Program-made: the position numbers and the translations under genes | NCBI GenBank assembly: GCA_045635825.1 | Contig: JAZTWM010000015.1 | Coordinates: 6,786-70,785 of the forward strand | Source: Candidatus Enterousia sp. | Lineage (GTDB): Bacteria; Pseudomonadota; Alphaproteobacteria; Rs-D84 | Length of the DNA stretch: 64,000 bases | Direction of reading: 5' to 3' | The notes under the pieces: model-generated | The model's database searches: none | Seen by the model: the letters and a program-made list of their open reading frames with translations, nothing else | What the model was told of the DNA's origin: nothing | Shown: piece after piece, positions 1-64,000 of the stretch | Layout of the letters: every line of letters starts with the position of its first letter | Position numbering within the stretch: the first letter of the stretch is position 1

Positions 1-1578
1 TTCTTGGAACCGGTGCATAACTTTGATGCGAATGGTAACGACATTGGTTTTGACAGCACAATTGGTGGTACGGTTAAATCAATGTTCTTGCAAAATATCG
101 CATTGACGGGCGGTGCAACATTTGGTACATCAGGTGAAATTATCGGGGGTAACCTGACCAGTCGTGCACTAATGGCGGCGGTGCAGGCAGATGCAGAACA
201 CATTACAGAACTGCAAAATCAAAAACAGGCGATACACAGACTGCCGTTTGATAGTAAACACAAGTTTTCAGCCACAATGACAAAAGACGGCGTAGTGTTC
301 TATATGGGTGCACCAGAGGTGGTTTTAACACATACAACACATATGATCGATTCTGCAGGCGAAGTTGTAAAAATAAACAAAAGGCAGATAAGTAAACTGA
401 TTGAACAAAATGCAAAACGTGCAATGCGATTGGTTGCATTTGCATTCAGCAAATCATGGGCAAATGACAATCAAATGCCAAATGATTTGGTATTTATATC
501 CATTGTTGCGATGCGTGACCAGGTGCGTGATGGCGTAACCGATGTTGTTGGGGCATTACAAGAATCGGGCGTTCAGGTTATGATGATAACAGGTGATATT
601 TTAGATACAGCACGTGCGATTGGTGTTGACTGTGGTATTATCACAGACGACAACGACATTGCCATTACATCGGCCGAATTTGAACAAATGACCGACCAAG
701 AAGCCAAACGTGCATTAAAGAAAATCAAAGTTATCGCACGTGCAATGCCAGAGACAAAACTGCGTGTTGTAAAATTAGCACAAGAACTGGGGCTGTGTAT
801 TGGTATGTGTGGCGATGGTACAAATGATGCACCGGCATTAAAGCGTGCAGATGTTGGATTCGCAATGGGTGACGGGACAGATGTTTGCAAAGAATCGGGC
901 GACATTATCATCACTGATAATAATTTCTTGTCGATTGCGAACTGTATTTTATTAGGACGAACATTTGTTCATAATGTTATCAGTTTCCTGCGATTCCAAT
1001 TACCGATTAACTTTGCATTGGTTATTTTAAGTGTATTGTTCCCGATTATATTTGGGTTTGATGCGTTTACAGCGGTACAAATATTGATTATCAATATTGT
1101 CATGGACAGTTTGAATTCAATGGCGTTTGGTGGGGAACCGGCACGACCAGAATACATGCGTGAACCCGCCCAAGGAAAACACGCACCATTAATTACACGT
1201 TCTGTCTTGGGGCGTATTGCATGGACAACAATCGGTTTTATTGCGGTTTTCGCAATGATGGAAATACCAAGTGTGCGTGCAAACTTTGCAACACCAGAAT
1301 TATATATGTCGGCACGATTTGCATTGCTGGTTATAATGGCGATTGTAAATGGATTCTGTGTACGCACAGATGGATTTAACCTGTTACGTGGATTGTCCAA
1401 GAACCCAATGTTTGTATGGGTTGCATTGGGTGTTGTTGGGTCAACTGTTTTATGCGTATCATTTGGTGGTGCGGTACTACAATTAGTGCCAATGAATATA
1501 TCACAATGGGCAATTGTATGCGGATTATCTTTGATGATTATACCAATCAACTGGGTACGGAAGATATTTGCCAGATAA
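1..1578 (+). CDS. Cation-transporting P-type ATPase, C-terminal part (5' end outside window)
   Basis: Frame is open from base 1. Motifs MITGDILDTA and GDGTNDAPALKRADVGFAMG mark the P-type ATPase hinge and P-domain. Multiple C-terminal TM helices follow. Confidence 0.8.
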   Translation, partial: FLEPVHNFDANGNDIGFDSTIGGTVKSMFLQNIALTGGATFGTSGEIIGGNLTSRALMAAVQADAEHITELQNQKQAIHRLPFDSKHKFSATMTKDGVVFYMGAPEVVLTHTTHMIDSAGEVVKINKRQISKLIEQNAKRAMRLVAFAFSKSWANDNQMPNDLVFISIVAMRDQVRDGVTDVVGALQESGVQVMMITGDILDTARAIGVDCGIITDDNDIAITSAEFEQMTDQEAKRALKKIKVIARAMPETKLRVVKLAQELGLCIGMCGDGTNDAPALKRADVGFAMGDGTDVCKESGDIIITDNNFLSIANCILLGRTFVHNVISFLRFQLPINFALVILSVLFPIIFGFDAFTAVQILIINIVMDSLNSMAFGGEPARPEYMREPAQGKHAPLITRSVLGRIAWTTIGFIAVFAMMEIPSVRANFATPELYMSARFALLVIMAIVNGFCVRTDGFNLLRGLSKNPMFVWVALGVVGSTVLCVSFGGAVLQLVPMNISQWAIVCGLSLMIIPINWVRKIFAR

Positions 1579-1582
1579 CAGT

Positions 1583-1612
1583 CCCCCAAAATGGGGGATG
1601 TTTTTTTGCACA
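1583..1612 (+). terminator. Rho-independent terminator after the ATPase gene
   Basis: Hairpin tcccccaaaatggggga followed by a T-run. Confidence 0.5.
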
Positions 1613-1752
1613 ACCAGGGTTCCGGGGTCAAGCCCCGGAATGACAATTGTTTTTTATAATTGAGAAATAAAATATGAATAACATAAAAAAATCCCCCCGA
1701 ACAATCGGGGGAAATTGTCCAATATATGTTAGTTTTTTATTTTTGTTCTGGC

Positions 1753-2802
1753 TTAGAACTGAACGTTCAAACGAACACCCAATTCAGCCTTAACATCTGT
1801 GCCATTCTGTGACATTTTGTTTGCATCATCGAATGTGTATTCGCCATATACAGCAACCTGCATAGCGTCATCCAACTGATATGCAGCGGTCAGGTTCAAT
1901 ACATATTCATCAAACCCATCGTTCATATCAGCAACTTTTGCCAACAAACCGTCAACCAACATCTGCTGAACTGTTGCAGATGGATATGGAATACCAGGCA
2001 ACTGTGGTGCAACAGGTTCTTTCAAACCAGAAGCCAAACCTTCTACGCCATTATCTGCGTGGTGTTTATATGTAAAACCACCACCGAATGACCAACGATC
2101 ATCCAATTGATAGAACAGCTTTAAACCAGCATTAACTTCGGTTGCAGATTTCAAATCAACTGAGATTTGATCCTTAAAGCCCAACATTGTCATTGGCAAA
2201 CCACCAACTTCTGCAACTTTGTAACCTGTTACATCAATTTCATTGTTGTCGTTGCCGAATGTACGCAAAACTTCTACGAAACCAGCCATGCTGAAGTTTG
2301 ACCAAGCCTTGCCAACCTGGGTTCCAACGTGGAAGCCCCAACGGCCATTTGAATAGTTGTCATATGTAAATCCGTTTGCAGCGTATGAACCAGACATTGG
2401 GCTAACACCACCCAACTGGGCATCTGCATACAAATCCCATGCCCAACCTGTGTCTGTGTCAATTGCGCGATATTTCAAACCGGCACGACCCAGGTGCATA
2501 CCCTTGCGGTCAATATCACCGTCGTGGGTATAACCAAATTTCGCATAGGCTTCTAAATTATCTAAAATACCATAGCCTAATTCTTCTTGGACACGCCAGA
2601 TTGGAAACTCTGTCGCACCATCATGTTGTTTTAATTTCATTGCTTCTGTGTCATCTGCAACTTTGTACATAACACCAGCAGATGTTTTGGAATACCCCAT
2701 ACCCTGTTTTGGCATGTATAATGGATTTTCCAGGTTGGCCGCAATTGCAGGTGCTGCGAATACAGACAAAGCAACTGCTGCACTGATAGTTTTTTTCATC
2801 AT
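1753..2802 (-). CDS. Outer-membrane beta-barrel protein (porin-like) with signal peptide
   Basis: N-terminal signal peptide MMKKTISAAVALSVFAAPAIA. Alternating amphipathic pattern and a C-terminal ...VRLNVQF ending in Phe. A hairpin terminator lies downstream at 1680-1718. Confidence 0.6.
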   Translation of the reverse strand: MMKKTISAAVALSVFAAPAIAANLENPLYMPKQGMGYSKTSAGVMYKVADDTEAMKLKQHDGATEFPIWRVQEELGYGILDNLEAYAKFGYTHDGDIDRKGMHLGRAGLKYRAIDTDTGWAWDLYADAQLGGVSPMSGSYAANGFTYDNYSNGRWGFHVGTQVGKAWSNFSMAGFVEVLRTFGNDNNEIDVTGYKVAEVGGLPMTMLGFKDQISVDLKSATEVNAGLKLFYQLDDRWSFGGGFTYKHHADNGVEGLASGLKEPVAPQLPGIPYPSATVQQMLVDGLLAKVADMNDGFDEYVLNLTAAYQLDDAMQVAVYGEYTFDDANKMSQNGTDVKAELGVRLNVQF

Positions 2803-3028
2803 TTAACTCCTTGTTTTCGATGAATGCCGTGCCCCCCATTATTGGCAAGAGCCGGGTTCATATCCATACCGCCCATTCTTGGCAACAGTATGTGTTTTGT
2901 GATATGAACATTTATATTGTTATCTATCATAGGAACAATGTCAAAAAATCTTTTTGCTTGACATTTGGCACTTGAAAATATATCGACGTGAAACTATATA
3001 AAAAGTACGAGCAGTAAAGAGGTGTATC

Positions 3029-3568
3029 ATGGATGCAGATTTTCAACAAAAAATGGCAATTGTATCAGGTGCGAACATTCCCGCCAGACAAGGACAAAAA
3101 CTGAGCGAGGCACAGAAAAAAGAAATTGCAAAAAATTATTTTAAGTTATTCTTTGCATTATCTATGACAAATTGGATGGCAAATAATACTTTGGGGGCAT
3201 CTTGGCACAAGGCAATGTCACAAATGGATGCATATACCGGTGCAAAAAATACTAATAATCCAGTTGCAATGTATATCAAACAACTGCACGTTGCACACAA
3301 GGCCAAGTGGAACCATATCATGATGACACATAAATTGCGTGATAAAAAACTGAACATATCACCAGATGTCGCGAAAAAATGGAATATGCGTGTTGCAACC
3401 AATGTACGCGAAGGATTGAACGGATTAAACGCAGAACTGAATAAGTTTCAGGCACCACCACAGAAGCAACAGGCAAAACAACCAACCATGTCACCAGAAA
3501 TGCAAAAAAGAATGCAGATGTGGTTGTTACAACAACGCATGCAAAACCAAAATCAACGTTCTGCATAA
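3029..3568 (+). CDS. Hypothetical protein with Q-rich C-terminus
   Basis: Long ORF with a promoter-like AT-rich upstream region. Followed by a bidirectional hairpin terminator at 3571-3602. Confidence 0.45.
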   Translation: MDADFQQKMAIVSGANIPARQGQKLSEAQKKEIAKNYFKLFFALSMTNWMANNTLGASWHKAMSQMDAYTGAKNTNNPVAMYIKQLHVAHKAKWNHIMMTHKLRDKKLNISPDVAKKWNMRVATNVREGLNGLNAELNKFQAPPQKQQAKQPTMSPEMQKRMQMWLLQQRMQNQNQRSA

Positions 3569-3598
3569 AAACACCCCCAGAAAAACTGGGGGGATTTT

Positions 3599-4144
3599 TT
3601 ATTTTGTTTTCTGTTTAATCTGGGCATACAGTTCCAGTTTTTCAGGATGTTCAATCATGTATTTTACGGTTGCCAACATAACTTCTTCGGATGCAGCAAT
3701 ATCACAAGCACGACCACCACAATACATCCATCCCCCAGGCAACACAGAATATCGCAATGTTTCTGGATTATAAAAAATTACATTACCAGAAATGTCGTTA
3801 CCACGACGACTGTAAAACAACATTCCGTTATCCGCAATGCGACATGTCTGGGCCACAATCGCCATTGGAATACGTGGACGAATTACGGAACTCTGTTCAC
3901 ATATCTTTTTAAACACCGGCATCATACGCTTTATAGTGCGACCACCCATAATCGCATAGTTGTTATAAGTGTTGCGATTTAATTTACCCGCATTGCAATC
4001 GTACATTACAAAATTATCAAACTTAGATCCTAACATAAACTCAACCAACGCACCTGTTAAGGCAGGACGACCACTGCGTGGGGTCTTGGTGTCTTCGAAG
4101 ACATCATTAAATTCAGGATGCAACAAGTCGGGTAAACTTTTCAT
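3599..4144 (-). CDS. Hypothetical protein (no recognisable motif)
   Basis: 181-aa ORF. Shares the 3571-3602 hairpin as its terminator. Confidence 0.45.
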   Translation of the reverse strand: MKSLPDLLHPEFNDVFEDTKTPRSGRPALTGALVEFMLGSKFDNFVMYDCNAGKLNRNTYNNYAIMGGRTIKRMMPVFKKICEQSSVIRPRIPMAIVAQTCRIADNGMLFYSRRGNDISGNVIFYNPETLRYSVLPGGWMYCGGRACDIAASEEVMLATVKYMIEHPEKLELYAQIKQKTK

Positions 4145-4153
4145 TTTGTATGA

Positions 4154-5404
4154 CTATCTCTTTTGCTTGTACGCCAAGACATATGGCACAAATTTTTCGG
4201 CGTGCGTATCACCCAACCAGACACGTGGAATCAAAATCGCATTCCCCATACCGGCCGCCATCTTGTCGATAACTTCGCCATTTTTGGCATTTCTTAACTC
4301 TGGTAATTTCACCGTCACAGAATCCATCGTCCCTGGCAGAATAAATGTGATTTCATCACCCGCGCGTGTTTCGTTACGCAATTCAAATGTAATATTTTCA
4401 TCGTCCACTGCAGTAATTACACCGGCTGCATGAAAGTTTGATGTACTGCGTGTTGTTTCGTAATTATGTGCATCTGCCGTCACAGGTCCATCAAAAAATG
4501 CCGTTGTATAACCACGTGTTTCCAATCGGTTCAGGTTTTCCATAAATGGTGTGGGATCAAAGTTTTCAGGGTCACGTGCATAGGTATCTAATGCACAACG
4601 ATATGCATGCACCACAGAACCAACATAATATTCACTGCGATTGCGACCTTCGATTTTTAAAGAATCAGGATTAGCAGATACAACATCCGCCAGACGTGGC
4701 ATCAGGCATAAATCTTTGGAGTTCATAATGTATGCACCACGATCATCTTCGGTAATTGGCATTTCAACACCGCTGTCTTTTTCACGCAATACGACATCAT
4801 ATTTCCAACGACACAATTGTGCACACGCACCACGATTTGCTGGACGGCCAGTTATAAAATTAGACAACAGGCAACGACCTGAATAAGACATACACATTGC
4901 ACCATGAACAAAGATTTCCAACCCAACATCTGGGCATTCGGCACGAATGGTTTTAAATTCACTGTGTGATACTTCACGTGCCAGAACACATAATTTCGCG
5001 CCTGCATTCTGCCAAAACTTTACGGTTTTCGCCGAGCAGATATTCGCCTGGGTTGAAATGTGAATTGGCATTTCTGGAAAGTTTTCACGCACCCACATTA
5101 CAATACCAGGATCCGACACAATCAGGGCATCAGGGCCCAGGTAGCGTATAACATCGGCTACACGTGGCATATGTGCATATTCGTGATCGTGTGCAAACAG
5201 GTTAAATGCCAGATAAACCTTTTTACCGGCCGCATGCGCCAATTCGATACCTTGCTTAACCCCTTCGACATCGATTTTTGCGCGTGCACGCATTGAAAAC
5301 CCAGGCAAACCCGCATAAATTGCATCTGCACCATATAAAATGGCGGTTTTAAAGGCATCCAACGTACCCGCCGGTGCCAAAAGTTCAGGTAATTTCGTAT
5401 TCAT
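4154..5404 (-). CDS. Peptidase U32 family protein (YegQ/TrhP-like)
   Basis: Conserved U32 core including the E-x-F-x-x-G-A-M-C-x-x-x-S-G-R-C motif (IFVHGAMCMSYSGRCLL). Start trimmed to MNTK (5404), which has an AGGGGG RBS. The longer listed ORF would overlap the tRNA. Confidence 0.8.
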   Translation of the reverse strand: MNTKLPELLAPAGTLDAFKTAILYGADAIYAGLPGFSMRARAKIDVEGVKQGIELAHAAGKKVYLAFNLFAHDHEYAHMPRVADVIRYLGPDALIVSDPGIVMWVRENFPEMPIHISTQANICSAKTVKFWQNAGAKLCVLAREVSHSEFKTIRAECPDVGLEIFVHGAMCMSYSGRCLLSNFITGRPANRGACAQLCRWKYDVVLREKDSGVEMPITEDDRGAYIMNSKDLCLMPRLADVVSANPDSLKIEGRNRSEYYVGSVVHAYRCALDTYARDPENFDPTPFMENLNRLETRGYTTAFFDGPVTADAHNYETTRSTSNFHAAGVITAVDDENITFELRNETRAGDEITFILPGTMDSVTVKLPELRNAKNGEVIDKMAAGMGNAILIPRVWLGDTHAEKFVPYVLAYKQKR

Positions 5405-5497
5405 ACCCCCTATTTTGCCCCAAATAAATCCAAAGGCAAGAAATTTTATGATTTTTTTACTTGCGTTTGTTTTCCAGATATGTATAATGGGTGGCAT

Positions 5498-5573
5498 GCC
5501 GGTTTAGCTCAGCTGGTAGAGCGGCTGATTTGTAATCAGTAGGTCGTTGGTTCAAGTCCGACAACCGGCACCA
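5498..5573 (+). tRNA. tRNA-Thr (anticodon UGU)
   Basis: 76-nt cloverleaf folded by hand. Acceptor GCCGGTT/AACCGGC, D-arm GCTCAGCTGGTAGAGC, anticodon loop TTTGTAA, T-arm GTTGGTTCAAGTCCGAC, encoded CCA. Followed by a hairpin terminator at 5577-5606. Confidence 0.85.
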
Positions 5574-5636
5574 GTTTAGAAACGCACCATTTGGTGCGTT
5601 TTTTCTTTGGATTTCTTTGACTTTTTGATTTTTTGT
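5525..5636 (+). repeat. attL: 112-bp direct repeat (3' two-thirds of tRNA-Thr plus 63 bp downstream)
   Basis: Identical to 11355-11466 over 112 bp (compared by eye, base by base). Confidence 0.85.
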
Positions 5637-5782
5637 TGGGGGCACAAACCAGAAATCGCACAAGCAGAAAAATCGAAAATATAAAAGCCCTTTTTGATGC
5701 TTATGATGTACAATATTCTTCGCTTGAAATAGTGCTATATTAGCTCTTGAAAATATAAACATAAGAATATATCGCTAGTTTA

Positions 5783-6124
5783 TCATTCCCCATCTGGGAT
5801 TTCGGGGCTGGATACTTCGGTAATATCATCAAATGGGATTTTGGTTTTGACTATGGTGATGTATCGGTATTCGGGGTCTATGCGGGTGACCATGCCCGTT
5901 ATGGTGTCATAGGCATCGGTCCGATAAAATCGCACCGTTATCATCATGCCTTTTTTAATCAGCCCAAGTTTCCGTGACAGTCGTTCTGCGGCATCGCCAA
6001 TCAATTCCCGTCTGGGCTCCACCACCCGATTTTTAGCCAGCACCATCGCATAGTACCCACGCAGGGCCGCAAAAGGCATAAACTGTTTTGCACGTGCGGT
6101 ATTATCAGCCATTGTGTCCCCCAA
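5783..6124 (-). CDS. YolD-like protein (accessory partner of UmuC-type polymerases)
   Basis: 113 aa. Overlaps the polymerase gene by 20 nt, which suggests an operon. Sequence pattern resembles the YolD family. Confidence 0.6.
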   Translation of the reverse strand: MGDTMADNTARAKQFMPFAALRGYYAMVLAKNRVVEPRRELIGDAAERLSRKLGLIKKGMMITVRFYRTDAYDTITGMVTRIDPEYRYITIVKTKIPFDDITEVSSPEIPDGE

Positions 6125-7367
6125 CCAAAGTATTACGTTTGCGACCGGTGGACCTCTCGTGATAATTTATGCCACGCAGGACGGCATTCTTGCCAAACTT
6201 GCCCTTGATATCCAGCAATGCGTGTTGCAGTTTGCTTTCGCGTTCGTCCGCCCTTGTGTCCGCAAATAAATCCAGTTGCAGATGCACCGTATCCGCATCA
6301 ACCAGGTTCCCTAGCCCCACCGTCAATTTATGTATCGGCGTGCGTTTGTCGGTCGTTTCCCTATACAATCGCATAAACTCCGCCACCAACGATTTATAGG
6401 ACGATGTGTGCGCTGGCAATTTACGACTGCCCCCAGTTGGGCGTCGCACATCACGTGAATACCCCACCGACAGAGATATTTCATCCGCCACCAGATTCTT
6501 TTCCACCAATTCCAAGACCAGGTTATCGACCATTTCCTGCATCACAATCTGTGCGTCGTCAAAGTTATAGTCTTCGAACAGAATCTGGCCGTTGGACAGG
6601 GAATGGGATTTCGCCTGATAATTGTGAATGTCGGCAATCGTGCACGGTTCAACACCATTGGCATGGTCAATCAGGTATTCCGCGTTTGTGCCGAACTCAC
6701 GATACAGGGTTTCGGGCGGCAACTGCGTCACCCCATACAGGTCATAAACACCGTATTTTTCCAGTCGCCGTGCAATACCCGCCCCGATGTTCCAGATATC
6801 TGTTATCGGCCGATGGTGCCACAGGTGCTGGCGGAACGATTCCGCATCCAGGTATCCGATATGGTCGGGGACTTTCTTGGCCGTGATGTCCAGCGCAACC
6901 TTAGCCAAAAACAAGTTCGTGCCAATGCCAGCGGTGGCGCATATGCCCGTCTCGGCCCGCACCGCATCCATCAGCATTATCGCCATTTCTTTGGGCGACC
7001 GTTTATACATTTTCAAGTAAGGCGTGATATCGATAAAGCATTCATCAATGGAATAGACATGGATGTCTTCGGGTGAAATATAGCGCAGATAAATCCCGTA
7101 AATCTGGGCGGATACCTCCATATACTTTTTCATGCGGGGCATGGCGGTGATGTATTCGACCCCACGCGGGATTTCAAAGACTCGACATCGGTTGCGAATC
7201 CCCAGTACCTTCATCGCCGGCGTTATCGCCAGACAGACCGACCCCCGCCCCCGTGACGGGTCCGCCACCACCAGGTTTGTTGTAAATGGGTCCAGGCCAC
7301 GGTCAACCGCTTCGACCGAGGCAAAGAAACTCTTTAAATCAATGCAAAGATAAAACCTTTCCGCCAT
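6105..7367 (-). CDS. Y-family (UmuC/DinB-type) translesion DNA polymerase
   Basis: N-terminal LCIDLKSFFASVE and SIDECFIDIT catalytic motifs. 420 aa. Local GC about 50%, versus about 30-40% for neighbours. Confidence 0.85.
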   Translation of the reverse strand: MAERFYLCIDLKSFFASVEAVDRGLDPFTTNLVVADPSRGRGSVCLAITPAMKVLGIRNRCRVFEIPRGVEYITAMPRMKKYMEVSAQIYGIYLRYISPEDIHVYSIDECFIDITPYLKMYKRSPKEMAIMLMDAVRAETGICATAGIGTNLFLAKVALDITAKKVPDHIGYLDAESFRQHLWHHRPITDIWNIGAGIARRLEKYGVYDLYGVTQLPPETLYREFGTNAEYLIDHANGVEPCTIADIHNYQAKSHSLSNGQILFEDYNFDDAQIVMQEMVDNLVLELVEKNLVADEISLSVGYSRDVRRPTGGSRKLPAHTSSYKSLVAEFMRLYRETTDKRTPIHKLTVGLGNLVDADTVHLQLDLFADTRADERESKLQHALLDIKGKFGKNAVLRGINYHERSTGRKRNTLVGGHNG

Positions 7368-7370
7368 TCC

Positions 7371-7395
7371 GTGAATCAGTATAAACCGAATTCAC
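7371..7395. promoter_or_regulatory. Palindrome GTGAAT-N13-ATTCAC immediately upstream of the polymerase start codon (candidate operator)
   Basis: 6-bp inverted arms seen directly. Position is -4 to -28 relative to the ATG at 7367. Confidence 0.3.
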
Positions 7396-7458
7396 AGGAT
7401 GTCAAAAAGGATTGTATGGATAAAGAAACCCGCCCACATGGGGCGGTTTCAAATTTTA

Positions 7459-7707
7459 TTATTTTTTCTTTTTTGTCCCCGACCTTTCTGTCGTAGAATT
7501 ATAAACAGCCCATATCAAAGCAAAAACCCAACCAAACAACGTAAATCCTAAGAATAAATTTAGAATAAAAATTGCTGTAAAATTAATGTGCTTTCTGCAT
7601 GCTGCAACAATAGAAGGCAAAAAGTAGATACCGATTAACAAAACTAGATATATCATCCCTAATAAAAATTCCATAATGTCCCTCTTTTTGTTATTTATTC
7701 TACGCAT
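7459..7707 (-). CDS. Small 2-TM membrane protein, superinfection-immunity (Imm)-like
   Basis: 82 aa. Two hydrophobic helices with the ...RKH.NF.AIFILNLFLGFTLFGWVFALIWA pattern typical of Imm_superinfect-type proteins. A hairpin terminator lies downstream. Confidence 0.55.
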   Translation of the reverse strand: MRRINNKKRDIMEFLLGMIYLVLLIGIYFLPSIVAACRKHINFTAIFILNLFLGFTLFGWVFALIWAVYNSTTERSGTKKKK

Positions 7708-8072
7708 GAATAAGAATATGTTTTTGGCATTCTGTACATGTTATTAGATATAGCGTCCACAAATACTGGTAATATACCAACCATCCAACCAATCGGGAAT
7801 ACGTCCAAGATAACTGCTGGTGTATTTAATTCACGCATAACCGTCTTTTCGGAACATGCCGAATTAGATGACTTGATGGTCAAATCATTATTTGAAAATA
7901 TAACCATATCTTGGTCTGGCTTTATCTTGTACACACCGCTATCGGCAGATACGGTTATCGTATCTTTGGAATTGTTGTACAGACGGGTTTCATGGTTGCT
8001 GCCTATACCGATTGTTCCGCATGCTGATAAAGTAAATAGAATTGATAAGATAACAAACTTTTTCATAGGCAC
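7695..8072 (-). CDS. Lipoprotein (lipobox LSAC)
   Basis: Signal peptide MKKFVILSILFTLSAC. Overlaps the imm-like gene by 13 nt. Confidence 0.55.
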   Translation of the reverse strand: MPMKKFVILSILFTLSACGTIGIGSNHETRLYNNSKDTITVSADSGVYKIKPDQDMVIFSNNDLTIKSSNSACSEKTVMRELNTPAVILDVFPIGWMVGILPVFVDAISNNMYRMPKTYSYSCVE

Positions 8073-8119
8073 TCCTTATTTTATGTCACAATAAACTTTA
8101 ATGAATAAATCCCCATAAA

Positions 8120-8506
8120 TCAATATGGTTTTTGGGATAAGACTTTTGATACAATTAAGTCAGCTGGTAATTGTGGGTGTGCCGGCAGGTCTGATACTAG
8201 CACCCAGTGCATATCATCGTGGACATGCAATTGGATTTCGCCGAGATAGGATACGATTTCGTATGTGTGCAGTTCGATTACCTTACCTGAATCTGTTGTA
8301 TGTTTTGCGATTGTAATAAGGTCGCCAACTTGCGCATCTATCCCCAATTCTTCGGTCAGTTCACGTTTCAGGCATGTTGGTCCATCTTCACCATCTTCAA
8401 ATTTACCGCCGGGATATTCCCATTCGCCAGCCAATGGCTGGTCAGCCGCCCGTCGCATCAGCAGAACTTTATCCCCATCTCTAAAAATCGCAGCAGTTAC
8501 TTTCAT
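8120..8506 (-). CDS. NUDIX hydrolase
   Basis: Canonical Nudix box G-x5-E-x7-R-E-U-x-E-E-x-G-U: GKFEDGEDGPTCLKRELTEELGI. Confidence 0.85.
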   Translation of the reverse strand: MKVTAAIFRDGDKVLLMRRAADQPLAGEWEYPGGKFEDGEDGPTCLKRELTEELGIDAQVGDLITIAKHTTDSGKVIELHTYEIVSYLGEIQLHVHDDMHWVLVSDLPAHPQLPADLIVSKVLSQKPY

Positions 8507-8514
8507 TTGTTTCC

Positions 8515-9567
8515 TTAGGCCTTGGTATAAAACGTTGTGCGACCGTTGCCGTGTTTGACCAGGTGGCCATTATCTGTCAGGTTGCGCAGGATTTTCTTTA
8601 CCGTGTCGATATTCATCCCTAAATGCTGGGCCAGTTCACCCGATGACCATTCGGCACGCACCTCAAAAGCCCCCAGGATATTTAATGCATTACGGGACAA
8701 TGCGGTATCCGTACCGCTGGCACGTTCCAGCTTGGATTCCAGATGGCGTTTTTGTTTCTGTAATGATGTGATAAAGAAATCCAACCAAGGACCATAATCA
8801 ACGCTGTCCGACCAGATTGTCTTTTGCGTGTCATGCAACGCACGATAATACATGCCTTTGCTGGCCTCTATAATCGATTCCATTGACGCATATGGCATAT
8901 ATGAATAACCGCTTTGCAGCATCAGCATCGTTGTCAATGCACGTGACATACGTCCATTTCCGTCCTTGAACGGGTGAATAGACAGGAAATGCACAATAAA
9001 CACGCCAATCACAACGATTGGATGCAAATAACGTTCTTTCAGGTTCAGATTAGTCCAGTCCAGCAATTCGCCCATCAGACGTGGCGTATCGAACGGTGTT
9101 GCCGTTTCAAATATAGACCCGATTTCATGACCGTTTGCGTCAAAAGCGGCAACACGGTTGGATGAAGTTTTATATTCGCCACGGTGGTCGATATCCTTGC
9201 TGGAATGCGACAACAGAATTTTGTGCAACTGCTTGATATAATTTTCATTCAATGGAATAACCGAATAATCATTCAAGATACGGTCGACCAAGTCGGCATA
9301 TCCGGCAACTTCTTCTTCGTCACGACTTTTGAAAGATGTTTTGTTGACGTTTTTGAACAGGGTTTCGATTTCTGCATCTGTCATCTTGTTCCCCTCGATG
9401 CGGTTGGACGAGCCGACGGATTCAATGGTTGCAACCATTCTCATGGCACGCAAGACATCCGGGCGAACCTTAATCGCACCGCTGTCCCAGTTGGCCTTAA
9501 AAACGTCCAGTTCTGAAATCTTGTTCAGCATTTCTGGCGTGATAATAATATTCTTCATATTTGGCAT
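8515..9567 (-). CDS. Fic family protein with C-terminal winged-helix domain
   Basis: Fic motif HPFKDGNGRMSRAL. N-terminal inhibitory-helix-like SNRIEG (S-x-x-x-E-G). Confidence 0.85.
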   Translation of the reverse strand: MPNMKNIIITPEMLNKISELDVFKANWDSGAIKVRPDVLRAMRMVATIESVGSSNRIEGNKMTDAEIETLFKNVNKTSFKSRDEEEVAGYADLVDRILNDYSVIPLNENYIKQLHKILLSHSSKDIDHRGEYKTSSNRVAAFDANGHEIGSIFETATPFDTPRLMGELLDWTNLNLKERYLHPIVVIGVFIVHFLSIHPFKDGNGRMSRALTTMLMLQSGYSYMPYASMESIIEASKGMYYRALHDTQKTIWSDSVDYGPWLDFFITSLQKQKRHLESKLERASGTDTALSRNALNILGAFEVRAEWSSGELAQHLGMNIDTVKKILRNLTDNGHLVKHGNGRTTFYTKA

Positions 9568-9983
9568 GTTTTTACACCTTTTTACACAATTTTACACGAT
9601 TCTGCACGAAAAGCAACGATTTTTTACATTTTTCTGGGCGGATTTAAAGCGACACTTTAGATTATCGAAAATTTGCCCACTAACCCATCCCAAAATATCC
9701 CGGCGGTTACTTTCATTTATTCAATTTATCGCTAATTATATCGCTAGTTTTTTTGTCGAAACTAGCGATATATGATTATCGCCCGGATTTTATCAAATGT
9801 ACACATTTTGTTTTCCGACTCACCCAGCAACAAAAAAACGTGTAAAAACAAACCTTTTCCAAGTGCCAAGCAATAAATTTCTGTCATAATAGAAATTTTC
9901 TGCAGTTTTACATAAAATTTCTATTAAGGCAGTTTTCTGCAGTTCCCCAGACGTATATTCATGCGTAATATCAGACCATATTT
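9568..9983. promoter_or_regulatory. Island control region with several repeat motifs
   Basis: TTTTACAC x2; inverted repeat TATATCGCTAGTTT/AAACTAGCGATATA; TTCTGCAGTT x2 spaced about 34 bp apart. AT-rich. Lies between the fic operon and int. Confidence 0.4.
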
Positions 9984-11183
9984 TTACAATGAAACCGCCT
10001 CGATATATTTCTGTGGTATATTGTTCAGCATTTCGTTTGTTGCACGTTGCATTGATTGACGGATTGGGTCTGCTGATAAATGCGCATAGATTTGCGTGGC
10101 GGCAATTGACTTGTGACCCAATGAACGGCCAATAATTTGCAGGCTAGAACCTTCCATTGCTTGATAACTGCCCATTGTATGGCGCAGGTCATGTATGCGC
10201 ATGTTTTCAATGTTGGCACGTTTCAATAACGATGCCCATGATGACTTGGGTTCCTCAAGATGTCCGCTTTTGCTGGTATCGCTTGGGAATAGCCACGGAC
10301 TGTCGCCCGCATCATTTCGCATCTGTATTAACAAATCCATTGCATGCGTTGTCAAAGGAATATTGACATCATCGCCGTTTTTAGTGTCTGCAAAACGTAC
10401 AAAGCCGTTTTCAAGGTCAATATCTGACCAGCGCAAGGCCAACATATTGCTGCGACGTTGTGCCAAAAACAGTGATAACAACACATAATTGCGAAATACG
10501 GTATTTGAATATTTCAGCGCATCAAGAAATCGCCGCAGCTCTTCCTGGGACAAATAGCGAACGCGGCTTTTTTCTTTGAATGGTTTTATGTTCTGTGCAG
10601 GATTTTCTAATCTGCGTGGATACCCCAATTCATATGCCTTGTTATACATGTGGCGCAGTAAACTAAGTGTACGGTTGGCGGTGTATAAACCACAATTGCG
10701 TTTTATCGAATTATGCAGCTGTGTAACCTCTTGCTGTGTTATGGTACGCATCTGGCGATTATGAAACGGCGCTAGATGTCTTTCAAATGTGATATTATTG
10801 TCATAAACCGTCTTAGGTTTTTTATACAGCTGCGAATGCTGGGGAAGATAAACATTCTTGTAATAGTGTCCCAAGGTCATATCGTTCAATGCGTCACGAC
10901 GTTCTGTTGCAGGGTCTTCACCATGTAACGACCGTTCTTTATATTCATGTGCACGCATACGGGCCTCGGCTATTTTTATCTGACCGACACGGGCGATTTT
11001 TACGCGACGTGGCATTCCTTGAAATTTAAGATACGCGAAGTATGTTTTTGCTCCTCCATAACTTACATGTACGCATAATCCATCCAATGACCCAGTATCA
11101 TAATATATGACTGTGCCTGTCTTTGGAACCGGCAATGCATCCAGTGTTTTATTTGTAAAGTTGATACGATTTGACTTACTCAT
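9984..11183 (-). CDS. int: Tyrosine site-specific integrase
   Basis: C-terminal catalytic region ...RIHDLRHTMGS... and ...IAATQIYAHL (R..H..R..Y). Adjacent to attR. Confidence 0.9.
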   Translation of the reverse strand: MSKSNRINFTNKTLDALPVPKTGTVIYYDTGSLDGLCVHVSYGGAKTYFAYLKFQGMPRRVKIARVGQIKIAEARMRAHEYKERSLHGEDPATERRDALNDMTLGHYYKNVYLPQHSQLYKKPKTVYDNNITFERHLAPFHNRQMRTITQQEVTQLHNSIKRNCGLYTANRTLSLLRHMYNKAYELGYPRRLENPAQNIKPFKEKSRVRYLSQEELRRFLDALKYSNTVFRNYVLLSLFLAQRRSNMLALRWSDIDLENGFVRFADTKNGDDVNIPLTTHAMDLLIQMRNDAGDSPWLFPSDTSKSGHLEEPKSSWASLLKRANIENMRIHDLRHTMGSYQAMEGSSLQIIGRSLGHKSIAATQIYAHLSADPIRQSMQRATNEMLNNIPQKYIEAVSL

Positions 11184-11354
11184 AATTCCATTTCCTTTAT
11201 GTTATTTTTTTGCTACGTATTTGCTACCGCGGGCATAAAAAAACACATAACAACGTTCATTTCCATTCAACATTAGCAAAAATCAAAACAAATGCAAGAC
11301 ATTGTTTTTACTAAAATATTCATCATCATTCATCGTTATTCATGATTAAGCAAA

Positions 11355-11466
11355 CTGATTTGTAATCAGTAGGTCGTTGGTTCAAGTCCGACAACCGGCA
11401 CCAGTTTAGAAACGCACCATTTGGTGCGTTTTTTCTTTGGATTTCTTTGACTTTTTGATTTTTTGT
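11355..11466 (+). repeat. attR: second copy of the 112-bp repeat (truncated tRNA-Thr 3' part plus terminator)
   Basis: Identical to 5525-5636. Lacks the tRNA 5' half. Confidence 0.85.
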
Positions 11467-11655
11467 GTTTAGTGGCGAAGTCATGCGGGGCGGACAGTTT
11501 TTATTTTATTCGGGGCGTGCAAACGCAACCCATTTCTGCCCCATGACTCCAAAACACCAACAACTGTGATGCAAAGTGTGATGCGATGTGGTATCTGTGT
11601 AAAAAATAACTTGATTTATTTTTGTGTCATTTTAACCTGAAAAAAGGTACGTAAA

Positions 11656-13290
11656 ATGTTGATTGTAAAAAATCTTGAGAAGTCTTTTGATAGTAATATA
11701 ATTTTCAAAAACTTGAATTTTTCTGTTCAGGATGGTGAAAAAGTCGCTGTTGTCGGTTTAAATGGTGCCGGAAAATCGACTTTGTTTAGAATTTTATTAA
11801 ATCAAATTGATTACGACAGTGGTGAATTTTATATGGGTAAAAATCCACGAGTTGGCTGGATGCCACAAACCATTGACGAATTGAATCTGCCGGATGATGT
11901 TATTGTTTATGATTTCTTGCGTTCAGGGCGACCTTTGGCCGAAATAGAACGACGTATGACGGAAATATACACCAAAATGGCCGAAGGTGATGATTCAGAA
12001 GAATTGTTACAGCAATTGGGGGTGTGTCAATCTGAATTTGAATATTGGGATGGATATACTGCGGAATCTGAATTAGAAACTATGATAGACCAGATGGGCA
12101 TAGATCGTCAAAATCTGAGCAAAAAACTGGGTGAATTGTCCGGTGGTCAAAAATCCAAGATTTCATTTATCCGAACATTGTATTCTCGCCCTGGCGTTTT
12201 GTTTTTAGACGAGCCGACAAACCACCTGGATGCCGCCAGTCGAGAATGGATGACGGATTATTTGGTTGCAACAGATGCGTCTGTGATATTCATATCGCAT
12301 GATGAAGAGTTTATAAACAAGGTCGCGGATAAGACTCTGTATTTAGATGCTATGATGCATACCGGGACATTATATGGGTTTGGGTACAAACGTTTTTTAA
12401 GAACCCTGGCAGAAACAAACGAGAGTTTAGAACGGCAATTACAAAAGCAAATGCGTGAAATAAATCGTATCCAGGCATTTGTTGACAGTCAACGTGGCAA
12501 ATCGGGTAAGGCAAAAAGACAGGCGCAAAGTCGTGAAAAAATGTTAGATAAAATGCGTCAAAATCTGGTGGTTGCCCCAACGGAAAAGAAAGATATTGAT
12601 TTGGAGCTAAGCCCAAATCGTGAAGCGGATATTTTGCCAATCACGGTGGAAAATTTAAACTTTTCATACGTTGCCAATAAGAAAGTAATTAAAAATCTTA
12701 CATTTTCATTAAATCGGGGCGAGAAATTTTTAATTGTTGGGGAAAATGGCGCAGGTAAATCGACCTTGTTAAAATTATTATACAAAATATTAAAACCTGA
12801 TTCTGGTATTGTTCGTATTGGTAAAAAAACCGACTTGGGATACTATGCCCAGGAATACGAGACATTAAACCCAAATATAACAATTCTGGAAAACGCATCA
12901 AGTGTAACAAATATCAGTACATCAAAACTGCGTTCTGTTTTAAATCACTTTAATTTTGTTGGGGACAAGGTAAAACAAAGCGTAAAAACAATGTCGCCAG
13001 GCGAACGCAGCCGTTTAGAACTGGCCAAATTATGTCTTGGTGGTGCCAATGTTTTATTATTAGACGAACCAACAAATCATCTGGATGTGGCAACCAAGAA
13101 AACCATCGCACAAAGTTTTTCTGAATACGGCGGCACCCTAATTATCGTTAGTCATGACCTAGAATTCTTGAAACATGTTGGCATAGATAGAATGTTAATG
13201 TTGCCTAGCGGACGATTACAGTTTTTTGACGAAAATATTGTTCGCCGATACATGGAACAAGAGAAACAAAAAAGAATATTAACAAAATAA
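11656..13290 (+). CDS. ABC-F family ATPase (two tandem ABC domains, no TM domain)
   Basis: Two Walker A motifs (GLNGAGKST, GENGAGKST). Two signature/Walker B pairs (LSGGQKSK...LFLDEPTNHLD; LSPGERSR...LLLDEPTNHLD). Confidence 0.85.
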   Translation: MLIVKNLEKSFDSNIIFKNLNFSVQDGEKVAVVGLNGAGKSTLFRILLNQIDYDSGEFYMGKNPRVGWMPQTIDELNLPDDVIVYDFLRSGRPLAEIERRMTEIYTKMAEGDDSEELLQQLGVCQSEFEYWDGYTAESELETMIDQMGIDRQNLSKKLGELSGGQKSKISFIRTLYSRPGVLFLDEPTNHLDAASREWMTDYLVATDASVIFISHDEEFINKVADKTLYLDAMMHTGTLYGFGYKRFLRTLAETNESLERQLQKQMREINRIQAFVDSQRGKSGKAKRQAQSREKMLDKMRQNLVVAPTEKKDIDLELSPNREADILPITVENLNFSYVANKKVIKNLTFSLNRGEKFLIVGENGAGKSTLLKLLYKILKPDSGIVRIGKKTDLGYYAQEYETLNPNITILENASSVTNISTSKLRSVLNHFNFVGDKVKQSVKTMSPGERSRLELAKLCLGGANVLLLDEPTNHLDVATKKTIAQSFSEYGGTLIIVSHDLEFLKHVGIDRMLMLPSGRLQFFDENIVRRYMEQEKQKRILTK

Positions 13291-13304
13291 GAATGATAAA
13301 AAAA

Positions 13305-13844
13305 TCATTCTGCCACCTTCGCAAACATTTTCATATCACGCGGTTCGCCACGCAGGATGAAATATTTGCGCAATACACCTTCGCATTCATAACCACAGCG
13401 CATCGCCACCGCCGCAGAACGAATATTTTGTTTGTCCAGGGTCAATTGCACGCGTTGCAAACCCATATTAGCAAAACCCATTTCGGTCAGTTTATTCAAG
13501 GCGCGTGTCATTATGCCACGGCCATTAAAGCCATGCGCCAGCCAATAACTGATTTCGCCCATATTGTCGTCTGTATCCACAAACCCAATCTTGCCGACAA
13601 TATCATCGTCCACCATGATAAAGTAAGCGCACTTATCATCGCCAAACGATTTTTCAATATTCGCCAATGTTTTATCGGTTGTGGTATAAGCGTCAACCCA
13701 TTCCAAGAATTCGCCCAGGAATTCACGATTGGCATTTATAACCGACAGCAAGCGTTCCGCATTTTCCACCGTTGGTTCTAACTTCTCCAACCGGAAATCA
13801 CCCATATCAATACTACGTGAAAATTTATTTGTTAGATTTTCCAT
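13305..13844 (-). CDS. GNAT N-acetyltransferase (RimJ/RimL-like)
   Basis: GNAT core ...YWLAHGFNGRGIMTRALNKL... Confidence 0.7.
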   Translation of the reverse strand: MENLTNKFSRSIDMGDFRLEKLEPTVENAERLLSVINANREFLGEFLEWVDAYTTTDKTLANIEKSFGDDKCAYFIMVDDDIVGKIGFVDTDDNMGEISYWLAHGFNGRGIMTRALNKLTEMGFANMGLQRVQLTLDKQNIRSAAVAMRCGYECEGVLRKYFILRGEPRDMKMFAKVAE

Positions 13845-14178
13845 TATATTGCCTTTAATTTATTTCATGTATTTTATCATATTTTTTATCAAAATGCTAT
13901 GTGAGGCGATGTGTGATGCAGGCAGACAAATCAACTGTCTGAAACAGTTGGAAATCTTGGACTTTGGACTCGTCTTGGCATCCCGACAATGAACATCCGT
14001 CATTTTTCTTGTGAATCGCAGCAGTTACTTTCATAACAGCATAAGATTAAACAAATTGTGCAAATATTTCAATGAAATTGACTTGAATTTTACCGATATT
14101 TACCTATATCAATAGTGTCCGTTGGGGACAGAGTTTTAATTTCCAATTTTTATCAAACAACAGCCAAAGGGGGCAAGC

Positions 14179-14736
14179 ATGACACAAGTGTCAAGTGCGG
14201 TTGATGTGCTGTGGGATTTGTATATGGCGCACCCAGAAAAACTGAGCAAGGTTGACTGGGAATACCTGATACGAAACAAAGCAGGCGCATTAGTACGCGA
14301 AATACTGATTAAAAATATGCAAGAGCATATAAAGCCGACACAGGATAAATATGAACAACAATGGCGGACGGCCAACCAAGCCATTTTGCAACGCATTGGG
14401 CAATGTATTGGGGACGGTGGGCCGGTCGCATACATGGATCTGATTGCGGCAATTGATGCGGGGGTGGATATAAATATCCTGAAATACCTGATATCAAAGT
14501 GCGACAACATAAATGGGTGTGATGAAAATGGGCAGACAGCCCTGCATCACTGTGTGTTGAATTATGTCAGTTTGGATTTAGTGAACGAACTGTTTATCGC
14601 AGGAATAAATAGTGCGGCACTGGACAACAAAGGTCTGGATGCGCGTGATTATTTAGATAAAGACATCTGGGGCGATGATTACGGGACGGCACGCATGATG
14701 TTGCGTCCCACTTGGACATATTTCTATGACGAATAA
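14179..14736 (+). CDS. Ankyrin-repeat protein
   Basis: Repeats of the type ENGQTALHHCVLNY...LVNELFIAGINSAALDNKGLDARDYL. Confidence 0.7.
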   Translation: MTQVSSAVDVLWDLYMAHPEKLSKVDWEYLIRNKAGALVREILIKNMQEHIKPTQDKYEQQWRTANQAILQRIGQCIGDGGPVAYMDLIAAIDAGVDINILKYLISKCDNINGCDENGQTALHHCVLNYVSLDLVNELFIAGINSAALDNKGLDARDYLDKDIWGDDYGTARMMLRPTWTYFYDE

Positions 14737-14746
14737 GGGGGGGGGG
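14737..14746 (+). repeat. G10 homopolymeric tract
   Basis: Ten consecutive G immediately after the ankyrin stop codon and 6 nt before the ATG at 14753. Seen directly. Confidence 0.9.
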
Positions 14747-14752
14747 TACAAA

Positions 14753-14974
14753 ATGACACCAAAAGCACAAGAATACTTATCAGTGGCGACATGCTTGGCA
14801 AGCACCAGTTTAACCGAGGCAGAACGCAGTAAAACCCATGATAAATTACGCACCATCAAGCAATCGTTTGATGTGGCAGATTGGGATGCACTGATTACAT
14901 GGTCAAACAGCCCAACCATACGTGCAGAATTACATAAGCAGAAAATTGCAGACGCGACAGTATTTGCCCGATAA
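14753..14974 (+). CDS. Small hypothetical protein (73 aa), start context includes the G-tract
   Basis: ORF 14726-14974. The in-frame upstream ATG at 14726 spans the G-tract. The ATG at 14753 has the G-run as a Shine-Dalgarno sequence. Confidence 0.35.
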   Translation: MTPKAQEYLSVATCLASTSLTEAERSKTHDKLRTIKQSFDVADWDALITWSNSPTIRAELHKQKIADATVFAR

Positions 14975-15000
14975 TAAAAATCCCCCAAAGTTGATAGGTT

Positions 15001-15906
15001 TTATTCAAACATTTCAAGTGGGATGTCATATTCATGACAGAATTCGTAAAAGAACTCTAGAAATGCCTGAACCTTGGGACTTTTAATTGTTAGGGGGTTT
15101 CCAATGCCTGTTAAGATATATTCATAGTCAAATTCTATGTTTGGAACCTCTATCAATTTTTCATTACGCATTGTACACCAATCAGGCATCAAGGAAATAC
15201 CTGCCCCGTCACACACCAATTGATACAGAATTGATGCAGAATCAGCCGTCACATTCAATTTTTTTGCACGCTTTAAAATGAAATTACATTCGGGCAGTTG
15301 TAAAAACTTTTGACGGATACACAAGTCATAATTTTCCAGCATATCATCCATATCACGTGGAACCCCACGTTTTTGTAAATATTCTGGTGTTGTATAGAAC
15401 TTTGTCTTGGTCTTGAATTTGAACAAAGGGGTTGTCCCAGGTATTTTTTGTAATGACCGAATGTCAATAATTGAAATATCTGGGTTGGTCATGTTCATGT
15501 GTCTGTTGGTCAAAATGTCCAGACGGATTTTGGGATGCTTGGCATATAATTTTGATAATTCAATGAATAGACGACTGCCGGCAAAACCTTCTTCGGTCCA
15601 GATAGAAATGTGACCGGTCAATTCATCGGGCCCAGTAATATTATGCAAAATATTTTCCAACGCATTTGATATGCTTTCAATATCTGCATATAACTGACGG
15701 GTGGTATTGGTGGGGACACTGCCAGAAGAACTGCGTATCAGCAGACGGGTTTTGAAGCGTGCCTCTAAATCCGCAATCAATTTTGACATATTTGAATGCT
15801 TAATCCCATTGCGTTCGGCGGCAGCATGAATTTGACCAAGATCTATTACCTCTTTCAACGCCAACAATTCACGTAGAAATGCAATTTTAGTTTTAATTGT
15901 TGGCAT
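15001..15906 (-). CDS. LysR-family transcriptional regulator
   Basis: N-terminal HTH (LRELLALKEVIDLGQIHAAAERNGIKHSNMSKLIADLE) plus a co-inducer-binding-sized C-terminus. Divergent from a downstream regulator/exporter pair. Confidence 0.8.
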   Translation of the reverse strand: MPTIKTKIAFLRELLALKEVIDLGQIHAAAERNGIKHSNMSKLIADLEARFKTRLLIRSSSGSVPTNTTRQLYADIESISNALENILHNITGPDELTGHISIWTEEGFAGSRLFIELSKLYAKHPKIRLDILTNRHMNMTNPDISIIDIRSLQKIPGTTPLFKFKTKTKFYTTPEYLQKRGVPRDMDDMLENYDLCIRQKFLQLPECNFILKRAKKLNVTADSASILYQLVCDGAGISLMPDWCTMRNEKLIEVPNIEFDYEYILTGIGNPLTIKSPKVQAFLEFFYEFCHEYDIPLEMFE

Positions 15907-16194
15907 ATATACCCCTTTGAATTAAATATTGAATCTATTTTTATAGTGTGTTTTAGGAATATATACCATTAAACAACAAATAGCCAGTGGAATATATTCT
16001 TTTCCGCATAAGAATAAAACCTTATTTTAAGACCGAAAATTAGAAAAAATGCCCAGAAATATAAATATTTTCATGTTCCATGCCCCTTTTTATACATTAT
16101 ATCTCATAAAAACAGTATGAAAGAGATTAGGAAAACGTGTTTTATAATCATCGTGTGTTCAAAGCAACAAACAGTTAAAAAAAAGGAGACAACT

Positions 16195-16425
16195 ATGACA
16201 CACAATGACGTATGGAATGCAATCGACAAATTCGCATCTTCTAAGAAAATGTCCTGTTCGGGATTGGCAAGATTCAGTGGTCTGGACCCAACAACATTTA
16301 ACAAAAGCAAACGCAGTTCAAAATATGGTCAGCCAAGATGGCCTTCAACAAACAGCATCGCAAAAATACTGGACGCGACACATTCAAATATAGATGAATT
16401 TATTAGATGTTTTTATCAGCAATAA
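16195..16425 (+). CDS. Small HTH DNA-binding protein (Cro/CI-like)
   Basis: 77 aa from MTHNDVW with an AAGGAGA RBS. HTH-like segment SCSGLARFSGLDPTTFNKSKR. Own hairpin terminator at 16437-16465. Confidence 0.55.
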   Translation: MTHNDVWNAIDKFASSKKMSCSGLARFSGLDPTTFNKSKRSSKYGQPRWPSTNSIAKILDATHSNIDEFIRCFYQQ

Positions 16426-16505
16426 CCTTTTACCCCATTTTACAATCCCCAAAAAAGGGGATTTTTTTATTGAAAAAATATATGGTGTTATATAGACTGA
16501 GAGAC

Positions 16506-18272
16506 ATGAAAAACTTTCCAAATTCTGTATTAGATTTTTATCTCAAAAATCTGTTCAAATATACCAAGGGATGGTCGCTGGTATATTTTATACTGTCGGT
16601 GTTTGATACCGCAGGTTTTAGTATAATCCCAGCGTATTTTATCAAGATGGCAATCGCAACATTGGAATCAAATCCAGTGCCAGATGCGATGGCAAATATT
16701 ATTCCAATCGCAATTGCTTATTTTATGGTGCGTGCTGCATTGGTGACCGGGGCGGTCATGCGGTGGACAGTTTTTGACAATTGTATCAAGTATAAATCTT
16801 ATAACAAGATATCCAGAGATTTATATGACTATGTCTTTCATCAAACCAGCAAGTATTATGCAGATTCAATGCCTGGGAAAATCAATTCGCAGATAGATGG
16901 GGTGGCAACGGGCTTCTATGAAACATTTAATATGATATTCGGCAGTGCCGCCGCAACATTAGGTGCATTTATTTTGGGCTTTGGTGGTTTATTTGAAATC
17001 GGGTGGCAATATGTTGTTGTTATATTGTTGGCGGTTTGCGGACGTGTTGTTTGGGGTGTATGGCGTGTACGTTATGCCCTGCGGGCATCAGCACAGACAT
17101 CTAAAATATCAAATGCATTGCATGGCAGATTATTGGATGCGTTATCTAACTTTATGGCGGTAAAATTATTTGCGGGGGCAAAATGGGAACAAAAATGCGC
17201 AGAACCGTATAGAAGCGAGTATGAAAAAACTGCACGTAACGGACACGCACAATCACGACTGTTCTGGGCACCAGGGAACTACATTATGGATGTATTTGGA
17301 ATGACTGCATTGATTTTATTGTGTGGTTATATGTACCAAACAGGCAAATCTTCGATTGCAGATATTTCATTTGCATTAAGTGTATTTTTAGGAATCAGCG
17401 GTTTATCATTCAGCCTGATTTTAGAAATAAAGATGTTCATTGAAAAATGGGGAAAGGCAGTTGGTTCATACACAGGACTGATTCAACCAATTGAAATAGA
17501 AGATATGCCAGATGCCAAGGACTTGGTTGTCAATGGTGCAAGGTTGGAAATCAGGGATTTAAGTTTTCAATATAATAAAGCATCTGTTTTAAAAAAATTA
17601 TCATTTTCGGTCGAACCGGGCGAACGTGTTGGAATTGTTGGTCTGTCGGGTGCTGGTAAAACCACATTGGTAAATCTGATTATGCGATTGTATGATCCAA
17701 CAGGTGGTGCAATCTATATTGATGGACAGGATATTAAAACAGTAACCCAGGAATCACTGCATAAAAGTATTGCATTTATCCCCCAGGATTCAACAATGTT
17801 TAACAGAACAATTGCTGAAAATATAAAATACGGACGAACAGACGCAACAAACAAGGAAGTTGCCAAGGCAGCACGCGATGCATCAGCAGATCAATTTATA
17901 AAATCTGCACCAAATAAATACGATACATATATTGGTGATCGTGGGATAAAACTGTCTGGCGGTCAAAGACAGAGAATCGCAATTGCACGTGCATTTTTGA
18001 AAGATGCACCAATCTTGATATTAGACGAAGCGACATCTGCATTGGATAGCGAGACAGAAAATACTATCCAGGAATCCTTTGCGAAATTATCCAAGGGACG
18101 CACCACCATTGTTATTGCACACAGACTGTCAACATTGCGGAATATGGATAGACTGATTGTTCTGGACAATGGCAAGATTGTAGAAAGTGGCAACCACAAA
18201 GAATTACTGCGTCAAGGTGGTATTTATGCCAAGTTGTGGAACATGCAGTCGGGCGGTTTCTTGAACGAATAA
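16506..18272 (+). CDS. ABC exporter, fused permease/ATPase
   Basis: Six-helix TM domain then GLSGAGKTTL, LSGGQRQRIAIARA, ILILDEATSALD. Start chosen after the upstream terminator. Confidence 0.85.
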   Translation: MKNFPNSVLDFYLKNLFKYTKGWSLVYFILSVFDTAGFSIIPAYFIKMAIATLESNPVPDAMANIIPIAIAYFMVRAALVTGAVMRWTVFDNCIKYKSYNKISRDLYDYVFHQTSKYYADSMPGKINSQIDGVATGFYETFNMIFGSAAATLGAFILGFGGLFEIGWQYVVVILLAVCGRVVWGVWRVRYALRASAQTSKISNALHGRLLDALSNFMAVKLFAGAKWEQKCAEPYRSEYEKTARNGHAQSRLFWAPGNYIMDVFGMTALILLCGYMYQTGKSSIADISFALSVFLGISGLSFSLILEIKMFIEKWGKAVGSYTGLIQPIEIEDMPDAKDLVVNGARLEIRDLSFQYNKASVLKKLSFSVEPGERVGIVGLSGAGKTTLVNLIMRLYDPTGGAIYIDGQDIKTVTQESLHKSIAFIPQDSTMFNRTIAENIKYGRTDATNKEVAKAARDASADQFIKSAPNKYDTYIGDRGIKLSGGQRQRIAIARAFLKDAPILILDEATSALDSETENTIQESFAKLSKGRTTIVIAHRLSTLRNMDRLIVLDNGKIVESGNHKELLRQGGIYAKLWNMQSGGFLNE

Positions 18273-18331
18273 AAAAATCCCCCGCAAGTACACAGGGGAC
18301 TGTGGGAAGAATAGATAAAAAACAGATTTCA

Positions 18332-18514
18332 CTAGCGCGTGAAACTGAGATGACCGTTTTCGTCATAGACATAAACAACATTACCACCACGACGAATGCT
18401 GACGGTTGTGCCGGTATAGCCTTGCATTTCACCAGTTTGTGTGAACTTTAAATGTCCACGTTCATCATATACATATATTACGTTCCCACGTTGGGTTACT
18501 GTTCCGATTGCCAT
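18332..18514 (-). CDS. 60-aa protein made of two YD-type repeats
   Basis: RGNVIYVYDERGHLKFTQ and RGGNVVYVYDENGHLSFTR. Own RBS (AAGGA), and hairpin terminators on both sides at 18280-18305 and 18578-18600. Confidence 0.45.
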   Translation of the reverse strand: MAIGTVTQRGNVIYVYDERGHLKFTQTGEMQGYTGTTVSIRRGGNVVYVYDENGHLSFTR

Positions 18515-18601
18515 ATTTTGTCCTTTTGGTTCTGTATAATTATTATGGCGGTAACTTATGCCATATTTGGTCCAAAAAAATCCCCCGTATTCGGGGGAAT
18601 G

Positions 18602-19111
18602 TTATTTACGCGAACGCGATTTTGTTTTGGTGGCACTGCGTCTTGGCTGAAGGCGTTTTGGTGAAGAATCAATCGTTTCCATGTCTTCAAACGCCACATC
18701 CCCATTTGCAACATCCATAATTTGCTTTACACGACTGCGTAATTTTGGGTGACGGTCTGCGTATTGTTTTATACCCACCAAGACAGCCGTTGTAATTAAC
18801 TTTTCCATATCACGTGAATCAATGTGTTCTGTTACCTGACCACGCACACCAGATAAAACAGTACGCATTGCTTCTTTGGCACGACGGATAAAGTGACGTC
18901 TGCGGTGTGCACGAACGATTTCATGTATCCACATCAATACCAACAATACCACTGCAGGCACAATCACACAAAACAAGAAGTAACGATACCAACTGTCACA
19001 AAATGGGGTTGAAAATATCGCATCGCATATATGTTGGAAATGCAATGCAGATACCGCCAGCATTTCATAAATGGCAACGGTGGTTAGACAGATTTTTGAT
19101 TTTAATAACAT
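18602..19111 (-). CDS. Hypothetical membrane protein (2 N-terminal TM helices plus basic helical tail)
   Basis: 169-aa ORF. Hydrophobic segments VAIYEMLAVSAL and YFLFCVIVPAVVLLVLMWI. Followed by a hairpin terminator. Confidence 0.5.
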   Translation of the reverse strand: MLLKSKICLTTVAIYEMLAVSALHFQHICDAIFSTPFCDSWYRYFLFCVIVPAVVLLVLMWIHEIVRAHRRRHFIRRAKEAMRTVLSGVRGQVTEHIDSRDMEKLITTAVLVGIKQYADRHPKLRSRVKQIMDVANGDVAFEDMETIDSSPKRLQPRRSATKTKSRSRK

Positions 19112-19194
19112 GGTACATCCTTTTTGCTGATAATCTTGGTAATAAACAGATTAACGCACATGGTACGCCATGTCATCAGGTATGAAATCCGCCT

Positions 19195-20295
19195 TTAACG
19201 AGATTTAGGCGAAGAGGCAGATATTACCACATCTTTACGATTACGACACATATCAATATACGTATTGTTTGCCGCCTTGAGAGCGGTATCTGTCCATTCA
19301 CGTTCACGTTGAACATCTGGCGTGGCAAGTTTGGCTGTATATGTATTGTCAATAATATGGTTGTGTAATTGGAACAACTTGACCGACATATCACAGGCAT
19401 CTTGTCCGGTTGTGATGCGTGGCGTAACATTCAACTGGGCATTCGCATCCAGATATGCAGTTGGACGACCACCCTTTTGATAAAAGATTCCGCCAACACC
19501 ATTTTCGGCATCCAGACTGTGATCCTGAACATATTTCACATTGTATGGTTCTGGTGACGGCAGGTTAAAACCACGATACATCGGTTGATATATTACTGTT
19601 TGTGTTTTGGTTGGTTCAAAAGAACGAACCACCGGTGTATGTAAGCGACCATTGCCACGAATTACTGTGCCTGGGCGTATATCTGTCAAATCCATAAATA
19701 TCATTTTATCACAATATGGGAATCCGACACGTCGTGCAACCAGACCATATTCAGATGCACTGGTAAATGTATAATCATTAACAATCAGTTGAAATACCGA
19801 TGGCATATGACGAAAAGTTTTCATACCAGGGCCAATGAAAGACAATCTGATTTTTTCATCTTCTTTGGGTTCGGTACGCTCGATAATTAACATTCTATCT
19901 TTTAGACCAACACGAGAAGCAATATGCATATGCGGATCATAAACATCAACTTGCTTGGATAAATATAGGTCGCCCAGCCAAAGACCGACACGCACTTTGT
20001 CAAACCAATCCAGCAATAACGATATTTCTGGGGCAGTCAGGCTGGCACCATCCATAATCTTGGTTATGATATCTTTGCATTGAGCCTCCATCAGACTGTA
20101 CCGGCTGTTACATTCTTCGCAGGCGGGGAACTTTAATGCCTGAAATGCAATACTGTCACGACCACTGGGCAAAATATTACCCATAAAACAGGGGCGTGAT
20201 TTTTTACCGGTCATCGCCATTAACCATTGTGGCAAAACGTGTTCCGCATTCTTGCCCTGGGGTTTATTTCCACAAAAAACACAAAATTGTGACAT
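19195..20295 (-). CDS. Protein with N-terminal HNH-like Zn-finger nuclease motif plus ~280-aa unknown domain
   Basis: C-x2-C (CVFCG) ... EHVLPQWL ... N ... C-x2-C-N (ACEECN) arrangement typical of HNH/His-Me finger nucleases. No other recognisable motif. Confidence 0.5.
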   Translation of the reverse strand: MSQFCVFCGNKPQGKNAEHVLPQWLMAMTGKKSRPCFMGNILPSGRDSIAFQALKFPACEECNSRYSLMEAQCKDIITKIMDGASLTAPEISLLLDWFDKVRVGLWLGDLYLSKQVDVYDPHMHIASRVGLKDRMLIIERTEPKEDEKIRLSFIGPGMKTFRHMPSVFQLIVNDYTFTSASEYGLVARRVGFPYCDKMIFMDLTDIRPGTVIRGNGRLHTPVVRSFEPTKTQTVIYQPMYRGFNLPSPEPYNVKYVQDHSLDAENGVGGIFYQKGGRPTAYLDANAQLNVTPRITTGQDACDMSVKLFQLHNHIIDNTYTAKLATPDVQREREWTDTALKAANNTYIDMCRNRKDVVISASSPKSR

Positions 20296-20401
20296 AGTTA
20301 TCCTTTATATCTCCCATATATTATAACTTGACAAATAAAATATTCCACAAAAAAATTACCCCCATTGTTTTGGGGGCTATTTTTGTCATAAACGCATGTG
20401 T

Positions 20402-21166
20402 TTATTCATCGCCATCGGGTGTTTCATCTGTATTTTCTGGGTTAGATTCAACCGCACGTGCAACAGTTTCTATCTGTAACAACTGATTTTCCAATGCGGT
20501 ACGTTCCGATGACTTGTATCCCGTTTCTGCATCTGTACCAGATGCATCACCTGTTTCCTTGCCGTCTTTGACAGACTGTTTAACATCATTGATTGCAGGA
20601 TTTATTAGATTCTTGTAGATTTCCATTGCCTGGTGTGTGCCGGCCATATCACGTGCCAACAACTTATTTTCAGGTCCCGGGAAGAACCAATCATCCAATT
20701 TTACCGCAGTTACCTGCATCACAGGTCTGGTGCGTGACTGGGCCAGCCATTTTGGCAAATGTGGCACATCCGAATAATACCACAATGCACCCCAATAGAA
20801 AATACCCATAACAACAACACCACGAATAATACCGAAGATTACACCCAATGTTTTGTCAGTGACATTCATAATGCTGGCCTGAATCTTGTCACGCAGTTTT
20901 TGATTCAGGAAACCGACCAATAACAAGATTGCAAAAAATACAATAAAATATGATGCAACCAACGTACCAACCGTCGATTCAGTCAAATCAAACCATGACT
21001 GCAATAGACCATCCAGCCATGGCGATACAAAACGGGCAGAAATCGCCGCAACGACCCATGATAGCGTAGCAATTGTTTCGTACACGCCACCACGAATTGT
21101 AGCCCAAATTGTGGATGCCAATATGACACCCACATAAATATAATCTAATGCTGTTAAATCAAACAT
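20402..21166 (-). CDS. cvpA: CvpA-family membrane protein with extended acidic C-terminus
   Basis: N-terminal 4-TM CvpA-like region (DYIYVGVILASTIWATIRGG...). Hairpin terminator at 20345-20372. Confidence 0.7.
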   Translation of the reverse strand: MFDLTALDYIYVGVILASTIWATIRGGVYETIATLSWVVAAISARFVSPWLDGLLQSWFDLTESTVGTLVASYFIVFFAILLLVGFLNQKLRDKIQASIMNVTDKTLGVIFGIIRGVVVMGIFYWGALWYYSDVPHLPKWLAQSRTRPVMQVTAVKLDDWFFPGPENKLLARDMAGTHQAMEIYKNLINPAINDVKQSVKDGKETGDASGTDAETGYKSSERTALENQLLQIETVARAVESNPENTDETPDGDE

Positions 21167-21196
21167 AGCAGTTCCGATTTAATTACGAATTAATAA

Positions 21197-21817
21197 TTAT
21201 TTCTTTTTGTCTTTGCGAACCAATACATAGCCCAAACCAGCGACCAACACAATCAGCAAGCCCCAAAACCACAAAACGCCGCCCCCCTGATTTGCTGGGG
21301 TTGCGGCTGTTGCGTCAGTTGCATCTGCAACAGATTCTTCTTTTGCAGCATCTGGCACGTATTCTTTGATTGCCTTGGTACGTTCTGCATTTTCAGCCTT
21401 GAACTTTTCTGCATCTTCGGCCATTGCTTTCTTGTTTGCGGCGGCTGTGGCCTTTTGTTCGTCTGTCATGTCTGCTTCGACATGGCCACGCAGTGTGTCT
21501 TGCATAAACTCAGCATAGCCCTGTTCGCACTTGTCACCAATTACCAAAACAGGTACACCACCACTTTCAAATTCACATTTTTTCAATGTATCATAAAACT
21601 TGTGCTGATTTTCAGGTAATGTAACGTTAACCATTGTTACCTGGATTTCTGGGTATTCGTATACCAATGTGTTTTCAACGAATTCACGTGCATGGTGACA
21701 ATGTGGGCATGTTGGGGAATAGAAAACAGTAACATCTGCTGCCATTGCGGAACCAACAAATGCCAAACCAAAGATTGCCGATAAGAATGATAATTTTTTC
21801 ATATTTACTCCTTTCAT
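21197..21817 (-). CDS. Thioredoxin-fold disulfide oxidoreductase, signal peptide and C-terminal TM anchor
   Basis: CPHC active-site motif in SPTCPHCHHA. Ala/Glu/Lys-rich linker. C-terminal VLWFWGLLIVLVAGLGYVLV. Confidence 0.65.
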   Translation of the reverse strand: MKGVNMKKLSFLSAIFGLAFVGSAMAADVTVFYSPTCPHCHHAREFVENTLVYEYPEIQVTMVNVTLPENQHKFYDTLKKCEFESGGVPVLVIGDKCEQGYAEFMQDTLRGHVEADMTDEQKATAAANKKAMAEDAEKFKAENAERTKAIKEYVPDAAKEESVADATDATAATPANQGGGVLWFWGLLIVLVAGLGYVLVRKDKKK

Positions 21818-21950
21818 ATGGGGTAATTATAGAAAATATTTTTATATACGTGCAAGTAATTTTTCAGCCATTTTTTCCTGTTGCGTTTTACAGAAAATCT
21901 CTAAAATATATTTAGAAAAACCGACTATAGTAAAAAAAAGGACAGTACAA

Positions 21951-22538
21951 ATGTTTACACTGAATCAATTTCCATTACCATATGCAACTGATGCTTTGGC
22001 ACCATATATATCACAGGAAACACTGGAAACACATCATGGCAAACACGTTGCAACATATATCAGCAATTTGAATAACTTGATAGAAAACACCCCCTATGAA
22101 CAAATATCTTTGGCCGAGATTATTAAGCAGAGCAGTAAAGAGCCAGAAAACCAAAAAATCTTTAATAATGCGGCACAAATCTATAACCATAACTTCTTTT
22201 TTCATGGAATGTGTCCAAACTGTGGAACACAAATCCCACAAGAAATAATTGAACAATTTGGCAGTGCCGAAAACTTTAAACAGCAATTCAAAACAATGGC
22301 AACATCCCTGTTTGGCAGTGGGTACACATGGCTGGTACGCGATGGCGAAGATTTGAAAATTATCAACACAATAAATGCAGACACACCAATTGCCCACAAC
22401 ATGAAACCAATTTTAAATCTGGATGTATGGGAACATGCGTACTATTTAGACTATAAAAACAAGCGGGGCGATTTTATCGAGTCATTCTTGAACAATCTGG
22501 TAAATTGGGATTTTGTTGCAGAGAATCTGAAACAATAA
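21951..22538 (+). CDS. Fe/Mn superoxide dismutase
   Basis: HHGKHVATY and DVWEHAYYLDYKN metal-ligand motifs. Bidirectional hairpin terminator at 22539-22566. Confidence 0.9.
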   Translation: MFTLNQFPLPYATDALAPYISQETLETHHGKHVATYISNLNNLIENTPYEQISLAEIIKQSSKEPENQKIFNNAAQIYNHNFFFHGMCPNCGTQIPQEIIEQFGSAENFKQQFKTMATSLFGSGYTWLVRDGEDLKIINTINADTPIAHNMKPILNLDVWEHAYYLDYKNKRGDFIESFLNNLVNWDFVAENLKQ

Positions 22539-22563
22539 AAAAAACGGGGTTAATCCCCGTTTT

Positions 22564-23943
22564 TTATCTATCATATATAACTGGTGTCTTGTTTATCGTG
22601 TAAATGCGACCATCATTTTCAATATTATAAAACAGATAGATTACATTTGAATGACCGTCTTGGGCAGACCAAGGATTCTGTGAACCAATAACCTGGCGGG
22701 ATGTGTTGTATGGAAAAACAGAACGGAATGTATTATCAAATACACGTGAATATTTATCCGCAAACTCTGGCGAAACAATCATATTCATCGCAATAATACC
22801 GTTTGGCGCAACGCGTGCACGCAGACGTGTCATAAACTCGGCAGTGATTAATGATTCTGGAATCTGGTACGAATTAGAATAAACATCCAATAAGATAAAG
22901 TCATACTGTTCATCTGTGTTCTTGAGATATTGACTGGCATCGGCGACAACAAATCGCTTGTTTTCAGGGATTTTTCTGCCCAAGAAATATTTTTCCGACA
23001 CTTCCTTGAGAGTGTGTTCAATATCAACAAATGTATAATCGTTACGTGTATCGTTCAGCCCCAGGGTAAAGCCACCAGCCCCCAGAACCAATATTTTGTT
23101 AACACGATTACGTGGCATGTTATAGATAAAGTTTTCATTCAAATAATTTACATAATCTGCCATTGTGCCATCCGGACTGTAGATAGACATTGGTAAACCA
23201 TTCATGTATAGAACACGTGCCTGTTCAAACTCTGCAACAGAGATAGTAGAATTAGCGTTATTTACCAAAATGCCGAATTTTTTGTGTTGATATGTATCAC
23301 TGTTGATATAAACCGACAATCCCAACATAGTCAAACATATGCACCATGTCCACCATTTGTGACGCACAACCAATGCACCAATCGATGCCAAGACAGTTAT
23401 CAAAACAACCGTATAATTAACACCTAAAAATGGCATCAATAATAATGTCGTTGCAATTGAACCAAACACAGACCCAATCGTATCCCATGCCATAATATTA
23501 CCTGTGCAATTTTTGTTATAGGAATGCAACTGGCGTGACAGCAGGGTTGTATTCAAACCAAACAAGAAAGGACCAACAGACAAGAATATCAAGGAATACA
23601 AAAACGTTTGGATTACACCAGATGTAATTCCACCAGAATACATCACCATAAAATAATGTGTAATTAATGGGAAACTGGCCCCAACGACCGACAACCCTGC
23701 AATTATCAGGAAACTGATATTCAAAATCTTGCGAATACGGGCATCAGAAATCTTTTGTGATTCACCAATAAAATAGCCCAACGACATAAACCCAAGGAAT
23801 ATCGCCATAATGATACTGGTGATAACGGCACTGGATCCAACATAGAATGACAACTGACGCAAGACGGCCAATTCCAAAGACAAACTGACATAGCCATTTA
23901 GAAATATTAAAAATATCAAAGACGCACGTGATAATTTGGACAT
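22564..23943 (-). CDS. Membrane-anchored spermidine/spermine synthase-like aminopropyltransferase
   Basis: About 7 N-terminal TM helices followed by KILVLGAGGFTLG...DIE (class-I SAM/dcSAM-binding fold of SpeE-like enzymes). Confidence 0.65.
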   Translation of the reverse strand: MSKLSRASLIFLIFLNGYVSLSLELAVLRQLSFYVGSSAVITSIIMAIFLGFMSLGYFIGESQKISDARIRKILNISFLIIAGLSVVGASFPLITHYFMVMYSGGITSGVIQTFLYSLIFLSVGPFLFGLNTTLLSRQLHSYNKNCTGNIMAWDTIGSVFGSIATTLLLMPFLGVNYTVVLITVLASIGALVVRHKWWTWCICLTMLGLSVYINSDTYQHKKFGILVNNANSTISVAEFEQARVLYMNGLPMSIYSPDGTMADYVNYLNENFIYNMPRNRVNKILVLGAGGFTLGLNDTRNDYTFVDIEHTLKEVSEKYFLGRKIPENKRFVVADASQYLKNTDEQYDFILLDVYSNSYQIPESLITAEFMTRLRARVAPNGIIAMNMIVSPEFADKYSRVFDNTFRSVFPYNTSRQVIGSQNPWSAQDGHSNVIYLFYNIENDGRIYTINKTPVIYDR

Positions 23944-24063
23944 ATTCTTTCCCCTTGTATTTCAAATATGCACCGATGTTAGTAAAAAATGAAATGCACT
24001 GCAACGCAATATTTGTTAAATCTGTTTGTAATACAAAAAAGTCCCGATTTCGGGACCCCTGTA

Positions 24064-24177
24064 TCAATAAACCGGATAATCACGTGGATATGCAGGATTT
24101 GGGCGTTGCAGGTCGGATTTAACCCCACAGGCCGACAATATCACCACGACAAAAATCCACAAAATTATTTTCTTCAT
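24064..24177 (-). CDS. Small lipoprotein (about 37 aa)
   Basis: MKKIILWIFVVVILSACG lipobox. Start trimmed from the longer listed ORF. Confidence 0.3.
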   Translation of the reverse strand: MKKIILWIFVVVILSACGVKSDLQRPNPAYPRDYPVY

Positions 24178-24277
24178 ACGTGAATTATAATACATCAGGT
24201 GTAAAAATGTCAATTTTTTAGCATTAGGATTAAAAACATGGTATAATCTGGCATAGCGAGAGAGAAATAATCCAGAC

Positions 24278-25465
24278 ATGAATAAACTATCACGTGACTT
24301 GAAAATAATGATTGCGTTTGCCGCATTACGTAATATCAGCGAACTGTTTCTGGTGACATTTTTGATTTCTTTTATCATGCATTTGGCATCCAACGAGATT
24401 TTATCCGTATCGATGTATAATTTATTTCAATATGCAGCAACCTGTGCGGGGTTCTTTGTGTTTGCAAATTGGTGTAAAAAACACAACAAGGTTGCAGTAT
24501 TTGGATTGCATTTGATACCAAAAATTGCGTTACTGGTATCTATTATCATACTGGGGAATCGGGCGGTAGATTATGTTGTACCATTGGGAATCATGTACGG
24601 AATTGGTGCGGCAATGTATCATTTGCCAATGAACACAATGACCGGTGAAAAGGTGCCACACAAATTGATGAATCACTATATCGGCACCAGAAACGCCATA
24701 TGCTATGTGGTAAAGATTATTGCACCATTGGTTCTGGGATTCTTTATTAGCGAGGCATCATATACAGATATGGCGTGCGTGCTGTTGGGGATTGCACTGA
24801 TTGAACTGATACTGATGTTCCAATTAACACCATCACGTCACATCAGTCGCCAAGGCATAGATATACCAGGGTTCTTTCGCTGTATGTTCAGATTCCCTGT
24901 AATTCGCCAGACATTTGCAATGGAGGCTTTGCGTGGGTTTGGATTGGGCCTGTTGGGGGCGGTCATTACAATGTATACCGTATACATGTTCCAGACGGAT
25001 TTAAAACTGGGCATCTTTACAACCATATTTGGCGCATGTTCTATTTTTACATCTTGGGCATTTGGTCGCTGGGTAAAACAAAAATATTGGGCGTATGTAT
25101 TGGTGCCGGCAATGCTGATGATTGGTGGGGCATTATCAATGTTTCTGTATATGGCAACACCTGTAACATTTCTGGTGTACAACTTTATTTATGCAACAGC
25201 GATTATCGCAATTGACCAGGCCAGTGCCGTTAATGTATTTAAATTAGCACATTCGAAATGTGTGACCAAAAATTACAAAGTTGAATACTTTGTATTTCGT
25301 GATACAGCACTGTTTATTGGCCGGTGGATTGGCTTTGTGGGCCTGATGTATATTGGTGTGTTTGGCGGATATGCGTGGTTGCGTTGGTATCTGGCACTGA
25401 TAACAATGGCAATATTGATGTGTGGCGTAATGGCAATCAAACTGGGCCGAAACAATAAAAATTAA
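24278..25465 (+). CDS. Polytopic membrane protein, MFS-transporter-like
   Basis: About 12 hydrophobic helices across 395 aa. Confidence 0.45.
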   Translation: MNKLSRDLKIMIAFAALRNISELFLVTFLISFIMHLASNEILSVSMYNLFQYAATCAGFFVFANWCKKHNKVAVFGLHLIPKIALLVSIIILGNRAVDYVVPLGIMYGIGAAMYHLPMNTMTGEKVPHKLMNHYIGTRNAICYVVKIIAPLVLGFFISEASYTDMACVLLGIALIELILMFQLTPSRHISRQGIDIPGFFRCMFRFPVIRQTFAMEALRGFGLGLLGAVITMYTVYMFQTDLKLGIFTTIFGACSIFTSWAFGRWVKQKYWAYVLVPAMLMIGGALSMFLYMATPVTFLVYNFIYATAIIAIDQASAVNVFKLAHSKCVTKNYKVEYFVFRDTALFIGRWIGFVGLMYIGVFGGYAWLRWYLALITMAILMCGVMAIKLGRNNKN

Positions 25466-25533
25466 ACATGTATTTTTTTAGTGACTTTTCTATATTTTGT
25501 TGACATAATAATTTTTGTGGCAACAGGATTTTT

Positions 25534-27057
25534 ATGTCAAAAAGCATGTATGATATTATCAAAAAGCAAAATGGCGAACACTTTGCCAAGGCCATTCGTT
25601 GTTATGACAATGGCATTTTTGACATTCCAAATCTGGATCGAATTGTAAAGTATGCTGGTCGTGACGCAGAACCAGTTATGAAATACTTGATATCGCTGAA
25701 AAATATTGAGATTACCAGACAAAGCAAACACCACGAACCGTTAACCCTGTTGGCACAGGCTGGATATACCGCATACGTTGCAGACACATTAGAAAAACAA
25801 AACGCCATCGCCAGATATTTTGCACCGAACGAACAACTGTGCACGTTCAAGGATAAAGACAGATTCCAAAGATACTATATTATAAATGCAGTTCGGCATG
25901 ATGCAGACAAATTAAGACGTGATGACTTTACACACCCAGAACGTGAAGACGCATATGGAACATCCGTTATTTCAATTCAAGTATTAAAAGAAGGCGGATT
26001 TATTAGCATAAAGAACAGATACAATCACGCCGTAGAATCATGTGACAATACCTTCAATTCAAATCCCGACAATATCATTATGGGGCTGTCCGATGCGATA
26101 CAGAATTACTTTAATGTAGACTTTGTCACAACGCATTGTGATTTGCCACGTGGATACAGATTGGTTGGCGAACACATTTGCAAATATAACCAAGAAATCA
26201 ACAACGTCTATGTTGGTGAAAACTTTTATATCGCAGATGGCATAATACATGACATAAATGGCCAAAATAAAATTATGCTGGGTGGTGGGCTAATTTTTGA
26301 TATCCCCAGCAAAACCGTTCATAATATCGCACACCCTTTTTACAATTGGAATTGTATTGATAATATATTTCGCAACAAGGCATTACAACAAATAAAAGAT
26401 AAAAAGACGGGCGTACGCACATTGACTGCAGATGGCGTGCCGGTTATGCGAATTAACGCAGGACAGATGACTTATATAAACCTGGCGGATGCACCAAGCG
26501 TTCTGTTGACGGATATGAATAAACTGTGTGGGGAATTAGATTTGTCCAAGGCATTTGAGGTTGATTTAGAAAATATTAACACAGAAAATATTACACGCAT
26601 AAAGTTTAACCCAATGGTGCGTTCAGTACAGATAAAACAAACTGCCCTGCCCCGGGATAGTTATAATTTTAGTAATGCGAACACTTTGATATTGAACAAT
26701 GCGGATTTTTCAAATGCAACAGGCTTTAAAACCAAACGCGATGCAGGACACGTTGTAATCAGCAATGTAAAGTTCCCACACCTGGACTTTGATTTCAGCC
26801 AGGTCGAGATTTTAGGTCTGCCGAACTGTGATTTGCGTGGTGTTAAATCCATTAAATTCAATCCAAATGGATACAGAATAAATCTGCGCGGTGCAAAGTT
26901 ACCAGCACAAAAGTTTAATTTAGAACATGTTGATGATTTAATTTTAGATAACACAGATACAAGCCTGGTTCATGGTATGAAAATAAATCCCAATCGCGTA
27001 ACAGGTATCACACCAGCAAACGCACTAAGATTGATAGAACAATATAAGCAAAGATAA
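25534..27057 (+). CDS. Hypothetical 507-aa protein with C-terminal pentapeptide-like repeats
   Basis: C-terminal third has runs such as NNADFSNATGF..ISNVKFPHLDFDFSQVEIL..CDLRGVKSIKF..INLRGAKL. Followed by hairpin AGACCACCAAAATGGTGGTCT. Confidence 0.5.
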   Translation: MSKSMYDIIKKQNGEHFAKAIRCYDNGIFDIPNLDRIVKYAGRDAEPVMKYLISLKNIEITRQSKHHEPLTLLAQAGYTAYVADTLEKQNAIARYFAPNEQLCTFKDKDRFQRYYIINAVRHDADKLRRDDFTHPEREDAYGTSVISIQVLKEGGFISIKNRYNHAVESCDNTFNSNPDNIIMGLSDAIQNYFNVDFVTTHCDLPRGYRLVGEHICKYNQEINNVYVGENFYIADGIIHDINGQNKIMLGGGLIFDIPSKTVHNIAHPFYNWNCIDNIFRNKALQQIKDKKTGVRTLTADGVPVMRINAGQMTYINLADAPSVLLTDMNKLCGELDLSKAFEVDLENINTENITRIKFNPMVRSVQIKQTALPRDSYNFSNANTLILNNADFSNATGFKTKRDAGHVVISNVKFPHLDFDFSQVEILGLPNCDLRGVKSIKFNPNGYRINLRGAKLPAQKFNLEHVDDLILDNTDTSLVHGMKINPNRVTGITPANALRLIEQYKQR

Positions 27058-27240
27058 AGACCACCAAAATGGTGGTCTTTTTATTTTGTCAGCCCCAGAT
27101 TGATAACATTCGAACTGAAATATCATTGTACGAGGCAGAAATCCAAGAAATTTTAGATTTACTAGAAGAGTTTTTGAACGATTTGAAACAGTAAACTATT
27201 GAGATGTTGCAAATAAAAAAAGGTATGCTAATATGAAAAT

Positions 27241-27975
27241 ATGTCTATAAAGAAGAGTCTTCAACAGCTTTTTCCTAATATCAAATCATGGGGTTGGTAT
27301 GGCTGGGTAAAGTACCTAATGACAGGATTGTTTCTTTTTGGTGCGATCAGGCTAACAATATTTTCTGTATCCCAAAGTTTTTCTGAACATGATTTGTGGG
27401 AGATAACGTTTCTTATTCCGTTGTTTGTATTGCCTATGTTATCTTGTGCCTGGTTGATCATAAAGGATTATAGGTTACCATATATCGTTTGTATGATATT
27501 TGGCTCAATGATGCTATTTCACTCTGTAAAAGTACTTGGGGTTTATACCGATACGTTTCCAGATAGTTTGGATATTTTTGATATTACACTAACAGCATTA
27601 TCTTTGGTTTGTTTTTTGAAAATTACACTTGATAAAAAACTCAACCAGAAAGAAGATCATAGTGTTTTATCTTCCATAGCTGTGTGTTTTATTACCGCAT
27701 TAGGAATATTGATAGCTATCGGATCAATGATTTTCCCAGATGACGATGATTGGAAGTTTAGGTTAGAAAAAGAATGTATAGAAACAAAAGTGACAAAAGG
27801 TTATCCAAGAGATTTTGCACGAGAATATTGTCTTGGTGCCGGTGAAGGATGCGTTGAAAAAGGTTATGTAGAAAATTGTGAAGTTGGACTTAAATGTTGT
27901 TTTGCAACAATTGAAGAAGATAAGAAATGGAACTATCTGGATTATGACGAGATCGGGAATAAGATAGAGAAATAA
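27241..27975 (+). CDS. Hypothetical membrane protein with Cys-rich C-terminal tail
   Basis: About 6 TM helices. Tail CLGAGEGCVEKGYVENCEVGLKCC. Followed by the same hairpin as the previous gene. Confidence 0.45.
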   Translation: MSIKKSLQQLFPNIKSWGWYGWVKYLMTGLFLFGAIRLTIFSVSQSFSEHDLWEITFLIPLFVLPMLSCAWLIIKDYRLPYIVCMIFGSMMLFHSVKVLGVYTDTFPDSLDIFDITLTALSLVCFLKITLDKKLNQKEDHSVLSSIAVCFITALGILIAIGSMIFPDDDDWKFRLEKECIETKVTKGYPRDFAREYCLGAGEGCVEKGYVENCEVGLKCCFATIEEDKKWNYLDYDEIGNKIEK

Positions 27976-28159
27976 AAAGACCACCAAAATGGTGGTTTTA
28001 ATTTTGGTAGGGCCACTTAAGCAATTCACGAACTGATTTTATTCGTGATTTGTTGTCGTTCGGGAAAAATATCAAGGTGTTTTTGGATAAAATTTGTTAA
28101 ATAATTTTTTTTATGTTATAATAGGTATGAATTCAAAGAGTTATAAAAAAGGATAATAA

Positions 28160-28681
28160 ATGGCAGATTGGTTTAATAATGATTTATCTGATTACATAGA
28201 TAAAAAAGAAAAAGTTATTATTGATGTGCGTAAAAACGATAAAATTTGTGTTTTATCTAGTTTTATTTTATCATTATTTTTTTCAGCAATATTAGGGTTC
28301 ATGGGTGCATTTGTGGATATTGGACTTGCAATATTTGCATTGTTAGGTAGTTTTTGTCTGTTTATGTGGTTGATTTATAATAGCCAGCGAGCAACGAGAT
28401 ATGTTTTGACAAATTGCGGGATTTATAGAATCGCAGGACTGATTTTCAAAAGAACCAAATTTGTCGCATATAACCAAATCACAGATGTGAGCGTGTCCAA
28501 AGGCCCGATACAAACAATTGTTGGTTGTGGTTCGGTTGGCGTTGGTACTGCCAGTAATAATGTTGTAGGTTCGGTGTCAGATGGTAACGGTGCAATATAT
28601 TCAATAAATGAATTAGACATAGAATCTGTAGATAATTATAAACAGATACGAGAAATTATTATCAAAAACAGAAAAAAATAG
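28160..28681 (+). CDS. Membrane protein with bacterial PH (bPH_2/YdbS-like) domain
   Basis: Two TM helices then YVLTNCGIYRIAGLIFKRTKFVAYNQITDVSVSKGPIQ, typical of the bPH_2 fold. Confidence 0.6.
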   Translation: MADWFNNDLSDYIDKKEKVIIDVRKNDKICVLSSFILSLFFSAILGFMGAFVDIGLAIFALLGSFCLFMWLIYNSQRATRYVLTNCGIYRIAGLIFKRTKFVAYNQITDVSVSKGPIQTIVGCGSVGVGTASNNVVGSVSDGNGAIYSINELDIESVDNYKQIREIIIKNRKK

Positions 28682-28788
28682 AAAAAGTTCGTAAACGTAT
28701 GAAATGGTGTCAGTTTTTGATGCCCGACTTACGAACTTGTGAAAGTATTTGAAAACAAAATTAAAACCGACCACAAGGGTCGGTTGTA

Positions 28789-28805
28789 ATTTTGGCAGCC
28801 CCAAC
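28789..28805. repeat. 17-bp perfect copy of the tRNA-Glu 3' end (att-like)
   Basis: ATTTTGGCAGCCCCAAC is identical to 29039-29055. Degenerate copies at 28001-28016 and 27083-27098. Each sits right after a hairpin terminator. Confidence 0.7.
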
Positions 28806-29042
28806 TTCGCCCCTTGACAAACATTAACCAAACCTAGACGCAAAAACTCTATTAAACATATCCGTTTTTGCAGGTTTGCTAATTGTTTGTCTGCGTATTC
28901 GCCATGCGTGCCTGCGGGCGATACCCACGAAAACTGCGTTTTCATATGGTGCATGTGCACCAATAACGGCACTCTGGCGCATCCGGTTGGGACTGCTGTT
29001 TCAAAATAAAAAAATCGGGTATAAAACCCGATTTGTTTATTT

Positions 29043-29118
29043 TGGCAGCCCCAACCGGATTCGAACCGGTGTTCTCGCCTTGAAAGGGCGGTGTCCTAGG
29101 CCTCTAGACGATGGGGCC
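29043..29118 (-). tRNA. tRNA-Glu (anticodon UUC)
   Basis: Reverse complement GGCCCCATCGTCTAGAGGCCTAGGACACCGCCCTTTCAAGGCGAG...GGTTCGAATCCGGTTGGGGCTGCCA. Close to the classical tRNA-Glu sequence. Confidence 0.85.
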
Positions 29119-29192
29119 AAAACTGCCATATTCTGTCGAATGCTGGCCAATTATACATTGTATATCTGCCATTGTCAAGCAAATATATATTT

Positions 29193-29630
29193 TTATTCTG
29201 CAACAACTTCACCGGTTGTTTCAGCAACGGTACCATCTGGCAGTTCTTCAACCTGGGTAAAGATAATTTCTTTGCCGTCTGTTGCAATCAATGTCAATTT
29301 ACCGTCCGCCAATTCATAGCGTTCAACCGTTGGCATAAATTCAAAGTATTCTTGTTCGGTTTCCATTGCCTCAGGCGAACCCATCATCATTGTTGATGCA
29401 AAGCCTTCGAATTTAATATTGTCGCCTTTGGCGGCATAACCACCGTTATAACGGTTTACAACACCACCATATACACGCATTTCAACCGGATCAAATGTCA
29501 GGGTGATATCTGCACCAGGTTGGGCGGACACAAAGTTTGTACCCTTTAACATATCTGGGTTTGCACCGTTATCACCACATGCACATAATGTCAATGCACA
29601 TACACCAGCCATAAACAATTTTAATTTCAT
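29193..29630 (-). CDS. META-domain (HslJ-like) lipoprotein
   Basis: Lipobox LTLCACG. ITLTFD...RVYGG.VNRYNGGY pattern of META domains. Confidence 0.6.
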   Translation of the reverse strand: MKLKLFMAGVCALTLCACGDNGANPDMLKGTNFVSAQPGADITLTFDPVEMRVYGGVVNRYNGGYAAKGDNIKFEGFASTMMMGSPEAMETEQEYFEFMPTVERYELADGKLTLIATDGKEIIFTQVEELPDGTVAETTGEVVAE

Positions 29631-29726
29631 TTCCTGTCCTTTTTGTTTGTATTAGATATTTTTATTATAACGATTTATTTTCAATAATAAATAAGAAAAT
29701 CCCCCCATAGTCTGGAGGGAATGTTC

Positions 29727-31709
29727 TTACCATAACTTTACACGTTCGCCCGGTAATATGTACAAGGCATCATCAGGCCCGATACCAAACGCATCATACC
29801 ATGCGTTGATATGTGGCAAGATTCCGTTCACGCGATTTTTCCCCAAGGAATGTTCATCAACCTTGGTCAGACGCAATTCTTCATCTGGGCGGATATTCTG
29901 GGCCCATGCACCAGAATATGCGATAAAGAAGCGACGATCCGCACTGATATTTTCGCCATCATTTGTTTGTGTGCCAAAGTTTTTATATGCATCAAATGCG
30001 ATTGTAACACCACCGTAATCTGCCAAGTTTTCACCCAATGTAAACTCGCCATTGGCATTGACTTCGTCATTGATTTTAATTGTGTTAAAGAAGTCACGCA
30101 TTACATTTGCACGCGCGGTAAAACCGTCTGCATCGGCCGGTGTCCACCAATCACGCATATTACCATCTGCGTCAAAATGACGCCCAGAATCATCAAAGCC
30201 ATGTGTCATTTCATGACCAATAACCGCACCGATTGCACCATAGTTAAATGCATCATCCGCAGACATATCAAAGAAAGGATACTGCAATATACCCGCAGGG
30301 AAACAAATTTCATTTGTTGATGGATCATAGTATGCATTAACCTCGTGTGCGTTCATGTACCAGATGGTTGGATCTTTTTTCTGACCGATTTTTTCCAACC
30401 AGAATGCGTCTTCGAATTTAGAGACACGTACCATATTTTCCCACAAAGAATCATTGCGGATTTCCAGCGCAGAATAATCACGCCATTTATCAGGGTACCC
30501 AATCTTGGCACGAAAAGTTGATAATTTATGAAGTGCCTTGTCACGTGTGGCATCGGTCATCCAATCCAGATTTTCAATACGCATTGCATAGGCACGTTGC
30601 AGATTCTTGACCAGCGTTTGCATGCGTTCTTTGGCATCGGCAGAAAAGTATTTTTCAACATACAGACGACCGATTTCTTCGCCCAATGAATCATCCAACA
30701 TTGATACCGCACGTTTCCAGCGTGGCTTTGGTTCTTTCTGGCCCGCCATTGTACGATTGTAAAAATCAAATGCAATATCATATGTTTTATCGTCCAAAAC
30801 ACTGGATGCAGACAAGACAATACGGTATTTTAAGTATGTCTTAATCAATTCAAAATCTGTGTCATTCATGATTGCGATTGATTCTGTAATCGCTTCTGGT
30901 TGGGCGATATTTATAAACTTGGCTGCAGATGCACCACGTTCGGCCAAAAATACAGCCCAATCAAAACCTGGAAATGTATCTTGGATTTGTTCAACACTCA
31001 TTTTATGATAATTCGCATGTGGGTCACGCAATTTTTCTTTTGGATAGAAAGATTTTGCCATACGTTCTTCCAATGCATAAAGTTTTTCAACATCAACCGC
31101 AATACCAAAGTTTGACATTTGCTGTTTCATAAAATCACGATATTTTTCACGAACCTGAACCGTCTTGGCATCGGTGTCAAAATAGTAGTCACGTGATAGC
31201 CCCAGACCACCCTGGCCAATATTGTATAGGTAATGTTCGCTGTCCATTTCGTCCAAGGCAACGCCATCACCAAAGAAAGCAGAAGAAAAGGTATGCATAC
31301 GCCCCAAATATTTTTCCAAATCTGCACGTGTCAGGGTATCTATTTCAGCCAACAATGGGGCAACAGGCGACACGCCATCGGCATTTAACTTGTCCGCATC
31401 CATCGCAATTTTATACAACATACCAATTTTACCAGAATCACCCTGGGCAATATCACGTGTGCGTTCCAGGTTTGTGTTACGCAAAACCTCAAATGCACCA
31501 TAGCGCGAATAATCATCTGGAATTGGATTACGTGCCATCCAGCCACCATTTGCATAGGCAAAAAAATCGTCACCAGGTTTTACAGACATATCCATATTTT
31601 CAAGTTTAATGCCAGCCATTACTACTTTCTCCTTTGTATAAAAATGCGCCCAACACAATGTGGCACCAACCGCCACAATACCAATCAGATTCCAGAACTT
31701 ACTTTCCAT
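29727..31709 (-). CDS. M13 family zinc metallopeptidase (PepO/neprilysin-like)
   Basis: HEMTHGFDD (HExxH) and GENLADYGG (GENIAD motif). N-terminal signal anchor. Confidence 0.85.
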   Translation of the reverse strand: MESKFWNLIGIVAVGATLCWAHFYTKEKVVMAGIKLENMDMSVKPGDDFFAYANGGWMARNPIPDDYSRYGAFEVLRNTNLERTRDIAQGDSGKIGMLYKIAMDADKLNADGVSPVAPLLAEIDTLTRADLEKYLGRMHTFSSAFFGDGVALDEMDSEHYLYNIGQGGLGLSRDYYFDTDAKTVQVREKYRDFMKQQMSNFGIAVDVEKLYALEERMAKSFYPKEKLRDPHANYHKMSVEQIQDTFPGFDWAVFLAERGASAAKFINIAQPEAITESIAIMNDTDFELIKTYLKYRIVLSASSVLDDKTYDIAFDFYNRTMAGQKEPKPRWKRAVSMLDDSLGEEIGRLYVEKYFSADAKERMQTLVKNLQRAYAMRIENLDWMTDATRDKALHKLSTFRAKIGYPDKWRDYSALEIRNDSLWENMVRVSKFEDAFWLEKIGQKKDPTIWYMNAHEVNAYYDPSTNEICFPAGILQYPFFDMSADDAFNYGAIGAVIGHEMTHGFDDSGRHFDADGNMRDWWTPADADGFTARANVMRDFFNTIKINDEVNANGEFTLGENLADYGGVTIAFDAYKNFGTQTNDGENISADRRFFIAYSGAWAQNIRPDEELRLTKVDEHSLGKNRVNGILPHINAWYDAFGIGPDDALYILPGERVKLW

Positions 31710-31710
31710 T

Positions 31711-32769
31711 TCATTTCACCAGATTTAATGTTACATCATCTAAAATCAACATGCCCGATGGTGTTGCAGAGATTCTATTCCCTTGTATTTGTACCAAATC
31801 AGGATGCGACCCGACCCAGTCCATATCAATAACCTTTTTTACGCCGTCTGTCAACAGGCATCCTTGCAATGTCCGCAAACCCGTTAAAATCAGTTCAACA
31901 GCACGTGCATCGTCCGTCATTGCTTCAAACATGGCCCCAGCACCAGATTGCTCATACCAGGTATCGTTAAGATATATACGCCCTGCCCCACCTGTACCAA
32001 TACCAATATAAGGGGCACCATCCCAAATATTTTGATTGTGCCGACATTCATGACCGGGGGTGGCGTAATTTGAAACCTCGTACCGGGGTAATAACAAAGT
32101 GTCACCAATCGCAACATACATCTGGGCCATCGTATCATTATCAGGCATCGATAAGTTCATCTTGCCAAAGGGAGTATCTGGCTCTATCGTCAATTCGTAC
32201 ATAGAACAATGGGACAAGCCCAACCGATTAATCCCATGGCACAACTGAACCACATCTTCAAGTGTATCGTTTGGCAGACCATATATAAAATCGGCAGACA
32301 CACGAATGTTAGAGGCGTGTGCCGCATCCAATAGAGCAAGTGCATCAGCCACACTGTGACGGCGTCCCAAAAAACGCAAACGATTATCATCCAGACTTTG
32401 TACACCAACCGACAAACGTGTTATGCCAGCAGAAATAAAATCATGCAACTTTTGTTCAGTTAATGTCCCAGGGTTTGATTCCAATGTTATTTCAGCATTT
32501 GCATCCAATTCAAATTTGGTGCGAATAGTGTTCATTATCCTGTCAAAACACCAAACCGGCATCAAGGATGGCGTGCCACCACCAAAAAAAACAGTCGGCA
32601 CAGCAATTCGCCCCAAGATATTACCCCAATGCGTTAATTCACCACAAATATCCGCACAATACTTTTCCCAATCAGGCGAAGCACAGGCCTGCGAGAAAAA
32701 TGCACAATAATTGCATCGTGACATACAAAATGGTACATGTATGTAAATATTATGGGGTACGCTGTTCAT
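31711..32769 (-). CDS. hemW: Radical-SAM HemW/HemN-like protein
   Basis: HVPFCMSRCNYCAF (CxxxCxxC radical-SAM cluster motif) at the N-terminus. Confidence 0.8.
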   Translation of the reverse strand: MNSVPHNIYIHVPFCMSRCNYCAFFSQACASPDWEKYCADICGELTHWGNILGRIAVPTVFFGGGTPSLMPVWCFDRIMNTIRTKFELDANAEITLESNPGTLTEQKLHDFISAGITRLSVGVQSLDDNRLRFLGRRHSVADALALLDAAHASNIRVSADFIYGLPNDTLEDVVQLCHGINRLGLSHCSMYELTIEPDTPFGKMNLSMPDNDTMAQMYVAIGDTLLLPRYEVSNYATPGHECRHNQNIWDGAPYIGIGTGGAGRIYLNDTWYEQSGAGAMFEAMTDDARAVELILTGLRTLQGCLLTDGVKKVIDMDWVGSHPDLVQIQGNRISATPSGMLILDDVTLNLVK

Positions 32770-32870
32770 TTGATAGTCATTCTACAACCTGATTTTGTTC
32801 ATGCAAGCACTAAATGAAAATACTTTTATATAAGCCAAAAATATGTTATAATGTGTCAGACAAAGTTAAA

Positions 32871-34388
32871 ATGAAGGCAGGGATTATTTCATTTTTATCG
32901 GTGATTGCTGCACCAATCGTTGCGCTTTCTGCGAACGAAGGGGTGCCGTCTTATTATCAAAACGCACCATCACAAAATGCAAATCAATCCGCATATCAGC
33001 AGTATGCCAGACAGGGGTACACAAAATATGTGGGGCAATCTGGTTCTAAGCAGGTGGTTGGATCACGCACATATTCATACCAGGTGCCAAAGCCACAGCC
33101 ATTGCCAACAATTATGGGCACAATGACCCCAAATGGGATTGCATTACCCGCCGAGGCAGAACCTGCAACATACATGTATGCGGGATATTCACGCAGATTT
33201 TCAGACTTTGAATTCAAGACGGGCGTAAACTCTATTCTGGAATGGGACGACATGGTCTGGAATGAAATTCGTGTTGGTGCCCGCCATAATTTTAGTTTAC
33301 GTGATTTCGATTTGTCCGTTTATGGTGAATATGCATATGGCAAAATGTCACATGGGGGTCTGTCCATGGACTATGACCTGGAACCATTCGATTCATCCGA
33401 CCCAACATATGGTATATTTACAATTTCAACAGGCGAACAATCTGGTCGTAGCAACAATTTCCGTTTTGGTATTTCTGCACGTCATATTTGGGATATAGGC
33501 GGTTGGAAATTATCACCAACATTTGGATATGAAATCTTTAAGCACAACCTGCAAATGTCAGATCATTACTATCCAAATCCAGGGGTGTATTTGCCACTGA
33601 TGACAGATCATGGCGAATATGTATATGGTAATGAATTGGGCGAATATTTTGCAGTTGCCCCAGGGATGGAGGCACCAGAAGACTGGTACCAGGTTTGCAT
33701 GTCACCAGAAGACATAAAGATTGTCACGAACACAGAAACAGGATATAACGGTGCCTTCCCTATTTTGGGCGATTCTTTGATGACGGGCGACTATGAAATC
33801 ACAATGGGCGAGATTCCATGGGGTGTTGGACCAGGCGAATGTGTTATCATTGGCGGTGACGGTCCTGTTATTGTTGGGGGTACAACACACATTTATAACA
33901 CAACATGGTCAGGTTTTTACGTTGGTCTGGAAATTGAAAAACAGATGACCCTGAAAGATAAGTTACGCATGTACGTCCAGGTTGGAATGCCCAAATATTC
34001 ATCCGAAGGTATTTGGCCAAATCGTACAGACTGGCAACAAAATCCAAGTTTCTTGGACGAAGGCAGTAATGGGGCGTTCTCGTACACAGCCGAGATGGAA
34101 TATAACTATAAAATGTCAGACAGATTACAATTGTCATTAAAGATTGATACAAACATGTTCCATGTTGGAAACATTCCGGGTGAATTATACATCGCTGAAT
34201 ATACCGACTATGTAATTGATGAAAACGGTCAATATGTTATGGAAGAGATGTATGACGAGTTTGGCAATGTTTATTATGTACCACTGCTGGAAACAGTGCC
34301 AGCACACACAGAACATGTTAGCGATTCTTTGAAACGTGCAACATGGCAGTCTTTTGGTTTGCACCTGGGATTCAAATACGCATTTTAA
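32871..34388 (+). CDS. Outer-membrane beta-barrel protein, unknown function
   Basis: Signal peptide MKAGIISFLSVIAAPIVALSA. C-terminus ...GFKYAF. Start chosen downstream of a TATAAT-like box inside the listed ORF. Confidence 0.5.
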   Translation: MKAGIISFLSVIAAPIVALSANEGVPSYYQNAPSQNANQSAYQQYARQGYTKYVGQSGSKQVVGSRTYSYQVPKPQPLPTIMGTMTPNGIALPAEAEPATYMYAGYSRRFSDFEFKTGVNSILEWDDMVWNEIRVGARHNFSLRDFDLSVYGEYAYGKMSHGGLSMDYDLEPFDSSDPTYGIFTISTGEQSGRSNNFRFGISARHIWDIGGWKLSPTFGYEIFKHNLQMSDHYYPNPGVYLPLMTDHGEYVYGNELGEYFAVAPGMEAPEDWYQVCMSPEDIKIVTNTETGYNGAFPILGDSLMTGDYEITMGEIPWGVGPGECVIIGGDGPVIVGGTTHIYNTTWSGFYVGLEIEKQMTLKDKLRMYVQVGMPKYSSEGIWPNRTDWQQNPSFLDEGSNGAFSYTAEMEYNYKMSDRLQLSLKIDTNMFHVGNIPGELYIAEYTDYVIDENGQYVMEEMYDEFGNVYYVPLLETVPAHTEHVSDSLKRATWQSFGLHLGFKYAF

Positions 34389-34418
34389 TATCATCACATA
34401 ACCACAAGAGGTTAACAA

Positions 34419-35537
34419 ATGTCAAAATTGGCACGTTGGATTTTTGCCAGTATAGTTTGTATCCCTGTCTATGCACACGCAGATCGTGGCGTGTTTGATA
34501 TGAACAGATGGGAAAATATGCAAAATACAATTCGCGAACGTGCCACAGCAGCAAATATTTCACAGACCGTTATAGATAACACCCTGCGAAATATGGCATT
34601 GATTCCTTCTATTATAAAAAGCGATGCAAATCAATCTGAGTTCAAGTTGACACTGGATGAATATCTGGATAAAACGGTCAACCAAACACGCATTACACAG
34701 GGTAAAAAAATGCGTATGCGGTACCCAACACTATTGTCACGTGTCGAAAAAAATTATGGCATTCCACCACATGTTATGTTGGCATTTTGGGGGATGGAAT
34801 CAAACTATGGCGCAGTCAAGGCCAGACATCAATTGACACACGCATTCTTTACACTGATGTACGAAGGACGTCGCGAAACATTTTTTGGCAACCAACTGTT
34901 AGCCCTGATGAAAATCGCCGACAAAAACAAGTTAGATATCAATTCTATCCATGGCTCATGGGCAGGTGCAATGGGGCACTTTCAATTTATTCCAACAACG
35001 TTGGCACAGTATGGTGCAGACGGCAACGGCGACAAAAGAATAGATATTATAAACAATATCACAGATGCCATGTTTAGTGCTGGAAACTATCTAAATAAAC
35101 TGGGCTGGAATAAAAATGAAAAAATTGTACGCCAGGTTATATTACCCGGGGACTTTGATATTACAATGCTGGACGGAAAGACGAAACTGACCCTGCCACA
35201 GTGGGCGGCACTGGGGGTCACAAATCCAGATGGTACACCAATACCACAAAGGGAAATAGAGGCAGGATTGGTTGCAGATGTTGCGTCAATTAACGCAGAA
35301 CGGGAAGCCATACGTCAAGCAACGATTGAAGCAGCCCATCAGGCGGCAATGGCCGAGTCTGCAACATATGCAGATCCAACGCTTCAAGAACCATCATACG
35401 AAGCAGATACAGACATTGCACCATTACCAGTTATTACTGCATATTTGACATATCCAAACTTTTATAGAATCAAAAAGTGGAATAATTCAAATTGGTATGC
35501 GATCGCTATTGCAGAACTGGCCGACCAATTGCACTAG
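34419..35537 (+). CDS. mltB: Lytic murein transglycosylase (MltB/SLT_2-type)
   Basis: Signal peptide. LAFWGMESNYG catalytic-region motif. Confidence 0.75.
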   Translation: MSKLARWIFASIVCIPVYAHADRGVFDMNRWENMQNTIRERATAANISQTVIDNTLRNMALIPSIIKSDANQSEFKLTLDEYLDKTVNQTRITQGKKMRMRYPTLLSRVEKNYGIPPHVMLAFWGMESNYGAVKARHQLTHAFFTLMYEGRRETFFGNQLLALMKIADKNKLDINSIHGSWAGAMGHFQFIPTTLAQYGADGNGDKRIDIINNITDAMFSAGNYLNKLGWNKNEKIVRQVILPGDFDITMLDGKTKLTLPQWAALGVTNPDGTPIPQREIEAGLVADVASINAEREAIRQATIEAAHQAAMAESATYADPTLQEPSYEADTDIAPLPVITAYLTYPNFYRIKKWNNSNWYAIAIAELADQLH

Positions 35538-36424
35538 TGCCGAATGACGTACTTGGTTTTCAACAGTACAATTTTGCCAAACAAATAAATCTTTTTTACG
35601 CCCTGACGTTGGGCTATTTTTAAAAATGGAATAAAGCCCAGCAGTTTAATCCAACGTGTTCGGGGTTGATATGCACGTTGTATTTGCCCCTTCCATTCAT
35701 CATAGTATATTGGGTATTTGGTTCGCGCACGCTCTATCATTATTGGCAGAATATCGTACATACGCTGGAATGTTCGTGTGGTTGTATTTTCACCATGCCA
35801 GACATATTTTAATACAATGTCTGGGACATTATGAAAACATGTATAATCTATTAAATCCAACCATAATGCATGGTCTTCGCATGGCGTCCATTTTTCATCA
35901 TAACGAATATTATTATCACGCAAAACAAATGCACGTATCATTGACGCAGGGTGGTTTGGCGTGCATACATAAGGTTCATTTATCAGCGATAATTTTATAT
36001 CATGATCATTTTCTGGATAGTTTGTTTTAGAGATAACCTGACCTGCACGCAACTCTAACATATTGCCGCCAACAACGCCAACGTGGGGATTAGCATCTAA
36101 GAACGCCACCTGCACAGCGAAACGTGTCGGCATTGAAATATCATCATGGTCCACCACCGCCAAATACTGGCCACATGCCATGTCTATCAATTTATTACGG
36201 GATTTTGTAATTCCCAGATTACTTTCGTTTTCCATGTAATGAATACGCATATCATCGTATGATAAAACAATGTCACGTATGTCGGTATTATCAGGGCTGT
36301 CGTTTAGCAACAAAAATTCAAAATCAGTATATGTTTGATTCAAAATACTTTCTATCATTGCCCGTAATGCATCAGGTGGCGTGTTATACAAAGGGGTTAA
36401 AACAGATATTTTTGGTGCGGTCAT
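35534..36424 (-). CDS. Family-2 glycosyltransferase
   Basis: ISVLTPLYNT...YTDFEFLLLNDSP...DHDD (GT2 DxD-type core). ATGA overlap with the upstream GT1 gene. Confidence 0.8.
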   Translation of the reverse strand: MTAPKISVLTPLYNTPPDALRAMIESILNQTYTDFEFLLLNDSPDNTDIRDIVLSYDDMRIHYMENESNLGITKSRNKLIDMACGQYLAVVDHDDISMPTRFAVQVAFLDANPHVGVVGGNMLELRAGQVISKTNYPENDHDIKLSLINEPYVCTPNHPASMIRAFVLRDNNIRYDEKWTPCEDHALWLDLIDYTCFHNVPDIVLKYVWHGENTTTRTFQRMYDILPIMIERARTKYPIYYDEWKGQIQRAYQPRTRWIKLLGFIPFLKIAQRQGVKKIYLFGKIVLLKTKYVIRH

Positions 36425-37635
36425 TTTGATTTCCTGTGTTTATATACAAAGTTAATGATTTCATTTAGGTTTTTCTGGGGTGCAATATCATCCAGAATCA
36501 AGCCATGTTCATATGTTGAAACACGTTCGGCCGGTGCACCCATGTTATAACACGCAACCGGCAACCCCATAGACATCGCTTCGGATGTGGTGTATGAAAA
36601 TGTTTCTGGCCAAATAGATGGTATCAGCACAACATCCACCTGATATCGTGACATTATGCGCGGCAAGTTATGTGGACGATATGGTCCATGCACATGTATA
36701 TTTTCGGGAGCATTTTTCATATTCCCAATAACAAAAATATGTACATTTGGTGGCAAATGGGCAGACATTTCTGTAATAACGCCTGCACCCTTTTGATATG
36801 ACATGTTACCCAGGACCGCAATATTTATATCTGTGTGTGGGCGAACACTGACACGTGGATAGGCACGTACCTGATGCGGAATAATTTTGATTTTATGTGC
36901 AACAGATGGGTACGCACGTGAAAATATTTTCTGAATAGCAGGCGAAAATAATATAATCTCATCAACTGTATTTTCAAAGAAATCACCCCATGATTGACGC
37001 CATTGTGCAATCGATTGGACACCAGACCGAAATGCAATATTATCTTTTGTGCGTGGCGACATTATGCGATGTTTCCAGCAATACTCGCACCCACGATGAT
37101 AAGATAAGTCGCAATAAACATTGTCACAATTCATCAAATTAAAACTGGGGCAAACACCATAAAAGTCATGCCCACGAAAAGAAACTGTTGGGACAATTGG
37201 TAGCGTCTGCTTCAAATGACTTATAACCTGCAATACCGCAGGAGCATCAGCATATATCACCAGATTATTGACAACGATTTCATGTACAGATATCGTGCGA
37301 CAAAATGTTGTAAACATGGTCAAATCTGGTATTTGCCACAAAGCATCACGATTACGTGGATTGGTCAATTTAAACCCACCTAATTTACCAGGGTAATACT
37401 GAATACGAATAACATCATACCTGTCACGCAAATCTGCAAATTGACGGCGTGAATATGTTTCTGTACCACCACCCAATGCATGATCAAACCAGATAATCAC
37501 AGGTCGCCCGGTCAGGTAACGACGAAAAAATCTTGCATGATTAAAATGCTGACGCAGCATATGACGTGCATGACGACGCAGGCGTGGAAATGGAATCATA
37601 CAGCAAACAATATTTACAAAAAAACGAATTGGCAT
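36421..37635 (-). CDS. Family-1 (GT4-like) glycosyltransferase
   Basis: C-terminal ...SEAMSMGLPVACYNMGAPAERV... (GT-B E-x7-E region). Start trimmed to MPIRFF, 5 nt after the upstream GT2 stop. Confidence 0.7.
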   Translation of the reverse strand: MPIRFFVNIVCCMIPFPRLRRHARHMLRQHFNHARFFRRYLTGRPVIIWFDHALGGGTETYSRRQFADLRDRYDVIRIQYYPGKLGGFKLTNPRNRDALWQIPDLTMFTTFCRTISVHEIVVNNLVIYADAPAVLQVISHLKQTLPIVPTVSFRGHDFYGVCPSFNLMNCDNVYCDLSYHRGCEYCWKHRIMSPRTKDNIAFRSGVQSIAQWRQSWGDFFENTVDEIILFSPAIQKIFSRAYPSVAHKIKIIPHQVRAYPRVSVRPHTDINIAVLGNMSYQKGAGVITEMSAHLPPNVHIFVIGNMKNAPENIHVHGPYRPHNLPRIMSRYQVDVVLIPSIWPETFSYTTSEAMSMGLPVACYNMGAPAERVSTYEHGLILDDIAPQKNLNEIINFVYKHRKSK

Positions 37636-37640
37636 TTTAT

Positions 37641-38522
37641 TTAATCTTTTATCTTGATTAGCGGAATAAAATCGAACAATAAAACCCAATGATTTTTTAT
37701 CTTTATCAAAGGGATTTTCCCAAATAAACGCAGACGAACACGACGCACACAACGTTCAAAAGCCATGCGGTACATTGGATACTGATTACAGATTTGAATC
37801 TTGATTGATTCATGGGCATTCGCCATTTTTGAACGCATTTTTGAAGATGTATTTCCAGATACACAGCGGTATTCAACCAATACTGATTGCAGATTATGAA
37901 AGTTTGTACAGGCCATCAAACGACCAAACAAACGATAATCTTCGGCAGGAGAATATTCGTCTTCGTAACGGATATTATTTTCTATTAAAACAGATTTTCG
38001 TATCATACAGGACGTATGCATAATTGCACATACGTCTGTCAGGCGAATCTTGATATCTGTATCATTTTCTGGATTGCGGCGCACAAAGTCACGATTCCCA
38101 AACCAATGTGCCCACGAACCGACAACACCAACATATGGATTTTCATCCAGATACTTTACCTGTTGTGCCAAACGTGTTGGATGCGAAATATCATCATGAT
38201 CAAATATCGCCAGATACTGTCCACACGCCAAATCCAACAACTTATTTCGTGATGCGGATATTCCTATATTATGCTTGTTTTCAACGTAGCGAATACGTGA
38301 ATCTTGGTATAACTTTACAATCTTTTCTAATTCTTTGTTTTCAGGACTGTCATTCAATATAACAAACTCAAAATCCGTATATGTTTGGGATAAGATAGAT
38401 TCTATGCATTCACGCAAATAATCTGGATTTGTGTTATATATGGGCGTTAAAACAGATACACGTGGCAATACCATCCCCTTTTGTGATAGGCATAAGATAC
38501 ACATGTGTTTTGATTTTTGCAC
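37641..38522 (-). CDS. Family-2 glycosyltransferase, paralog of 35534-36424
   Basis: VSVLTPIYNT...YTDFEFVILNDSP...DHDD. About half of residues identical to the other GT2 over the N-terminal domain. Confidence 0.8.
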   Translation of the reverse strand: MQKSKHMCILCLSQKGMVLPRVSVLTPIYNTNPDYLRECIESILSQTYTDFEFVILNDSPENKELEKIVKLYQDSRIRYVENKHNIGISASRNKLLDLACGQYLAIFDHDDISHPTRLAQQVKYLDENPYVGVVGSWAHWFGNRDFVRRNPENDTDIKIRLTDVCAIMHTSCMIRKSVLIENNIRYEDEYSPAEDYRLFGRLMACTNFHNLQSVLVEYRCVSGNTSSKMRSKMANAHESIKIQICNQYPMYRMAFERCVRRVRLRLFGKIPLIKIKNHWVLLFDFIPLIKIKD

Positions 38523-38621
38523 TAGGACAATATTCTTTTGAGCATATACACAATAAAATCATTGAATGTTGTGCGTTTGTTTGCTATTCTGTAGGCCATA
38601 TAGGTATATAAGGAATGATTT

Positions 38622-39581
38622 ATGGCAATTAAAATTCGTGATTTCGAAGTGCGTTTAACACGCAACAAAGAAGAACGCAAACAGGTTAGACAATTAAGAT
38701 ACAAGGTATTTGTAGAAGAAGAAGGTGCTGGTGCAAGCGAAGAACAACGTGCATTGGGCGAAGAATATGATGCATATGACAGATTTGCAGAATATATGGC
38801 CGTCTTTCACAATGGACGTGTTGTTGGAACATATCGCATCATTGACAGAAATGCCGCAGAAAAAATGGGCGGTTTTTATACAGAGACTGAGTTTAATATT
38901 TCCAAGATTAAAAAATATCGTGGGAATATTGCAGAAATGTCACGTGCATGTGTTGAAAAATCATATCGTGAAAATGCATTGGTTATGCGTATGTTGTGGG
39001 CGGGTTTAGGCGAACTGATTGTACGCAGAAAAATTGGCGTATTGTTTGGCGTCGCGTCCTTTGTTGGAACAAAGCCTGCACGTTCTGCACAGGCGATTTC
39101 ATACCTGTATTATAATCATTTAACACCATCACGTTTGCGTGCAACGGTTGTACCAGAAAACTTTGCAGAAGGCATCAATCCAAAATTGGCACGCATGAAT
39201 ATTTTGCCACGTGAATTTGTTGATGCAGCAGATGCCAAGGCAGAAATGACACCGCTGATTAAAGGCTATTTGCGATTGGGGGCAACATTTGGTCGTGGCG
39301 TCTTTGTCGATGCACCATTTAATTCTTATGACGTGTTTGTTATGATAGAAACACGCAAGATGGACGCAACATATCAAAAGCATTTCTTGGGTCGTGAAAA
39401 TGCGTTGGGCGACCCAGAAGACGACAGAGAAAAAATCATCAAGACCGTTGGAAAAATTATAACATTGCCGGTTGTCGGCCCATTCAAGGTCGTTCGCGCG
39501 GTGGTTGATTTCTTGTTGCACGAAGATGCGGATGATGTGGAATATATTGAAGACAGCGAAAAAACAGAAACCGAAGAATAA
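38622..39581 (+). CDS. olsB: GNAT-type N-acyltransferase, OlsB-like (ornithine lipid synthesis step 1)
   Basis: Architecture and size of OlsB/hemolysin-like acyltransferases. Directly upstream of a PlsC-like gene, as in olsBA operons. Confidence 0.65.
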   Translation: MAIKIRDFEVRLTRNKEERKQVRQLRYKVFVEEEGAGASEEQRALGEEYDAYDRFAEYMAVFHNGRVVGTYRIIDRNAAEKMGGFYTETEFNISKIKKYRGNIAEMSRACVEKSYRENALVMRMLWAGLGELIVRRKIGVLFGVASFVGTKPARSAQAISYLYYNHLTPSRLRATVVPENFAEGINPKLARMNILPREFVDAADAKAEMTPLIKGYLRLGATFGRGVFVDAPFNSYDVFVMIETRKMDATYQKHFLGRENALGDPEDDREKIIKTVGKIITLPVVGPFKVVRAVVDFLLHEDADDVEYIEDSEKTETEE

Positions 39582-39585
39582 AGTT

Positions 39586-40410
39586 ATGGCAAAAGCAAAA
39601 TTACGCAAACAAAATATTTTTAACACAACAACGGCAGCAATCAAATTCGTACTGTTCTGGGTGGCCGTTGTTTTACAGTTGCCGATATTGATTTTATTAC
39701 CACGTCGTTGGGCGGTACAATATATGCCAGTGTTTATGTGGTTCTTGGTTAAATTGGGTGGAATTAAAATTGTTGTAAAGGGTGAACTGTCAAAAAAGCG
39801 TCCGCTGATGGTTGTTTCAAATCATATTTCTGTATTTGAAATTGCAACATTCCCATTTGCATTCAAAGGCAGTTTTATCGCAAAAAAAGAAATGGAAAGT
39901 TGGCCATTGGTCGGTTGGGTTGCAAAAAAGTTTGGCGTTATATTTGTTGATCGTCGCCCATCACATGCACGTGATGCATTGGCGGTTGTACAACGTGCCG
40001 TCCAATCTGTAGAATATCCAATGATTCTGTTCCCAGAAGGGACAACAACAAATGGTGCATACGTAAAGCCATTTAAAAGCACACTGTTTAATTTTGTCGA
40101 AAACTCGAACGTTACAGTTCAACCAATGGCGATGCATTACAGATATAAAGACGGTTCTGTAATTGACGAACAGACAATGGCAGATCACTTTGCATATTTT
40201 GATAACAAAAAAATGGATATGGGGCCATACTGTAAACGTGAACGCAGTGCATTTGGTCAGGTATTCCATATTATGATGCTGGGCGGCTTTACAGTTGAAA
40301 TTACATTGTTGCCACCACCGTCTTTGGACGGTATGGACAGAAAACAAATTGCAGATGTATTGCAAAAGCAGGTTTCAGAAAAATATATGGAATTAAAAGA
40401 CAAAAAATAA
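39586..40410 (+). CDS. olsA: Lysophospholipid/lyso-ornithine lipid acyltransferase (PlsC family), OlsA-like
   Basis: H(x4)D motif in VVSNHISVFEI. FPEGTTTNG motif. Start at MAKAKL, 5 nt after the olsB stop. Confidence 0.65.
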   Translation: MAKAKLRKQNIFNTTTAAIKFVLFWVAVVLQLPILILLPRRWAVQYMPVFMWFLVKLGGIKIVVKGELSKKRPLMVVSNHISVFEIATFPFAFKGSFIAKKEMESWPLVGWVAKKFGVIFVDRRPSHARDALAVVQRAVQSVEYPMILFPEGTTTNGAYVKPFKSTLFNFVENSNVTVQPMAMHYRYKDGSVIDEQTMADHFAYFDNKKMDMGPYCKRERSAFGQVFHIMMLGGFTVEITLLPPPSLDGMDRKQIADVLQKQVSEKYMELKDKK

Positions 40411-40431
40411 AAAACAAAGCGGTAATTTAAA

Positions 40432-41712
40432 ATGAGAATTGAAAACTTATGTGTACGTAGATTGATTGGTGATGTTGCAGGTGCAACAACACATGGTCAC
40501 AAAATGGCGATTAAAGGCGGATATATTTATCAAACATTTCAAGGCGGATATACACTGTCACCATTAGGTTGGCGTGTTGTACGCAATATAGAAAATATTA
40601 TTCGCAATGAAATGGACGCAATTGATGGCCAGGAAATCTTGATGCCGGTTGTATCAGGTGCAGACATTTGGCGCGAAAGTGGCCGTTATGATACAGTTGA
40701 CGTATTGGCAAAGTTCAAGGGGCGGTCGGGCACAGACTACGTATTAAACCCAACACATGAAGAAGTGGTTGTAGACTATGTAAAGTCTGTGTTGGAAACA
40801 TATCGCCAGATGCCATTTATGGTTTACCAAATCCAAACAAAGTTCCGTGATGAATTACGTGCACGTGCAGGCCTGATTCGCACACGCGAATTTATTATGA
40901 AAGACGCATATTCTTTTCATGAAACACAGGCAGATTTAGAAGCGTATTATGCCAGATGTTTGGACGCATATGTTCGCATCTTTAGGAGATGTGGTTTGAA
41001 AAATGTTGTACACGTATTGTCTTCAACAGGCGATATGGGTGGCAGCGTGGCACATGAATTCCAGTTAATCAACGATATGGGTGAAGACACAATTTACCTG
41101 TGTGATTGTGGTTTCAGTACGAACAAAGAACTGATTGATGACGAAACCGAAGAATGCCCAAAATGTGGCAAAAAAATGCAAAAGGTTCGTGGTATTGAAA
41201 TCGGTAATATTTTCCAGTTGGGAACAAAGTATTCTACATCTATGAATCTGACATATGCTGCGGCAGATGGCGAATCCAAGAATCCAATTATGGGTTGCTA
41301 TGGCATTGGGGTTGGTCGCACAATGGCAGCAATCATGGAAGAAAGTGCGGATGATAAAGGCCCAATATGGAATATGGCAACCGCGCCATTTGCAGTCGAG
41401 GTAATTGGCCTGCCAGATAAAGAAGGCAAAACATTGGCATTGGCCGAAGAAATCTATAACAATCTGAAGACGGTTGGTATTGAGGCAATTCTGGACAATC
41501 GCGATGCACGTGCAGGCGAAAAGTTTGCAGATGCAGATTTGATTGCTGCACCAATTCGCATGATTGTATCATCTAAGAATCTGGCAAATAATGCGATAGA
41601 AGTAAAGTATCGTGTCAATGATGTAGATGCAGCCGAATTTAAGACATCGTTCGGTTTAGATACATATATGTCAGAAGTTGCAGATACAATATTAAAGTTG
41701 CTAGGCAAATAA
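40432..41712 (+). CDS. proS: Prolyl-tRNA synthetase, short (no editing domain) type
   Basis: Class II motifs incl. FRDELRARAGLIRTREFIMKDAYSF. C-terminal anticodon-binding domain. Zn-binding CDC...CPKC insertion. Confidence 0.85.
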   Translation: MRIENLCVRRLIGDVAGATTHGHKMAIKGGYIYQTFQGGYTLSPLGWRVVRNIENIIRNEMDAIDGQEILMPVVSGADIWRESGRYDTVDVLAKFKGRSGTDYVLNPTHEEVVVDYVKSVLETYRQMPFMVYQIQTKFRDELRARAGLIRTREFIMKDAYSFHETQADLEAYYARCLDAYVRIFRRCGLKNVVHVLSSTGDMGGSVAHEFQLINDMGEDTIYLCDCGFSTNKELIDDETEECPKCGKKMQKVRGIEIGNIFQLGTKYSTSMNLTYAAADGESKNPIMGCYGIGVGRTMAAIMEESADDKGPIWNMATAPFAVEVIGLPDKEGKTLALAEEIYNNLKTVGIEAILDNRDARAGEKFADADLIAAPIRMIVSSKNLANNAIEVKYRVNDVDAAEFKTSFGLDTYMSEVADTILKLLGK

Positions 41713-41745
41713 AAAAATCCCCCGTTTGGGGGATTTTTTATTTAC
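41713..41745. terminator. Bidirectional hairpin terminator between proS and ihfA-like
   Basis: AAAAAAATCCCCCGTTTGGGGGATTTTTT. Confidence 0.6.
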
Positions 41746-42028
41746 CGTTCGCGACACGTTCACGAAACTCGTTACTGGGGCGGAATGTAGCGACACGACG
41801 CGCACTGATAACCGCAGATTCACCAGTTTTTGGGTTACGCCCCATACGGGCATTCTTTTCCAGAATCTTGAAACTGCCAAAGCCAGCAAACTTAACTTCT
41901 TCGCCATTAATCAAGGCATCACGTATCTCATCGAACACAACGTCAACCATCTTGTATGCGTCCGCAGTCGTCAAACCAAAACGTTCACGCAATCTGTCTG
42001 CAAAATCACTTCTTGTTATTGTTGCCAT
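41738..42028 (-). CDS. ihfA: IHF/HU family DNA-binding protein (IHF-alpha-like)
   Basis: GFGSF...RMGRNPKTGE...TFRPS arm motif. Confidence 0.7.
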   Translation of the reverse strand: MATITRSDFADRLRERFGLTTADAYKMVDVVFDEIRDALINGEEVKFAGFGSFKILEKNARMGRNPKTGESAVISARRVATFRPSNEFRERVANGK

Positions 42029-42057
42029 TTTATTACCCTCTGCTGTTTATTTGTTGT

Positions 42058-43002
42058 TTATACACGTATCAAAGCCGCACCCCAGGTTAAACCACTGCCA
42101 AATGCGGGATACAAAATTAACTGTCCCGGTTTTATAATACCATTATCAAACGCATATGCCAATGCTAAAACACCGGATGCACCACTGGTATTTGCGTGTT
42201 TATCAACAGTAACCAAAATCTTGTCCATTGGAAAATCCAATCGGGCAGCACAACTGTTAATAATACGCAGGTTTGCCTGATGCGGAATAATCCAATCAAC
42301 GTTTTGGGCGGTTATGCCGGCATGTTCCATTATGTAACGAGCAGCATCTGGCATACACTGAACCGCCTTTTTATACGTTTCAGGACCATTCATTTCAATC
42401 TTGTGGTCATCTGTGCCATGCAGACACTTAAATTCGCCACCGTCCGCCATTATAACAGTATCAATAATACCAGAATAACTGGATGTAGAATGTTCGAATA
42501 TCAATGCACCTGCCCCGTCACCGAACAAAACCGCAGTAGATCTGTCGTTCATATCAACAAAGCGTGTCATTTTTTCTGCACCAATCAGCATTATACGACG
42601 ATGCATACCAGCCGTAAAAAAACCACGCGCACAATGCAATGCATAAATATATCCTGTACATGCACCACGCACATCAAATGCAGGCAGATTGTTTGTTGCA
42701 CCCAAACGGCCGGCCACTTGAACTGCAACGGAAGGAAAATCAAGTTCAGGTGTCGTTGTTGCAACGATTATCAAATCAATATCATTGATTGACAAACCTG
42801 CGTTTTCCAGCGCACGCATACCAGCAACAGTCGCCATATCAACAACCGTTTCATCATCACGTGCAAAATGACGCTGACGAATGCCAGTACGAGTCGTAAT
42901 CCATTCATCGGTTGTGTCCATAATACGTTCAAAGTCCGCATTCGTCATAATGCGTTCAGGTAAATAAGAACCATAACCGATTAGTTTATTTCCCATTTCC
43001 AC
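42058..43002 (-). CDS. fabH: 3-oxoacyl-ACP synthase III
   Basis: FabH N-terminus (IGYGSYLPERIMTNADFE), active-site Cys region GACTGYIYALHCA, C-terminal GFGSGLTWGA. Confidence 0.9.
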   Translation of the reverse strand: MEMGNKLIGYGSYLPERIMTNADFERIMDTTDEWITTRTGIRQRHFARDDETVVDMATVAGMRALENAGLSINDIDLIIVATTTPELDFPSVAVQVAGRLGATNNLPAFDVRGACTGYIYALHCARGFFTAGMHRRIMLIGAEKMTRFVDMNDRSTAVLFGDGAGALIFEHSTSSYSGIIDTVIMADGGEFKCLHGTDDHKIEMNGPETYKKAVQCMPDAARYIMEHAGITAQNVDWIIPHQANLRIINSCAARLDFPMDKILVTVDKHANTSGASGVLALAYAFDNGIIKPGQLILYPAFGSGLTWGAALIRV

Positions 43003-43114
43003 ACCTGTATAATTTTAGCCCTGGCATTATACAAGCCAAAAAACAACCTTGCAATATTTTTTAATTATAATATTTATTTTGAAATAAAATGCGGGGTGAT
43101 ACCCCGCCTTGATA

Positions 43115-45130
43115 TTAATGACTGCCTTTACCTAGATCACGACGCAAACGGTGCAAAGCTTGGTTGATATTTTGCAGTTCTGCAATCGCATTTTCACGTT
43201 CTTGCATTTTCATCAACACAACACGCAATTGTTCTGTCAACCCCAGCATTTTTTCAATTTCTGTTTCGTTGGACAGACGCGTTATCAGCGATGTACGCTT
43301 ATCCGCAAGTTCTTTGTACTGAACTTCGTATTTATGTGCCAAGGCATAAACATCCCCCCAAGTTGGGTTAGCAGAATCATCATGTGCATTTGGCACAGCG
43401 GTTGTACGAGCCTTGTTTTCAACGGTCTTTTTGCCAGACTGGGACATAATCTTTTTGTTTGGCAACACACGATCTGTCACAGGCCGCATTATACGTGGAC
43501 GACGTGGACGATGTGGACGTGCGGTCTGTACCGGTGCAACAGGCGAAGCGGTCGCTTCTGCAGACGATTGTGTTATCACAGGCACACATTCTGTCACAGT
43601 CGGCTGTTGCGTGGTTGCATTTTCTAACACATTGCTGGTGACATCTGTATTATCTGGGATATTTGTTGACACAGGCTGGGATAAATCAGGTTTTGCATTT
43701 ACTGGTTTTGTTGCGACAGATGTGTCATCAGCATCCGTACCATCCACATCAGGTCTGGTATGTGGGGCGGATAATTTTTCAATCAAATCAGGAACCGACA
43801 ACAGTTCATGATAATTATAACCTGCGGGGTTAAATTTGGTGGCACGTATACATTCCTTGTATTCAATTTGCTGTTTACCCTTGGCATGGCCTGAAAAAAC
43901 ATTTTCGGCAACAAAGCATTTTTCTGTACCGGAAACCGCCCATACAATACGTGGTCCATTGTTTAGCGATCCCAGACTTTGTGCCAGACAATCCTGCGAT
44001 TTAAATTCAACAGACGATTCTTTTTGCAATTTACCATCTGCATCAACATAATAAACCGCATTACCTTCTGTTTTACCGGGTATAATATTTATTGAGTTTA
44101 TTGCATTCAATACCCTAAGCATTGCCTGCTTATCCGTACCGCATAATTGTTGAACCTTTTTCCAGGCAGACTTACTAAAATACTTGTCTATCTTGACACG
44201 TCTAATGCCAGAGCGTGATCCGATTTCAAAACCTTTCTTTTTTGTTGACGCCTGAGCAGGTTGAGTCGCAGGCATAGTTTTTTTCTGCTTTGGTTGAGAC
44301 TGAGGACACGCAACAGACTTCACTGCAGATATAGACTGTGCTATATAATCTGCAACACGTGGTACATCATCACGATGCACACATATAATTTTAACACCAT
44401 CTGTTTGACGCAATTTTTCTGCGACCCTTAATTTTAAATTAACACGTGCAGAACGGGCCTGCTGAATCAAGCGATTCAAATCTTTATCAGGCAACTGGGC
44501 AATAAGCGGTGATGAATTACGACAAAAATCTGCAACTTCTTCGGCGGAGTACCATTGTTCGGTTTTGATTTCTGGCAAATCAATTGTTTTAGCAGATTTT
44601 GGCGTTGTAACCTGTGCCACTGGTACAGCGGCATTAATTTCAGCAACCCAATCTTTTAATGTTGTCTTGCCATCCGTTACAATTACATTTGGATATAGGT
44701 TCATAAACTGGCGTGCAATATATAATGCACCGTCTTTATCAGCCTTGATATTATTAAACAGGGCATGACGAATGGTCACAATGCCGCATTCAGGTGGTAA
44801 TTTCCCCACCAAAACACCAAGATCTTGAATTGCATAACTGCAATCAAGGGCTGTAAACTTTCCAGGCAAAACGGTATCCGGGGTGATTTGATATTTACCG
44901 CAATTCAGGGCCCCCTGAATATCAACGTATTGCATATAAGGAAAAAATGCATTCTTTGCATTACCCAGAGATACATCCTGATTAATTACAAGACGATTAT
45001 CCGCAGATAATTTATCATATGGTAAATCAAATATATCGTACCAGCCCTGAACAGAATCCTGGTCTTTGCCCAACGTTGCTAAAACACTTAATGTCTTTTG
45101 TGCCATAATATCCCCTAATTTTTCACCCAT
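43115..45130 (-). CDS. Large orphan protein with disordered central region and C-terminal coiled coil
   Basis: 671-aa ORF. Central Pro/Thr/Ser/Asp-rich segment and RPHRPRRPRIMRP. C-terminal heptad-like ELQNINQALHRLRRDL. Own hairpin terminator at 43088-43112. Confidence 0.5.
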   Translation of the reverse strand: MGEKLGDIMAQKTLSVLATLGKDQDSVQGWYDIFDLPYDKLSADNRLVINQDVSLGNAKNAFFPYMQYVDIQGALNCGKYQITPDTVLPGKFTALDCSYAIQDLGVLVGKLPPECGIVTIRHALFNNIKADKDGALYIARQFMNLYPNVIVTDGKTTLKDWVAEINAAVPVAQVTTPKSAKTIDLPEIKTEQWYSAEEVADFCRNSSPLIAQLPDKDLNRLIQQARSARVNLKLRVAEKLRQTDGVKIICVHRDDVPRVADYIAQSISAVKSVACPQSQPKQKKTMPATQPAQASTKKKGFEIGSRSGIRRVKIDKYFSKSAWKKVQQLCGTDKQAMLRVLNAINSINIIPGKTEGNAVYYVDADGKLQKESSVEFKSQDCLAQSLGSLNNGPRIVWAVSGTEKCFVAENVFSGHAKGKQQIEYKECIRATKFNPAGYNYHELLSVPDLIEKLSAPHTRPDVDGTDADDTSVATKPVNAKPDLSQPVSTNIPDNTDVTSNVLENATTQQPTVTECVPVITQSSAEATASPVAPVQTARPHRPRRPRIMRPVTDRVLPNKKIMSQSGKKTVENKARTTAVPNAHDDSANPTWGDVYALAHKYEVQYKELADKRTSLITRLSNETEIEKMLGLTEQLRVVLMKMQERENAIAELQNINQALHRLRRDLGKGSH

Positions 45131-45216
45131 ATAATATACAAAGTTTTTATTTTGTCAATAGTACACAATAAAAATATTGCAGTATCTTTTATTTTATTAT
45201 AAGATTTGAACGATTT

Positions 45217-45292
45217 GTCCCCATAGTTCAACAGGATAGAACAAATTCCTCCTAAGAATTAGATGCAGGTTCGAGCCCTGCTGGGGACGCCA
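45217..45292 (+). tRNA. tRNA-Arg (anticodon CCU)
   Basis: 76-nt cloverleaf. Acceptor GTCCCCA/TGGGGAC, anticodon stem AATTC/GAATT with loop CTCCTAA, T-arm GCAGGTTCGAGCCCTGC, CCA encoded. Confidence 0.8.
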
Positions 45293-45300
45293 TCATTGAA

Positions 45301-46224
45301 CTATCTTGATTTTTGCGTTAGAAACAGTGCAACATCCCAAGGACCCGTCATCATCGATTCAACCGACAACATGTCAAATTTTATATTATAATCTTGGGTG
45401 GCAGGATAAAACTCTTTGTCCTCGAAATGTCCAAGGTAATTAGCCCAGGCAACTGGGTTTGCACCCCACATATAATGAAAGCATATCGCCCCTTCTTTTG
45501 TTAGATTCTGTTGAACCAATCCATCCAGAACACCGTTATAATATGCCATCAAACGCCCTGCATAATCTGGGATACCACTGTTTTGATACAGATATTCAAA
45601 TACATTGGACAACATCATAAAGTCGTATCGGTCGGATGTTTGGGACGACAAATCCGTCAAATTACAATGCCGGAACGGTATCTGTTCAGGTAAAACTTTT
45701 GATAACTTTTCGTACTTGGCAGGATCCGCCAGGTATGAGAGATAACAAATCTTGTAATTAGAGTTTTGGGCCGCACCATATTTCAACACATCTTTTGATG
45801 AACTGCGATATTTGGCCAAGAAATCACGTAATTCTGGCGAAAATGAGGACCGAATACCGTTTAAAATAGACATGTCAAAAAAATGATTCTGGCTGAAGAA
45901 GAAATCAACAAACTTTTGATAATCCAGATTACGAATCATATGGGTCTTTAATTCTATGACCGGCTTCTGCCAGGAATTAATATCAAATGTATCAACATGT
46001 TTTGCACCCGCCAAATATGCCTCGAACGCATGGTCGCCAGATGCACCAATTGATAAAACACGTGCATCTTGCAGATTTATAGGACGCAAATAACCCGCCA
46101 CATTTTCATTTGTAAACAGATAGACCGGCGATTTATCTTGAAACGCATAGTCACTGGGGATATTAACGGGTCTGCGTAAAAGTTTCTTGAATATATTATT
46201 CATAGCACGCAAAACATAACACAA
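45301..46224 (-). CDS. Hypothetical protein with class-I SAM-methyltransferase-like motif
   Basis: ARVLSIGASGDHAFEA (motif I-like) and HVDTFDIN (acidic motif II-like). Confidence 0.4.
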   Translation of the reverse strand: MCYVLRAMNNIFKKLLRRPVNIPSDYAFQDKSPVYLFTNENVAGYLRPINLQDARVLSIGASGDHAFEAYLAGAKHVDTFDINSWQKPVIELKTHMIRNLDYQKFVDFFFSQNHFFDMSILNGIRSSFSPELRDFLAKYRSSSKDVLKYGAAQNSNYKICYLSYLADPAKYEKLSKVLPEQIPFRHCNLTDLSSQTSDRYDFMMLSNVFEYLYQNSGIPDYAGRLMAYYNGVLDGLVQQNLTKEGAICFHYMWGANPVAWANYLGHFEDKEFYPATQDYNIKFDMLSVESMMTGPWDVALFLTQKSR

Positions 46225-46306
46225 ATAGGAACATTGTCAATTATTTATTGTTTGATAAGATTTTTTATTTATATATAATATCAAAACTAACAAAGAGATA
46301 TACATA

Positions 46307-46639
46307 ATGAAAAACAAGGTAGTTAAACTGGGGATTATTGCTACAATCGCACCGCACATATTCTGTTGCGGAATCCCGATGATATTGGCGTTTATTGGAC
46401 TTGTCGCACCCGATATGGCACATTTTCACATTCTGCCACATTGGATGGAACCATGGCTGTTCGTGTTTTCTGGGGCGATGCTGGGGCTATCATGGTATTT
46501 GGTATGGCGTGACTGCAGTTGCCAATGTTCGCACTGCAACAAGAACACATCACACAAAGGCCAGAAAATAACACTGACCATTATCACATTTGTATTTATA
46601 GTTAGTTTGATATTGCATTTTTTATCACACAATCATTAA
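46307..46639 (+). CDS. Small Cys-rich membrane protein, MerT-like
   Basis: CC pair in first TM (HIFCCGIPMILAF) and CSCQCSHC cluster. Three hydrophobic helices. Hairpin terminator after the gene. Confidence 0.35.
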   Translation: MKNKVVKLGIIATIAPHIFCCGIPMILAFIGLVAPDMAHFHILPHWMEPWLFVFSGAMLGLSWYLVWRDCSCQCSHCNKNTSHKGQKITLTIITFVFIVSLILHFLSHNH

Positions 46640-46733
46640 AAAACACCACCGACAATTACTTGGCGGTGGTGGCTCCCTTCCTTCTGGATAACCAGAAACT
46701 GTTTGTCCTGATACGCAATGCCCAATAACTGAA

Positions 46734-47069
46734 TTAAGCAGCCATTGCAACACTGGACATATTGGATGCGTCTGCAGAATCCATAATCTTTTTTGCTTCG
46801 GCAAAGACCATTTCTTTAACACGCAATGCCAATGCTTTTGTTTCTAGTGATTCTGCGGAAACTTCAAAATTATCTGTGCGAATTTGCAGCGACACGTATG
46901 CACCAACCAAGGATGGACGTGCCAAATCTTCGATAGAACGAGGTGCATTATTGTGACCAATTTTCAATTCATCGGCCAAGGATACAATTTGTCTGTCTTC
47001 ACTGACCCATACTGTTGTTGTCAAGACCTGGTTTAATGCAATCATAATTTCTTTGATGTTTTTTGGCAT
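46734..47069 (-). CDS. Hypothetical 111-aa protein
   Basis: ORF only. No confident motif. Confidence 0.35.
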   Translation of the reverse strand: MPKNIKEIMIALNQVLTTTVWVSEDRQIVSLADELKIGHNNAPRSIEDLARPSLVGAYVSLQIRTDNFEVSAESLETKALALRVKEMVFAEAKKIMDSADASNMSSVAMAA

Positions 47070-47366
47070 GCGTTTTCCCCTCCTTTCTGGGCAATGTTGT
47101 AAAAACCATCTTTATCTTATGTATACACTAAAGTATTTACAATCGATAAATATAATTTTGTTTTTTATTATTTGTTTTTCCCAAAAATCTGCGAATCCTG
47201 CGGTTTTCTGGGACTTTTATTTCTTTTCCCCTTGTCTATACAAACATCTTAGAACAAAAACGAATCGTAGGTCAAGCACAAAATATATTTATTTTCATTT
47301 TATTTAATTTTTTTCTCTTTTTATTATCAAAACCATAAAATACCATAAAAAAACTATAAATTGTCA

Positions 47367-47395
47367 TTGACAACCATACAACGCCATGCTACATT
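47367..47395 (+). promoter_or_regulatory. Sigma70-like promoter upstream of mraZ
   Basis: TTGACA, 17-bp spacer, TACATT, about 60 nt upstream of the mraZ ATG. Confidence 0.4.
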
Positions 47396-47453
47396 CATTT
47401 TGAAGCAAGGAAAGGGAACTGGAAAAAAACGCACCTTATAAGAGATTCATAGA

Positions 47454-47903
47454 ATGTCATTATTTCTCTCATCTTATGAAAATCGTTTGGATACCAAGGG
47501 GCGTATCTCTGTACCAGCCTCTTTCCGGGCTTCGGTTATGAATGAAAACTTTGCAGGCGTGGTGTTGTATCGTTCTTTTACCAATAATTGCATTGAAGGG
47601 ATGACAATGTCCCGAATGGAACAGATGGCGAACGCAACCGATAAAATGGGCGTCTTTGACAGCGAATTGGATGATTTGTCGGCAATGTTGTTTGCAGATG
47701 CACGACCATTAGCATTTGATGTAACAGGACGTGTTGTTATTCCAGCAGATTTGTTAGAACATGCAGGCATCAAAGATACTGCGGTTTTTGTTGGTCGTGG
47801 AAATAGTTTTCAAATATGGAACCCTGATGCTTTCCGCAACGTGCAGGCACAGGCACTGAGGAACCTGCGGGCGACACGACCAAATTTAAAAATTGGGGAA
47901 TAA
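47454..47903 (+). CDS. mraZ: Transcriptional regulator MraZ
   Basis: Duplicated MraZ/SpoVT-AbrB-like halves (DTKGRISVPASFR and DVTGRVVIPADL). Hairpin terminator at 47905-47932. Confidence 0.85.
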   Translation: MSLFLSSYENRLDTKGRISVPASFRASVMNENFAGVVLYRSFTNNCIEGMTMSRMEQMANATDKMGVFDSELDDLSAMLFADARPLAFDVTGRVVIPADLLEHAGIKDTAVFVGRGNSFQIWNPDAFRNVQAQALRNLRATRPNLKIGE

Positions 47904-47929
47904 AAAACCGCCATTTTGGCGGTCTATTT

Positions 47930-49003
47930 TTATTCTGCTTTATCTTCTTGGTTGATTTGTGCACGAACATCTGCCAAGGCGGTTGCACGTTCGGCAATCA
48001 AGCCGTTCAGGTTTGCCTGAGTTAGGCCAGCAGCATATTTAATTGCATTCGCAAAAGCCAAGGCATCACTGTTACCATGTGTTTTAAACGCAAAACCACG
48101 CAACCCCAAGAATGTCGCACCAGCATATGAACGTGGATCAATCTTGTGCTTTAGACGCTTGAATACATGTACCAAGAAAAACGCACCAATCATTGCCAAA
48201 ATTGATTTCTTGAAATTTTCAACAACAACACGCTTAATCAATTTGGCGGTACCTTCAACCGTCTTTAAAACGATATTGCCAGTAAAACCGTCCGTAACAA
48301 CAACCTGAACACGACCGGCACTGATATCATTTGCCTCGACAAAACCAATGTAATCATATGGTAATTTGTCTTTGTTTGCCGTCAGTACTTTGTTCAGGTG
48401 AATTAGGGTTTCGTTACCTTTAGTCTCTTCAGAACCGATATTCAAAATACCCAATTTTGGACGTGGCATTTTACCAACGACTTCGGCATAAACACTGCCC
48501 AAAACGGCAAAATCAAATAAAATACTTTCATCACAATGGACATTTGCCCCCAAATCCAGCACGACAACACGACTGTCGCCGGCACCAGATGGTAACATTG
48601 TCGTAATCGCAGGACGTGAAATACCTTCAATGGTTTTTAATGCCAACTTTGACAAGGACATTAACATACCTGTATTGCCGGCACTGATAATTGCGGCAGA
48701 GTTTCCTTCGCGTACGTCTTTGATTGCCATGTACATAGATGTATCTTGGGCGTGACGTAAAACCTCCATCACTTTGTCTGTACCCTTGATAACATTTGGT
48801 GCATGAACAATCGTTGTGTTGCGTGCAACGCGTGGATACTTTGCCATCAATTTGCGTAATTTCTTTTCGTCACCAAACAAACGAAACGCAATATCGCCTT
48901 CGCCATTTTGGTATAAATACTGATTCATGCCACCCAAGACCGCATTTGGTCCCTTGTCACCACCCATGGCATCAATCGCAATAATCTTTTTTTCTTCTGA
49001 CAT
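47930..49003 (-). CDS. plsX: Phosphate acyltransferase PlsX
   Basis: IAIDAMGGDKGP N-terminus and conserved PlsX core. Confidence 0.9.
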   Translation of the reverse strand: MSEEKKIIAIDAMGGDKGPNAVLGGMNQYLYQNGEGDIAFRLFGDEKKLRKLMAKYPRVARNTTIVHAPNVIKGTDKVMEVLRHAQDTSMYMAIKDVREGNSAAIISAGNTGMLMSLSKLALKTIEGISRPAITTMLPSGAGDSRVVVLDLGANVHCDESILFDFAVLGSVYAEVVGKMPRPKLGILNIGSEETKGNETLIHLNKVLTANKDKLPYDYIGFVEANDISAGRVQVVVTDGFTGNIVLKTVEGTAKLIKRVVVENFKKSILAMIGAFFLVHVFKRLKHKIDPRSYAGATFLGLRGFAFKTHGNSDALAFANAIKYAAGLTQANLNGLIAERATALADVRAQINQEDKAE

Positions 49004-49080
49004 AATAAAAGCAGAAAAGGGGGGAACATTTCGCCCTGCCCTTTTTCTGCCCCCTGATTTTATTTATTTTTCGGGTTAAA

Positions 49081-49230
49081 TTATTTCGCACCACATGCAG
49101 CGCAAATATGGTGTGGACGTTTCTTTTCGCCACAAACCTTGCATACACCACATGGCATTACAGACAATGCATCATGTGAACGACGCTGTGCGGAACGTGC
49201 TTTACTTGTTTTACTTTTTGGCGTTGCCAT
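49081..49230 (-). CDS. rpmF: 50S ribosomal protein L32
   Basis: Hand-translated 49 aa: MATPKSKTSKARSAQRRSHDALSVMPCGVCKVCGEKKRPHHICAACGAK (C-x2-C...C-x2-C Zn ribbon). Confidence 0.75.
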   Translation of the reverse strand: MATPKSKTSKARSAQRRSHDALSVMPCGVCKVCGEKKRPHHICAACGAK

Positions 49231-49330
49231 TTTATATCCTTTTTATTTTGACTGTCTTATTGTATTCAAATCATTACGATTTGCAAGGAAAACTTTATGT
49301 CCGCCCAGATTTACACTGGGCGGAGATTTT

Positions 49331-52300
49331 TTAGATGTCCAGCAACTGTTGCTGACCATTGCCTTCACGTGCCAATCTTTCTGCCTTTTCTTCTGCTTTG
49401 GCAATTTCGCGTACACGACGTACATATGCACCCGTACCAATTGGAATCAGACGACCAACAATCAAGTTTTCATTGATACCAACCAATCTATCTGTTGAAC
49501 CAGAGATAGCGGCATCAACCAATACCTTGGTTGTCTGTTGGAACGATGCATTCGAGATAAATGAACGTGATGTCAATGATGCACGAGTCAAACCAACCAA
49601 GACCTGAGAAGCTTCGGCCAGACGACCATTATCACGTGCAACACGTGCATTTTCTTCTTCGAAATCAACACGATCAACGACCTGGCCCATCAAGAAGCCT
49701 GTGTCACCTGGATTTGTGATTTCAACACGACGTGTCATTTCACGAATCAAGATTTCAATGTGCTTGTCATTGATGGTCACACCCTGCAAACGATAAACCT
49801 GCTGAATCTGGTCAACCATAAAGGTCGCCAAGGCTTTCTGGCCTAAGATACGCAAGATGTCTTGTGGAACAGGGTCACCATCAACCAATTTTTCAGCCTT
49901 TTTAACAACGTCACCACTGCGAACCAACAAGTTTGTACCCTTTGGAACAGCATATTCAACCGGTGCGGTGCCATCTTCTGGTTCGATACGAATGATAATC
50001 TTAGATTTTGCATCTTCTAAATCAATTGTACCGTCAATTTCAGCCAATAACGCAGGGTTTGTTGGACGACGAACTTCCAGCAATTCGTTAACACGTGGCA
50101 GACCGCCCGTAATGTCGCCTGTACGTTTTGCCTGAACAGGGATACGTGCGATAATGTCACCTGCAACAACGCTATCACCATTTGCAACATTCAAGATTGA
50201 ATAGGTTGGCAACAGATATTCTGCAATCTTTTTGCCACCCAGGTTGATAACGTTACCAGATGCATCAACCAATGTGATAGCAGGTTTTAATGCCTTCTTG
50301 GTGTTTGTCTTCCAGTTGATAACCTTGCGAGAAACGATACCAGTCATTGAATCAACTTCTTCTTGATAGGAAACGTTTTCAATCAAGTCATTGAAGTTCA
50401 CGATACCGTCCGCTTCGGCGATGATTGTGTTGGAATATGGATCCCATTCTGCCACTTTGGCGCCCTTTTCAACAGAATCGCCATCATTGACAATCAACAT
50501 AGATGCGTATGGCAGGCTGCTGCTGAATAATTCTTTGCCATCAGTACCAACAACCGTCAGTTTACCATTACGTGACAGAACAACAATACGGCCTGCACTG
50601 TTCTTAATGGTCTTTACATCAACCAATTTGATTGTACCTGCAACAGGGACTTCGATAAAGTGACTTTCTGCACCACCGGCAGCAACACCACCAATGTGGA
50701 AGGTACGCAACGTCAACTGAGTACCAGGTTCACCAATCGACTGACCCGCGATAACACCAACCGCTTCGCCAACGTGTACCAATGCATTACGTGACAAGTC
50801 CATACCATAACATTTTGCACACAAACCGTCACTGCAACATGTCAGCACACTGCGTACATCAACACTTGGCAGACCAGATTCATTAATTGCCTTGGCCGCA
50901 GCCTTGGTAATCAATTCGCCTGCTGGGACAATCATTTCTTTGGTAATTGGATGAACAATGTCATTTGCCGCAGTACGTCCCAAAACAACGTCACCCAGTG
51001 CAACAGACAATGTAGAACCCTGGTATACAGGTTTTGCAGTAATGAATTCTGTTGTACCACAATCGTGTTCTGTAATAACTGTATTCTGTGCCAATTCAAC
51101 CAAACGACGTGTCAAATAACCAGCGTCAGCGGTCTTCAAAGCCGTATCCGACATACCTTTACGCGCACCGTGGGTAGATGTAAAGTATTCAGACATGGTC
51201 AAACCTTCTTTAAAGTTCGAAATAATTGGAACTTCGATAATAGAACCGTCTGGTTTCTGCATCATACCACGCATACCCGCCAACTGCTGAATCTGACGTT
51301 TAGAACCACGGGCACCTGACAAAGCCATCATATGGATAGAGTTCCATTTGTCGCCAGATGATTTACCCAATGCAGCATACGCCATATCACCCAATTTGTC
51401 GGTTGTTTTCTGCCACAAGTCAATCAATTTGTTATGACGTTCACCGCCAGACAGCAAACCGTTTTGATACTGTTCTTCAATTTCTTCGGCAGACTTTTCT
51501 GATTCTGCAATCAGGTCTTTCTTTTCCGCAGGAATTACAATGTCATCGTAACCAATGGAAATACCACTGCGTGCCGCCTGTTCGAAACCGGTATTCTTTA
51601 ATGCGTCAGCCAACAAAATAGTCGCTTTGTCGCCACAGCGTTCATATGTGGTTGCCAACAACGCCTTGATTTCTTTTACAGGCATAACCTTGTTTACTAA
51701 ATCAAATGGCATATTGTCAGATTTTGGCAACAATTCGCCCAAAATCATACGGCCAGCGGTTGTTTTATATGTTTTTCCATTGATACGTGCAACGATTGGT
51801 GTATGCAATGTGATGGATTTGTTATCCAATGCCAACTGCACTTCGTCCATATTTGCAAAACGTGGTGATTTTTCATCGTGTTCGCCGTTAATCAACGAAA
51901 TGTAGTATACACCCAATACCATGTCTTGTGATGGTACAATCATTGGTTCACCGTTCGCAGGTGACAATACGTTGTTAGATGCCAACATCAATGTACGTGC
52001 TTCTAACTGTGCTTCTAATGAAATTGGAACGTGAACAGACATCTGGTCACCGTCAAAGTCAGCGTTAAAGCCCTTACATACCAATGGGTGCAGACGGATT
52101 GCCTTGCCTTCAATCAAGACAGGTTCAAATGCCAACAAGGACAAACGGTGCAAAGTAGGTGCGCGGTTCAACAATACTGGATGTTCGTGAATAACCTTTT
52201 CCAGCATTTCCCATACGACATCTTCGCCATTTTCAACCATCTTGCGGGCTGTTTTCAATGTATTTGCATGATCGCCGGCAAGCAGTCGTGCATAAACAAA

Positions 52301-53440
52301 TGGCTTGAACAATTCCAATGCCATTGTTTTTGGCAAACCAACCTGATGCAATTTCAATGTTGGACCAGATACGATAACTGAACGACCAGAGTAGTCTACA
52401 CGTTTACCCAACATATTCATACGGAAACGACCAGACTTACCACGCAAAGAATCAGACAATGATTTCAATGGACGGCGGTTCTGGGATACCATTGGGCGTG
52501 CCTTGTGACCGTTATCAAACAAGGAATCAACCGCTTCTTGTAACATACGTTTTTCATTACGGATAATGATATCAGGTGCGTGCATTTCCATAAAGCGTTT
52601 CAAACGGTTGTTACGGATAATTACACGACGATATAAATCATTCAAGTCAGATGCAGCAACGTGACCCGCATCCAATGTAACCAATGGACGCATATCTGGT
52701 GGGATAACAGGGATAATATCAGGCATCATCCATGCAGGTTCTGTTTTAGAATCCAAGAACGCTTCGACCAATTTTAATTGTTTGATTAATGCTTTGCGTT
52801 TTGCTTCGGATTTTGTATCAACCAATTCTGCACGCAGACGTGTACGTTCATCACCCATATCTAAATTAGAAATAATTGAACGAACACCTTCGGCACCGAT
52901 GCCTACGCGGAATGCGTCTGCACCAAATTCTTCAACTGCTGCCTGATATTCATCTTCGCTGATTACATCGTATTGTTTCAGGTTTGTTAAACCTGGTTCA
53001 ATAACGATATAGGCGTGGTATGAAATAACCTGTTCTAATTTTTTCTGTGGCAGATTGTTTAATAATGTTGCGATTTTGCCTTCACGCAGGAACCAAGTGT
53101 GTGCAACAGGCATCGCCAATTTAATGTGCCCCATACGTTCACGACGAACCGCAGAAGTACCAACTTCTACGCCGCACTTTTCGCAAACCAAGCCACGGAA
53201 TTTGATTCTTTTATATTTACCGCAAGCACATTCAAAATCCTTGATTGGACCAAAAATCTGCTGGCAGAACAGACCTTCTGCTTCTGGTTTCATGGAATGA
53301 TAGTTAATGGTTTCTGGTTTTTTAACCTCGCCATGGGACCAGGACAGAATCTCTTCTGGGGATGCAATTGTAATGCGTAAGGCATCAAATTGTTCCTTGG
53401 TTTCAATTTGTCCAAATATCTTTTGCAACATATTGCTCAT
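49331..53440 (-). CDS. rpoC: DNA-directed RNA polymerase subunit beta'
   Basis: 1369 aa. NADFDGDQM active site and Zn-finger CACGKYK...C. Confidence 0.95.
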   Translation of the reverse strand: MSNMLQKIFGQIETKEQFDALRITIASPEEILSWSHGEVKKPETINYHSMKPEAEGLFCQQIFGPIKDFECACGKYKRIKFRGLVCEKCGVEVGTSAVRRERMGHIKLAMPVAHTWFLREGKIATLLNNLPQKKLEQVISYHAYIVIEPGLTNLKQYDVISEDEYQAAVEEFGADAFRVGIGAEGVRSIISNLDMGDERTRLRAELVDTKSEAKRKALIKQLKLVEAFLDSKTEPAWMMPDIIPVIPPDMRPLVTLDAGHVAASDLNDLYRRVIIRNNRLKRFMEMHAPDIIIRNEKRMLQEAVDSLFDNGHKARPMVSQNRRPLKSLSDSLRGKSGRFRMNMLGKRVDYSGRSVIVSGPTLKLHQVGLPKTMALELFKPFVYARLLAGDHANTLKTARKMVENGEDVVWEMLEKVIHEHPVLLNRAPTLHRLSLLAFEPVLIEGKAIRLHPLVCKGFNADFDGDQMSVHVPISLEAQLEARTLMLASNNVLSPANGEPMIVPSQDMVLGVYYISLINGEHDEKSPRFANMDEVQLALDNKSITLHTPIVARINGKTYKTTAGRMILGELLPKSDNMPFDLVNKVMPVKEIKALLATTYERCGDKATILLADALKNTGFEQAARSGISIGYDDIVIPAEKKDLIAESEKSAEEIEEQYQNGLLSGGERHNKLIDLWQKTTDKLGDMAYAALGKSSGDKWNSIHMMALSGARGSKRQIQQLAGMRGMMQKPDGSIIEVPIISNFKEGLTMSEYFTSTHGARKGMSDTALKTADAGYLTRRLVELAQNTVITEHDCGTTEFITAKPVYQGSTLSVALGDVVLGRTAANDIVHPITKEMIVPAGELITKAAAKAINESGLPSVDVRSVLTCCSDGLCAKCYGMDLSRNALVHVGEAVGVIAGQSIGEPGTQLTLRTFHIGGVAAGGAESHFIEVPVAGTIKLVDVKTIKNSAGRIVVLSRNGKLTVVGTDGKELFSSSLPYASMLIVNDGDSVEKGAKVAEWDPYSNTIIAEADGIVNFNDLIENVSYQEEVDSMTGIVSRKVINWKTNTKKALKPAITLVDASGNVINLGGKKIAEYLLPTYSILNVANGDSVVAGDIIARIPVQAKRTGDITGGLPRVNELLEVRRPTNPALLAEIDGTIDLEDAKSKIIIRIEPEDGTAPVEYAVPKGTNLLVRSGDVVKKAEKLVDGDPVPQDILRILGQKALATFMVDQIQQVYRLQGVTINDKHIEILIREMTRRVEITNPGDTGFLMGQVVDRVDFEEENARVARDNGRLAEASQVLVGLTRASLTSRSFISNASFQQTTKVLVDAAISGSTDRLVGINENLIVGRLIPIGTGAYVRRVREIAKAEEKAERLAREGNGQQQLLDI

Positions 53441-53468
53441 TATATTTTGCTCCTTATAAAATAGTTTT

Positions 53469-53531
53469 TAGTTGTTAGTGTGGCTAGTGGTTAGGGTGTG
53501 GGGATTGCCCCCACACCAATGCTAACAACTA
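53469..53531. repeat. Nested inverted repeat in the rpoB-rpoC spacer
   Basis: Outer arms TAGTTGTTAG/CTAACAACTA. Inner 9-bp GC stem GGTGTGGGG/CCCCACACC with a 5-nt loop. No flanking T-run. Confidence 0.6.
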
Positions 53532-56500
53532 ATCTACTTTCTTTGGTGTCATCGCCAGACCCAAACCACGCAATTCACGTACGAATACGTTAAATGCCTC
53601 TGGTGTGCCTGTCTGGATGTCATCACTGCCTGAAATGATGGATTCGTACATCTTGTTACGGCCTGTGATGTCGTCAGATTTTACTGTCAACATTTCACGC
53701 AACAAATGTGCGGCACCATGTGCTTCCAATGCCCAAACTTCCATTTCACCTAAACGCTGGCCACCCATGTGGGCTTTACCAGACAATGGCTGCTGGGTGA
53801 CTAAGGAATAGTTACCAATTGAACGTGCGTGAATCTTTTCATCAACGAAGTGATGCAGTTTCAGCATGTACATAACACCAACTGTTACTGGACGTGCAAA
53901 CTTTTCACCAGTCATACCGTCATACAAGTCAAACTGACCTGTTTCTGGCAGACCCGCCAATGTCAACATTGAACGAATGTCTTCTGGGGTCGCACCGTCA
54001 AATGTTGGTGTCGCCATTGGAACACCGTCACGCAACAGTGATGCCTGGGCACGAACATCTGTATCTGTCATTTTTTCCAGTTTATCAGCAACATCTTTGC
54101 CATAAACCTTGCCCATGATGTTACGCAAATCATCGGTAACAGCACGTTTGGCCTTTACTTCGTCCAAAACTGCACCAATCTGGGCACCCAATGTACGGGC
54201 AGCCATACCAAGGTGGGTTTCTAAAATCTGGCCAATGTTCATACGTGATGGCACACCCAATGGATTCAATACAATATCAACCGGTGTACCGTCTGCCAAG
54301 TGTGGCATATCTTCGACAGGAACAACCTTGGATACAATACCCTTGTTACCATGACGACCCGCCATTTTATCACCAGGTTGCAACTTCATCTTGTGTGCAA
54401 TGTATACTTTTACTTCTTTTAATACACCTGCATTCAAAGAGTTGCTTTCTGTGGCCTTGGATACTTCGGCATCTGCTTTTTCGTTCAGCATCTTTAACTT
54501 TACAACATGCTGATCACGCAGTTCATCGATTTTTGCCTGGGCTTCTTTGTCTTTGACAACCAACTTTTTAACATCGGATGCACGGACACCTTCGAATACT
54601 TCGCTGGTCAATTTCTTGCCAACAAATGGCTTTAAACTGCCAGTGCCTGATTCAATGACCATGTTTTCAGCGATTTGGAATACCTGGTCGGCAAAGCCCT
54701 TTTCAATAATCGCAATTTCTTCTTCGCGATCTTTGTTAATCTTTTCGATTTTCTGCAGTTCAATCATCTGGGTACGTTCGTCTTTCTTTACACCATGACG
54801 GGTCAAGACGTTTACACCGATAACAGTACCCTCTTCGTTTGGTCCAACACGCAAGGATGTGTCTTTTACATTCAATGCTTTTTCACCAAAGATGTTACGC
54901 AACAAGGCCTCTTCTGGTGTTAACAATGTTTCAGACTTTGGTGTTACACGACCAACCAAGATGTCGCCCTGCTTTACACGAGCACCAACATAGATGATAC
55001 CGGATTCGTCCAGATTCTTTAACGCTTCTTCACCAACATTTGGAATGTCACGTGTCAAGGATTCTGGGCCCAACTGGGTGTCACGAACTTTGAATTCTTT
55101 TTCAACAATCTTGACAGATGTGAACACGTCATCACGTGAAATCTTTTCAGAGATAACGATAGAGTCTTCATAGTTGTAACCACGCCATGGCATAAAGGCA
55201 ACCAATACATTGCGACCCAATGCCAAATCACCATAGTTCATAGATGAACCGTCAGCAATGATGTCGCCTGCAGAGATACGATCACCTACTTTTACCAATG
55301 GTTTTTGGTGAATCAATGTTTCACTATTGGAACGTTCGAATTTTTCCAGATTGTAAATATCAACACCGGTAACGACGTTGCGGCTGTTCATACATTTAAC
55401 CACGATACGGTTTGCATCAACAGATTCAACAATACCACTGTGTTTTGCAACCTTACCAGTACGAGAGTCACGTGCAACTTCGCGTTCAATACCAGTACCG
55501 ACCAATGGTGCCTGAACACGCAATAGTGGAACAGCCTGACGCTGCATGTTTGAACCCATCAAAGCACGGTTCGCGTCGTCGTTTTCAACGAATGGAATCA
55601 AACCAGTTGCGATAGATACTACCTGACGTGGCTCAACGTCGATTAAGTCAACTTCGTCTTTTGGAACCATTGTAAATTCGCCATCAACACGTGCCGTAAC
55701 CATTTCTTCGGCCAAAATGCCGTCTTTGGTTGTTGGTGTATTACCCTGGGCAATTTTATGACCCAATTCTTCGTCTGCGGTCAGGTAAATCATCTTGTCT
55801 GTAATGCGACTGTTTTCAACAACATAGTATGGTGTTTCAATAAAGCCATATGGATTTACACGTGCATATGTAGACAAGTGGTTAATCAAACCAATATTCG
55901 CACCTTCTGGGGTATGAATTGGGCACAGACGACCATAATGTGTCGGGTGAACGTCACGAACGTCAATGCCTGCACGTTCACGATTCAAACCACCAGGACC
56001 CAAAGCAGAAATCAAACGTTTGTGTTCCAATTCTGACAATGGATTATATGCGTCCATAAACTGGGACAATTGTGATGTACCCAAGAACTCAGACACCAGG
56101 GACATTAATGGTTTTACATTGATAACATCCTGTGGTTGCATATTGGCAATGTTCTGGGAAGATAACGCTTCACGAACCAGACGTTCAATACGAACCATAC
56201 CAGTACGGAAGTTCTGTTCCAATAATTCGCCAACTGTGCGAACACGACGATTTGACAGATTGTCAATATCATCAACAGTGTCCTTGCGATCAATAATATT
56301 TGTTAATGTTTTCAATACAGCCAAGAAATCGCCCTTGGTCAACAAGCGTTCATCTTCTGGCTTTTTCCCAGATTCAATTTTCAAACGTTTGTTCATCTTA
56401 AAGCGACCAACAGCAGACAAATCATAGTATGCAGGTTCAAAACCTTGACGCATAAACAGGTTGATTGCCGCTTCTAATGTTGGGCGTTCGCCTGGACGGA

Positions 56501-57695
56501 TGATATTATAGATTTCAATCAAGGCTTCTTCACGATTTGTTGTCTTGTCCGCCATCAATGTATTGCGGATATGAGCACTGATTGTAGCGTTATCAATAGA
56601 AATCAGGCTGATTTCTTTGATACCCATCTTGTCCAAGTCATTTAAAACTTCTTCGGTGATTTCTGTACCGGCTGGGAATGCAACTTCGTCACCAGACATA
56701 ATTGGATCAAATAAATATTCACCAATCAATGATTCTGGCATAACGGCAAAACTTTTGGATTCCAATAATTTTTTCATGCGTTTTGCATTCAAACGATCAC
56801 CCTTGGACGCAATAACCTTTTTATCTTTTGGATTAATCAGGTCATAGTTCAAGCGATATTTATCCAAGCCTTCAAAACTGGAAGTTTCACCAGCCCATAA
56901 CTTGCCGTCAAAAGATAATGGAATGCGTTTATAGAATGCACCCAGTATTTCAGCATCACTCATACCACGAATTGTTGGTTTGCGTGGATCTGCCAACCAT
57001 TTCTTTTCATCTTCGGCACTTGGCAAGCAACGCAACAATACGGTTGCAGGAACTTTGCGGCGGCGATCGATACGAACATAAATTACACCCTTGGATTCTT
57101 CAAAATCAATCCAAGATCCATGTTCTGGGATGATACGCGCAGTAAATGTGGTTGGGTTACCCGCAACCTTGGATTCTTTGGTTGTTGCAAACACAACGCC
57201 CTGGGCACGATGCATCTGGGATACAATTACACGTTCAACGCCGGATGCAATAAAGCTGCCACGTTCTGTCATAAGTGGCACTTCGCCCATAAATATTTCT
57301 TGTTCTTTGATGTCACGCAGAGACTTTTTGCCATCTTCTGCGACATCCCATAAAATCAATCTCAGCTTCAGTTTCAACTTGCTGGAGTATGTCATGTTGC
57401 GCAACATGCATTCTTTTACGTTATAGACAGGTTTGTCTAATGTATATTCCACGAATTCCAAGTCGGCAATACCGGCATAGTCTTTGATTGGGAACATAGA
57501 AGAGAATACATTTTGCAATCCCATATTTTTGCGGGATTGTGGGTCAACATCTGCCTGCAAGAAGTCCTTGTAGGAATTATATTGAATTTCAACTAAATCA
57601 GGAAGCGGAGTTTGCAAAAAACTTTTACCAAAAGATTTTCTTAGTTTCTGGATAACTGCCATCGGTTTTAATCCTTTTTTCTGTGCGTTTTGCAA
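53529..57695 (-). CDS. rpoB: DNA-directed RNA polymerase subunit beta
   Basis: 1388 aa. Conserved beta-subunit blocks throughout. Confidence 0.95.
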   Translation of the reverse strand: MQNAQKKGLKPMAVIQKLRKSFGKSFLQTPLPDLVEIQYNSYKDFLQADVDPQSRKNMGLQNVFSSMFPIKDYAGIADLEFVEYTLDKPVYNVKECMLRNMTYSSKLKLKLRLILWDVAEDGKKSLRDIKEQEIFMGEVPLMTERGSFIASGVERVIVSQMHRAQGVVFATTKESKVAGNPTTFTARIIPEHGSWIDFEESKGVIYVRIDRRRKVPATVLLRCLPSAEDEKKWLADPRKPTIRGMSDAEILGAFYKRIPLSFDGKLWAGETSSFEGLDKYRLNYDLINPKDKKVIASKGDRLNAKRMKKLLESKSFAVMPESLIGEYLFDPIMSGDEVAFPAGTEITEEVLNDLDKMGIKEISLISIDNATISAHIRNTLMADKTTNREEALIEIYNIIRPGERPTLEAAINLFMRQGFEPAYYDLSAVGRFKMNKRLKIESGKKPEDERLLTKGDFLAVLKTLTNIIDRKDTVDDIDNLSNRRVRTVGELLEQNFRTGMVRIERLVREALSSQNIANMQPQDVINVKPLMSLVSEFLGTSQLSQFMDAYNPLSELEHKRLISALGPGGLNRERAGIDVRDVHPTHYGRLCPIHTPEGANIGLINHLSTYARVNPYGFIETPYYVVENSRITDKMIYLTADEELGHKIAQGNTPTTKDGILAEEMVTARVDGEFTMVPKDEVDLIDVEPRQVVSIATGLIPFVENDDANRALMGSNMQRQAVPLLRVQAPLVGTGIEREVARDSRTGKVAKHSGIVESVDANRIVVKCMNSRNVVTGVDIYNLEKFERSNSETLIHQKPLVKVGDRISAGDIIADGSSMNYGDLALGRNVLVAFMPWRGYNYEDSIVISEKISRDDVFTSVKIVEKEFKVRDTQLGPESLTRDIPNVGEEALKNLDESGIIYVGARVKQGDILVGRVTPKSETLLTPEEALLRNIFGEKALNVKDTSLRVGPNEEGTVIGVNVLTRHGVKKDERTQMIELQKIEKINKDREEEIAIIEKGFADQVFQIAENMVIESGTGSLKPFVGKKLTSEVFEGVRASDVKKLVVKDKEAQAKIDELRDQHVVKLKMLNEKADAEVSKATESNSLNAGVLKEVKVYIAHKMKLQPGDKMAGRHGNKGIVSKVVPVEDMPHLADGTPVDIVLNPLGVPSRMNIGQILETHLGMAARTLGAQIGAVLDEVKAKRAVTDDLRNIMGKVYGKDVADKLEKMTDTDVRAQASLLRDGVPMATPTFDGATPEDIRSMLTLAGLPETGQFDLYDGMTGEKFARPVTVGVMYMLKLHHFVDEKIHARSIGNYSLVTQQPLSGKAHMGGQRLGEMEVWALEAHGAAHLLREMLTVKSDDITGRNKMYESIISGSDDIQTGTPEAFNVFVRELRGLGLAMTPKKVD

Positions 57696-57858
57696 ACGAT
57701 TGTGACATGTTTATGTCACGACTTTTTACTATTTTTTTGACTTACGTCTTTTTACGCCTTTTTGCCCGTATGGGATTTTCATCCCACACGGGCGGCGTTT
57801 GTCATATTTTCATACGACATATTATTTTGGAACCATCTGGTTGCCATGTTGAAATAAA

Positions 57859-58224
57859 TTATTTCATTTCAACCTTTGCACCAGCAGCTTCCAAAGCAGC
57901 TTTCAACTTTTCAGCATCGTCTTTGCCCAAGCCTTCTTTTACAGCCTTTGGTGCAGATTCAACCAATGCCTTTGCTTCGGCCAAGCCCAAGCCAGTTGCT
58001 TCTTTAACAGCCTTGATAACTGCCAATTTGTTTGCACCAACTTCAGCCAAGACAACATCAAATTCTGTCTTTTCTTCTGCAGCAGCTGCAACAGGACCAG
58101 CAGCAACTGCAACAGCAGCAGCAGCACTAACGCCCCATGTTTCTTCTAATGCTTTGGACAGTTCAACTGCTTCCAAAACGGTCAATTTTGACAATTCTTC
58201 AACTAATTTCTGAATGTCTGCCAT
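57859..58224 (-). CDS. rplL: 50S ribosomal protein L7/L12
   Basis: Ala/Glu-rich hinge and C-terminal domain ...[18 protein letters not shown]... Confidence 0.9.
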
Positions 58225-58273
58225 TTTATTACTCCTAAGTTTTGTTTTAGGTCAGGATATACAAACCCTGATT

Positions 58274-58753
58274 TTATTGTTCTTTTTTTCCATACTCTGC
58301 TGATACTCGTGCCAAACGTGACGCAGGTTCGACCAAAATACGTGCGATTGTACCACGAATTTCCAACAGGGAAGGAAGCTTGGATAATTGCATAACGCCG
58401 TCTGTGTCCAGAACGTCTGCATCCATCTTACCGCCGATAATTGTCAAATTTGGGTGTTCACCAGCAAATTTTGCCAATACTTTGGTAACAGCCAAAGCAT
58501 CTGTCGCAACCGCAACAGCAGTTGGACGCTTTAACATGTCAGATACAGGTTCGAAATCAGTGTCTTTTAACGCCAATTTCATCAAACGGTTTTTAACAAC
58601 TTTGAATACAGAAACCAATGGACGTAATTCATTACGCAAGGCTTCGAATTCATTTACTGTCAAACCATGGTTTTCAACAATGAAAACACCGTTTGCGTCT
58701 TTCAGGGACGACTGCAACGCTGAAATCAAATCTGATTTTTCTTCGCGTCTCAT
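58274..58753 (-). CDS. rplJ: 50S ribosomal protein L10
   Basis: Position in the rplKAJL cluster. L10-like sequence. Confidence 0.9.
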   Translation of the reverse strand: MRREEKSDLISALQSSLKDANGVFIVENHGLTVNEFEALRNELRPLVSVFKVVKNRLMKLALKDTDFEPVSDMLKRPTAVAVATDALAVTKVLAKFAGEHPNLTIIGGKMDADVLDTDGVMQLSKLPSLLEIRGTIARILVEPASRLARVSAEYGKKEQ

Positions 58754-58935
58754 CTATTTTTCCTTCAAGCTTCTGTTTTGTTAACTTTCCATCCAGGTTT
58801 CCCCGGGATGGGGCTGAGGTTCCTGCCCCAAAGAATCTTTTCTTTGTCTATGATGGGAATTAAGTGTTGCCACACCATCAGTCTTGGACAGAAATCTGTT
58901 TTTGCGACCATGGAATTACCCACAGTCGCAATTAA
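58754..58935 (-). promoter_or_regulatory. Probable L10(L12)4 autoregulatory leader upstream of rplJ
   Basis: 182-nt untranslated GC-richer spacer between rplA and rplJ, with a GC stem CCCCGGGATGGGG. Assignment is by context only. Confidence 0.35.
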
Positions 58936-59610
58936 TTATTTTGCATCAACACGCAAGCCTGGGCCCTGGGTTGTCGCAACCGAGACACCCAAGATATACT
59001 GACCCTTGGATGATGCAGGTTTTACCTTTTTCAACTGGTCAATCAAGGCAACAGCATTTTCAACCAATTTATCGGTTGCAAATGACATTTTGCCAATACC
59101 CGCATGGATAATACCTTTCTTTTCTGCACGATATTCAATCTGACCTGCCTTGGCTGTTTTAACCGCTTCGGCAACGTTGTTTGTAACTGTACCCAGTTTT
59201 GGATTAGGCATCAAGCCCTTTGGACCCAAAACACGTGCAATCTTAGACATTTTTGGCATCATGTCTGGTGTTGCAATTACACGATCAAAGTTAATGTTAC
59301 CCGCAGCAACAGAATCAATCAATTCTTCGCCACCAACAACATCGGCACCTGCATTCTTGGCTTCGTCCTGAGAGTTTGCAGTAAACACTGCAACACGAAC
59401 GGATTTGCCTGTGCCGTTTGGCAAAGACAACATACCACGAATGTTCTGGTCAGCCTTGGTCACATCGATACCCAAACGGATAGCGATTTCCAATGTTTCA
59501 TCAAATTTCTTGGATGTATATTCACGCAACACTTCGATTGCATCAGCCAAAGCATACACTTTGTCTGTATCCAAGTTTTTCCAAGTTTGCTGTTTCTTTG
59601 TTAATTTCAT
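58936..59610 (-). CDS. rplA: 50S ribosomal protein L1
   Basis: Conserved L1 sequence. Cluster position. Confidence 0.9.
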   Translation of the reverse strand: MKLTKKQQTWKNLDTDKVYALADAIEVLREYTSKKFDETLEIAIRLGIDVTKADQNIRGMLSLPNGTGKSVRVAVFTANSQDEAKNAGADVVGGEELIDSVAAGNINFDRVIATPDMMPKMSKIARVLGPKGLMPNPKLGTVTNNVAEAVKTAKAGQIEYRAEKKGIIHAGIGKMSFATDKLVENAVALIDQLKKVKPASSKGQYILGVSVATTQGPGLRVDAK

Positions 59611-59614
59611 GATA

Positions 59615-60046
59615 TTACTCCTCTACCTTTACGCCCATAGAACGGCACTGACCCGCAACAATATTCATCGCAGATTCAATGGAAGAGCAATTCAAGTCTG
59701 GCATTTTCGCTTCGGCAATTTCTTTCAACTGGGCCTGTGTCAATGTACCAACAAAGTCACGACCTGGCTTATGAGAACCGATTTTCAATTTCAATGCCTT
59801 TTTAATATAATATGACACAGGTGGCAATTTCATAATGAATTCGAAACTGCGATCTGTATAAACAGTGATAATACATGGAATTGGCATTCCAGGTTCTTTA
59901 TCAGATGTCTTGTCATTAAACTGTTTGCAGAATTCTGCAATATTTACACCAGCAGCACCCAACGCTGGACCAATTGGTGGCGCAGGATTTGCCTGTTTTG
60001 CAGGGACGACCAATTTGACCAATCCCTTAACTTCTTTCTTTGCCAT
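59615..60046 (-). CDS. rplK: 50S ribosomal protein L11
   Basis: MAKKEV...PPIGPALG N-terminus. Confidence 0.9.
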
Positions 60047-60159
60047 TTTTCACTCCGTTTTTTTTCGTTTGTGTCGTGGTACGATATGGCGTATCTACCA
60101 CGGTTTGCTGTGATTTTACATGATATTATTCAGAAAACCACAAAAATCTGTTTGGGATA

Positions 60160-60693
60160 TTACACCCTTTCAACCTGATTAAACTCTAGATCCATGCTGG
60201 TTTCACGACCAAACACCAGAACTGTCACAGTCATCTTTTGTTTTACATTATCAACTTCGGATGCAACACCATTAAAGCCAGCAAACGGCCCGTCAACAAC
60301 ATGCACCTCTTGACCAACCTCGTACATAACATCTTCGGCTGCAACCGCGCCTTCTTCAACCTGCTTTAACAGACGACGCGCTTCTTCTTCACTGACTGCA
60401 ATTGGCTTATTTTTCGCACCCAAGAACATCACAACCTGAGGAACCTGTTTAACCAACGTAAACGTTTCATTATTCATTACCATTTGAACAACAATGTAAC
60501 CAGGAAAAAACTTCTTTTCGCTTTTAACGCGTTTACCGGCCTTAATCTCGGTCACTTCACGGGTTGGAACCAAAATCTCACCGAACAAAGCATTCAAGCG
60601 ACGTTTATCAATCTGTTCACGCAAACCACGCGCAACCTTGTCTTCGCACCCAGTATGAACATTAACGACAAACCACTGCATTTTATCTTCCAT
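60160..60693 (-). CDS. nusG: Transcription termination/antitermination factor NusG
   Basis: NGN domain plus C-terminal KOW (VGQEVHVVDGPFAGFNGV). Confidence 0.9.
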   Translation of the reverse strand: MEDKMQWFVVNVHTGCEDKVARGLREQIDKRRLNALFGEILVPTREVTEIKAGKRVKSEKKFFPGYIVVQMVMNNETFTLVKQVPQVVMFLGAKNKPIAVSEEEARRLLKQVEEGAVAAEDVMYEVGQEVHVVDGPFAGFNGVASEVDNVKQKMTVTVLVFGRETSMDLEFNQVERV

Positions 60694-60714
60694 TTTACGC
60701 TTCCTTTGCCTGTT

Positions 60715-60894
60715 TTAGAATATCAAACCCACGATTGCATTCAGCACACTATCCGTTACAAAAAAGAACAATGCCGCAAGTGCCGAAAACACCAAAATCG
60801 TTATTGTTGCACGAACAACGCTATCACGTGAAGGCCACACAATCTTGAACCATTCACCGCGAACCGACTTAAAAAAATCCAGTATTTTTTTCAT
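60715..60894 (-). CDS. secE: Preprotein translocase subunit SecE (single-TM, 59 aa)
   Basis: Hand translation MKKILDFFKSVRGEWFKIVWPSRDSVVRATITILVFSALAALFFFVTDSVLNAIVGLIF. Sits between tRNA-Trp and nusG. Confidence 0.75.
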   Translation of the reverse strand: MKKILDFFKSVRGEWFKIVWPSRDSVVRATITILVFSALAALFFFVTDSVLNAIVGLIF

Positions 60895-60936
60895 AAAAAA
60901 CTGCCTAAGTTACTGTTTGTTCACCTTGACTAAATA

Positions 60937-61010
60937 TGGCAGGGGCAGAAGGAATCGAACCCTCATCCGCGGTTTTGGAGACCGATATTCTACCGTTGAA
61001 CTATGCCCCT
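60937..61010 (-). tRNA. tRNA-Trp (anticodon CCA)
   Basis: Reverse complement AGGGGCATAGTTCAACGGTAGAATATCGGTCTCCAAAACCGCGGATGAGGGTTCGATTCCTTCTGCCCCTGCCA. One mismatch at the base of the anticodon stem. Confidence 0.8.
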
Positions 61011-61203
61011 GAAATGACAATATTTTTTACCCCTTGGTAAATCGAACGCCACCACATAGTCTGCAACAGGATAGCATACGATTACAAAAAATCAAGTGAA
61101 AATATTATAATACTTTTATCATTTTTGCACAAGGCTTTTTTTCATTTTACCACCCCAGAACAATCACTTTTTTCAATTTTCCCCTTGCATAAAGACCAAG
61201 TTT

Positions 61204-61914
61204 TTGTCTACAATCATCATAATTAAGGGGGAGATTTTTGTGCAAAACCGCGTAGAACCGCCAGTTTTAATATCAAGACTGATGGCCTTTGTGTTAACAA
61301 TGGCAGTGGTTGTGTTGGTCACTTTGGGCTATACCTTATATAATATGTTCCCACTTAATCGACCACAGGTATTCTTTTTAACAACAACTGTACGCGCCGA
61401 TCAAGATATACACTTGACCGAAATGCAACCAAACAGTGCTAATTTAGATGCATATAAAAAAGCATTCGTTCGTGAATACATCCGTCACAGAAACGAGGTT
61501 TACACGAACGCAAGCGTTATGCATAACAAATGGAACAATATTGACGGTGCAGTAAGAACCATGTCAACCGAGCAGGTTTATTCTGATTTTACAAATACAG
61601 CAATGTTTGTTGCAATTATGGGTGGCATGCCAGATTTTGACTTTTCTTGCCCGGTCGTATTTCATAAAGATCCACTGTATATGGGTAGCGATAACATGTA
61701 TCGTGTCAATTTTCGATATTTCTGTGCAGATAGTACTGGACGAACATGGCCAAAAGATTATACAATCGGTATTAGGTTAGAGAGTGATGGCGAAAGCAAA
61801 ATACGTTGGACAGACAGAATTGCAAATCCATTGGGGTTACGTGTGGCAGAATATAAGATAATAGAAGGCGATGGCGATCCACTGGATACAGGCTTTCGTG
61901 AAAGTGAAGAATAA
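61204..61914 (+). CDS. virB8: Type IV secretion VirB8-like protein (start may be an internal GTG/ATG)
   Basis: Short N-tail, single TM (LMAFVLTMAVVVLVTLGYTLY), about 190-aa periplasmic domain of VirB8 size. Immediately followed by a VirB9-like gene. Confidence 0.55.
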   Translation: MSTIIIIKGEIFVQNRVEPPVLISRLMAFVLTMAVVVLVTLGYTLYNMFPLNRPQVFFLTTTVRADQDIHLTEMQPNSANLDAYKKAFVREYIRHRNEVYTNASVMHNKWNNIDGAVRTMSTEQVYSDFTNTAMFVAIMGGMPDFDFSCPVVFHKDPLYMGSDNMYRVNFRYFCADSTGRTWPKDYTIGIRLESDGESKIRWTDRIANPLGLRVAEYKIIEGDGDPLDTGFRESEE

Positions 61915-61920
61915 TAAAAA

Positions 61921-63465
61921 ATGGGAAGGATTGGTATGACACTTGCAAAATTGGTTAAGTTTAATGTTTGTGCAGTATGTTTGGCGGGGTTGCTGACATT
62001 GCCGGCATATGCAGACTATGGCATACAGGCGGCATGGGACAATCCAACCGCAAACATGGCCGCAGGCAGTATTAAGCCAGGATATGCACAATTGGCATGG
62101 TCACCAGGTTCGGTATTGCCAATCAAATTACGTAACGGTATGGTCACAATGGTAACACTGCCAAACGGTGAACAAATCGCGGATGCAATTGTTGGTGACA
62201 CAGGGCAATTCGACATTGACACAACCCAAGGCGATCGCACAATGTTCATATCACCCGCCGGCAGCAATCAGGGTTCTGATACAAATATGATTGTTACAGG
62301 AAAATCTGGAAATAAATATATTTTCTATTTACGTGCGGAACCATCTAATTCCAGCGAAATCACATATTCACAGGTTGATATCATTTTGGACGGCAATGGC
62401 GTATTACCAATAGCAGGTGGCGGTGCAGTTGCATCAGGTGGTGCAAAATCAATATTCCAAAAGTCCACACCAAATACATCTGTTGCGGGCGGTGGTGCAA
62501 ATGATGAAGATTGGGGTTGGATTAAATCTATGAAAATCGATCCATCTGAGTTCCGCTTTGATTTGGATATATTCGTACCAAATCCCGACGATTATGTTAT
62601 TGCACCAGAACGTGTGTGGCGTGACAGAATCTTTACATATATTGACTTTGGCGACAAAGTTATATCTATGACACAACGCCCAGTTGTTTCATTGTTAGTA
62701 GAAGGTGGCGAGTCACCAGTTGGTTTTCGCACAGATGGTGAAGACGGTCGCTTGCTAATCGTGGAAGCAGTTGGTGATATGGTTTTGCGTAGCGGTCAGC
62801 GAATTGTATGTATCAAAAAGCGTGAAAAACCATTCTTGATTGCGGACACCGCATCTGTTATGGCATTGGCAGAGGCAAATGTTGCACAGAGTATGTTGTC
62901 CGGGCAATCACTGAATAATATCGCATATACAGACAGTATGGCAGCGATGAGCATGGGAACAGGATATACCGGCACACCAATGTATGTTGGCAATCAACAA
63001 GCCGTTAACCAGATGACAGGCGCAGGATATTATATGCCAGCAGGCTTTACCGCACCACAGGCAATGCCATCATCTGGCAGTGTTGTTAATATGCTACCCC
63101 AGCAACGTAATACCGCAGGTGCATATTTGCCACAGACAAATATTCCACTGATTTCCAGCAACCAGACAGGGGTTGCAGTTGAACTGAAATCTGATACATC
63201 TGTTAAAGCATTGGACGAATATTGGTCAATGTTATTGGCAAAGTTCAGTGGCGAAGATGGCCAGGGTCTGCTGACTAAATACAAAGATATGGTATTTTAT
63301 TCTGTAGACGAACAAGGCGTGGGCGATTTGGGTGCAGATTCCAAGACCGCACGTATGTATCGCCTGAGAATTGGGCCAATGGCCGACATTGATACAGCAC
63401 AGACACTGTGTGACCAAATGCTGAAATTCAGCGGAACCAGTTGCAGTGTTGTTCGTATGCAATAA
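61921..63465 (+). CDS. virB9: Type IV secretion VirB9-like protein with low-complexity linker and C-terminal SPOR-like domain
   Basis: Signal peptide. VirB9/CagX-type N-domain (PGSVLPIKLRNGMVTMVTLPNGEQIADAIVGD...TNMIVTGKSGNKYIFYLRA). Q/G/M/A-rich linker. C-terminal ...ARMYRLRIGPMADIDTAQTLCDQMLKF (SPOR-like). Confidence 0.6.
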   Translation: MGRIGMTLAKLVKFNVCAVCLAGLLTLPAYADYGIQAAWDNPTANMAAGSIKPGYAQLAWSPGSVLPIKLRNGMVTMVTLPNGEQIADAIVGDTGQFDIDTTQGDRTMFISPAGSNQGSDTNMIVTGKSGNKYIFYLRAEPSNSSEITYSQVDIILDGNGVLPIAGGGAVASGGAKSIFQKSTPNTSVAGGGANDEDWGWIKSMKIDPSEFRFDLDIFVPNPDDYVIAPERVWRDRIFTYIDFGDKVISMTQRPVVSLLVEGGESPVGFRTDGEDGRLLIVEAVGDMVLRSGQRIVCIKKREKPFLIADTASVMALAEANVAQSMLSGQSLNNIAYTDSMAAMSMGTGYTGTPMYVGNQQAVNQMTGAGYYMPAGFTAPQAMPSSGSVVNMLPQQRNTAGAYLPQTNIPLISSNQTGVAVELKSDTSVKALDEYWSMLLAKFSGEDGQGLLTKYKDMVFYSVDEQGVGDLGADSKTARMYRLRIGPMADIDTAQTLCDQMLKFSGTSCSVVRMQ

Positions 63466-63480
63466 GTTTTGGCAAGCGGG

Positions 63481-64000
63481 TACAGGGGATGAGTAAATTA
63501 AGACAACAAATTTCTGATATACGTAAGAACACACCTAAGCGGGTACAGTGGCTGTTGATGGCGGTTGCATTTATTGTGGTGATTATTTTGTTGACCCTGC
63601 TGATGGGTGGTGATAATAAGACACCAAATGCGGTACCTGTGGCAAAGATTGCACCAGAATTAAAAATTGATCCAGATATGATTAACTGGGCAGATGTTAA
63701 GGTTGGCGAAAAAAAGACACAAACAATCAAAATATCTGCAACAGCACCAGTTAAGATTTTTGACATGCGTTGGCATGCAGAAGATGTTGGTGGACTGACT
63801 GTTAATCAAACATGTACGAAGATGGGGCAGATTAATGCAACATTGGGATGTGCAGTATTTATAACATACGCACCATCATCTGCGATGGCCACAGAAAATA
63901 TTCCTGTGTTCATTGATTGGCATGACGCAGAAGAAACCCAAAAAATGAACAAGACTGCAAAAATTGTTTTAACACTTGGGGCGGTGGCACCAGAAATACC
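63481..64000 (+). CDS. Membrane-anchored hypothetical protein, possibly a T4SS component; 3' end outside window
   Basis: Frame open to the window end. MSKLRQQISDIRKNTPKRVQWLLMAVAFIVVIILLTLL is an N-in single TM anchor. No Pro-rich region seen. Confidence 0.35.

Follow-up and report, generated by a model that had tools for sequence, protein, structure and literature searches.

How a segment of seven genes came to lie against the 3' part of a tRNA-Thr gene, and whether it is still mobile, are the questions raised by this locus. The window, i.e., the whole stretch of DNA analysed, is 64,000 nt from Candidatus Enterousia sp. (GCA_045635825.1, contig JAZTWM010000015.1, positions 6,786–70,785 of the forward strand). 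The host, of the Candidatus Enterousia group, is an uncultured Rs-D84 alphaproteobacterium of the gut, with a genome of less than ~1 Mb. We propose, at a probability of about 0.85, that the 5,830-bp island entered by tyrosine-integrase site-specific recombination between an attP and tRNA-Thr(UGU). The island is of a known type: an ordinary integrase-borne, anticodon-loop tRNA island carrying phage-defence-type genes and an error-prone polymerase cassette.

The tRNA-Thr gene, its repeat and the empty site

The features of the tRNA site are as follows.

5498–5573, plus strand: intact tRNA-Thr(UGU) (ARAGORN; Rfam tRNA, 72.8 bits)
5525–5636, plus strand: left 112-nt identity block, attL side; tRNA positions 28–76, terminator hairpin and ~29 nt more
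5578–5607: tRNA-Thr terminator hairpin, AAACGCACC-ATTT-GGTGCGTTT and a T-run (terminator scan)
11355–11466, plus strand: right 112-nt identity block, attR side; displaced tRNA 3' fragment and terminator
11467–11655, plus strand: host right flank to the ABC-F gene (alignments; single copy in the window)

A repeat search of the window recovers the direct repeats just as the sequence-only reading had described them: 112 nt, 100% identical and 5830 nt from start to start. An exact 112-mer repeat cannot have arisen by chance in 64 kb. Each copy consists of 49 nt of tRNA, through the CCA, and a further 63 nt. Because ARAGORN and Rfam both put tRNA-Thr(UGU) at 5498–5573, the 5' end of the repeat falls at tRNA position 28 (C28), in the 5' strand of the anticodon stem. 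These tRNA calls and the terminator scan bear out the earlier statement that the repeat spans the anticodon stem to the CCA plus the terminator. Positions 1–27 of the intact gene are host DNA, and its 3' part is inside the repeat. The right copy lacks positions 1–27, as had also been seen; its tRNA fragment (positions 28–76, at 11355–11403, plus strand) lies downstream of the intact gene and is co-oriented with it.

An intact tDNA followed downstream by a co-oriented cognate 3' fragment is among the features that define a tRNA-integrated island in Islander, and a block running from the anticodon stem-loop through the tRNA 3' end is that of the anticodon-loop att class. Anticodon-centred attPs with a 3' fragment form the commonest Islander class, with 2083 of 3919 islands (PMC4383910). 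The present island resembles the tDNA islands of this 'A' attP class (Williams 2002; PMC4383910) in that island DNA regenerates the tRNA, a co-oriented 3' fragment lies at the far end, a tyrosine integrase is inside, the block extends from the anticodon stem to the 3' end, and the site is used serially, with arrays in relatives. It differs in its host, an uncultured Rs-D84 alphaproteobacterium with a genome of less than ~1 Mb.

The crossover most likely fell within the anticodon loop, at the block's 5' edge. The island would have brought its own tRNA 3' half and terminator, displacing the original 3' half to attR; it is because the island carried this copy that the tRNA gene would have been restored at attL. 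In relatives, identity with the tRNA starts at the first anticodon-loop base, T32 (L014), or at the 3' edge of the anticodon loop (L095), and in L084 an exact 54-nt repeat extends from the anticodon stem to the tRNA 3' end. Compared with the family members that show both of their ends (54 nt in L084, ~43–64 nt in L095 and L094), the 112-nt block is about twice as long, because the terminator and ~29 nt beyond it are also duplicated.

Integration into the 3' half of tRNA-Thr, as had been claimed, is supported by the empty-site layout of L090 and L004 and by the same architecture in independent relatives. That is, the uninterrupted tRNA-Thr gene that had been suggested as a check is found in these two loci, both from other species, where it is contiguous with a homolog of the window's right flank. 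An attB rebuilt from the window sequence aligns across the junction in both (L090, 83.8% over 314 nt; L004, 83.8% over 328 nt), and the alignment of the real attL stops at the repeat end. No same-species empty site was found, and an exact-pattern attB scan gave no matches. The closest U32 relatives have protein identities of at most ~92%, and no exact database records of the island's own proteins were found.

The sequence-only reading had held that the same duplication in related genomes, without the intervening genes, would speak against an island. Part of the att sequence is indeed duplicated around other DNA in relatives, but these duplications are in a different register, starting in the T arm and including ~128 nt of right flank, and the segments that they bound are different and integrase-less. 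The island is thus not refuted. Since the duplications are in another register and surround different segments, the site is a hotspot of serial integration.

The same arrays of att-like sequence could be taken to mean that the repeat arose through local duplication, or as an artefact of assembly, with no site-specific recombination at all. Related contigs often break here (L081 ends in the tRNA fragment, L087–L089 just upstream of U32), and a 112-nt repeat is a possible misassembly point if the window is a metagenome assembly. We nevertheless think this very improbable, as the repeat has its start precisely at the anticodon stem and makes the tRNA whole again, the two copies enclose an intact integrase, and in independent assemblies (L084, L085, L095 and L096) a single contig carries both ends of the same structure.

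The integrase, its candidate arm sites and the question of present mobility

Integration by recombination directs attention to the following features.

9984–11183, minus strand: tyrosine integrase gene, int (Pfam Phage_integrase, 95 bits; Arm-DNA-bind_3, 36.1 bits, cut-off 27)
11184–11354: integrase-side arm (P arm), GC 0.29, with two tandem GTAGCAAA sites
5637–5782: expected P' arm position, island DNA beside attL, GC 0.32

The catalytic set of the integrase is complete (R243, K268, H331, R334, H357 and Y366, by alignment to the XerA/XerC-like 4a8e). Its Arm-DNA-bind_3 domain and R-K-H-R-H/W-Y set are those of a heterobivalent (P4/DUF4102-type) integrase. None of the NCBIfam models for Xer and integron integrases comes near its cut-off; what lies between the tDNA and its fragment is the tyrosine integrase, neither Xer nor integron, of the Islander definition.

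The int gene adjoins the displaced tRNA fragment, i.e., it is at the tRNA-distal end of the island. This position had been noted from the first, but its description as the less common orientation does not hold within the family: integrases 51–99% identical to this one occupy the same layout at tRNA-Thr or tRNA-Met, so tRNA-distal int is a family trait. In the P4-type (Arm-DNA-bind_3/DUF4102) islands of enterobacteria (e.g., P4 at leuX, CP4-57 at ssrA), int follows the intact tRNA gene directly and in the same orientation. They share with the present island the N-terminal arm-binding domain family, the tRNA 3'-end target, an int beside attP, and a small size with accessory or defence cargo. In contrast, int in the window's family is at the far end, beside the displaced fragment and diverging from it. 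The window integrase is also at most ~31% identical to any phage-borne integrase, and its match to NCBIfam PRK09692 is insignificant.

The GTAGCAAA sites are at 11209–11216 and 11220–11227 (minus strand), 26–45 nt upstream of the int start, and a motif scan found no other exact copies in the 64 kb. The motif is invariant in L081, L082, L083, L014 and L084 despite divergent surroundings, and L084/L085, L094 and L095/L096 carry pairs on both arms. These are candidate arm-type integrase binding sites. The integrase would probably bridge the core site to the tandem sites upstream of its own gene, a location that would also permit autoregulation.

In the window, the pair is found on the int-side arm only. 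A motif scan of 5637–5782 gave no GTAGCAAA-type site at one mismatch or fewer, and no homolog of 5637–5767 was found in any locus compared with the island by BLAST. The P arm has two sites in the window versus four in L084 and L095; arm sites on P and P' number 4+2 in the latter two loci and 2+2 in L094. A small HTH_17 excisionase-type gene is present in L084, L085, L092, L095 and L096. The window island has no directionality factor of the HTH_17/AlpA-Xis kind, a small gene near the tRNA-proximal end: tblastn (E < 0.05) found no HTH_17 homolog in the whole 64-kb window, and the island spacers contain no small ORF with an HTH. L094 is without an HTH_17 gene yet keeps its 2+2 arm sites; therefore, an excisionase is not universal in this integrase family.

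An excised circle was sought by its attP-junction pattern in IMG/VR, and none was recovered there. Given the lack of an HTH_17 gene and of tRNA-side GTAGCAAA sites, and with two of four P-arm sites, the island may no longer excise; its present-day mobility is uncertain. A refinement of the main explanation, which concerns the island's current state and not another origin, is that the island is real but anchored. It would have arrived with its integrase and later lost the tRNA-proximal arm sites and the excisionase, perhaps as the umuC-yolD cassette replaced the tRNA-proximal end, leaving a fixed segment removable only via homologous recombination between the 112-nt repeats. To this we give somewhat less than an even chance. 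The absence of an HTH_17 homolog from the window and the paucity of arm sites relative to L084 and L095 argue for it, as does L082, where the same lineage decays in place (int frameshifted, umuC truncated, att partial). Against it, the integrase is of full length and keeps every catalytic residue, and no difference separates the two repeats across their 112 nt, in keeping with a recent event or continuing homogenisation; L094 retains its arm sites, likewise without HTH_17; and a head module 96% identical in many samples with varied tails suggests an active lineage.

Cargo genes and transcription units

All seven genes between the repeats, i.e., yolD-like, umuC-like, Imm_superinfect, lipoprotein, Nudix, Fic and integrase, are on the minus strand. 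The six cargo genes and the non-coding features near them are as follows.

5783–6124, minus strand: yolD-like gene (Pfam YolD, 25.0 bits, just below the cut-off of 27.5)
6105–7367, minus strand: Y-family (UmuC/DinB-like) polymerase gene (Pfam IMS, 97 bits; IMS_C, 50 bits)
7395–7371, minus strand: palindrome GTGAAT-N13-ATTCAC, candidate operator, overlapping the umuC promoter
7405–7400 and 7383–7378, minus strand: umuC promoter, TTGACA and TATACT with a 16-nt spacer (promoter scan, 11/12)
7446–7430, minus strand: intrinsic terminator-like hairpin, ending the fic-to-imm unit, at the upstream edge of the umuC-yolD cassette
7459–7707, minus strand: gene for a superinfection-immunity-type small membrane protein, 82 aa (Pfam Imm_superinfect, 61.8 bits)
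7695–8072, minus strand: lipoprotein gene, lipobox LSAC, GC 0.37 (ORF list)
8120–8506, minus strand: Nudix hydrolase gene, MutT/NudG-like (Pfam NUDIX, 62 bits; Nudix box intact)
8515–9567, minus strand: class II Fic AMP-transferase-type gene with a C-terminal wHTH, SoFic-like (Pfam Fic)
9568–9983: int-fic spacer, 416 bp, repeat-rich (sequence, repeat search)

Pfam agrees with the gene identities first assigned from the sequence alone, except that YolD is just under its cut-off and the lipobox protein has no Pfam match. The functions given here are predictions from profile matches. The polymerase has its catalytic acidic residues in place (D10, D108-E109), and its NCBIfam Pol IV subfamily match is under the cut-off. 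The yolD-like gene shares 20 nt with the end of the polymerase gene, and the lipoprotein gene 13 nt with the start of imm. The lipoprotein has no Pfam, PHROG or PADLOC match and is of no known family. The Imm protein matches PHROG 1039, 'immunity to superinfection' (E = 6.9e-25), and the Nudix protein matches the PADLOC candidate PDC-S07 (E = 1.6e-33).

The Fic protein has the Fic motif HPFKDGNGRMSR at 198–209 and the inhibitory SNRIEG at 54–59, in keeping with the active site HPFx[D/E]GNGRxxR and the inhibitory [S/T]xxxE[G/N] of SoFic, and PADLOC SoFic matches across residues 40–347 of 350 (E = 4.8e-41). It is thus like SoFic, a class II Fic single-gene system (PMC12249575), in its full-length PADLOC match, its Fic and N-terminal inhibitory-helix motifs, and its C-terminal domain. 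Unlike SoFic (PMC12249575), it is followed just downstream by a gene for a 128-aa Nudix hydrolase rather than a 47-aa AS1-type antitoxin, and its score against the NCBIfam SoFic equivalog, 47 bits, is far under the cut-off of 550.

Phage-family matches for the integrase, the Imm protein and the Y-family polymerase might suggest a cryptic prophage or a phage satellite. Such an origin is very unlikely, however, for an element of only 5.8 kb with no capsid, terminase, portal, replication or packaging gene among its seven genes (Pfam, PHROG), the integrase of which has no relative above ~31% identity in GenBank phages or IMG/VR.

The sequence-only reading saw a single minus-strand operon. The strand is right for every gene, but the terminator at 7446–7430 and the promoter at 7405–7378 separate fic-to-imm from umuC-yolD; therefore, the cargo is not one operon. 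By its sequence signals, it is predicted to form two or more transcription units, and its GC content is mosaic (the umuC-like gene is at 0.52, the window at 0.41). The σ70-like umuC promoter is the best-scoring match in the region and is conserved in L092, L082 and L005. Like the YolD/UvrX-type Y-family cassettes of mobile elements, e.g., yolD-uvrX of Bacillus SPbeta, the cassette pairs a polymerase gene with an overlapping small yolD-like gene, resides on a mobile element, and has a promoter and a palindromic candidate operator of its own. It differs in its order, polymerase then yolD, and in having no LexA/UmuD-type gene. To our knowledge, the palindrome fits no SOS box.

The 416-bp repeat-rich region noticed beside int is the int-fic spacer. 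It contains four 10-nt tandem repeats of the TTTTACAC type (9570–9609) that adjoin the start of fic, 38 nt left over from the 5' end of a nudix gene (9684–9721), a perfect 13-nt palindrome, ATATCGCTAGTTT/AAACTAGCGATAT (9738–9771), and a 22-nt inverted repeat (9881–9932) within a segment missing from L082. By alignment, the tandem repeats and the palindrome are conserved in L082/L083.

An island family with a conserved head and exchangeable tails

The layout common to the family is int beside the displaced tRNA fragment, conserved GTAGCAAA sites and variable defence cargo. L084/L085 (Int 57% identical) have the order U32, tRNA-Thr, cargo, int and the exact 54-nt repeat, and L094 and L095/L096 (Int 51–54%) have the same layout with tRNA-Met as the target. 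Over 3,265 nt, the head module, P arm-int-fic-nudix, has 96.1% identity in L161–L170, drawn from 24 contigs of other metagenomes with this integrase variant; there, KAP NTPase, HNH and Type I R-M genes follow it. In L082, int-fic-nudix precedes HNH, the remnant of a umuC gene, an att scar and a CBASS-type cyclase. Cargo elsewhere in the family includes AAA_21 and RloB (L084) and Type III R-M (L095).

The umuC-yolD cassette is 89% identical in L092, where it lies inside a different, unrelated island at the same tRNA and where the gene downstream of umuC encodes a product with 96% aa identity to the yolD-like product. Homology with L092 covers window positions 5768–7418, and that with L005 extends up to 7444. 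The island is therefore modular, with a conserved head (P arm, int, spacer, fic and nudix) and exchangeable tails. In this island, the tails are the envelope pair of lipoprotein and Imm-type protein and the self-promoted umuC-yolD translesion polymerase cassette. The anatomy of the island, the empty site in relatives, the architecture of the family and the modularity are shown here.

The occurrence of the head module in different genomic contexts, the small size of an element with an integrase, and the VirB4/VirB3 homologs encoded near the L094 and L095 islands would also suit a mobilisable integrative element that hijacks a conjugative system. This is improbable, if less so than a prophage: no relaxase, coupling protein, T4SS, oriT-like or replication feature was recognised by Pfam, NCBIfam or PHROG, tools that cannot recognise an oriT.

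Integrase-associated defence islands, or hotspots, are mobile islands with variable anti-phage cargo. The integrase-borne island described here is like them in its conserved integrase module and swappable cargo (SoFic-like, Nudix and Imm in the window). It is unlike them in that the defence role of its cargo is a prediction and a translesion polymerase cassette is added. The likely gain to the host is predicted to be phage defence or exclusion, through the SoFic-like Fic, the PDC-S07-like Nudix and Imm proteins, together with damage tolerance and mutagenesis.

Boundaries of the tRNA-Thr island and its counterpart in relatives

The island is bounded by an exact 112-nt direct repeat, and a repeat search recovered the two copies that the sequence-only reading had reported. 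The seven genes between them are all on the minus strand. The features are as follows.

5498-5573, plus strand: tRNA-Thr(UGU)
5525-5636 and 11355-11466: the two identical repeat copies, 5830 nt apart
5578-5607: hairpin and T-run of the tRNA terminator
Minus strand: YolD-like gene (25 bits, slightly below the Pfam cut-off)
Minus strand: Y-family polymerase gene
Minus strand: Imm_superinfect gene
Minus strand: lipobox protein gene, of no family
Minus strand: MutT/NudG-like Nudix gene
Minus strand: Fic gene, with a C-terminal wHTH
Minus strand: tyrosine integrase gene (399 aa, with an Arm-DNA-bind_3 domain)

Given the position of the tRNA gene, the first base of the repeat is tRNA position 28, on the 5′ side of the anticodon stem. 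The repeat had been described as covering the 3′ part of the tRNA and the terminator, and it does include the hairpin and T-run, followed by ~29 nt more. The second copy was likewise said to lack the 5′ half of the tRNA, and tRNA positions 1-27 are indeed missing from it.

An empty site, attB, was reconstructed from the window by joining 5440-5636 to 11467-11655. It aligns across the junction with two loci of other species, L090 (83.8% over 314 nt) and L004 (83.8% over 328 nt). These alignments extend to position 315-325, whereas the real attL stops at ~197, that is, at the repeat end. Thus, compared with these relatives, in which tRNA-Thr runs uninterrupted through its terminator into the window's right flank, the 5.7 kb has been inserted. 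The search for an empty site that had been proposed succeeded in other species, but a same-species empty site was not found. An exact-pattern scan of JGI metagenomes for the empty attB gave no match, and a degenerate right-flank pattern returned 11 short contigs carrying att-scar arrays, none with a full tRNA or a same-species empty site. The attP-junction pattern had no match in IMG/VR. At a related attR junction, L014, tRNA identity starts at the first anticodon-loop base, which fits the anticodon-centred att-site class; 2083 of the 3919 islands in Islander are of this class (PMC4383910).

The site also bears repeats of another kind. In relatives, a ~200-nt unit, consisting of the 3′ part of the tRNA T-arm, the terminator and ~128 nt of right flank, occurs in 2-3 copies per contig, bounding integrase-less segments of 0.6-3.9 kb (L004, L007, L090, L102, L105, L107 and L108). 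The right flank itself (window 11467-11595, present once in the window) is a conserved non-coding element with 78-93% identity in relatives (L004 8108-8222 and 9828-10000; L090 7573-7685 and 3627-3720; also L102, L105, L107 and L108), where a tRNA-Thr T-arm-to-terminator fragment precedes most copies. As a structured RNA, the segment 11467-11655 has no Rfam match and a folding z-score of -0.79. The ~200-nt units resemble a duplication standing without the intervening genes, which the sequence-only reading had set against integration, but they are imperfect direct repeats in a different register from the window's 112-nt repeat. They have the appearance of scars left at this tRNA by a second integration system, of T-stem type, and this points to serial use of the site rather than to a duplication unrelated to integration.

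Integrase family, arm sites and mobility

The integrase has a complete set of catalytic residues (R243, K268, H331, R334, H357 and Y366) and more than 2,000 homologs at E ≤ 1e-20. Its relatives at L084/L085 (57% identical) lie in islands ordered U32 peptidase gene, tRNA-Thr, a 174-aa gene, HTH_17, small ORFs, RloB, AAA_21, integrase and repeat, the last being an exact 54-nt repeat from the anticodon stem to 4 nt beyond CCA. A matching layout is found at tRNA-Met in L095/L096 and L094 (integrases 51-54% identical), where the cargo is Type III R-M, or RhuM alone. In all family cases with both ends on one contig, the integrase gene lies towards the displaced fragment and away from the intact tRNA. 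It had been called the less common orientation; the distal position stands, and since every complete relative (L084/L085, L094 and L095/L096) shares it, it is a trait of this integrase family.

In an alignment of integrase-side arms, the tandem GTAGCAAA-N3-GTAGCAAA is invariant, and between the window and L084 the flanking sequence is wholly divergent. GTAGCAAA has exactly two copies in the 64 kb, both within 11209-11227, 26-45 nt upstream of the integrase start. The L084/L085 and L095/L096 islands carry four copies on the integrase-side arm and two on the tRNA-side arm, the latter lying ~70-90 nt away from the tRNA end; in L094 each arm has two. We infer that the GTAGCAAA pairs are candidate arm-type sites of the integrase N-terminal domain, overlapping the integrase promoter region. 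ATATCGCTAGTTT was rejected for this role: it has a palindromic copy 1.6 kb from attR, and relatives have a single exact copy.

By sequence, the island has the defining features of an anticodon-loop tRNA island whose tyrosine integrase is heterobivalent, and on these grounds it is a member of that known type. Identification as a prophage or phage satellite was rejected, as the island has no structural genes and phage collections hold no close integrase; an ICE identity was rejected as well.

This copy may no longer excise. No GTAGCAAA copy occurs on the tRNA-side arm (5637-5782), even with one mismatch allowed. The whole window lacks a match to the excisionase-type HTH_17 gene that is conserved among L084, L092 and L095, and no small HTH ORFs occur in the island's spacers. 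That the window island is anchored is a tentative reading, to which we give somewhat less than even odds. A decayed relative of the same lineage, L082, has a frameshifted integrase gene, umuC cut after ~41 codons and partial att, and beyond it lies a further island with an SMODS/AGS_C cyclase. Unlike L082, the window copy has an intact integrase gene and perfect repeats.

Head module, polymerase cassette and predicted cargo functions

The cargo had been read as a single minus-strand operon. Its strand and gene content are as described, but umuC-yolD has its own terminator-promoter boundary, and so the cargo comprises at least two transcription units. This boundary is a hairpin (7446-7430) followed by a TTGACA-16-TATACT promoter. 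Overlapping the umuC promoter is a palindrome, GTGAAT-N13-ATTCAC, the two together occupying 7371-7405 (minus strand). Both are conserved in every cassette copy (L092, L082 and L005); the palindrome is not known to match any SOS-box consensus. Base composition is a mosaic as well, with GC of 0.50-0.52 in umuC-yolD, 0.31-0.37 in the imm and lipoprotein genes, 0.455 in fic and nudix, and 0.43 in the integrase gene (window 0.41).

Contigs L161-L170, drawn from the 24 that bear this integrase variant, share 3,265 nt with the window at 96.1% identity. The shared segment takes in the final 24 nt of nudix, then fic, the complete 416-bp spacer, the integrase gene, the integrase-side arm and the tRNA fragment. 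Their tail consists of KAP NTPase, HNH and Type I R-M genes, and the window's tail is absent. A different island at the same tRNA-Thr, in L092, has the umuC-yolD cassette (window 5768-7418) at 89% identity, along with a resolvase, an EcoRI-type methylase, GmrSD and a 343-aa integrase that has no arm domain. Remnants of the cassette's 5′ end are found in L082, L161 and L005 (100% over 112 nt in the last).

The L005 stretch (2825-2936, equivalent to window 7333-7444) covers the terminator, the promoter and 35 nt of the umuC 5′ end in the genome of another species, with no polymerase gene attached. A small ORF resembling the Fic C-terminal wHTH adjoins it, and the stretch is probably what a deletion left of a similar island. 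In L161, which is part of the 70-kb contig ERZ27317485 k141_451460, a umuC truncated at residue 198 lies directly against an att scar of T-arm type (6047-6782), outside the integrase island. Breaks in the polymerase cassette recur at att junctions.

The spacer between the integrase gene and fic was fairly described as a repeat-rich control region of 416 bp; it holds tandem repeats, a palindrome and a 22-nt inverted repeat. Four exact-period 10-nt repeats of TTTTACAC type (9570-9609; TTTTACACnn three times, then TTCTGCACGA) abut fic, ending 2 nt from its start codon, and may serve either as an array of binding sites for a regulator or in translational control. They are conserved in L082/L083, as is a perfect 13-nt palindrome at 9738-9771; the inverted repeat (9881-9932) lies within a segment missing from L082. 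The start region of nudix (8474-8511) has an 82% identical 38-nt copy at 9684-9721, which encodes MKVTAGIFWDG and seems to be left over from a previous gene arrangement. Of the 11-mer ATCGCTAGTTT, the 64 kb has exactly three copies, all within the island: 5771-5781, at the outer edge of the umuC-yolD homology, and 9740-9750 and 9759-9769, which make the spacer palindrome.

Fic matches the PADLOC SoFic model nearly end to end (E = 4.8e-41) and has the active-site motif and the class II inhibitory motif; its score is far under the NCBIfam SoFic equivalog cut-off. SoFic has been described as a toxin that AMPylates and acts by abortive infection; in E. coli, a small antitoxin is encoded downstream of it (PMC12249575). 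The position of that antitoxin, AS1, is held here by nudix, 8 nt downstream of fic. The Nudix protein matches the defence candidate PDC-S07 (E = 1.6e-33), and its Nudix box is intact. The pairing is confined to this island lineage. A general Fic-Nudix two-gene system looks unlikely, as no Nudix gene neighbors the ~50% identical Fic homologs on plasmids of Rhizobiales and Burkholderia and a 77%-identical Nudix gene in L009 lies beside ABC-F with no Fic. The overlap of the imm and lipoprotein genes suggests a predicted envelope-level exclusion pair. The predicted role of umuC-yolD would be translesion synthesis.

A broader proposal, which we hold improbable as a whole, joins the island family as the main route of defence exchange with the head module as a functional Fic/Nudix unit. 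Anticodon-loop tRNA-Thr and tRNA-Met islands could be the main exchange path in the strongly reduced (<1 Mb) genomes of gut Enterousia/Rs-D84, and the goods exchanged could be defence systems and a mobile mutagenic-polymerase cassette. In the head module, Nudix would act on the Fic toxin as a modulator, and the unit would be controlled through the tandem repeats next to fic and the palindrome.

Host neighborhood and significance

The ABC-F protein of the right flank shares 95-97% identity with proteins encoded by animal and human gut MAGs of Candidatus Enterousia and related Alphaproteobacteria. Enterousia belongs to the order Rs-D84, and its genomes are mostly <1 Mb (PMC12306168). Exact-protein look-ups found neither the integrase nor the ABC-F sequence on record. 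The nearest U32 peptidase homologs are ~88-92% identical, and the species is therefore without close representation in public data. The longest U32 ORF (4154-5497, minus strand) extends as far as the tRNA gene. Most homologs have 415-420 aa, as would be expected if the true start were the internal ATG at 5404, and the 31-codon extension is probably spurious. In several Enterousia species (L001, L008, L009 and L010), tRNA-Lys(UUU), not tRNA-Thr, precedes ABC-F; in L003 and L006, C-terminal integrase fragments in opposite orientation do so. The ABC-F neighborhood is repeatedly rearranged across the genus.

The finding leaves the understanding of how tRNA islands work unchanged; of modest note are the clade that hosts the island, its conserved arm motif and its exchangeable defence cargo. 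It is of use in annotating Enterousia MAGs, because contigs often break at this repeat, and the candidate arm-site motif GTAGCAAA and the att core are starting points for integration tools in the clade. Very small-genome, uncultured gut alphaproteobacteria retain an active-looking tRNA-Thr integration hotspot, at which one integrase family shuttles varied cargo: SoFic-like, CBASS-type, AbiL-like and restriction-modification systems and an error-prone polymerase cassette.

Follow-up and report, generated by a model that had tools for sequence, protein, structure and literature searches.

Genomic context of the Fic and NUDIX genes

The window analysed here, meaning the whole stretch of 64,000 nucleotides from Candidatus Enterousia sp. 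(contig JAZTWM010000015.1), carries a 5.8-kb island in which a gene for a Fic protein and a gene for a NUDIX hydrolase lie side by side on the minus strand. The island is delimited and made up by the following features:

5498-5573, plus strand: tRNA-Thr(tgt), the integration target of the island (ARAGORN; Rfam tRNA, 72.8 bits)
5525-5636: left copy of a perfect 112-nt direct repeat, the att site (repeat search; 100% identity, spacing 5830 nt)
5783-6124, minus strand: YolD-like protein, in one module with the polymerase (module 5783-7367)
6105-7367, minus strand: Y-family DNA polymerase, with the YolD-like protein a separate cargo module
7459-7707, minus strand: superinfection-immunity-type membrane protein, 82 aa (PF14373, 5.6e-17; phrog_1039)
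7695-8072, minus strand: predicted lipoprotein, 125 aa, beginning 47 nt after the NUDIX gene
8120-8506, minus strand: NUDIX hydrolase, 128 aa, MutT/NudG-like, a (d)NTP pyrophosphohydrolase by homology
8515-9567, minus strand: Fic protein, 350 aa, class II and SoFic-like, with a C-terminal winged-helix domain
9984-11183, minus strand: tyrosine integrase with an Arm-DNA-binding N-terminus (PF00589, 5e-27; PF13356, 7e-9)
11355-11466: second copy of this 112-nt repeat, at the right end, with part of the tRNA copied in it

The left repeat takes in the 3' 49 nt of the tRNA, and the partial tRNA match at the other end (11336-11393) was weak in the Rfam scan of the island, which returned nothing beyond the tRNA and this partial copy. 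The locus thus combines a tyrosine integrase, repeats spanning a tRNA 3' end and cargo that varies among relatives, as expected of a tRNA-targeting integrative island, and the initial annotation was right to describe the Fic and NUDIX genes as island cargo. Very probably we are dealing with a small tRNA-Thr integrative islet of an uncultured alphaproteobacterium from gut or rumen, carrying a mosaic of single-gene modules that circulate independently. The superinfection-immunity gene is the last before a terminator-like hairpin (7446→7430), and the polymerase/YolD module comes with a promoter-like site of its own (7405→7378) and is richer in GC.

An intact class II Fic protein

The Fic protein scored 62.8 bits against PF02661 (E=5.4e-17; gathering cutoff 24), which places it in the Fic/Fido family. 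A regular-expression search located the catalytic motif HPFKDGNGRMSR, which fits HxFx(D/E)GNGRxxR, at residues 198-209, and H198, F200, D202, G203, N204, G205, R206 and R209 are invariant in an alignment of 20 Fic homologues, in line with the earlier description of the active site as complete. The same kind of search gave a single match to (S/T)xxxE(G/N), the N-terminal SNRIEG at residues 54-59, in which E58 is the predicted inhibitory glutamate. This element, which had been proposed to act as an inhibitory helix on the protein's own chain, is likewise invariant in the family alignment and aligns with SSNRLEG of PDB 8UQU; the PDB entries that match best, SoFic among them, are Fic proteins of class II with a winged helix-turn-helix domain. 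The overall fold of the AF2 model (mean pLDDT 72, but below 50 at residues 52-62, which include SNRIEG) agrees with class II structures in Foldseek comparisons. These findings support the prediction that the Fic protein is intact and, as a member of class II, intrinsically autoinhibited.

A preprint reports SoFic as a standalone defence protein of the Fic type (bioRxiv 10.1101/2022.05.11.491447), and our reference for comparison was this one-gene system against phages (Millman et al. 2022; class II Fic SO_4266 of Shewanella oneidensis, PDB 3EQX/3ZCN; also EcSofic). The window protein resembles it in being a standalone protein of the same size class (~350-370 aa) with an N-terminal (S/T)xxxE(G/N) helix, the HxFx(D/E)GNGRxxR motif and a C-terminal winged helix. 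Furthermore, it matches the PADLOC profile for the standalone SoFic gene (PDLC03963, 4.8e-41, residues 40-347), its predicted structure matched 3EQX/3ZEC over the full length with a TM of about 0.55-0.6, and its relatives sit in defence-island neighbourhoods. However, it is only about 17-18% identical to SoFic and reaches 47 bits against the NCBIfam model NF046030, whose equivalog cutoff is 550, so that orthology is not indicated. Nor is its gene followed by a 47-aa gene resembling AS1, the downstream gene of EcSofic. Among solved structures the Bordetella Fido protein 8UQU is the nearest to it and, together with 3CUC and 3EQX, supports the family assignment.

Just upstream of the Fic start lies a further element:

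9570-9607, minus strand: four copies of the 10-nt periodic motif CGTGTAAAAT (coding strand), found by repeat search

By alignment, this periodic repeat accompanies Fic in all contexts examined; it is a candidate promoter or operator.

A MutT/NudG-like NUDIX protein

The downstream NUDIX gene is intact and, as noted before, encodes a textbook Nudix box: GKFEDGEDGPTCLKRELTEELGI at residues 34-56 is a perfect match to GX5EX7REUXEEXGU (regular expression). Membership of the superfamily follows from 62.4 bits against PF00293 (E=5.7e-17; cutoff 21.1). The best PDB match was 2RRK (NudG; 1.1e-20, residues 3-119) and the best NCBIfam match a pyrimidine (d)NTP diphosphatase model. In size, fold family and the perfect Nudix box the protein is comparable to E. 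coli NudG (Orf135, a CTP/5-methyl-dCTP pyrophosphohydrolase) and MutT (an 8-oxo-dGTPase), but it falls below both equivalog cutoffs (NudG, NF007834, 93.9 vs 156; MutT, TIGR00586, 70.1 vs 97.9), as it does for NF008044 (64.9 vs 148), and it is carried on mobile elements rather than at a core locus. The (S/T)xxxE(G/N) inhibitory motif has no match in the NUDIX protein.

The protein also gave a full-length match (1.6e-33, residues 1-125, profile positions 7-130 of 135) to PDC-S07, a PADLOC candidate system consisting of a single NUDIX gene, a match that does not imply a mechanism. Relatives of the NUDIX protein neighbour defence-type genes in regions that are variable or mobile. In the papers found by our literature search, PDC-S07 came up solely as a label in PADLOC annotations, and no functional test of it was met with. 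The homologues available for structure prediction were all at least 81% identical. The most likely activity of the enzyme, exerted independently, is hydrolysis of (d)NTPs, whether canonical pyrimidine, oxidised or modified ones, and it could serve in pool sanitation or in defence as the candidate PDC-S07.

The Fic-NUDIX junction

The Fic stop codon (TAA, 8515-8517) and the NUDIX start codon (ATG, 8504-8506) are separated by the 8 nt that the initial annotation had counted:

8507-8514, minus strand: 8-nt spacer, the junction of independently inherited Fic and NUDIX blocks

Indeed, homology to Fic-only loci ends at 8524/8525, and homology to NUDIX-only loci begins at 8512. A Shine-Dalgarno-like AAGGA overlaps the Fic stop codon and, with the tight spacing, is compatible with translational coupling. 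A scan found no terminator-like site between the two genes, and the co-transcription suggested earlier is plausible because the first such site on the minus strand is the hairpin at 7446→7430. The Fic, NUDIX, lipoprotein and superinfection-immunity genes are probably on one predicted transcript.

A probable insertion of a Fic cassette into the NUDIX gene

Repeat searches and alignments of the region upstream of Fic indicated how the two genes may have come together, and pointed to three elements:

8512-9683, minus strand: putative inserted Fic cassette, consisting of the Fic ORF and ~116 nt of 5' sequence that belongs to it
9684-9721, minus strand: putative insertion scar, a duplicated NUDIX 5' end (-5 to +33), 82% identical to 8474-8511
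9722-9809, minus strand: putative ancestral NUDIX upstream region, joined to an intact NUDIX gene in locus L111

The scar encodes MKVTAGIFWDG, the first 11 codons of NUDIX, then diverges and runs into a stop after 19 codons. The region upstream of it contains a promoter-like site (9803→9775), a TATAAT-like box and a 14-nt perfect palindrome (9737-9750 / 9759-9772). In L111, the sequence corresponding to 9809→9684 of the window runs directly into an intact NUDIX gene, which we interpret as the unoccupied site; L093/L094 lack window positions 9658-9738 and hence the scar. The Fic block itself (9672→8524, 95% nucleotide identity) recurs in an unrelated island that has no NUDIX. Homology around Fic begins, in five contexts, within a conserved 70-nt 5' region and ends at the stop codon, so that no downstream partner is conserved.

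Because of the scar and the empty site in L111, the juxtaposition very probably goes back to a single, recent insertion of the Fic cassette. We infer this direction of the event over the opposite one, in which the 38-nt repeats would have recombined to give a precise deletion in L111. The divergence of three upstream contexts near -6 led us to consider whether the NUDIX 5' end is a site-specific att target; in an alignment of upstream regions, all that emerged was that conservation sets in at the start codon, and we do not claim such a target.

Distribution of the two genes

Fic-NUDIX adjacency was limited to islands with the same integrase (L081-L086 and L093/94; identity to the window integrase 99% in L081-L085 and 87% in L093), indicating that these islands share it by descent. 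In every integrase-Fic-NUDIX island sampled (L081-86 and L093, ~86-96% nucleotide divergence), neither gene is disrupted. Comparison of the window with L081 gives a nucleotide identity of 96-100% for integrase and Fic, which then falls across NUDIX to 89, 81, 77 and 58%. A recombination breakpoint thus lies inside NUDIX, between a conserved integrase-Fic block and variable cargo, and NUDIX alleles differing by 14% of their amino acids have been swapped beneath a 98%-identical Fic.

The window's own Fic had no exact entry in the contig index, and relatives from its cluster were taken instead. On at least 10 contigs (24 contigs read), a different island carries a Fic of 97.7% amino acid (95% nucleotide) identity but no NUDIX. 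The order there is integrase-HNH_3-Fic, the integrase is only 51% identical to that of the window, and nucleotide homology to the window is confined to 9672→8524. NUDIX was also absent beside 85-87% identical Fic genes in four further contexts, which adjoin type I RM, OLD-TOPRIM/AAA_15 and HNH genes. Among more distant Fic relatives, neither a NUDIX homologue nor a Nudix box was found near Fic at any of 80 genome loci (of which 74 extend 500 nt or more downstream) or 41 viral loci; RM, Gabija-like OLD/AAA_15, CBASS, KAP-NTPase and HNH genes are among the neighbours of Fic relatives. With the Fic-NUDIX DNA as query, plasmid collections gave two weak matches, both to Fic only, and phage collections gave none.

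NUDIX, in turn, circulates without Fic. Relatives of 81-90% identity were found beside a serine recombinase or housekeeping genes, and copies of 63-71% identity adjoin TyrRS, HNH/ThiF or an SLFN-type helicase. Throughout L095-L110 (86% amino acid identity to the window copy), Fic is absent and NUDIX adjoins a 65aa-DUF2924-serine recombinase array; in L103-L110 it is followed by a gene of the same size as the lipoprotein gene, and nucleotide homology to the window reaches ~30 nt into the latter. No NUDIX relatives were found in viral contigs. A trace of Fic upstream of NUDIX was seen at one of the 55 metagenome loci with at least 1100 nt of upstream sequence, L114, where Fic is reduced to a 38-aa C-terminal remnant and NUDIX persists.

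Discussion

The initial annotation had ventured that the two proteins might form a modify/trim or counter-regulatory pair, and had named conserved adjacency as the check. Our survey argues against such a pair: none of the 121 distant Fic loci has a NUDIX neighbour, 54 of the 55 NUDIX loci have no trace of Fic, and the adjacency is kept only by descent. It does not recur independently, Fic of 85-98% identity lacks NUDIX in five other contexts, and no fused Fic-NUDIX architecture appears among the homologues of either protein. We therefore think it highly likely that Fic and NUDIX are independently circulating mobile-element genes united by an insertion, and not a conserved two-gene system. Since the cassette entered an island-borne NUDIX gene with duplication of 38 nt, adjacency and 8-nt spacing are, with good probability, by-products of that event and no evidence of a two-component system. 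The locus is ordinary defence-islet mosaicism.

The history that we propose starts from a Fic gene that would be a self-contained cassette, with its own conserved 5' region and ORF, coding for an AMPylase of class II that resembles SoFic. Homology suggests that Glu58 in the SNRIEG helix would keep ATP from binding productively until a trigger, presumably phage infection, relieves the block, and that the enzyme would then AMPylate host targets and so cause growth arrest. The cassette would have entered after codon 11 of the MutT/NudG-like NUDIX gene of the island, duplicating 38 nt of its 5' end, and would thereby have placed the NUDIX, lipoprotein and superinfection-immunity genes downstream of Fic, probably on one transcript. 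A role in defence is suggested for both proteins by profile matches and neighbourhood.

Fic may instead be mainly an addiction or stabilisation toxin, or a winged-helix regulator of the islet, with NUDIX as an unrelated passenger. Class I FicT toxins arrest growth, Fic adjoins the integrase in two types of island, and its winged-helix domain and the conserved periodic repeat in its 5' region, possibly an autoregulatory operator, would suit such a role. We nevertheless regard it as unlikely, given the defence genes around Fic relatives, the match to the SoFic defence profile and the failure to find a separate antitoxin conserved beside Fic. The class I toxin-antitoxin systems (VbhT/VbhA, FicT/FicA), like SoFic-AS1, do share with the window a Fic toxin and an adjacent small gene in one operon, both toxin and operon being predicted ones in the window. 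Here, however, Fic itself bears the inhibitory helix, the adjacent gene encodes an enzyme without the motif, and NUDIX, downstream through cassette insertion only, is dispensable for keeping a near-identical Fic. We rejected the reading of NUDIX as an antitoxin that supplies the helix, since its sequence lacks the motif.

Another candidate partner of NUDIX is the Y-family polymerase/YolD module, whose translesion mutagenesis from oxidised or non-canonical dNTPs a MutT-like sanitiser could limit, Fic being irrelevant. The MutT/NudG-like character of NUDIX fits this, NUDIX and the polymerase (93% nucleotide, 96% amino acid identity) occur together in the window and L114, and a polymerase remnant is kept in L093. 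Yet the polymerase is absent from L081-L086 and from all NUDIX-only loci (L095-L113), and its different GC content, own promoter-like site and separation from NUDIX by a terminator-like hairpin set the module apart, which makes the partnership improbable in our view.

EcSofic is leaky-toxic and is neutralised by the product of a downstream gene, AS1, of 47 aa (PMC12249575), a precedent for a nascent pair in which NUDIX tempers a leaky Fic, AS1-like or by degrading its co-substrate, or shares one abortive-infection pathway with it, the insertion having been retained for this reason. The close spacing with its Shine-Dalgarno-like sequence and no terminator, and the integrity of both genes in every island sampled, are in its favour. 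Against it, the NUDIX protein lacks the inhibitory motif, near-identical Fic is maintained without NUDIX on many contigs, NUDIX outlived Fic in L114, its alleles vary beneath a nearly constant Fic, and distant loci show neither adjacency nor fusions. Moreover, Nudix enzymes cleave pyrophosphate bonds, and the phosphodiester of AMP-O-protein contains none. We consider such a pair very improbable. That the capture of Fic has newly created a two-gene unit, with the Nudix enzyme buffering a leaky SoFic-type AMPylase by co-substrate removal or in the manner of AS1, is conceivable because, wherever the insertion has been passed on, neither gene is broken and the spacing stays tight, but is the least credible of these proposals.

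On a practical matter, a single cassette insertion can yield tight spacing and an apparent operon in a mobile island, which calls for caution in reading gene pairs from adjacency. With scar and unoccupied site both preserved, the locus offers a clean, datable case of a SoFic-like gene that travels, as a promoter-plus-ORF cassette of 1.15 kb, among islands whose integrases are unrelated, and of a mobile MutT/NudG-like NUDIX gene acting as a recombination junction for cargo exchange. Separately from any pairing with Fic, it would be interesting to see whether a (d)NTP pyrophosphohydrolase can be anti-phage, as this PDC-S07 candidate recurs beside recombinases and defence genes.

Fic and NUDIX genes within a tRNA-Thr island

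Perfect direct repeats of 112 nt, which take in the 3' end of tRNA-Thr, enclose seven genes, all on the minus strand:

5498-5573, tRNA-Thr(tgt), its 3' 49 nt inside the direct repeat
5525-5636 and 11355-11466, perfect 112-nt direct repeat
5783-6124, minus, YolD-like protein
6105-7367, minus, Y-family DNA polymerase
7459-7707, minus, superinfection-immunity-type membrane protein, T4-Imm-like
7695-8072, minus, lipoprotein
8120-8506, minus, NUDIX (128 aa)
8515-9567, minus, Fic (350 aa)
9984-11183, minus, integrase

The ORF list, the raw sequence, regular-expression motif searches and Pfam confirmed the adjacent Fic and NUDIX genes described in the initial annotation, and their location between the repeats supports the proposal that they are island cargo. 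Eight nucleotides separate the Fic stop codon (8515-8517) from the NUDIX ATG (8504-8506); the coding-strand sequence across the junction is ...ACCAAGGCCTAAGGAAACAAATG..., and a Shine-Dalgarno-like AAGGA overlaps the Fic stop. With a minus-strand promoter-like site at 9803->9775, a first terminator-like hairpin downstream of it only at 7446->7430 and a separate promoter-like site for the polymerase, a predicted single transcript of Fic, NUDIX, lipoprotein and Imm appears plausible. The polymerase promoter-like site (7405->7378; sigma-70-like, 11/12) is strong and lies just past the hairpin. The polymerase and YolD-like genes, with a GC content of 0.52-0.53 versus ~0.40 in their surroundings, are a mutagenesis/TLS module acquired separately. 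This module (5783-7405) is also found in the homologous locus L114, and L093 holds a remnant. The lipoprotein and T4-Imm-like genes (7459-8072) follow NUDIX on the same strand with a 13-nt overlap; in L103-L110 a gene of the lipoprotein's size follows NUDIX, and nucleotide homology to the window reaches ~30 nt into it.

Predicted activities of the two proteins

Regular-expression searches placed the catalytic motif HPFKDGNGRMSR at aa 198-209 of Fic and a single inhibitory-helix motif, SNRIEG, at aa 54-59. Pfam returned a Fic domain (5.4e-17) and weak winged-helix matches at the C-terminus. The PADLOC profile of SoFic, a single-gene anti-phage class II Fic system, matched residues 40-347 at 4.8e-41, and the score against the NCBIfam SoFic equivalog was far under its cutoff. 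The closest solved structure was the Bordetella Fido protein 8UQU (1.7e-35), followed by 3CUC, 4RGL, FICD and SoFic 3EQX, and a Foldseek search with an AF2 model (pLDDT 72, inhibitory segment modelled poorly) gave class II Fic proteins with a wHTH (4RGL, 7CB8, 8CIL, 3ZEC/3EQX) as full-length matches. The earlier suggestion of an autoinhibited Fic is supported by the presence of both motifs, whose residues (SSNRIEG and HPFxDGNGRxSR) are invariant across an alignment of 20 sequences with 60-96% identity, and we infer that the window Fic is an autoinhibited class II AMPylase. In Fic proteins, the inhibitory-helix Glu reportedly blocks productive ATP binding, a finding credited to Engel et al. in 2012.

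According to one report (bioRxiv 10.1101/2022.05.11.491447), SoFic-type proteins are standalone defence genes. Expression of one of them, EcSofic, is toxic, with dimerisation and the C-terminal domain being required, and is neutralised by AS1, a 47-aa protein encoded downstream (PMC12249575); the window has no such small gene.

The NUDIX protein carries a perfect Nudix box, GKFEDGEDGPTCLKRELTEELGI, at aa 34-56, and matched Pfam NUDIX (5.7e-17) and, over its full length, the PADLOC defence candidate PDC-S07 (1.6e-33), which in the literature found is an annotation label only. The nearest NCBIfam models were pyrimidine (d)NTP diphosphatase (NudG) and MutT, with scores under their cutoffs, and the closest solved structure was E. 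coli NudG 2RRK (1.1e-20). The best 120 of 315 homologues are 81-93% identical; where the source gives a name, it is MutT, (d)CTP diphosphatase or (d)NTP pyrophosphohydrolase, and the NCBI records with a name come from Alphaproteobacteria MAGs. Most likely, NUDIX hydrolyses (d)NTPs independently of Fic.

Neighbourhoods of Fic and NUDIX relatives

The comparative evidence does not support the functional pair, of modify/trim or counter-regulatory type, that had been proposed for Fic and NUDIX. The Fic family comprises >7,900 matches at E<=1e-20. Around relatives 25-65% identical, sampled at 80 genome loci (at least 500 nt downstream in 74), a NUDIX homologue or Nudix box occurred within +-6 kb at none, and the same held near Fic relatives at 41 viral loci. 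Relatives at 85-87% (L089, L090-92, L191, L192) also have no NUDIX nearby, their neighbours being type I RM, OLD-TOPRIM/AAA_15, HNH and similar genes. We consider decisive against the pairing the case of P0241, a Fic of the same 90% cluster (97.7% protein and 95% DNA identity), for which 24 contigs were read and ten places shown. Its island differs from the window's: it is arranged as 221aa-integrase-HNH_3-Fic, with an integrase only 51% identical to the window's, lacks NUDIX and has chromosomal sugar-metabolism genes directly after Fic; its nucleotide homology to the window is limited to 9672->8524 (blastn). The Fic-8 nt-NUDIX arrangement was found only in loci with the window's integrase lineage, namely L081-L086 (integrase 99%) and L093/L094 (87%), and these differ in downstream cargo: KAP NTPase, HNH, HsdM and T5orf172 in L081/L083, an HNH gene and a polymerase remnant, then the att repeat, in L093.

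From the NUDIX side, 55 of 80 metagenome loci had at least 1100 nt upstream, and only L114 showed Fic similarity there: the final 38 codons, joined to the region usually upstream of Fic. L114 is therefore a derivative that has lost Fic and kept NUDIX intact. The NUDIX homologues P0133 and P0137 (L095-L110, ~6001-6405; 86% protein identity to the window's) have no Fic beside them. They are oriented divergently to a 65-aa gene, a DUF2924 gene and a large serine recombinase; farther out, the cargo varies and is defence-like (UvrD helicase, AAA_13, CBASS). Because it sits beside a recombinase with variable cargo, NUDIX appears to be a backbone gene of a second mobile-element type. The neighbours of copies at 63-71% are TyrRS and a HepT-like gene, HNH and ThiF, or an SLFN-type helicase; recurrent siting beside recombinases and defence genes fits the candidate label PDC-S07.

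Canonical Nudix enzymes cleave pyrophosphate linkages, and the AMP on an AMPylated side chain would stay in place, which weakens the modify/trim idea. That the two genes acquired a joint function in the window's lineage we judge very improbable. The locus is a SoFic-like Fic and a MutT/NudG-like NUDIX, both of known kinds, within a mosaic tRNA-Thr defence islet.

Several arrangements were seen along the way. In L114, NUDIX genes cluster unusually: 4876-7565 holds the Fic C-terminal remnant, the intact NUDIX, two other distinct NUDIX-box genes (5968-6384 and 6404-7249, minus) and a NUDIX fragment. In L089 (3740-5220) and L115 (3253-4711), a ThiF-family gene and, after it, a small HNH gene flank OLD/AAA_15-plus-Fic cargo and NUDIX, respectively; by Pfam annotation only, this suggests a chromosomal hotspot taking different cargo. 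In L081 (3330-4912) and L082 (4634-6216) the gene for a large serine recombinase shares sequence with the tRNA-derived att just upstream of the integrase, which suggests tandem islands at one tRNA-Thr site.

Module boundaries and upstream sites

Homology by blastn fell into three blocks: integrase-Fic-NUDIX (window 11403->8144), Fic only (9626/9672->8524) and NUDIX only (8512->8147, or to 8042/8091 when past the gene end), the last two meeting in the 8-nt spacer. Upstream of Fic, 38 nt at 9684-9721 duplicate the NUDIX 5' end (-5 to +33; 82% identical); they encode MKVTAGIFWDG and diverge thereafter, and we read them as the scar of Fic cassette insertion. In L111, the homologue of window 9809->9722 (palindrome and TATAAT-like box) is continuous with an intact NUDIX gene, which we take to be the unoccupied site; L093/L094 lack 81 nt including the scar, a secondary loss. 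In five unrelated contexts Fic is preceded by the same ~70-nt 5' region, in which the motif CGTGTAAAAT recurs three to four times with a 10-nt period, and homology ends at the Fic stop codon; the mobile unit is therefore the ORF together with its promoter, and no downstream partner is conserved.

When the window is compared with L081, the DNA of integrase and Fic is 96-100% identical, and across NUDIX (8120-8506 vs L081 7758-8135) identity declines to 89, 81, 77 and 58%, the same Fic being combined with NUDIX alleles 14% apart in protein. Judging from this gradient, NUDIX is a homologous-recombination crossover zone between the conserved integrase-Fic block and variable cargo.

Immediately upstream of the Fic start, TTTTACAC(nn), CGTGTAAAAT on the coding strand, is repeated four times in tandem with a 10-nt period at 9570-9607, with a further copy at 9622-9636 and an inverted one at 9834-9850; the repeats may serve as an operator bound by the winged-helix domain of Fic itself, or they may be stacked -10 elements. 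A perfect 14-nt palindrome (TATATCGCTAGTTT / AAACTAGCGATATA) at 9737-9772 overlaps a TATAAT-like box; this region is native NUDIX upstream sequence in L111, and the palindrome is likely a repressor-binding site.

Follow-up and report, generated by a model that had tools for sequence, protein, structure and literature searches.

A run of ten G residues (G10) between two genes of a Candidatus Enterousia strain is probably a recent, strain-specific expansion of a G-rich Shine-Dalgarno (SD) sequence, whose effect would be neutral or mildly quantitative. We analyzed the run within a 64-kb stretch of DNA (64,000 nucleotides, hereafter the window), in which the junction reads ...TTC TAT GAC GAA TAA GGGGGGGGGG TACAAA ATG ACA CCA..., with a stop-to-start gap of 16 nt. 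As originally predicted, and as borne out by the sequence, the run lies between the TAA stop codon of an ankyrin-repeat gene (14734-14736) and the ATG of a small ORF at 14753, 6 nt before that ATG. In the explanation that we favor, G10 is the SD of a conserved 73-aa gene lying downstream of a 185-aa ankyrin-repeat gene. In one strain this SD would have gained five G, passing from a GGGAG, GGGGG or AGGGG core with an 11-nt gap to G10 with a 16-nt gap, most likely because an A first changed to G and the run then slipped during replication. Lengthening would have occurred at the 5′ side, the 3′ end being kept 6 nt from the ATG, and the site would still function as an SD. The predicted duplex with the anti-SD would be somewhat stronger and would have several equivalent binding registers, and the likely outcome is that translation of the small protein would be unchanged or mildly, gradedly altered. 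The features of the junction are as follows.

14179-14736, plus strand: ORF of the 185-aa upstream cistron, with an N-terminal helical module and C-terminal ankyrin repeats, ending in ...FYDE and TAA
14726-14728, plus strand: upstream ATG (frame +2) within the final codons of the ankyrin gene, not regarded as a start codon
14737-14746, plus strand: G10 homopolymer, the expanded SD of the small ORF; unique run, with 5 nt inserted relative to every relative (alignment A3)
14747-14752, plus strand: TACAAA spacer of 6 nt from the run to the start codon, its length independent of tract length
14753-14974, plus strand: downstream cistron, 73-aa protein predicted to have four helices; 107 homologues, M1 invariant
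15001-15906, minus strand: convergent gene for a LysR-family regulator (Pfam HTH_1 and LysR_substrate), given for context only

The G10 junction and its two cistrons

G10 was the only G or C homopolymer of at least 7 nt in the 64-kb window. Runs of 3, 4, 5 and 6 G or C numbered 671, 170, 42 and 7, respectively, none had a length of 7 to 9, and one had a length of 10, whereas the number of runs of at least 10 expected per 64 kb was 0.014 for independent bases and 0.026 for a first-order Markov model. G/C runs of at least 7 were absent from 107 kb of relatives' DNA. The genome had been described as low in GC, which holds only moderately, since the GC content of the window is 41%. Members of the Candidatus Enterousia/Rs-D84 lineage (order Rs-D84) have genomes of less than about 1 Mb, and at this genome size the naive chance expectation for one such run per genome is about 0.2-0.4 (PMC12306168 for genome size). 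G10 is an outlier, though not an astronomically unlikely one. It sits in the intercistronic leader of the small ORF, that is, in untranslated mRNA. Homopolymers of this length are slippage-prone, G/C tracts in this length range are hypermutable in other bacteria, and the G10 tract itself probably slips. An Rfam search over the window returned four tRNAs only, with no RNA family at the tract. An intramolecular G-quadruplex within G10 was rejected by reasoning: the run is too short to supply the minimum of 11 nt taken up by four G-pairs plus three loops, and neighboring G-runs are lacking.

The ankyrin assignment made in the original prediction was upheld by domain and structure searches. The 185-aa protein scored just below the cutoff for Pfam Ank_2 (26.6 bits, cutoff 27.3), its AlphaFold (AF2) model had a pLDDT of 87, and Foldseek aligned about 90 C-terminal residues of the model with DARPins and consensus ankyrins (probability 1.0, rmsd 2.2-2.7 Å). 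Judged by the predicted tandem 33-residue helix-turn-helix-loop repeats, the product of the upstream gene is an ankyrin-repeat protein. The gene has an SD of its own, AAAGGGGG, 5 nt before its ATG. We found 48 homologues of the protein, mostly of 185 aa, and a genome scan with it located nine loci with 81-91% amino acid identity, all of them in metagenome-assembled gut 'Alphaproteobacteria' or 'Candidatus Enterousia'. Four homologues (P0143, P0141, P0144 and P0153) were truncated or had unrelated N-termini, probably because the short metagenome contigs that encode them are frameshifted or chimeric. Exact-protein look-ups with the ankyrin protein and with the 73-aa and 82-aa forms of the small protein gave no match.

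The 107 homologues of the 73-aa protein were 56-74 aa long and, like the ankyrin loci, all came from gut-metagenome-type samples. M1 was invariant in a 68-sequence alignment, and changes in the small ORF were in excess at the third codon position. The AF2 model consisted of four helices (pLDDT 82). The protein belonged to no family in Pfam, NCBIfam, PADLOC or PHROGs, and a Foldseek comparison of its model with the PDB gave no match with E below 1. A profile search of 1.84 billion representative proteins yielded only 3 clusters of the family, all from the same clade; within the collections searched, the family is confined to the Candidatus Enterousia/Rs-D84 clade. One further match of that search, P0158, is a perfect tandem-repeat protein and was judged spurious. 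In 283-aa paralogues (P0145-P0150) the ankyrin repeats are preceded by a helical F-x-x-A-D-W-[DE]-x-L-I module, of which these paralogues carry additional N-terminal copies, and the 73-aa protein is similar to this module. The similarity was moderate (BLASTP E values of 1e-3 and 4e-3; hhalign probability 64%, E 6.6e-5), and suggests that the small protein is a free-standing copy of its neighbor's domain. It was seen only with the 283-aa paralogues; when the small ORF was compared by BLASTP with the ankyrin protein of the window itself, there was no match.

A consensus scan detected no promoter-like or terminator-like site between the ankyrin gene and the small ORF, and the two genes are therefore probably co-transcribed on a single mRNA. 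The same scan bears on the suggestion that the length of the run tunes the −35/−10 spacing of an internal promoter on either strand, which we regard as extremely unlikely. Hexamers that flank the run do bear a weak resemblance to promoter boxes (ATGACG ... TACAAA, with a 15-nt spacer), but the scan found no promoter-like site there on either strand, and a −10 box at 14747-14752 would place the start of transcription at or beyond the ATG. Moreover, the spacer would be only 10 nt long in all of the relatives, and on the minus strand there is no gene downstream for about 900 nt.

The same junction in related strains

We read the corresponding junction in 42 distinct relatives, comprising L001-L007 and L009, L010 and L011, L012 and L013, and two sets of strains. 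The first set consisted of ten strains each of two other species, and the second was found via exact matches to the window's LysR protein, which is identical on 18 contigs, and to its 76-aa HTH protein. Eleven strains, L010 included, were near-conspecific, with 94-97% DNA identity to window positions 14014-16500. The gap between the stop and start codons was 11 nt in all 42 relatives and consisted of a short core rich in G, followed by a spacer of 6 nt. The core contained 3-5 G, and the longest G run at the junction was 5. The forms observed were TAA-A-GGGG-TACAAA-ATG, TAA-GGGAG-CACAAC-ATG, TAA-AGGAG-TGTAAC-ATG, TAA-AGGCG-AACAAC-ATG and, in L036, TAA-GGGGG-CACAAC-ATG. Among the near-conspecific strains the core was GGGAG in eight, AGGAG in two and GGGGG in one (L036), and in the two other species the junction was invariant within the ten strains of each. 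Compared across strains, the predicted switch is not conserved, no relative having a tract that exceeds G5. When JGI metagenomes were scanned specifically for at least 6 G at the junction there were 0 matches, and a scan of the same metagenomes for the general junction pattern recovered two loci only, both with normal SDs.

Alignment of the window with these sequences revealed that G10 corresponds to a 5-nt insertion relative to every relative, and that its flanks are collinear with theirs base for base on both sides. The insertion was the sole indel that distinguished the window from L035, L038, L040 and L042 over 1.8-2.5 kb. Because the relatives carry a normal SD at the homologous position, the G10 of the window represents a 5-nt expansion of that SD, and the GGGGG core of L036 shows a plausible A>G intermediate (GGGAG to GGGGG). 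The TACAAA spacer follows AGGGG in many relatives, whereas the closest strains have CACAAC or CACAAA in place of the TACAAA of the window. This difference indicates that change at the junction was not limited to the run, and recombination may have been part of its history.

A sequencing or assembly artefact, with a real tract that is shorter (G4-G5) or of miscalled length, is an alternative that we consider rather unlikely. Homopolymeric G runs are error-prone, and two-color Illumina chemistry yields spurious poly-G. Such dark-cycle poly-G, however, extends to the ends of reads and does not stand inside correct sequence, and an overcall of five residues would be large for any platform. That the tract is unique with respect to 42 relatives and is the sole indel in 2.5 kb would fit a miscall, but the flanks match the relatives to the base and the long ORFs of the window are intact, which together argue against a gross error; nor was any other homopolymer of the window anomalous. 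Since every relative is a metagenome assembly, the window is probably one as well, and the interleaved perfect repeats that lie nearby could hint at assembly problems.

A second homopolymer lies 1.4 kb from G10. This A8 run (16177-16184) lies directly next to the GGAG SD of the gene for the 76-aa HTH protein (ATG at 16195) and is A7 in L034, L037, L039 and L041. It is a true strain-level length polymorphism, and homopolymer slippage next to SDs therefore occurs in this species.

Tract length and translation of the small ORF

The proposal that the G-run acts as an SD was supported by the relatives, which have GGGAG, AGGGG or AGGAG at the same site, 6 nt before the same ATG. An SD of the AAGGGG/GGAG style precedes 32 of the 45 long ORFs in the window, and AAGGGG and AAGGGGG are common among its genes, including the ankyrin gene and the LysR gene. 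Being G-rich, complementary to the canonical anti-SD, placed within the 4-9 nt expected ahead of a conserved start codon and conserved in position among homologues, the run is an SD. It resembles the ordinary SD in the short intercistronic gap of a two-gene operon in standing 6 nt from the ATG, in having a purine core, rich in G, for pairing with CCUCC, and in its homology to the SDs of relatives. It differs in that G10 is twice the usual length, in that the gap is 16 nt against 11 nt for the family, and in that several registers are equivalent.

We modelled the pairing of the run with the canonical CCUCC anti-SD, which was assumed because the 16S gene is absent from the window. Duplexes formed by tracts of G8 to G12 had the same energies, about −10 kcal/mol at spacers of 3-7, compared to −7.4 for the ancestral AGGGG. 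In the model each extra G added one more upstream register of equal energy, and it also lengthened the stop-to-start gap. The original prediction had held that a slip of one residue would change the spacing between the SD and the ATG at 14753. This was contradicted by the geometry of the site: slippage shifts the 5′ edge only and the 3′ edge is fixed 6 nt from the ATG, so the SD-to-ATG distance is constant, and ATG-proximal pairing was identical from G8 to G12. What does move when the tract slips is the 5′ edge and with it the distance to the upstream stop codon. When tracts of G4 to G13 were placed at the junction, partition-function folding left the predicted accessibility of the SD and the AUG unchanged, and an RNA-structure switch was rejected for this reason. 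A one-unit change thus falls outside any real ORF, outside a promoter spacer, and leaves the SD geometry constant. In these models an on/off switch by slippage is not supported; a mild graded effect may arise via the extra non-productive registers or the altered reinitiation distance.

The second mechanism put forward in the original prediction concerned the ATG at 14726. This codon does lie in frame, 27 nt upstream of the ATG at 14753, and would add MTNKGGGYK before the M of the small protein, with no intervening stop, but its frame agrees with that of the small ORF solely through the present tract length of G10. As a start codon it did not withstand comparison. No SD precedes it, in every relative it is out of frame because the gap there is 11 nt rather than 16 nt, and a synonymous TAT>TAC change abolishes it altogether in L039 and L041. 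None of the 107 homologues carries the N-terminal extension, none is longer than 74 aa, and M1 is invariant. Chance alone would put the ATG in frame one time in three. To judge from these sequences, the in-frame upstream ATG is a coincidence of the present tract length. The same observations make it very improbable that the locus is a frame-dependent isoform switch, in which translation would begin at 14726 and give 82 aa at G10 (or at G7 or G13), and would give 73 aa at other lengths.

A further alternative is that the run is a genuine contingency locus or a translational rheostat, slippage altering the amount of the small protein relative to its ankyrin partner. We consider this unlikely, and hold still more doubtful its specific form as a strain-level rheostat built into the SD that would tune the ratio of the small helical protein to the ankyrin protein. 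Three routes could be imagined for a rheostat: competition between productive and non-productive registers of anti-SD pairing, an altered termination-reinitiation distance, or a C/U-rich sRNA acting on the G-run, as RepG does on tlpB in Helicobacter pylori. The run sits on a translation signal, and an extra G would both add an upstream register of equal energy and widen the stop-to-start gap, but the modelled ATG-proximal geometry of the SD is independent of tract length. Likewise G10 has the hypermutable length (about 8 or more G/C) typical of contingency loci, yet tracts of differing length were not seen in related strains, the 42 relatives having at most G5 and a constant 11-nt gap, the 11 near-conspecific strains and the ten strains each of the two invariant species included; nor did the JGI scan find any longer run. 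Simple-sequence contingency loci with poly-G/C tracts, as in Campylobacter, Neisseria, Haemophilus and Helicobacter, share with our locus a run of at least 8 G/C, an AT-leaning small host-associated genome and a position next to a gene. Classical contingency loci lie inside a reading frame or a promoter spacer, have tracts of variable length that are kept across strains, and number many per genome. By contrast, G10 is outside ORF and promoter, is absent from the 42 relatives, and is single in the 64 kb of the window plus 107 kb of relatives; with no further G/C tract of at least 7, nothing points to a repertoire of phase-variable genes. In sum, the SD site and the slippage-prone length of the proposed phase-variation switch were retained, whereas both of its mechanisms failed and the expansion was strain-specific, and no evolved on/off switch is indicated.

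Graded control by G-repeats in 5′ leaders is documented (PMC8295292; PMC11898584), and few regulators are present in genomes reduced to less than 1 Mb (PMC12306168), both of which would suit a rheostat. In H. pylori a leader G-repeat in tlpB-hp0102, a bicistronic mRNA, is targeted by the sRNA RepG, giving post-transcriptional control that is graded rather than on/off (PMC8295292). That repeat lies well upstream of the ribosome-binding site (RBS), ranges between strains from 6 to 16 G and depends on an sRNA with a conserved C/U-rich loop (PMC8295292). G10 is similarly a homopolymeric G-repeat in the untranslated part of an mRNA that is probably bicistronic, but here the repeat is itself the RBS, its length does not vary among strains, and no sRNA partner was found in the 64-kb window. 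When we looked in the window for a C/U-rich sRNA resembling RepG, the top hits outside the complement of the tract were ordinary C/T-rich stretches, and the best C/U-rich stretch inspected was the reverse complement of another gene's SD. In the espR 5′ UTR of Mycobacterium tuberculosis, one additional G in a leader homopolymer alters translation efficiency, which was attributed to refolding of a structured 5′ UTR (PMC11898584); unlike this case, the predicted folding and accessibility at the G10 junction were unchanged by tract length.

Should a rheostat nevertheless operate, it would do so in a gut symbiont with a genome below 1 Mb and few conventional regulators, and on a small protein that resembles the N-terminal module of its ankyrin partner. 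If it modulated translation, the tract would be a rare case in which the ribosome-binding site and a hypermutable repeat are one and the same, and this in a gut lineage that is uncultured and has a reduced genome. Under the expansion that we favor, the junction would exemplify a normal SD running away by slippage, from GGGAG through GGGGG to G10. It also cautions that a conspicuous homopolymer beside a gene does not alone make a phase-variation switch, and offers two reusable checks that decided most of the matter here, namely which edge of the tract moves on slipping and whether relatives have any tract.

Genomic surroundings of the gene pair

The ankyrin/small-ORF pair is missing from some strains. 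L045 and L048, and probably L051, carry identical LysR and HTH proteins yet have a histidine-phosphatase gene in place of the pair; in these strains the HTH gene is followed by a different gene rather than an ABC transporter. Within the species, the pair is thus an accessory one. In one Candidatus Enterousia genome (L008, positions 5001-5600) the ankyrin gene is present without the small ORF, and unrelated sequence follows its TAA.

Compared to the nearest strains, the window contains an insertion of about 5.5 kb (8486-14034), whose end is separated by 145 nt from the ankyrin gene downstream. The two copies of a perfect 21-bp direct repeat, AATCGCAGCAGTTACTTTCAT, delimit it at 8486-8506 and 14014-14034; this repeat corresponds to the first codons of the NUDIX gene. 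The insertion contains the following genes.

8518-9567, minus strand: Fic/DOC protein
9987-11183, minus strand: tyrosine integrase
11656-13290, plus strand: ABC-F ATPase
13305-13844, minus strand: GNAT acetyltransferase

A perfect 112-bp direct repeat at 5525-5636 and 11355-11466 comprises the 3′ half of tRNA-Thr(tgt) together with a hairpin and a tail rich in T. Its second copy lies about 170 nt from the start of the integrase gene and looks like an att site. The pair of 112-bp repeats is interleaved with the pair of 21-bp repeats, an arrangement for which serial integrations or an assembly mis-join are possible explanations.

Follow-up and report, generated by a model that had tools for sequence, protein, structure and literature searches.

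Three minus-strand genes share a variable spot downstream of cvpA in a 'Candidatus Enterousia' genome and are independent of one another, and the largest of them, which encodes a 366-residue protein (P366), is a self-contained, horizontally exchanged, functional gene under purifying selection. The window analyzed here is a stretch of 64,000 nucleotides from this genome (contig JAZTWM010000015.1). An earlier note, made from the letters of the window, had viewed the three genes as a candidate anti-phage defence or toxin module composed of a nuclease, a membrane protein, and a small partner. Our best explanation, which we hold at about even probability, is that three independent things lie at this spot, with P366 as an autonomous exchanged cassette encoding a putative defence nuclease and the 169-residue (p169) and 60-residue (p60) proteins as passengers.

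Layout of the locus

The three open reading frames lie exactly where the earlier note had placed them, all on the minus strand. The stand-alone P366 gene occupies 19195 to 20295 and belongs to an unannotated family, the p169 membrane protein gene (recognized by homologs, synteny, and hydropathy) occupies 18602 to 19111, and the p60 gene, an independent small gene with two YD-like beta-hairpin repeats, occupies 18332 to 18514. Hairpins resembling intrinsic terminators are also present on the minus strand as claimed, in a region that holds 11 such sites against 2.1 expected. The hairpin at 20377-20358, read from the sequence as a 7-bp stem with five GC pairs and a T-run, is the intrinsic terminator of cvpA and stands between cvpA and the P366 gene. 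A second terminator (18598-18581) follows p169 and is a member of terminator repeat family D1, and a third (18301-18276), located by hairpin scan and ORF positions, follows p60. The statement that each gene is terminator-delimited holds for these three hairpins and breaks down at the boundary between P366 and p169, where a weak hairpin (19170-19152) has no T-run; because this gap lacks a strong terminator, individual delimitation fails for some of the genes. The P366 and p169 genes are 83 nt apart with the terminator at 18598-18581 common to both, and in the window p169 is probably cotranscribed with P366. The convergent ABC exporter gene ends at 18272, and the p60 terminator sits just beyond it. 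A weak promoter candidate for P366 was picked out by eye at about 20350-20320 (TTGTGG, 19 nt, TATAAT) and is absent from the minus-strand output of the consensus scan. No Rfam families were found within positions 14000-24000, no additional copies of the P366, p169, or p60 genes occur in the window, and the tRNA closest to the locus is about 9 kb away. HMM searches, of the kind that the earlier note had proposed, against Pfam, PADLOC, NCBIfam, and PHROGs gave no significant match for any of the three proteins, and PADLOC v2.0.0 returned zero matches at E ≤ 10.

p169 and p60 as separate genes

The p169 gene is lineage-restricted, belongs with cvpA, and merely flanks the insertion point of P366. 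All of its 111 homologs come from gut Alphaproteobacteria, in which ('Candidatus Enterousia' and relatives) the order Grx-cvpA-p169 is stable, and the linkage of cvpA and p169 is kept throughout, wherever P366 sits. The claim that the trio has no functional link to its neighbors is wrong for p169, given its synteny with cvpA throughout this lineage. Of the two transmembrane helices ascribed to p169, hydropathy supports one strong hydrophobic segment (residues ~43-66) and leaves the other (~7-25) marginal.

The p60 gene and its own terminator form a cassette of about 298 bp (18304 to 18601, minus strand) that is a separate small unit gained or lost between strains. Pairwise alignment shows the cassette to be missing from the near-identical contig L001, in which P366 is 99% identical, and present in the near-identical contigs L091 and L092; L091 also carries an Imm_superinfect gene that is absent at the corresponding place in the window. 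Two similar terminator copies of repeat family D1, 303 nt apart, flank the cassette, and a 15-nt duplication (D5) is found at it. The protein does contain two repeats of about 19 residues (RGNVIYVYDERGHLKFTQTG and RGGNVVYVYDENGHLSFTR), as had been noticed. With RHS/YD-repeat proteins (PF05593) p60 has in common the repeat signature Y-x-Y-D-x-x-G-x-L; unlike them, it consists of two repeats in 60 residues and has no shell, toxin, or secretion domain. A precomputed RHS_repeat (PF05593) match exists for three of the 21 p60 homologs, which are 60-75 residues long, and p60 of the window itself gives no match to this family at E ≤ 10. One source labels a p60 homolog "YD repeat-containing protein".

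These observations bear directly on the idea of a three-gene defence or toxin module of nuclease, membrane protein, and YD-repeat partner, which the comparative data contradict and which we regard as very improbable. In the window, and likewise in two near-identical contigs, the three genes are neighbors with a common orientation. The earlier note would have given up the module had the three genes never been found together elsewhere; they are seen together again, only in close relatives, where shared synteny accounts for the recurrence. Across genomes neither the order nor the co-occurrence of the three genes is conserved, so the neighborhood comparison does not recover the trio as a unit. The strain with a 99%-identical P366 lacks p60, homologs of p60 lie near P366 (0.8-6 kb) in just 4 of 80 genomes, and p169 follows cvpA rather than P366. 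A distant relative of p60 does reside in a defence island elsewhere, but there it overlaps or pairs with a 317-residue protein that hhalign found to be unrelated to P366. An HNH_5 protein near a distant p60 homolog was likewise considered as a P366 relative and is unrelated by hhalign.

Position and exchange of P366

Across 80 species-level genomes, the position of P366 is far from fixed. The order cvpA-P366-p169 occurs in 15 loci and cvpA-p169-P366 in 14; P366 is inverted between p169 and cvpA in four loci, lies 0.8-2.6 kb from cvpA/p169 in another four, and is accompanied by neither gene in more than 30. At least five arrangements relative to p169 and p60 exist, and elsewhere P366 stands alone, including at unrelated housekeeping junctions. 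Every P366 clade is found at several sites, deeply diverged clades are found at one site, and two alleles occur at two sites within one MAG. The cvpA-p169 junction is variably occupied, as seen only between distant species; an exact-match lookup of the window CvpA protein for strain-level empty sites returned no record.

Sequence divergence points to exchange of the gene by itself. Between loci L048 and L051, dS is 0.039 for P366, 0.905 for cvpA, and 1.447 for p169, and between L005 and L007 it is 0.26 for P366 and about 1.0 for the flanks. One genome pair shares 99% identity in P366 and only 47% in p169. In two species the stretch from promoter through ORF to terminator (~1.1 kb) shows 95-100% DNA identity, with flanks at 30-78% that are unrelated. 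The boundaries are sharp and the flanks show no co-conversion gradient; because the downstream genes of L048 and L051 are unrelated, P366 was not inserted into a homologous empty site. Selection on P366 is purifying (omega 0.04-0.16), and the divergence of P366 rises with that of cvpA (rho 0.67).

A two-gene unit of P366 and p169 within the lineage, acting for example as nuclease/sensor and membrane effector or immunity protein with p60 extraneous, was also weighed and is improbable. P366 is no more than one gene from p169 or cvpA in 37 of the 80 loci, a proximity that we attribute to a hotspot, a functional link in this lineage being less probable, and the short gap in the window with its shared terminator would suit such a unit. 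However, the order and orientation of the two genes vary, with P366 lying between its two neighbors p169 and cvpA in opposite orientation at four loci, and p169 still adjoins cvpA where P366 has moved 0.8-2.6 kb away. P366 also occurs without p169 in more than 30 Enterousia-type loci and in all non-Enterousia loci, the identities given above for one genome pair (99% versus 47%) reveal discordant histories, and p169 is confined to its lineage whereas P366 is found across phyla. No recurrent partner gene was found in 85 environmental and viral loci, and no conserved adjacent small partner of the kind expected of a toxin-antitoxin pair in these loci together with the 80 genomic ones.

The N-terminal domain of P366

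The N-terminal domain of P366 (residues 1-92; 20020 to 20295, minus strand) fits a zinc-knuckle His-Me/HNH_5-like nuclease core, on sequence and model evidence that is weak but consistent. The motifs CVFCG...AEHVLPQWL...ACEECN, on which the earlier note had based its HNH-like assignment, are present. In 43 homologs ranging down to 32% identity, C5, C8, E18, H19, C59, C62, and N63 are invariant or nearly so and E70 is likewise invariant; because of this conservation the Cys/His motif is not a chance occurrence. The domain begins with C5xxC8, followed by a strand (17-19) carrying E18-H19, an omega-loop (20-54), a second strand (55-57), and a helix (60-81) that is opened by C59xxC62-N63 and contains E70. 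According to Jablonska et al. 2017 (PMC5714182), the nearly invariant catalytic His of the His-Me superfamily ends the first beta-strand, often after Asp, Glu, or His. This is where H19, preceded by E18, is found, since it closes strand 17-19 by DSSP on the P366 model (pLDDT 92). In the model, N63 belongs to the opening turn of helix 60-81, again as described for the superfamily (PMC5714182). The same survey asks for a further residue at +4 or +8; in P366, S67 at +4 is the consensus residue and the invariant residue, E70, sits at +7 and faces the same side of the helix.

Profile comparisons lean the same way. Pfam HNH_5 (PF14279) was matched by all 27 of the 27 isolated N-terminal domains of the family, each below threshold, with a best E value of 3e-5. 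The isolated domain from the window scored 15.9 bits (E 0.013) against a curated gathering threshold of 27.5 bits, with the first motif half alone aligned, and full-length P366 gave no HNH_5 match at all in Pfam. Such subthreshold scores mark the domain as a divergent relative and not a formal HNH_5 member. With the N-domain profile, the PDB yielded a single sequence, that of the HNH endonuclease 4H9D, to which both motif halves align colinearly, so the HNH/His-Me-like reading of the N-terminus gains weak support from both sources.

All weak sequence and structure matches of P366 point to His-Me Group 1 (Pfam HNH_5 PF14279 and HNH PF01844), the closest superfamily group to the P366 core, with examples such as Geobacter Gmet_0936 (4H9D), the phage GVE2 HNH protein (5H0O), and the HNH domain of ZRANB3 (5MKW). 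The common features are the layout CxxC ... [DE]H-x-x-P ... P-A-C-x-x-C-N with a treble-clef zinc knuckle, a His that ends the first strand, and an Asn within the helix's first turn. P366 differs from Group 1 in an omega-loop insert of about 35 residues that separates the His from the helix and contains an additional helix and a hairpin, in scores under the Pfam threshold, in the central Asn of the classic H-N-H motif, which is not conserved in the P366 family, and in the fusion of its core to a conserved domain of about 270 residues; the confident full-length model is without a solved counterpart. McrA is included in Group 1, and an HNH_5-only "Group 8" is included, unannotated and without further description (PMC5714182).

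The C-terminal domain and the P366 family

The remaining ~270 residues of P366 (19195 to 20019, minus strand) form a conserved domain with invariant positions throughout (W97, D99, K100, R102, G104, P121, R128, D133, R134, G191, P193, P221, Q237, G266, and G268). Neither the confident full-length model nor full-length profiles found a structural counterpart in the PDB; with no detectable similarity to solved structures, modified-base readers of the SRA, PUA-like, or winged-helix types are not recognized in P366.

The family comprises about 1,900 clusters at 50% identity and has no annotation in Pfam, NCBIfam, PHROGs, or PADLOC; no papers on it came up when the literature was searched by accession and locus tag. 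Its homologs occur across phyla and are rare overall, since 185,579 species genomes contain 125 confirmed loci, and dozens of Enterousia-type species carry P366 among housekeeping genes. There was no match in 50,697 phage records, and 5 loci were found among 2.9 million viral contigs. Plasmid-borne matches are often restricted to residues ~7-199, and at least one Legionella plasmid copy is truncated by an IS256 element. Several neighbors of similar size (clusters c82, c86, c129, c138, and c89) were considered as hidden paralogs; the family HMM was silent on them at E ≤ 1, and their representatives resemble GalE and other unrelated proteins. A second 364-residue ORF in L101 is no P366 paralog either, and in one subclade four loci have, upstream of P366, a protein of ~715 residues for which the PDB holds no relative.

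Presence in dozens of Enterousia-type species beside housekeeping genes, divergence that tracks that of cvpA, purifying selection, and subthreshold HNH evidence would all suit an enzyme of housekeeping or repair kept within the gut alphaproteobacterial lineage, or a zinc protein there without nuclease activity whose Cys4 site is purely structural; the mobile copies elsewhere would then be incidental. Such a role is nonetheless unlikely, at about the same low level as the two-gene unit: the position and strand of P366 vary, one MAG holds two alleles, exchange between species has been recent, the gene is rare, it resides on plasmids and ICE-like elements, it has been disrupted by an insertion sequence, and E18, H19, and N63 are invariant at exactly the His-Me catalytic positions.

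Defence context and a possible function

Outside Enterousia, P366 repeatedly sits near defence and mobile-element genes. One copy lies between a type VI retron reverse transcriptase (1.4e-73) and the Shedu protein SduA (1.6e-150), with AbiV and AbiTii nearby. Other copies adjoin PDC-S51 inside an integrase island, adjoin PDC-S15/FRG, lie close to PDC-S31/DUF2971, Fic, and HicB, or lie near IS110 and an AriA/NsnB-like ATPase. Plasmids carry P366 too. An ICE-like one from Vibrio has it next to IS3 and an Abi gene, and Legionella plasmids also harbor it. A raw tally of 150 pooled neighbors includes five integrases, PD-T4-6, mad6, BovA, PDC-S15, the type VI retron, Shedu, and a DpnII/MboI restriction-modification pair. 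Adjacency to defence genes is seen, by raw count, at five or more independent non-Enterousia loci, and several other non-Enterousia copies are surrounded by ordinary genes. In Enterousia, the window included, PADLOC found no matches among the neighbors, which are housekeeping or orphan genes. The defence reading of the earlier note is thus plausible for P366, whose relatives outside the lineage keep such company, and does not extend to a three-gene system.

If the HNH-like core is active, H19 would be the general base, N63, aided by E18 and E70, would be the predicted metal ligand, and the four Cys residues would hold a structural zinc. The C-terminal domain may sense a target or trigger, for instance a component of a phage or nucleic acid that is foreign or modified; such recognition would control or direct cleavage by the core. 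By analogy with single-polypeptide type IV restriction or Abi nucleases, P366 could act as a stand-alone defence nuclease against mobile elements, and it may be a new anti-phage defence gene. A more specific version, that P366 represents an uncatalogued family of single-gene immune nucleases with a divergent HNH core governed by a sensor domain whose fold is new to the solved structures, spreading between bacterial species as a bare, recombinase-free promoter-ORF-terminator cassette of ~1.1 kb whose mobility the nuclease possibly drives, is a tentative suggestion that we rate as possible rather than likely.

Exchange of a single gene also raises the thought that P366 is a selfish, free-standing homing-type endonuclease gene that cuts cassette-free genomes and is copied in during repair, an explanation we judge unlikely. 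On this reading the gene would prefer intergenic sites, e.g., downstream of cvpA, and would persist through spread and not through host benefit. P366 is indeed a single gene without a partner, with its own promoter and terminator, placed between conserved genes in either orientation; different alleles reuse the same sites, the dS discordance signifies gene-specific horizontal transfer, and the HNH families that P366 weakly matches belong to Group 1, where the Mob homing endonucleases of phage T4 are also classed (PMC5714182). However, the phage and viral contig counts above leave P366 essentially absent from phages, it was not found in introns or inteins, and its flanks show neither a co-conversion gradient nor, in L048 and L051, related downstream genes. 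The ~270-residue C-terminal domain is strongly conserved with uniformly low omega, P366 is intact in essentially all surveyed genomes, as opposed to the decay typical of homing genes, and by raw count it is frequent in defence islands outside Enterousia. A comparison with T4 mobA-E follows the same lines: both are cassettes between conserved genes, in either orientation, with gene-only horizontal spread, and P366 departs from mobA-E in being bacterial-chromosomal with flanks that lack co-conversion and in having a large conserved accessory domain under sustained purifying selection.

Two further groups invite comparison with the putative defence nuclease. One consists of HNH nucleases of restriction or defence that are single polypeptides and lack a cognate methylase, such as the type IV McrA-like enzymes. 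Like these, P366 is a solitary gene that would combine an HNH core with a separate, presumably recognition, domain, and it is found as an accessory gene within islands and mobile elements; unlike them, it has the HNH-like core at the N-terminus and a second domain with no detectable similarity to solved structures. It also resembles the PADLOC PDC-S series as a solitary uncharacterized gene beside Shedu, retrons, PDC-S15, PDC-S31, PDC-S51, integrases, and insertion sequences, and differs in having no PADLOC v2.0.0 model match and in that its main-lineage copies lie outside recognizable defence islands.

The locus carries a caution, since the three-gene system that adjacency and terminators in one genome had suggested was dissolved by comparison across genomes. 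The P366 family is found widely among environmental bacteria and is almost universal in a little-studied, uncultured gut genus, and if it proves to be a working defence nuclease, it would be a compact single-gene system with an unrecognized sensor or regulatory fold. Its sharp-edged, gene-sized exchange with no recombinase nearby asks how such minimal cassettes move and whether the nuclease promotes its own transfer.

Gene content of the locus

The three minus-strand open reading frames between cvpA (20402-21166, on the P366 side) and the convergent ABC exporter (16407-18272, on the p60 side) encode proteins of 366 aa (P366, 19195-20295), 169 aa (p169, 18602-19111), and 60 aa (p60, 18332-18514), exactly as the earlier note had placed them, and the Cys/His motifs that it quoted are found in P366. 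None of the three proteins has a significant match in Pfam, PADLOC, NCBIfam, or PHROGs. Terminator-like sites are enriched around the trio (11 observed versus 2.1 expected), and three minus-strand hairpins of this kind were confirmed (20377-20358, 18598-18581, and 18301-18276). The claim that terminators delimit each gene did not hold: the gap between P366 and p169 contains only a weak hairpin with no T-run, so these two genes probably share a transcript in the window. The three terminators are copies of a ~19-nt repeat family (AAAAAAATCCCCCG...; window 18270-18288, 18573-18591, and 20348-20366). p169, previously described as having two transmembrane helices, shows a single strong hydrophobic segment plus a marginal one.

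The smallest gene proved to be a strain indel. On contig L001, whose P366 is 99% identical to the window copy, p60 and its own terminator are missing through a clean ~298-bp indel (window ~18304-18601), and the cassette is kept in two further near-identical contigs. Two similar terminator copies flank it at a spacing of 303 nt, which agrees with the length of the indel. Directly past the p169 terminator lies a 15-nt duplicate of the p60 RBS/start region (GGAC[A/C]AAATATGGCA), at 18559-18573, 50 nt upstream of the p60 copy at 18509-18523; it has coding capacity only for Met-Ala-stop and looks like a trace of cassette insertion or duplication. The p60 family comprises just 21 proteins, 60-75 aa long, a few of which match RHS/YD-repeat. 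At L090, a locus in another genome (5001-6150), a distant 64-aa relative and the unannotated 317-aa gene that follows it are separated by 1 nt, within a defence-island-like stretch (GmrSD_N, SIR2, MazE/Fic, RlaP, and a weak HNH_5 protein). The YD mini-protein and the 317-aa gene may form a two-gene unit; the 317-aa protein was rejected as P366 kin, being unrelated.

P366 as a mobile single-gene cassette

The window proteins were mapped onto 80 species-level genomes with a P366 homolog, the majority of them "Candidatus Enterousia" and gut or rumen MAGs related to it. Across this set Grx-cvpA-p169 is a stable syntenic core. P366 takes up varied positions around it: cvpA-P366-p169, as in the window, at 15 loci; cvpA-p169-P366 at 14; between p169 and cvpA on the opposite strand at 4; 0.8-2.6 kb from the cvpA-p169 pair at 4; and with neither gene nearby at more than 30, where its neighbours include a Slam-like barrel and GalE, ribosomal protein S4, U32 peptidase, GlyRS, and others. 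With p60 a strain indel, p169 keeping to Grx-cvpA, and P366 changing position, the three-gene module proposed in the earlier note is not supported. p169 has 111 close homologs, every one in gut Alphaproteobacteria, and a P366-p169 two-gene unit specific to that lineage is unlikely, being contradicted by the varying order and strand of the genes, by their discordant histories, and by the lack of p169 elsewhere.

The P366 histories point to horizontal exchange. Every clade (defined at at least 45% identity) is found at several sites, single sites hold deeply diverged clades, and two alleles coexist in one MAG, each at its own site. P366 and cvpA divergence correlate only loosely (rho 0.67); at 75-85% cvpA identity P366 identity spans 34% to 93%. 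Synonymous divergence is discordant with the flanking genes: dS between loci L048 and L051 is 0.039 for P366, 0.905 for cvpA, and 1.447 for p169, and between L005 and L007 it is 0.26, ~1.0, and ~1.0, respectively. In a sliding comparison of L048 with L051, 95-100% DNA identity is limited to ~1.1 kb comprising a TTGACA-17 nt-TATAT promoter, the P366 ORF, and its own terminator; outside it, identity falls to 30-78% in the flanks, and the genes downstream are unrelated. No recombinase was found near P366 in the Enterousia loci. P366 is a mobile, horizontally exchanged single-gene cassette, and it is under purifying selection (omega 0.04-0.16).

Several further observations concern these loci. In L051 the cassette adjoins an oppositely oriented tRNA-Thr (TGT) gene (11058-11133) whose start lies within ~10 nt of the cassette terminator, which hints that at least some insertions are tRNA-adjacent. 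Orphan genes of two clusters, with no Pfam or PADLOC match, recur close to P366 in differing Enterousia contexts: c39 (~390-408 aa; L002, L013, L017, L022, L032, and L071) and c41 (~254-280 aa; on the downstream side of P366 in L012-L016 and L019). These hotspots may thus hold additional mobile or variable genes. p169 is the most diverged gene locally between the window and L001 (18602-19111 versus L001:7185-7694; 92% aa identity versus 96-100% for its neighbours), with differences concentrated in the hydrophobic segment and basic tail, and between L048 and L051 it is 47% identical against 91% for cvpA; judged from these sequences, the membrane protein is itself hypervariable. Contig L025 (CAVGNU010000013.1), labelled Bacteroides fragilis, has the Grx-cvpA-p169-P366 synteny of gut Alphaproteobacteria and is probably mis-binned.

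The P366 protein

P366 belongs to a sizeable family conserved over its full length, with 225 matches in a 90%-identity database, all unnamed, and 1,921 representatives at E<=1e-3 (574 at E<=1e-30) in a 50%-identity database. The family is unannotated in all libraries tried, and nothing on it was found in the literature searched. The N-domain (residues 1-92) was assessed by published His-Me finger criteria (PMC5714182). E18-H19 is invariant, and H19 closes a predicted strand (17-19); the likewise invariant N63 falls in the opening turn of a predicted helix (60-81), on the face that also carries S67 and E70; and C5xxC8 and C59xxC62 are positioned as a treble-clef zinc knuckle with an enlarged omega-loop of ~35 residues between them. 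All 27 isolated N-domains match Pfam HNH_5, at E values down to 3e-5; the window copy reaches 15.9 bits (E 0.013), short of the 27.5-bit cutoff. Three members also match the HNH model. Among PDB sequences, the sole match to the N-domain profile is the HNH endonuclease 4H9D (E 0.25), with both motif halves colinear. The HNH-type families matched all fall in Group 1 of the His-Me classification (PMC5714182), and the N-domain is therefore likely a divergent HNH_5-like nuclease core. The suspected HNH/His-Me character of this region is thus backed by weak, consistent matches, yet formally sits below family thresholds. The C-terminal ~270 residues have no recognisable fold; many charged positions among them are invariant (D99, K100, R102, R128, D133, R134). 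In Alkalilimnicola ehrlichii (L082:10001-12609), two diverged paralogs of 366 and 331 aa stand in tandem with a 128-aa opposite-strand ORF between them.

Genomic context outside Enterousia

P366 is rare overall: 185,579 species genomes yielded 125 confirmed loci, and viral contigs almost none (5 loci). Outside the lineage it repeatedly appears as accessory cargo. In Pseudomonas moraviensis (L003) its neighbours on the two sides are a type VI retron RT and Shedu, and AbiV and AbiTii are close by; at L098 it adjoins PDC-S51 in an integrase island; in Neptuniibacter (L079) it adjoins PDC-S15/FRG; and in Marinomonas (L084) it is near PDC-S31/DUF2971, Fic, and HicB. It is also found near IS110 and an AriA/NsnB-like ATPase (L099), in an ICE-like region of a Vibrio plasmid with IS3 and an Abi gene (L087), and interrupted by IS256 on Legionella plasmids (L088). 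Scanning metagenomes with the non-Enterousia clade as seed added 80 loci, among which no partner gene recurs. The 150 nearest neighbours, pooled, include five integrases, PD-T4-6, mad6, BovA, PDC-S15, retron VI, Shedu, a DpnII/MboI restriction-modification pair, and prophage genes. Some other copies lie among ordinary genes, and the variable P366 neighbours in Enterousia are orphans with no PADLOC match. The association with defence genes is at this stage suggestive rather than statistical. Within one environmental subclade, a ~515-750-aa protein with no relative among PDB sequences recurs upstream, immediately 5' of P366 in L173:5676-7919, L178:5791-7938, and L180:5731-7938 and one ORF further away in L162:5799-7343; it could be a subclade-specific partner.

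P366 is most likely a stand-alone, horizontally exchanged nuclease gene whose product would act in defence against mobile elements, with the C-terminal domain recognising a target or trigger and so licensing the HNH core. The comparisons establish that P366 is independent of its neighbours, mobile, under selection, conserved in its motifs, and present in islands; catalysis, sensing, and defence are inferred. The main rival, a selfish homing-type endonuclease gene, fits the cassette behaviour and is harder to reconcile with the absence of P366 from 50,697 phage records, flanks free of co-conversion, a large conserved second domain, and sustained purifying selection. As a putative defence nuclease, P366 has a familiar side, an HNH core joined to an unknown domain in variable or defence regions; what sets it apart is an unmatched fold and its exchange as a gene-sized cassette.
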